A stretch of 12,052 bases of DNA from Deltaproteobacteria bacterium TL4 (lineage in GTDB: Bacteria > SAR324 > NAC60-12). Made by a program: the position numbers and the translations under genes. The notes below the pieces were generated by a model. It searched no databases and was not told the origin of the DNA. It saw only the letters and a list, made by a program, of their open reading frames with translations. The stretch's first letter is position 1. Each line of letters opens with the position of its first letter. The stretch is from positions 1 through 12,052 of the forward strand of contig JBBCAX010000105.1 in NCBI GenBank assembly GCA_051382335.1, read 5' to 3'. This document shows positions 1-12,052 of this stretch, piece by piece.

Positions 1-142
1 CTCCTGCCGCAATAAAAAGAATATGTTCGGTTCTGACAGGGCCATATTTGGTGTTTACGGTTGAGCCTTCGACGATAGGCAATAAATCTCGCTGAACCCC
101 TTCACGTGAAATATCCGGCCCCCCCATGGAATTTGAACCACG
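1..142 (-). pseudogene. hslU: 5'-truncated segment of HslU (ClpY) ATPase subunit, continuing off the left edge
   Basis: Manual minus-strand translation gives [47 protein letters not shown], the conserved post-Walker-B HslU segment. The expected upstream DEIDK is absent and is replaced by ISAs1 sequence. Not in the ORF track. Confidence 0.88.
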
Positions 143-723
143 AAACGACAGCCCTGATTCATCAAAACCAAGGACGCTATTTGATTCAGGTGAAAGACAA
201 TCAGCCGCTCTTGCTGGCTCTTTGTCAACAGATCGCTTTGAATGAAAAAATGCTGGGACAGTTGGAAAGCTTTGAAAAGTCCAAGGGCCGGCTGCAATCC
301 AGAAAAACCCAGTTTTTTTCTTTTGCGGACAAGCCCCTGAATTCCAGATGGAAACACAGTGGGTTATTGTCTTTTGTGCGTCTGGAGCGTACCGTTGAAG
401 AAATCAAAACCAAACAGGTCTCTGGAGGTTTCTTATTATGTTACCAATCAGTTGCTTCAGTATCAGGGGATTCAGGTAGAGACTATGGCGACAATTCGAC
501 AGCATTGGGGAATTGAGTCTTGGCACTGGATTCGGGACGTCACTTTCTCAGAAGACAAAGTAAAATCTAAATACACGAATCAGGCTCAAATTTTAGGCCT
601 CTTGAGAACTTGTGTGCTGGCCGTTTTCAAAAAGTTTGGAGGGAAAAATATGAAGGAGAATCTAATTGTAGAGACTCCCAAACCTTTTTTCTACAATTAC
701 TTTGTCAAGTTGGTTTTTTATGA
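132..723 (+). pseudogene. ISAs1-family transposase, 5'-truncated and frameshifted
   Basis: The first frame has [10 protein letters not shown] and [10 protein letters not shown]. After a shift at ~424 it reads EVSYYVTN...IRQHWGIESWHWIRDVTFSED, the ISAs1 C-terminal signature. A second shift at ~665-685 leads to the probable native end FLQLLCQVGFL* (TGA 721-723). Confidence 0.85.
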
Positions 724-733
724 GAAAGCCGTG
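715..733 (+). mobile_element. Probable right end of the ISAs1 element (…TTTTTATGAGAAAGCCGTG)
   Basis: Overlaps the transposase stop. IS630 coding sequence begins abruptly at the next base (734). The partner end is not in the window. Confidence 0.55.
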
Positions 734-960
734 ATTATACCCCCAAGCATGGAAGCTGGCTCAATATGGCTGAAATTGAACTCAGTATTCTTAGTAAACA
801 GTGCTTGGATCGAAGAATCCCCGATCAAGAGACACTCAAACATGAAACCCGAACATGGATGGAAAAAAGAAATAATGCTTCTGCCCCTATGACTTGGCGG
901 TTTACCACAGAAGATGCGAGAATTAAATTAAAACGACTTTACCCGAAAATTGAAAACTGA
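734..960 (+). pseudogene. IS630-family transposase, C-terminal fragment
   Basis: In frame from 736: YTPKHGSWLNMAEIELSILSKQCLDRRIPD...WRFTTEDARIKLKRLYP, a typical IS630 motif containing the catalytic Glu. The N-terminal part is cut off by the ISAs1 end. Confidence 0.9.
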
Positions 961-971
961 CTATGTACTAG
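955..971 (+). mobile_element. IS630 right end inserted at TA/CTAG inside the helicase gene
   Basis: ...ACTGACTATGTACTAG directly follows the transposase stop. Helicase coding (…KAIRMAL) ends at this CTAG on the minus strand. IS630 elements target TA. Confidence 0.7.
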
Positions 972-1223
972 TGCCATTCGTATGGCTTTGGTGGACGAAG
1001 CCACCAACCGTTGCATCAGGATCCTCAGGAAACCGATGTATCCTTTTTTGTCCTTCATGGCCTGGTTGTATCCGGTTCGGACATAATCGGTCACGGCATC
1101 ATAAAGCAACCGTTGTTCGTGATGCCGGGATTCCCAGGTAACGGGTAACAGATGAGTATGCCTTGGTTTGAACAGCGGATTGCCTTCAGCATCGGCCCGC
1201 CGTTTCTCAGTTCGGATCAGATA

Positions 1224-1356
1224 CAGGGCTGTTCAATTCTCAATTCTATCATGGATTGTAGGGCGGATTAGCAGAGCGTAATCCGCAAAAAACGTTGGAT
1301 TACACGTCGCTTTGCTCGTTAATCCAACCTACAAAAAATAGAATTGAACAGCCCTG
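1224..1356. mobile_element. 133-bp MITE with 17-bp perfect TIRs and 10-bp target-site duplication (ISAs1-like ends)
   Basis: The TIRs are CAGGGCTGTTCAATTCT (1224-1240) and AGAATTGAACAGCCCTG (1340-1356). GGATCAGATA is duplicated at 1214-1223 and 1357-1366. Removing the element and one copy restores the helicase frame ERIRLYLIRTEKRR. Confidence 0.95.
1258..1332. repeat. Inverted doublet of GTAG-type REP-like palindromes (REPIN-like) inside the MITE
   Basis: GTAG-G-GCGGATTA…TAATCCGC (1258-1286) and GTTGGATTA…TAATCCAAC-CTAC (1294-1332). Each is a hairpin with a 5' GTAG tetranucleotide, and the two lie on opposite strands. Confidence 0.8.
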
Positions 1357-2323
1357 GGATCAGATAAAGACGGATTCGTTCACGATTCACACTTTCAATA
1401 TCAGGAAACGTCTGTGGATCCAGCAGGGAAATCAGTCTGTGGAAAACATCTGTTTTTCCATGATGAGGAGTGGCGGACAACAGCAAGAGATAAGGCGCTG
1501 CTTCCGCCAACCACTGCCCCAGTTGAAAACGAGCCACACGGTCTGTACTTCCTCCCAGCCTGTGGGCTTCGTCTATGATCACCAAATCTCAGCCAGATGA
1601 GATCAGCCCTTCAAACCGTTCCTCATTGTATTGCTGTATCTGTTGTGCCGACCATCCACGGCGATTTTCCAAAGGCTTCACGGAATCCATGGAGCAGATC
1701 ACTTGATTGAACCCATTCCAGATGTTGTAATCATCTGTGAATTTCCGATACACCTCAAATTCATTGGGAGCGATCAGGTGGAAGGTTTCATCAAAATGGG
1801 TTTTCATTTCGGAGATCCACTGAGTCAGTAACTCTTTAGGAGCTACAACCAGAACTCGCTGAACGAGCCCTCTCAGTTTGAGTTCTCTCAGGATCAAACC
1901 TGCCTCAATAGTTTTGCCCAGTCCCACTTCATCGGCCAGCAGGTAGCGAACACGATCCGATGAAACAGCCTGAGATAATGCTCTGATCTGATGAGGGAGC
2001 GGTATGACGGAGGAATCAATGGGGGCGAAGAATGTTGTGGGAGAGATGGTCAGAGATACGAGCTGCCGTCACCAGGTATTTCAGTTCATGGGAACTCATG
2101 GGAGGCATTTGCTCCAGTGGAACCAATTGATCCGCTGAAGTTTTCACCACAGCATCCGCACCAGGAAGCCAGATCCGAACCACCTGGTTTCCCCATAACG
2201 TATGCTGATCCAACAATTTACAAACCTGTCGATGCTCACGACTCCATAACCAGTGTTGCTCTTCCATTCCATTGTTTTCAAAATGCAAAAAAAAACGATC
2301 AATAAAATCAGAGAATGGAATAT

Positions 2324-3799
2324 TTACTGTATTCTCAAGCGTGACAACAACTCCTGACAATATGCTTGTGCAAGTGTTAAATCACTTTCGCTAATTGATT
2401 GTTCACGATTATGTGCAATTGGATTTCTTATTTTAGCGAGCAGTTGAAATCTTTCATTCCAGTATTTCTTATTTTTTTGCTGTTCGTGTCTCTCCAATAT
2501 TTCCTGGAATCCATTCCCCCATTCTGAAGAAATAATACTCCACAAGTCATTGGGATAGGTATAATCCAACCATTGATTTGAGGCATTGATACCAAAACTT
2601 TTAAGTTCTTGGCCTATTTTTTCTTCACAATCGTTAATTAGCTTTGGAAGACTATTATTTCTCTGTTTTAATTTATTTGTCCATTCATCGCCCAAACTAT
2701 TTTCACATACTGAAGCAATGGTTTCCCGTATTAATATTTCAGTTTCACTCCACAAACTCCAAATGGGCTGCTCCCTGGAACATTTTTCAAGGTACAGTTG
2801 AAAGTGTTCTGACCAAGCCAAATATCTTTGAGAATCAATATCCTTTTTGATCAACCCATATCTCTCTAATTTAGATACTGCATCTAATTTAAGATCCCAT
2901 TTGGGTCCGACAACAGCTTTTTGTAATTGTTGGAATAAGTCATCTTCATTAAGGATTTCACGGAGATGTTCATAAAAATCATAGAGATCGCTTACAATAA
3001 TCCTGATAGAATGATCTATTGACTGATGCTCCCATGCATGGCACAAAACCATCTCACTTAAATAGGGATATCCTCCTGTATACCAATAAAGAAGCTGAAA
3101 TTCTTCCTCAGACATTTCCCAGTCTTCATGTCCACGCTGAACCATTTCTCTCAAACCTTCTTGGTTCAGAGGTTTGATATAAAATTTTTCACAGACACCA
3201 TCCAGGTTGGAAACGTCTGCAAAATGAGATTCAATTGCATATAACGATCTTCTGGAAAGAAACACAATCGACATTCCCGTTTCATAGCCTTTATCAATAA
3301 TTTCTCTCAGCCATTGAATTACTTGTTGGGCATTGGTAAATTTTCTCACATAATCAAATTCGTCAATGATTAGTTTGGTTGTTATATGAGCTGTATTGAG
3401 AGCTTTTAATGCCCTTCGGAAACGTCGATATGCGTCATAATCCTCGTCCACTACTTTATCCAATTGCTTCTGAAAGTTATAAGGAGGCTCTAGTTGATTT
3501 CGATCAAAATATTCGTTGATTTCTTCCAAAATATAATCGAATAGTTTCATGATATTTGGAAATGACGAAAGATCGCAATAAACGATAATTGGAATCAGTT
3601 TATTTTGAATATTTTGATTTATTACATGAGTAATCAGTGACGTTTTTCCGATTCTTCTCTGTCCTATAATACTTAAACTCGCTGTACTATCTAAAAGCCT
3701 GCTGATGAGATGTTCTATTTCTTTTTGTCTACCAACTAATCGTTCCCCTTGAACAGGCTTTCCATAACCAACATACGGATTGTTCTGCATTTTATTCAT
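2324..3799 (-). CDS. STAND-like P-loop ATPase with C-terminal Swt1-like HEPN domain (putative RNase effector), ~491 aa
   Basis: NPY…LVGR N-terminal motif, Walker A GQRRIGKT, Walker B LIIDEFD, and GxP motif TGGYP. The C-terminus reads SETEILIR…LDYTYPNDL…IRNPIAHNR (RxxxxH at 2411-2428). ATG 3799 overlaps the upstream TGA (ATGA). Confidence 0.85.
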   Translation of the reverse strand: MNKMQNNPYVGYGKPVQGERLVGRQKEIEHLISRLLDSTASLSIIGQRRIGKTSLITHVINQNIQNKLIPIIVYCDLSSFPNIMKLFDYILEEINEYFDRNQLEPPYNFQKQLDKVVDEDYDAYRRFRRALKALNTAHITTKLIIDEFDYVRKFTNAQQVIQWLREIIDKGYETGMSIVFLSRRSLYAIESHFADVSNLDGVCEKFYIKPLNQEGLREMVQRGHEDWEMSEEEFQLLYWYTGGYPYLSEMVLCHAWEHQSIDHSIRIIVSDLYDFYEHLREILNEDDLFQQLQKAVVGPKWDLKLDAVSKLERYGLIKKDIDSQRYLAWSEHFQLYLEKCSREQPIWSLWSETEILIRETIASVCENSLGDEWTNKLKQRNNSLPKLINDCEEKIGQELKSFGINASNQWLDYTYPNDLWSIISSEWGNGFQEILERHEQQKNKKYWNERFQLLAKIRNPIAHNREQSISESDLTLAQAYCQELLSRLRIQ

Positions 3800-6700
3800 C
3801 CAGCTAGAACTTGATTGCATTTTAACCATTCAGCAAAAAGACCAACACTGATTTTGTAATGTTGCGCATCAACGCTTTGAATGACTTCACGTTCTTGCAT
3901 GTCCTTGAGAATCAGATTCAATTTATCTCCTTGGGGTAAATCTCTTACAGTTGCATTATTTCGTTTCTCAGCGATTGGCATCAAAATACCCAAGTATTCC
4001 TCCCTAGTAAAATCTTTCACGGATTCACCAGCTGCGGTAATTAGGGGGTCAAATCTTTCGATTGGCATAATGTCACTTCCTAATACCAAGCCTGACATCT
4101 CATTGCTATCTCCCTTCCAACCATAGAGAACATTGTCAATATCAGCTTCTGTGATGAATGACGATTTTTTAGTGTTAAGATATCTCACTAGACGGTCACA
4201 AATAATGTTAGTGTAAAATGGACTTCCAGCTGTCAATTGAAACAAACGTTCAAATGCATGCCCTCTGAATCGTGAAGTACCATCATACAAAATTGGTTCT
4301 TCAGCGAGAGCTTTGGTTTCTTCATAAGACAGATAACTAATCCGTTCATCATGAGTGACTCCAAACTCGTTAGGAAATTCCTGCTTAAACTTTGGCATTG
4401 AATCCTGTCCAACAACTACTGCATTGAACATCTGAAGCTGCAATAATGCTTTCCATGTTCTCATGAATGTTGGAGCTACAATACCTTCTTTAATGTACTC
4501 ATACACATACGTGAATTCATCAATCAGCAGTATAATTTTGGGAGCATGAAATCCATTTGATTTTAATAGCTTTGTCCCGTCCCTAAATATCTTCTTGAAG
4601 GATTCATTTGGGTATTCCTTAATTTCATTTTTTGCAGGGATGTTAATAGATAGATTTAGTTCATCCTCAAAATATTCGTTTAGTTTGTCCGCACATAGTT
4701 CAATAAAATTAACCTGCTTTTTTTCATAATCTATATCTATTTCGCCAAATGATAATAAAATAGACACACAATCTTTATTCAATCGTCTTTTGATTTGATG
4801 GAGAATTGACGTTTTACCTGATCGCTTTTGCCCATATAACACAAAACATTGACCATTTGATCCTTCTGTAACTACATTGACAATTCTTTCCAATATTTCT
4901 TGTCGACCTTTGAACATAAAAGGATCTTCAACAGATTTTCCTCCAGCATAGTGTTGATACGGGTTCATGATCTCGGTAAAAGAACTACTATTTCCCAAAC
5001 GTATGGGTAGTGAAAATTCTTTACTTTTTTCCGATTCACCTTGCCGATTCCGATAACTTACGTAACAGCGAACTGTAAACACTTGTTCCTGAATATACTT
5101 AATGGTTGGCTTTATAGTAAGTTCAATTTCTTTCCGCTCTCCTCCTTTAAGCATAAAGGGAGCTTTATTCTCATGAAGCACAAGAATTCCATCTTCTTCC
5201 ACAGCATTTACATCAACACCTTCAATGGGGGCACTCCCTTTCTTTAAAAAAACTTCTAACCTGAGTGTAATTGTGTCTTTCACCAATACGTAGAAATCAT
5301 CCGATAGCACATTCACTAATTCAATCTGAGGAATTGCTTTTTTTGAGTATTCGTTAAAATCATGTTTAATGGATTCTCTTAATTTTCGTCCAAGTTCTAA
5401 AATATGCTCATATGAAATTTTTGTTGGCTTATGGCTAATGTCGTCAATCAAATGATTTAATTCATGCATTAACCTGGAACACCTAGATTCTTTCTCTATG
5501 TAATCTTGCTCATTCCAGTATCTAGCAACGTCACTCGTAATATTACTGAGTTCTAATATTCGGTTTTTATCTAATTCAAACAGCATTGAGTCTTTTAACT
5601 CCAACAGTTTGGCAGATGTTTCATCAAAATCAGCAGAGTTTAAGTAGTTTTTATCGATTAATGATCTGAGGTCAGCCTTGGTTTTCCTTTGCAAATCAAG
5701 GATACTGTCACTTTTATTTTCTCTTAATTTGTCTGAAGGAAGGAGTTTATTGAGATGAGGAAAATTCTTGCTAATCAATTTCAGTAAATATTCAACGATA
5801 TGTTTATCAATTGTTTCAAAATAATACATATCATCTATAAAAGATTGTAATGATTTCGGGTGAAATTCAAGTTTACCAAGTACAATATTAAGATCGTAAT
5901 CATTTTCAGAAATGAATTCTCCTGGTTCTGGTATTTCCGGTAAATAAGTAGCTATAAGGAAGGAAATTGGAAATTTAAAACTACGGTCATCTCTTGGTAA
6001 TGCCAATGCTTCAAGAAGATAAAACCGTCTAACATCTGGATGAACTCCATCATATGTTGCGGCTTCCCCCATAAATGCCAATGCTCTTCCAATCAATTGA
6101 GAGGGATTCTTATTCCCTGCTGATTCAGGTGAGCGTTCAGCCATTGCTGCCAACGTGATAAGCAACTTTGCCTTATCTTTTGGGCGACGTCCTCCCATTC
6201 TATCCAAATTAATGTCTACTTCTTTAAAGTCTTTACTTACGAAGTATCCCCTGACTTTAGCTCGTTCATCAACTCCAGTAAAATCTGAAAATCTAATCAA
6301 ATCTTGTGGAAACTTTGATAATGAAGATTTAAACCCTGCCAAAGATAGTAACTCTTCATAATCAGATGAAAATTTCTGTTTTTTAAAGGATTCTAACTTA
6401 TCTATGAAACCGGATAGTTGTTCATCATAGGGTGCTTTTTTCTGAGCTTCCCTCACAATCTTAAGTGCATGATCAATATCCCCATACATCATCATACAGG
6501 TTGCTTCTTGACGGAGATAATTCAAACTTTCTTTTGCGGAAGAACTTTGCTGCTTTAACTGCCGTAGAAGTTTTGCCGCCTCTTCATACTTCCCTAATTT
6601 TATATAAAATTGAGTTTTGAGGTTATCTAACGCTTTCTTATCTTCAAAACCTGTACGATGCTCATCCAACAGTTTAATTGCATCCTCCCCACGATTCAAA

Positions 6701-8226
6701 CGATTCAGCAACTGTGCTAAGTCTTTGACTGCGCTTTGTGAATATTTCCCTTTTTCAGCTATTACACTTCTGAATAATGATTCTGCTTTTTCAAATTCTC
6801 CATTTTGCTCAGCTATTTTTGCGCTTGAATAACTTTTGTTTCCTTTTGGTAAAGCAATGAATGGACTAGAAATCGGATTCTTTTCTTTATCAGAATCGAC
6901 CCAAGTAATTTTTTTTGCTACATCGTATCTACCTCTCTTATTATCAGGATCTATATCTCTATAAAATGATACCTTTTCGCCTGATATATTCGATAAGAGT
7001 TTATGCTTGAGTTCGTAATCCGTTATATTTGATATTGGGAAGAAAAATGGTTCTTGATCGTTACTATTAATATAACCGTAGCCTTTCTCTGGATATACAG
7101 CGGTTATGTAACCCAATAATGTCGTTTCATTTTTTGCAGATGAAGTATGTTTTATTGGTTGAGGGATTGGTTCTATCACAGGTGCTTTAATCGGTTGAAA
7201 AACTGCTGATGCCATTGCCATCTTTGATGCCTCAATCACATCACCATTGTAGGCAGCTTCTGCAGATTCAGGGTACTTTTCCTTTAAAGCATACGCCAAT
7301 AACAAATGATAAAGGTATTTGCCCTCTTCGGTAATCAATTTGCTTTGAATTTCCGCTAACCCTCTTAATTCTTTATCAACACAATGTGTCAGGCATGAAC
7401 CAATAGAGATTAATATTTCTTTTTCGTTAATATTTTCTTCTCGTTCTTCATCATGGAAAAATAATTGTATTAACCATTGAACGGCCTCTTCCCATTTTTT
7501 TTCAACAACACAGATACGTGCCAATCCAAGCAAGGCTTTCTCGTTATAGGTCAGACATGCTTTTTGGAATTCACTTTTCGCTATGGGGAATTTATCTATG
7601 GCCAAAGCAATAAATCCAGCGATATAATAAACATTAGAGCTTTTTAATCGTTCTGAAAAACGCAACACTTCAGGCAACAAATCATTAATTCGATTCATTT
7701 CCTTAATTTTACACGCATGCTCGTACTTACTTTTGATTCGTGACAGATCCTGCTGATCTTCTTTGATTAGGTCTTTTATCTTAAAATCCACAGGAGGTAG
7801 CGTAATACTTGGTGGCGCTTGAAAAGCTGAGAAAGCAAAGGGTGGGATTTTTTCCTGTTTTTTGATTTCGTGTTCAGGAACAACTGTAGCCTCTTGTTCT
7901 TTATATTTTTTATCTGAAGTTGTCTCCTTTTGGGGGATCGGAACGTCTGCAAGGTTAGTTTGTTCAGAAGATTCTTCAGGAGATTCTTTTAGGTCATTTG
8001 TAGGTTGCTTTTCCTTATCTGCAACGAAAGAATTTTCTAATACTTCAAATTCCAAAATAGAATCTGAACGCACCAATCGGACTTTACCAGAAATCTGAAC
8101 GACAACTCCTAAATCAGTAATTTCGATAATAGTCCCTTCAATCGTTGAATCATTTTTTAAATGCAACGCAATTCGGCAATCTACAGGAGCATATTTTTTT
8201 ATTAGATGTATTATTTCAGACATCAC
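3796..8226 (-). CDS. 1476-aa multidomain protein: Sm-like N-terminus, TPR-like repeats, cold-shock (OB) domain, TPRs, Ig-like domain, C-terminal STAND-like ATPase
   Basis: Long intact ORF with GCGGGGA upstream of GTG/ATG (8226/8223). CSD-like GYITAVYPEKGYGYI…PFFFPISNI (~7120-6900). TPR-like GEFEKAESLF, GKYEEAAKLL and GDIDHALKIV. ATPase: NPY…FKGR, Walker A GQKRSGKT (4810-4833), Walker B LLIDEF, TAGSP. Accessory domain calls are by eye. Confidence 0.82.
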   Translation of the reverse strand: MMSEIIHLIKKYAPVDCRIALHLKNDSTIEGTIIEITDLGVVVQISGKVRLVRSDSILEFEVLENSFVADKEKQPTNDLKESPEESSEQTNLADVPIPQKETTSDKKYKEQEATVVPEHEIKKQEKIPPFAFSAFQAPPSITLPPVDFKIKDLIKEDQQDLSRIKSKYEHACKIKEMNRINDLLPEVLRFSERLKSSNVYYIAGFIALAIDKFPIAKSEFQKACLTYNEKALLGLARICVVEKKWEEAVQWLIQLFFHDEEREENINEKEILISIGSCLTHCVDKELRGLAEIQSKLITEEGKYLYHLLLAYALKEKYPESAEAAYNGDVIEASKMAMASAVFQPIKAPVIEPIPQPIKHTSSAKNETTLLGYITAVYPEKGYGYINSNDQEPFFFPISNITDYELKHKLLSNISGEKVSFYRDIDPDNKRGRYDVAKKITWVDSDKEKNPISSPFIALPKGNKSYSSAKIAEQNGEFEKAESLFRSVIAEKGKYSQSAVKDLAQLLNRLNRGEDAIKLLDEHRTGFEDKKALDNLKTQFYIKLGKYEEAAKLLRQLKQQSSSAKESLNYLRQEATCMMMYGDIDHALKIVREAQKKAPYDEQLSGFIDKLESFKKQKFSSDYEELLSLAGFKSSLSKFPQDLIRFSDFTGVDERAKVRGYFVSKDFKEVDINLDRMGGRRPKDKAKLLITLAAMAERSPESAGNKNPSQLIGRALAFMGEAATYDGVHPDVRRFYLLEALALPRDDRSFKFPISFLIATYLPEIPEPGEFISENDYDLNIVLGKLEFHPKSLQSFIDDMYYFETIDKHIVEYLLKLISKNFPHLNKLLPSDKLRENKSDSILDLQRKTKADLRSLIDKNYLNSADFDETSAKLLELKDSMLFELDKNRILELSNITSDVARYWNEQDYIEKESRCSRLMHELNHLIDDISHKPTKISYEHILELGRKLRESIKHDFNEYSKKAIPQIELVNVLSDDFYVLVKDTITLRLEVFLKKGSAPIEGVDVNAVEEDGILVLHENKAPFMLKGGERKEIELTIKPTIKYIQEQVFTVRCYVSYRNRQGESEKSKEFSLPIRLGNSSSFTEIMNPYQHYAGGKSVEDPFMFKGRQEILERIVNVVTEGSNGQCFVLYGQKRSGKTSILHQIKRRLNKDCVSILLSFGEIDIDYEKKQVNFIELCADKLNEYFEDELNLSINIPAKNEIKEYPNESFKKIFRDGTKLLKSNGFHAPKIILLIDEFTYVYEYIKEGIVAPTFMRTWKALLQLQMFNAVVVGQDSMPKFKQEFPNEFGVTHDERISYLSYEETKALAEEPILYDGTSRFRGHAFERLFQLTAGSPFYTNIICDRLVRYLNTKKSSFITEADIDNVLYGWKGDSNEMSGLVLGSDIMPIERFDPLITAAGESVKDFTREEYLGILMPIAEKRNNATVRDLPQGDKLNLILKDMQEREVIQSVDAQHYKISVGLFAEWLKCNQVLAG

Positions 8227-8314
8227 ATCCCCGCTTTAATGTGGTTACTCTATTTATTGTTGTTCCAGCGATTCGATCAGGTGGTCGTTATCCTGAAATA
8301 GGGGTATCAATTCT

Positions 8315-9988
8315 TCAATTTTCAATTTCCAACATTTCCAGAAGATCCCCTCGCCTGAACGTGGCGGAAAGCTGTTGTAATGAAATTTTTCTGCTGCCGT
8401 AGCATGTTTCCAGTGCACCTGTGAGTGTTTCCACAGCCTGATTGTGGTATTTGGCACGATTATCTTCAAAATGCTTAAGTATCTCCTGAAAATTACGATG
8501 GGAAACCTGGTCCAGTGTTGTCCCACGATCCTTTAAAAGATTATGAGCGATCAGCATGGATAAATAGTGTGACGCATAAGGAAGAAAGCTTGCTGGAGTT
8601 GATGTCGTGGGACGTTTCCTTTCGTTCTCCACGTGGCGAAAGATCAACACGGCCAGTAACGCCTGAGCCGCATTCAGATTCTTGAAAAGATCATCATACA
8701 ATTTTCCAAAGTGTTCTCTACGGCGGAATTTTGCCTGATGTGGTTTTTTCCTCCAAATAGCAAGCGCCGATTCGGCAACAGTAGAACTGGTGATCACACT
8801 GGACCCACCTCCTCCTTCTTCACGCTGCCGTTTGTATTGATATCCAAGATCAGATATGCCGATTTCCAGTTGTTTCTGGATTTCATCATTGGAACGCAAA
8901 TCACGAAGGTCTACAGGATTCTGACTGTTGGTCGCATAGGTGATATCCTGCACAAAATCCTTATGGGTCTCCGACAGTTGGTAAATACGAACCATGACAT
9001 AGGCCGATTCTCCAGCTATATTGGGTAAGCTGCCATTCAGGGTTTCCTGGATGGTTTTACAGGTCTGGCCTCCATTAACAACCTGCATGTTCTTGATCTG
9101 AACCTTGTAGTCTGATTTTTGAAAAGCGTTGTAATCAAACTTGTCACAAACCACTGTAATCCCGTTGTTGTAGAAATAGAACTTGTCTGATCTCTGGGGA
9201 TCGCAAAGCGTTTCATGGATGGCGGTGTTGACTCGATTTGTGTGAAGGCCAAGATAACGACGGAGATTTCGTTCTAAAAGTTTGTCGCCATGATCATTGA
9301 ACAGTCGTTGAATTTCCTGAGCGGATACCCGTCCGATCAGCACACGCATGTAATTCATATCCTCAACAATCGCCTGACCATTCAACGTCAGAGTCGTGTC
9401 CACTTTTTTGACTCGTTGAAGGATGTTGACAATAGAGTCATGGTTAAAATGGACAAAATCGACTTTGTCTCCAAAATCCTTTTTGGCGTCATTGATCCAG
9501 TTCTCTGCCTGTTCGGTCCAACGCTCACCGTTATTGCAAAGGATCACCCTCACATTGGGGATATAAGCGTCACGGATCAACGAACGAATCTCTTCAATTT
9601 TGGGAGCGATTTTATCGTTCAGAGTCACCTTCCTGAATGGATCAAACAGCACGCTCACCGTATCCACGGCTTTCTGCACGCCGTTCTCAGGAAAGTTGGC
9701 TGTCCCTTCAAGGTCGTTGATTTTATATTTTCCCTGAAAGATGGTGACCATAAACTCTCCATCCTCTACCTCTCCGATATGCAATCCATCCACTCCAGCG
9801 TCATTACCACCTTCCGTAATCAGTTCGGCAGATTCATCCATGAGTATCTCAAGACAAGTAGACATACATAAAAGGACAAATGCCGTGGATTTCTTTTTGT
9901 TCACGTCATTTCCAGCAGGCAGCCATTCAGGATGATCTTCCACAATTCCTGTAACCCGCTGGTCTATAATGCTCGCATTGATATTCAT
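8315..9988 (-). CDS. AIPR family protein (abortive infection phage resistance), 557 aa
   Basis: Family motifs NLRRYLG, FYFYNNGITVVC, QVVNGGQT and TNSQNPV…DLRSND. The N-terminal DAGVDG…FQGKY is a nuclease-like motif. Confidence 0.9.
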   Translation of the reverse strand: MNINASIIDQRVTGIVEDHPEWLPAGNDVNKKKSTAFVLLCMSTCLEILMDESAELITEGGNDAGVDGLHIGEVEDGEFMVTIFQGKYKINDLEGTANFPENGVQKAVDTVSVLFDPFRKVTLNDKIAPKIEEIRSLIRDAYIPNVRVILCNNGERWTEQAENWINDAKKDFGDKVDFVHFNHDSIVNILQRVKKVDTTLTLNGQAIVEDMNYMRVLIGRVSAQEIQRLFNDHGDKLLERNLRRYLGLHTNRVNTAIHETLCDPQRSDKFYFYNNGITVVCDKFDYNAFQKSDYKVQIKNMQVVNGGQTCKTIQETLNGSLPNIAGESAYVMVRIYQLSETHKDFVQDITYATNSQNPVDLRDLRSNDEIQKQLEIGISDLGYQYKRQREEGGGGSSVITSSTVAESALAIWRKKPHQAKFRRREHFGKLYDDLFKNLNAAQALLAVLIFRHVENERKRPTTSTPASFLPYASHYLSMLIAHNLLKDRGTTLDQVSHRNFQEILKHFEDNRAKYHNQAVETLTGALETCYGSRKISLQQLSATFRRGDLLEMLEIEN

Positions 9989-9998
9989 AATTTTATCT

Positions 9999-10063
9999 TC
10001 AGAAATGTCTTTCCATCAGTTCATGAATCTTTGTTTGAAAGTAACGAAAACTGGGGGATGCAT
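9999..10063 (-). pseudogene. Deletion scar of the ATPase's partner gene (DUF4276-like)
   Basis: ATGCAT lies 5 nt after the ATPase stop and is joined, in another frame, to ASPSFRYFQTKIHELMERHF*. This resembles the SPSF C-terminus of DUF4276-type proteins that usually follow such ATPases. Confidence 0.55.
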
Positions 10064-10068
10064 GATTA

Positions 10069-11361
10069 TTACCTCGCATCCAGATAATCGCTGTACCAAA
10101 GCCCGCCCAAAGGCAATCCTTCGGCTACCATGTTTTTGACAATGGCATCATCACTTGATCTGCGTATCGTTGAAAAACCGTCTGCACCTTTTTCAAGGAC
10201 CCAAACTTCGTTGGGCTCCAGCGCGTCCACAAAATAGGGTTGATGGGTCGTAATGAAAACCTGAGATCCTCCTTTGCGGCCAGTCGCATGCTCACGAAAT
10301 TCTGTGGCCAGAGATTCGAGCAGCTTATGGTACAAGCCGTTTTCCGGTTCTTCAATGCAGAGGAACGGTGGTGAGGTTGGGTCTTCCAGTAACAGAAGAT
10401 AAGCAAAGACCTTGAGTGTTCCATCAGACATTTGTTGTGCGAAAAACTGGTCCTGAAAGCCTCTGTCGTTGAACCTGAGTAGCAATCGACCATCGTTGGT
10501 TTTTTCAGTGTCAATTTTGTCTACTCCTGGAATCTTGTCAGCAATTCTGTTCAAAATAGCATGGAAACGCTTGGGGTGCTCACGCTCCATAAATTGCACG
10601 ACATTGCCAAGATTATCGCCGTGTATATTGAGATGTTTCTGTGGGCCTGCAAGCGGTAGACTACGTGCGGAATCTGGAGTGAAATAGCTGAGGTACCAAC
10701 CTTCGATAAACCTACGAAACGCTGAAATTCTCGGATGCTGTTTCAATGCTCCCAATGTGGCAATTCCTAATTTGCGTTTGTCCTCAAGTTCTACCACCTC
10801 GGTTGTCCTGGATTCTTCTTTTGTCTCGTCTGATTTAAGGGATTCCATCAGATCCAGCAGGTCAAAATTTCCCTTACCTTCATCAATCTGACGACCTTCC
10901 TGTTCACCTTTCCAAACAATACCTTTACCGCTATTCAGAACTAAAAAGGAAAAAGGCCAACCAGGTTTTTGACCTTTACGTCGCTGTCTGAGTCGCTCTT
11001 TCAGAACTTGCGGTCTCCCTGAATCATCAAGATCAATTGACAGTTCGTAGGTAATTGGGCGAGCATTACCATCTTCCTTATAATACACCTCAAACCCAAT
11101 GGGACCGCTTTGCCCCTGAGATAATAATTTGGCGAAACCACCTCGCCCTCTAGCATCACAGGCTTCCTCGACTCCTAACTTTAGGCAATCCGCCAAGAAA
11201 CCAAAAGCATCAAACAAAGTGCTTTTATCAACTCCATTTTTACCAATGACTGCGGTCATGGGTGTAAGTGGTTCGGTTTGTTGCTGGTTCCACAAACGAC
11301 CAAGTGTGATATTTTTCAATGCTCTGAAGTTCTGTATTCTGAAGCCTTCTATCTTTGCCAT
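10069..11361 (-). CDS. ABC-type (AAA_21/AAA_15) ATPase, 430 aa, with degenerate Walker A
   Basis: The true start is MAKIEGFRIQNFRAL at ATG 11361, with AGGAGG upstream and a TAATG overlap with the native methylase stop. Walker A GKNGVDKST, signature MSDGT, Walker B LCIEEPENGL, H-loop TTHQP. Confidence 0.88.
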   Translation of the reverse strand: MAKIEGFRIQNFRALKNITLGRLWNQQQTEPLTPMTAVIGKNGVDKSTLFDAFGFLADCLKLGVEEACDARGRGGFAKLLSQGQSGPIGFEVYYKEDGNARPITYELSIDLDDSGRPQVLKERLRQRRKGQKPGWPFSFLVLNSGKGIVWKGEQEGRQIDEGKGNFDLLDLMESLKSDETKEESRTTEVVELEDKRKLGIATLGALKQHPRISAFRRFIEGWYLSYFTPDSARSLPLAGPQKHLNIHGDNLGNVVQFMEREHPKRFHAILNRIADKIPGVDKIDTEKTNDGRLLLRFNDRGFQDQFFAQQMSDGTLKVFAYLLLLEDPTSPPFLCIEEPENGLYHKLLESLATEFREHATGRKGGSQVFITTHQPYFVDALEPNEVWVLEKGADGFSTIRRSSDDAIVKNMVAEGLPLGGLWYSDYLDAR

Positions 11362-11396
11362 TATACACCTCCTGATCGTGTCACAGCCTGGTCGTA

Positions 11397-11495
11397 TAGA
11401 TGTCCAGAAAAGTTTTGTCTCGGGGGGAGGGCGTCCCGCCCTCCAGTGAGGGCAAGATGCCCTCGTTCCCAGGACAAAACTTTCCTTGAGCACTA
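11397..11495. mobile_element. 99-bp MITE with 23-bp imperfect TIRs and TA duplication (IS630/Tc1-like ends)
   Basis: TAGATGTCCAGAAAAGTTTTGTC (11397-11419) matches the reverse complement of 11473-11495, TAGTGCTCAAGGAAAGTTTTGTC, at 18/23. TA flanks both sides (11395-96, 11496-97). Excision restores TGG TAC GAC CAG GCT (WYDQA). Confidence 0.9.
11420..11472. repeat. Doublet of GC-rich REP-like hairpins inside the 99-bp MITE
   Basis: GAGGGCG-TCC-CGCCCTC and GAGGGCA-AGA-TGCCCTC, with tails TCGGGGG and GTTCCCAG. Confidence 0.7.
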
Positions 11496-11640
11496 TACCA
11501 CATAAGCAGTTTGGGGTCTCCCTGAAACACGTCGTCAGGGACTTTACGGGCCACCTCAATGATGGTGCTATAATCTTTTTCCTGCCAGGCTTTCTTGAAT
11601 CCTGCCCGTACCGCTTCCAGCCGGAAGAGTTTGAGCTTTC

Positions 11641-11662
11641 GCAGGCTGGAAGCCTGCTCCAC
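11641..11662 (-). repeat. Single REP-like hairpin embedded in frame in the methylase
   Basis: GTGGA-GCAGGCT-TCC-AGCCTGC, a 7-bp stem with a 3-nt loop, translated as VEQASSL. Confidence 0.5.
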
Positions 11663-11926
11663 ATAGTTTTCAAACTCCTTCAACAACGCCCGTTCGCGGA
11701 GTTTTTCCAGGTCGCCCGCCTTGTTGGGATCAGGAACATACCAGCGATTCCTGGTTTTGGCTTGGAGGGTGGGATCCTCTTTAGAAAGGTTGCGGAGTTC
11801 AGGCCAGTTGGTCGAAAGATAACTGTGAATTTGGCTGGGTACAGGTCCCTTGCCGTCATAGCTGAGAAAATTTTGGTGGAGCAACTCACGGAGATCCAGT
11901 TGAGCCTCGTTCTTGCTCTACCCTCC

Positions 11927-12052
11927 TAGTACCCTGTCCCATAAGTTTCGCTAGTAAAAACGGCAATTCATGATTTTTTGATTGGCTGTGGGAGTTTATC
12001 AACCAGAGCCTTTTTTAATTCATCTAATGCTGACTGCGCGTTCTCTTTACGT
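11927..12052 (-). mobile_element. Probable end of an unclassified IS inserted at CTAG, truncating the methylase
   Basis: Methylase similarity stops at CTAG 11926-11929, followed by TACCCTGTCCCATAAG. An unrelated minus-strand frame RKENAQSALDELKKALVDKLPQPIKKS* ends at 11968, ~40 nt from the junction. The other end is not visible. Confidence 0.45.

Follow-up and report, generated by a model that had tools for sequence, protein, structure and literature searches.

A pair of overlapping genes in a 12,052-nucleotide stretch of DNA from Deltaproteobacteria bacterium TL4 (the window) forms one conserved two-gene unit that encodes two intact STAND ATPases, one preceded by a long sensor-like arm and the other followed by a predicted HEPN RNase, and is probably an anti-phage alarm of a kind predicted only on paper. 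Both reading frames are intact, as a sequence-only reading of this DNA had described, and lie on the minus strand, the large gene upstream of the small one. The large ORF (3796-8226) opens with a GTG-ATG start and encodes 1475 aa counted from the ATG (gene 3796..8223). The small ORF, listed at 2324-3829, encodes 491 aa (gene 2324..3799) from an ATG that overlaps the large-gene stop in an ATGA (3796..3799, minus strand), an arrangement that would couple translation of the two genes. Promoter and terminator scans stayed at chance level (25 vs 27.6 and 13 vs 9.8).

The small protein consists of STAND ATPase 2 with a winged helix (2771..3787, minus strand) and, directly behind it with no TPRs between, a Swt1-like HEPN domain (2327..2764). 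Its AlphaFold2 model (mean pLDDT 91.1, pTM 0.82) includes a confident helical C-terminal domain, and both fold-search lists are filled by the ATPase. Foldseek identifies the archaeal ATPases PAB2304 (2qen) and SSO1545 (2fna) as the closest solved folds to the ATPase and winged helix, followed by ORC/Cdc6, with VIA-align scores of Z 22.1 (rmsd 4.6, 314 aligned) and Z 19.4 (rmsd 4.9, 309 aligned), respectively; TnsC also ranks among the top structural neighbours. The two archaeal proteins, which we take to be MNS-type STAND ATPases (label after Leipe et al. 2004), share 14-17% identity with the small protein and differ from it in standing alone, without HEPN domain or large partner. Pfam assigns ATPase_2 (E 1.4e-16) and HEPN_Swt1, the latter at 27.5 bits, exactly at the cut-off, and HEPN_Swt1 is matched by 37 of 44 small homologues (E<=0.01). 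Walker A (GQRRIGKT, 3641-3664) and Walker B (LIIDEFD, 3353-3373) are present, as is the HEPN motif RNPIAH (2411-2428), all on the minus strand; the Walker motifs and R465, P467 and H470 (numbering of the 498-aa P0001) are invariant among the 44 small homologues, in agreement with the HEPN effector proposed earlier at this C-terminus. R172 is conserved in 85/86.

In the large protein, STAND ATPase 1 and its winged helix (3817..4974, minus strand) carry Walker A (GQKRSGKT, 4813-4836) and Walker B (LLIDEF, 4516-4536), and Pfam matches ATPase_2 (E 5e-8). GQKRxGKxS and DEF are invariant among 52 large homologues and R1294 is conserved in 83/86. Invariance across 44 small and 52 large homologues indicates that these motifs, already read in both ATPases from the sequence, are conserved and not due to chance.

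The arm in front of ATPase 1 is predicted from an AlphaFold2 model of residues 2-1082 (mean pLDDT 87.5) to comprise a Sm/Hfq-like barrel, a disordered linker, a first TPR block, a cold-shock/OB domain, a second TPR block with a helical bundle and an Ig-like domain, the Sm, OB and Ig labels being based on topology and profile matches. The putative Sm/Hfq-like small beta-barrel (residues 4-63; 8038..8217, minus strand) is modelled as one helix and five strands at pLDDT of approximately 95. Its family profile matches the biotin-ligase C-terminal barrel (E 2.7e-6), Hfq 4nl2 (E 1.1e-4), Asl2047, Edc3 and Lsm, so that a non-Sm SH3-type barrel outscores Hfq; Pfam matches are weak and scattered, with the RimP C-terminal SH3 found in 16/63, and the leads from an ESM Atlas look-up of this N-terminal domain are all under 0.9. 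TPR-like block 1 (approximately residues 155-341; 7204..7764) is formed by helical repeats in the model with profile matches to designed TPR proteins. The cold-shock-like region noticed in the sequence-only reading (approximately residues 369-442; 6901..7122) is modelled as a five-strand barrel, its family profile matches the PDB cold-shock proteins 2k5n (E 1.5e-4) and 2kcm, and Pfam CSD is above cut-off in one homologue, but the window's own large protein has no Pfam CSD match at E<=0.1. The TPR region that the same reading placed N-terminal to the ATPase is borne out by TPR_19 (E 8e-12) and the model; this second block and the long helical region behind it (approximately residues 464-963; 5338..6837) are likely the sensor surface. 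An all-beta domain just before the ATPase (approximately residues 968-1077; 4996..5325) is labelled Ig-like from its modelled strand pattern and occurs in 77 of 80 large partners, whereas the cold-shock domain is detected in 60/80 and the Sm-like barrel in 63/80. All of these features lie on the minus strand. A Foldseek search with the 1081-residue model returned generic TPR solenoids only, with TM-scores by query length of at most 0.16. The Sm/Hfq-like and cold-shock domains likely bind RNA. The N-terminal barrel and the Ig-like domain had been overlooked in the first reading of the sequence, as had the BREX-like setting of the pair.

The two genes travel together. Of 78 evaluable loci located through the large gene, 77 have the small gene as the next one downstream, and of 43 evaluable loci located through a HEPN-bearing small gene, 40 have the large gene directly upstream, confirming the co-occurrence of homologues; among 77 loci selected by the large gene, 75 have the Walker A of the small protein. 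Relatives of the small protein were found with an alignment-based scan; a single-protein scan of genome contigs gave 39 pattern matches and no relative. A third conserved partner was sought among 838 neighbouring ORFs, and none recurs beyond shared housekeeping context. HHalign shows the two ATPases to be homologues (probability 99%, 19% identity), and their trees, built from 86 non-identical pairs, have a distance correlation of 0.93 that was reached by 0 of 999 permutations and share 33 of 45 supported splits, which reflects co-inheritance, not binding. A natural single-chain fusion of 2295-2329 aa (P0247, P0274 and P0275; two sequences 92% alike, on three contigs) contains TPR, STAND1, STAND2 and HEPN with all motifs, supporting joint action of the two proteins. 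At L122 and L123 a small gene whose HEPN motif is intact has no large gene upstream, and at L038 such a gene stands behind a frameshifted large gene; in these cases an assembly error or a partner elsewhere is possible.

The effector slot of the pair is swappable. The HEPN motif is found in 70 of 85 pairs, absent from the other 15, and in 118 of 140 distant representatives. HEPN domains need dimerisation, and the tandem HEPN copies in P0134, P0168, L037 and L041 are consistent with an active site formed by a dimer. The distant pair L156 instead carries a TIR domain, L021 and L051 have short helical tails, and in L060 the large gene is followed by an EAD1-STAND-trypsin protein. Approximately nine actinobacterial pairs are without TPR, cold-shock and HEPN and thus have no evident effector; that their minimal partners keep the Sm-like domain is a visual impression unconfirmed by profile at E<=1e-3. 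On some small homologues a cold-shock domain lies directly behind HEPN (P0249, E 1.4e-10; P0273), and in a sister operon ATPase 1 is fused to a type I methylase, behind hsdR.

The family counts 219 genome loci; the pair is spread across many bacterial groups and some archaea, patchily among phyla, and no full-length orthologue was found among 60 relatives searched. It is single copy in 26 of 27 genomes; one locus only was found in the viral collection, and the small protein had no plasmid match. In the window its GC content is 35%, against a genome value of 43% and 45-50% in the flanks, and it sits between pglXI, a HEC-01A-like ATPase, AIPR and a brxHII-like gene, surroundings that are a decayed BREX type III-like locus. 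The pair is a mobile module; it is not a regular part of BREX, as other loci have no BREX genes and its GC differs from that of the flanks. PADLOC matches at E<=1e-20 lie near 8 of 18 pair loci vs 4 of 18 control regions (p=0.14), or 6/18 vs 2/18 (p=0.11) at a profile coverage of at least 70%, under criteria fixed only after the data had been seen. The defence-island enrichment that the sequence-only reading had asked about is thus weak and not significant. Many loci lie among housekeeping genes, and the Latescibacterota loci L074, L077 and L078 have neighbours in common.

The two-STAND/HEPN design is not wholly new, and the pair is a variant of a predicted kind. Searches with PADLOC v2 gave no full-length match of either protein (best PDC-S27, E 2.5e-7, partial, and PDC-S01, E 2.5e-4) and NCBIfam gave no system match (DS8 24 bits vs a cut-off of 790), in keeping with the earlier suggestion of an unnamed system; the claim of novelty is tempered by two earlier publications. 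As far as the nSTAND2 sections of Kaur, Iyer, Burroughs and Aravind (eLife 2021, PMC8195603) describe, that purely computational prediction concerns a mobile two-gene operon of the form '??+STAND+wHTH -> STAND+wHTH+effector', in which the C-terminal effector is commonly HEPN and for which a toroidal hetero-multimer is proposed. The second nSTAND2 protein is described there as approximately 590-770 aa, mostly from Proteobacteria, with eroded NTP-binding motifs followed by TPRs (or GT4). The present pair shares the two adjacent genes, a STAND module in each and the effector at the C-terminus of the second, but, by that description, its second STAND keeps Walker A and B, its small protein is only approximately 490 aa with the Swt1-like HEPN right after the winged helix where TPRs intervene in nSTAND2, and its first gene has a defined Sm/Hfq-TPR-CSD-TPR-Ig arm. 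Both nSTAND2 subunits are also expected to carry a conserved arginine finger, a role for which R172 of the small and R1294 of the large protein are candidates here. The nSTAND2 model PF20702 has no match in the genome at E<=10 and is matched by 2 of 44 small homologues (E<=0.01); P0258 and the partner of the distant L144 pass its cut-off, indicating that the two families are related. With the second STAND intact, PF20702 unmatched and no TPRs before HEPN, membership in nSTAND2 was rejected. Table 1 of Anantharaman et al. 2013 (PMC3710099) already tabulates Swt1-like HEPN fused to 'STAND-ATPase, TPR, S1', with Npun_F6454, MED222_16016 and Desac_1927 as examples, mostly called active. These share Swt1-like HEPN, STAND, TPR and an OB-fold RNA-binding domain with the present pair; the table lists them as fusions, with no two-STAND operon described, and the comparison is by their description alone. 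What appears new here are the modelled N-terminal Sm/Hfq-like barrel and the Ig-like domain before the large ATPase.

Avs/AVAST proteins, as characterised in the main account of PMC13581612, are NLR-like single chains ordered effector-STAND-sensor that bind phage proteins. They resemble the pair in combining a STAND switch, a TPR sensor and a nuclease-type effector, switched on by oligomerisation in Avs; in the present pair the sensor precedes one STAND, and a separate gene encodes a second STAND with the effector behind it, which upholds the earlier description of an inverted and split order, and even the natural fusion reads sensor-STAND-STAND-HEPN. No Avs model in PADLOC or NCBIfam matches either protein, and Avs membership was rejected because the domain order of both proteins and of the fusion does not fit. 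Swt1, HEPN and nSTAND2 were not found in seven supplementary files of PMC13581612; the 589 STAND clades of that study may include the present family without naming it. DARNA (bioRxiv 10.64898/2026.02.22.705581), which by its description has no ATPase, was considered as a relative and is unrelated.

Plant and animal sensor/helper NLR pairs split sensing and execution between two STAND proteins. The likeness is an analogy only, with a different STAND clade, domain order and effector and no orthology implied. A literature search found no experimental study of the present family, nor any experimental test of the predicted two-protein STAND switch. From the observed gene coupling, co-inheritance, fusion, intact ATPase and HEPN motifs and domain order, together with the predicted folds, we infer that the pair is fairly probably a split NLR-type immune switch, in which a ligand-triggered hetero-oligomer would turn on the HEPN RNase and so abort infection. 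An invader molecule would be sensed by the TPR arm of the large protein, whose ATPase 1 would then nucleate an ATP-driven ring with ATPase 2 of the small protein. This ring would bring HEPN domains together in pairs, which would likely cut cellular RNA and so halt the infected cell. Counting against this reading are the weak enrichment of defence neighbours, the many housekeeping surroundings, the single viral-collection locus and missing plasmid match, the pairs without a HEPN motif or any evident effector, and the orphan small genes. The Sm/Hfq-like and cold-shock domains may feed RNA substrate to the HEPN sites or take part in sensing; substrate handling is slightly favoured because a cold-shock domain lies directly behind HEPN in some homologues. 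A broader proposal sees the family as an unnamed 'paired NLR', widespread in bacteria and archaea, whose two intact STANDs share one hetero-ring and whose sensor detects or delivers RNA through its Sm/Hfq-like and cold-shock domains; this is tentative and rather doubtful.

The same HEPN output could instead be triggered by invader RNA or DNA bound to the Sm/Hfq-like and cold-shock domains or to an ORC/Cdc6-like ring of ATPases and winged helices, leaving the TPRs as a scaffold. The two predicted RNA-binding folds, the structural neighbours ORC/Cdc6 and TnsC of ATPase 2 and the methylase fusion of the sister operon point this way, as does the proposal of nucleic-acid sensing for related STANDs in the relevant part of PMC8195603. 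However, the cold-shock and Sm-like domains are each detected in only part of the 80 partners, the cold-shock domain behind HEPN in P0249 and P0273 fits substrate binding, and the bacterial STAND-TPR sensors characterised in the part of PMC13581612 drawn on here bind phage proteins, leaving a nucleic-acid trigger unlikely.

It is quite unlikely that the same parts serve a stress or RNA-quality-control switch, such as dormancy signalling, with no role against phage. The prevailing single copy, the frequent housekeeping surroundings with common neighbours in Latescibacterota and the non-significant defence enrichment are consistent with this function, but the patchy occurrence among phyla, the lack of orthologues in the 60 relatives searched, the low-GC insertion in a BREX-like locus and the interchange of TIR, trypsin and HEPN effectors in relatives argue against it. 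A guard or toxin-antitoxin arrangement, with a small STAND-HEPN protein that is toxic by default and restrained by the large protein until phage factors disturb it, would suit the inhibitor-first gene order, the apparent translational coupling and the tight linkage; we regard it as slightly less likely still, given the HEPN-intact small genes without a large gene (L122, L123) or behind a frameshifted one (L038), with the reservation on assembly and partners made above, and the single-chain fusion fits activation as well as inhibition.

For a two-protein STAND switch, the family is a clean test case, with only two genes, both ATPases intact, a removable nuclease motif and a natural fusion, and its naturally pared-down and enlarged versions reveal which of its domains can be lost. 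Phage protection by the pair would show that the sensor/helper division of labour of plant and animal NLRs also exists in prokaryotes. Were the trigger to lie with the Sm/Hfq-like or cold-shock domains, RNA would join what STAND receptors sense, and if the broader paired-NLR proposal is true, the family would represent an RNA-responsive prokaryotic NLR, split into sensor and executor, with a swappable slot for HEPN, TIR or helical tails.

The window is one complete contig (C105). The large gene (3796-8223, minus strand) and the small gene (2324-3799, minus strand) lie in a minus-strand series that begins with the 3′ end of a pglXI-like methylase (PADLOC PglXI, E 4e-62), continues through a HEC-01A-like AAA_21 ATPase (E 2.6e-195) and an AIPR gene, both within 8315-11361 (-), and ends, after the pair, with a brxHII-like SNF2 helicase pseudogene in pieces (966-2267, minus strand). 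Beside the HEC-01A-like ATPase, no gene for a HEC-01 partner nuclease is apparent. The pseudogene carries two frameshifts and an internal TGA and is truncated at IS remains. Transposase fragments with a weak DDE_Tnp_1 match occupy positions 1-1000; they recur as numerous partial copies in other parts of the genome, which is probably why the contig ends there. Other contigs of this genome carry an intact brxHII with pglZ (C347) and another broken brxHII start (C345). The pair, with a GC content of 35% versus 43% genome-wide and 45-50% in the flanks, has stayed intact inside this decaying locus.

As the sequence-only reading described, the two ORFs are joined by an ATGA overlap of the large-gene stop and the small-gene ATG, and the motifs that it named are all present and conserved. 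Walker A and B are invariant in 52/52 large homologues and, together with the HEPN R and H, in 44/44 small homologues, both sets coming from phmmer searches and not picked by motif. The small protein is modelled with a confident fold (pLDDT 91.1) of ATPase, winged helix and helical C-terminal domain. Among solved folds, those of the archaeal STAND-type ATPases PAB2304 (Z 22.1) and SSO1545 (Z 19.4) come nearest to it, followed by ORC/Cdc6. The HEPN_Swt1 match at its C-terminus lies at the cut-off, and 37 of the 44 homologues match. For the large protein, the first 1081 residues were modelled (pLDDT 87.5), giving a predicted order of helix and five-strand barrel, disordered linker, TPR block, OB barrel predicted to be cold-shock-like, second TPR and helical region, and all-beta Ig-like domain, then the ATPase. 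The N-terminal barrel family profile matches Hfq (E 1.1e-4), Lsm and Edc3 and also a biotin-ligase barrel (E 2.7e-6), so that "Sm/Hfq-like" is a fold prediction, not a demonstrated function. ATPase 1 and ATPase 2 align with each other (HHalign 99%, 19% identity) and are, judged by this alignment, distant paralogues.

A species-genome scan with the large-protein alignment yielded 219 relatives among 307 pattern matches, and a viral collection gave one locus among 43 matches. Among the best 80 of the 219 relatives plus the viral-collection locus, three loci stop within the large gene and were left out; the small gene is next downstream in 77 of the 78 evaluable loci, mostly with a gap of at most ~35 bases. 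The sole exception, L060, has an EAD1-STAND-trypsin gene after the large gene, and at L073 a transposase-like ORF lies between the two genes. By record titles, with part of the grouping assigned by organism name, the loci come from Chloroflexota, cyanobacteria, Bacteroidota, Planctomycetota, Actinomycetota, several proteobacterial groups, spirochaetes and a small number of archaea. Scanned the other way round, metagenomes returned at least 608 matches, from which 77 loci were kept, 58 with the HEPN part and 43 with enough upstream DNA; among the matches listed, some of them duplicates of one another, the large gene lies upstream in 40 of these 43. Homologues of the two genes co-occur in both scans. 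The remaining three are L086, which is IS-interrupted, and the orphans L122 and L123. At L122 (1161-1898) the orphan small gene lies ~400 bases behind a gene resembling, by eye, a PspA/IM30-type coiled-coil protein.

Across 86 non-identical pairs, the large sequences of which were picked by their Walker A, the trees of the two ATPases agree (r 0.93; 0/999 permutations; 33/45 supported splits), indicating co-inheritance, not contact. Searching 1.84 billion representatives with a profile yielded 830 matches at E ≤ 1e-30, including some relatives without HEPN and a natural fusion of both genes of 2297 aa. Two further members of the fusion cluster, from other contigs, are identical where they overlap and 92% alike to the first, with all motifs kept. 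In residues 1-650 of the fused protein P0247, several repeats of a beta-rich and helical unit replace the Sm and cold-shock region; these resemble, by eye, degenerate cold-shock modules and have no Pfam match. No recurring third gene was found at family loci.

The domain census covered 80 non-identical pairs with a 5′-complete large ORF, using profiles built largely from the same sequences. Detection counts were 63 for Sm, 60 for cold-shock, 67 for TPR block 2, 77 for the Ig-like domain and 65 for the HEPN motif, with all five in 53/80; some partial-domain pairs are frameshifted fragments. About nine actinobacterial minimal pairs comprise a helical bundle, Ig and ATPase followed by a bare ATPase, and lack TPR, cold-shock and HEPN. 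Six of the minimal loci (L010-L016, L019, L020, L070) share a divergent upstream gene of ~170-340 aa that might provide the effector they lack; the single member scanned has no Pfam match. Tandem HEPN domains occur in the small proteins P0134, P0168, L037 and L041, and a cold-shock domain stands behind HEPN in P0249 (E 1.4e-10) and P0273. Short helical tails of similar look and no Pfam family replace HEPN in L021 (14375-15700) and L051 (13185-14825) and follow a degenerate HEPN in P0199. In more distant pairs with this layout, TIR (L156) or an nSTAND2 match above cut-off (L144) is present; at L156 (6147-10760) and L155 the first protein is ~960 aa and the second STAND has TIR or other tails, with two such pairs in one locus. 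A sister operon on plasmid NZ_MH220285.1 (L189, 1014-8779) consists of hsdR, a methylase-STAND1-like ATPase fusion and a STAND2-like gene without Walker A or HEPN motifs. This variation leaves a stable core of X-STAND1 then STAND2-Y.

No full orthologue was found in 60 related genomes, four of which have ATPase-only matches (≤96 bits), and the pair is single-copy in 26/27 carriers. Neighbours were compared by PADLOC (E ≤ 1e-20) between 115 proteins from the flanks of 18 loci and 120 from 18 control regions on the same contigs, two of 20 pairs having been excluded for size. Enrichment in defence genes fell short of significance under criteria that were post hoc: 8/18 positive loci versus 4/18 controls with generic ABC matches removed (p 0.14), and 6/18 versus 2/18 at ≥70% coverage (p 0.11). 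The family-wide defence signal is weak. A Pfam scan of 112 of the 264 nearest neighbours found mostly housekeeping genes, along with methylases, helicases, a CRISPR-associated gene, integrases and transposases. At L049, L055, L056 and L058, which come from Bacteroidota and a Methanolobus MAG, the pair is directly adjoined by an AAA_30 helicase-like gene of 480 aa, a possible accessory gene in this subgroup.

The pair is probably a split NLR-type switch, in which a ligand would bind the TPR arm of the large protein and free ATPase 1, which would assemble with ATPase 2; this assembly would bring about HEPN dimerisation, and the dimerised HEPN would cut host RNA and abort infection. Such a switch combines the observed gene coupling, motifs and fusion and the predicted folds of both proteins with a putative trigger, assembly, RNase activity and defence role drawn from STAND and HEPN biology. 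That the trigger is nucleic acid seems unlikely, a stress switch serving no defence function somewhat more so, and a guard or antitoxin arrangement of the two proteins is the most doubtful reading.

The split switch has a predicted counterpart: passages of Kaur et al. 2021 (PMC8195603) predict a two-gene STAND operon whose second STAND is inactive and carries TPRs and HEPN or GT4. The pair would work as the same kind; however, it departs from three defining features of the operon as set out in those passages: its second ATPase keeps its motifs, its small protein has no TPRs before HEPN, and PF20702 is not matched. PADLOC and NCBIfam system models match the two proteins at fragment level at most, and solved structures include no close relative. 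Anantharaman et al. 2013 (PMC3710099) tabulate Swt1-like HEPN together with STAND, TPR and S1 domains and give three proteins by name; their table may already include part of the family. Avs proteins, as treated in sections of a 2026 STAND survey (PMC13581612), are single chains, whereas the pair here is two genes. No description or test of the pair was found in full-text searches of papers available without subscription. The family is real, widespread and apparently without earlier experimental test. Within a predicted kind, it is a variant set apart by its two intact ATPases and its arm of predicted Sm/Hfq, TPR, cold-shock and Ig folds.
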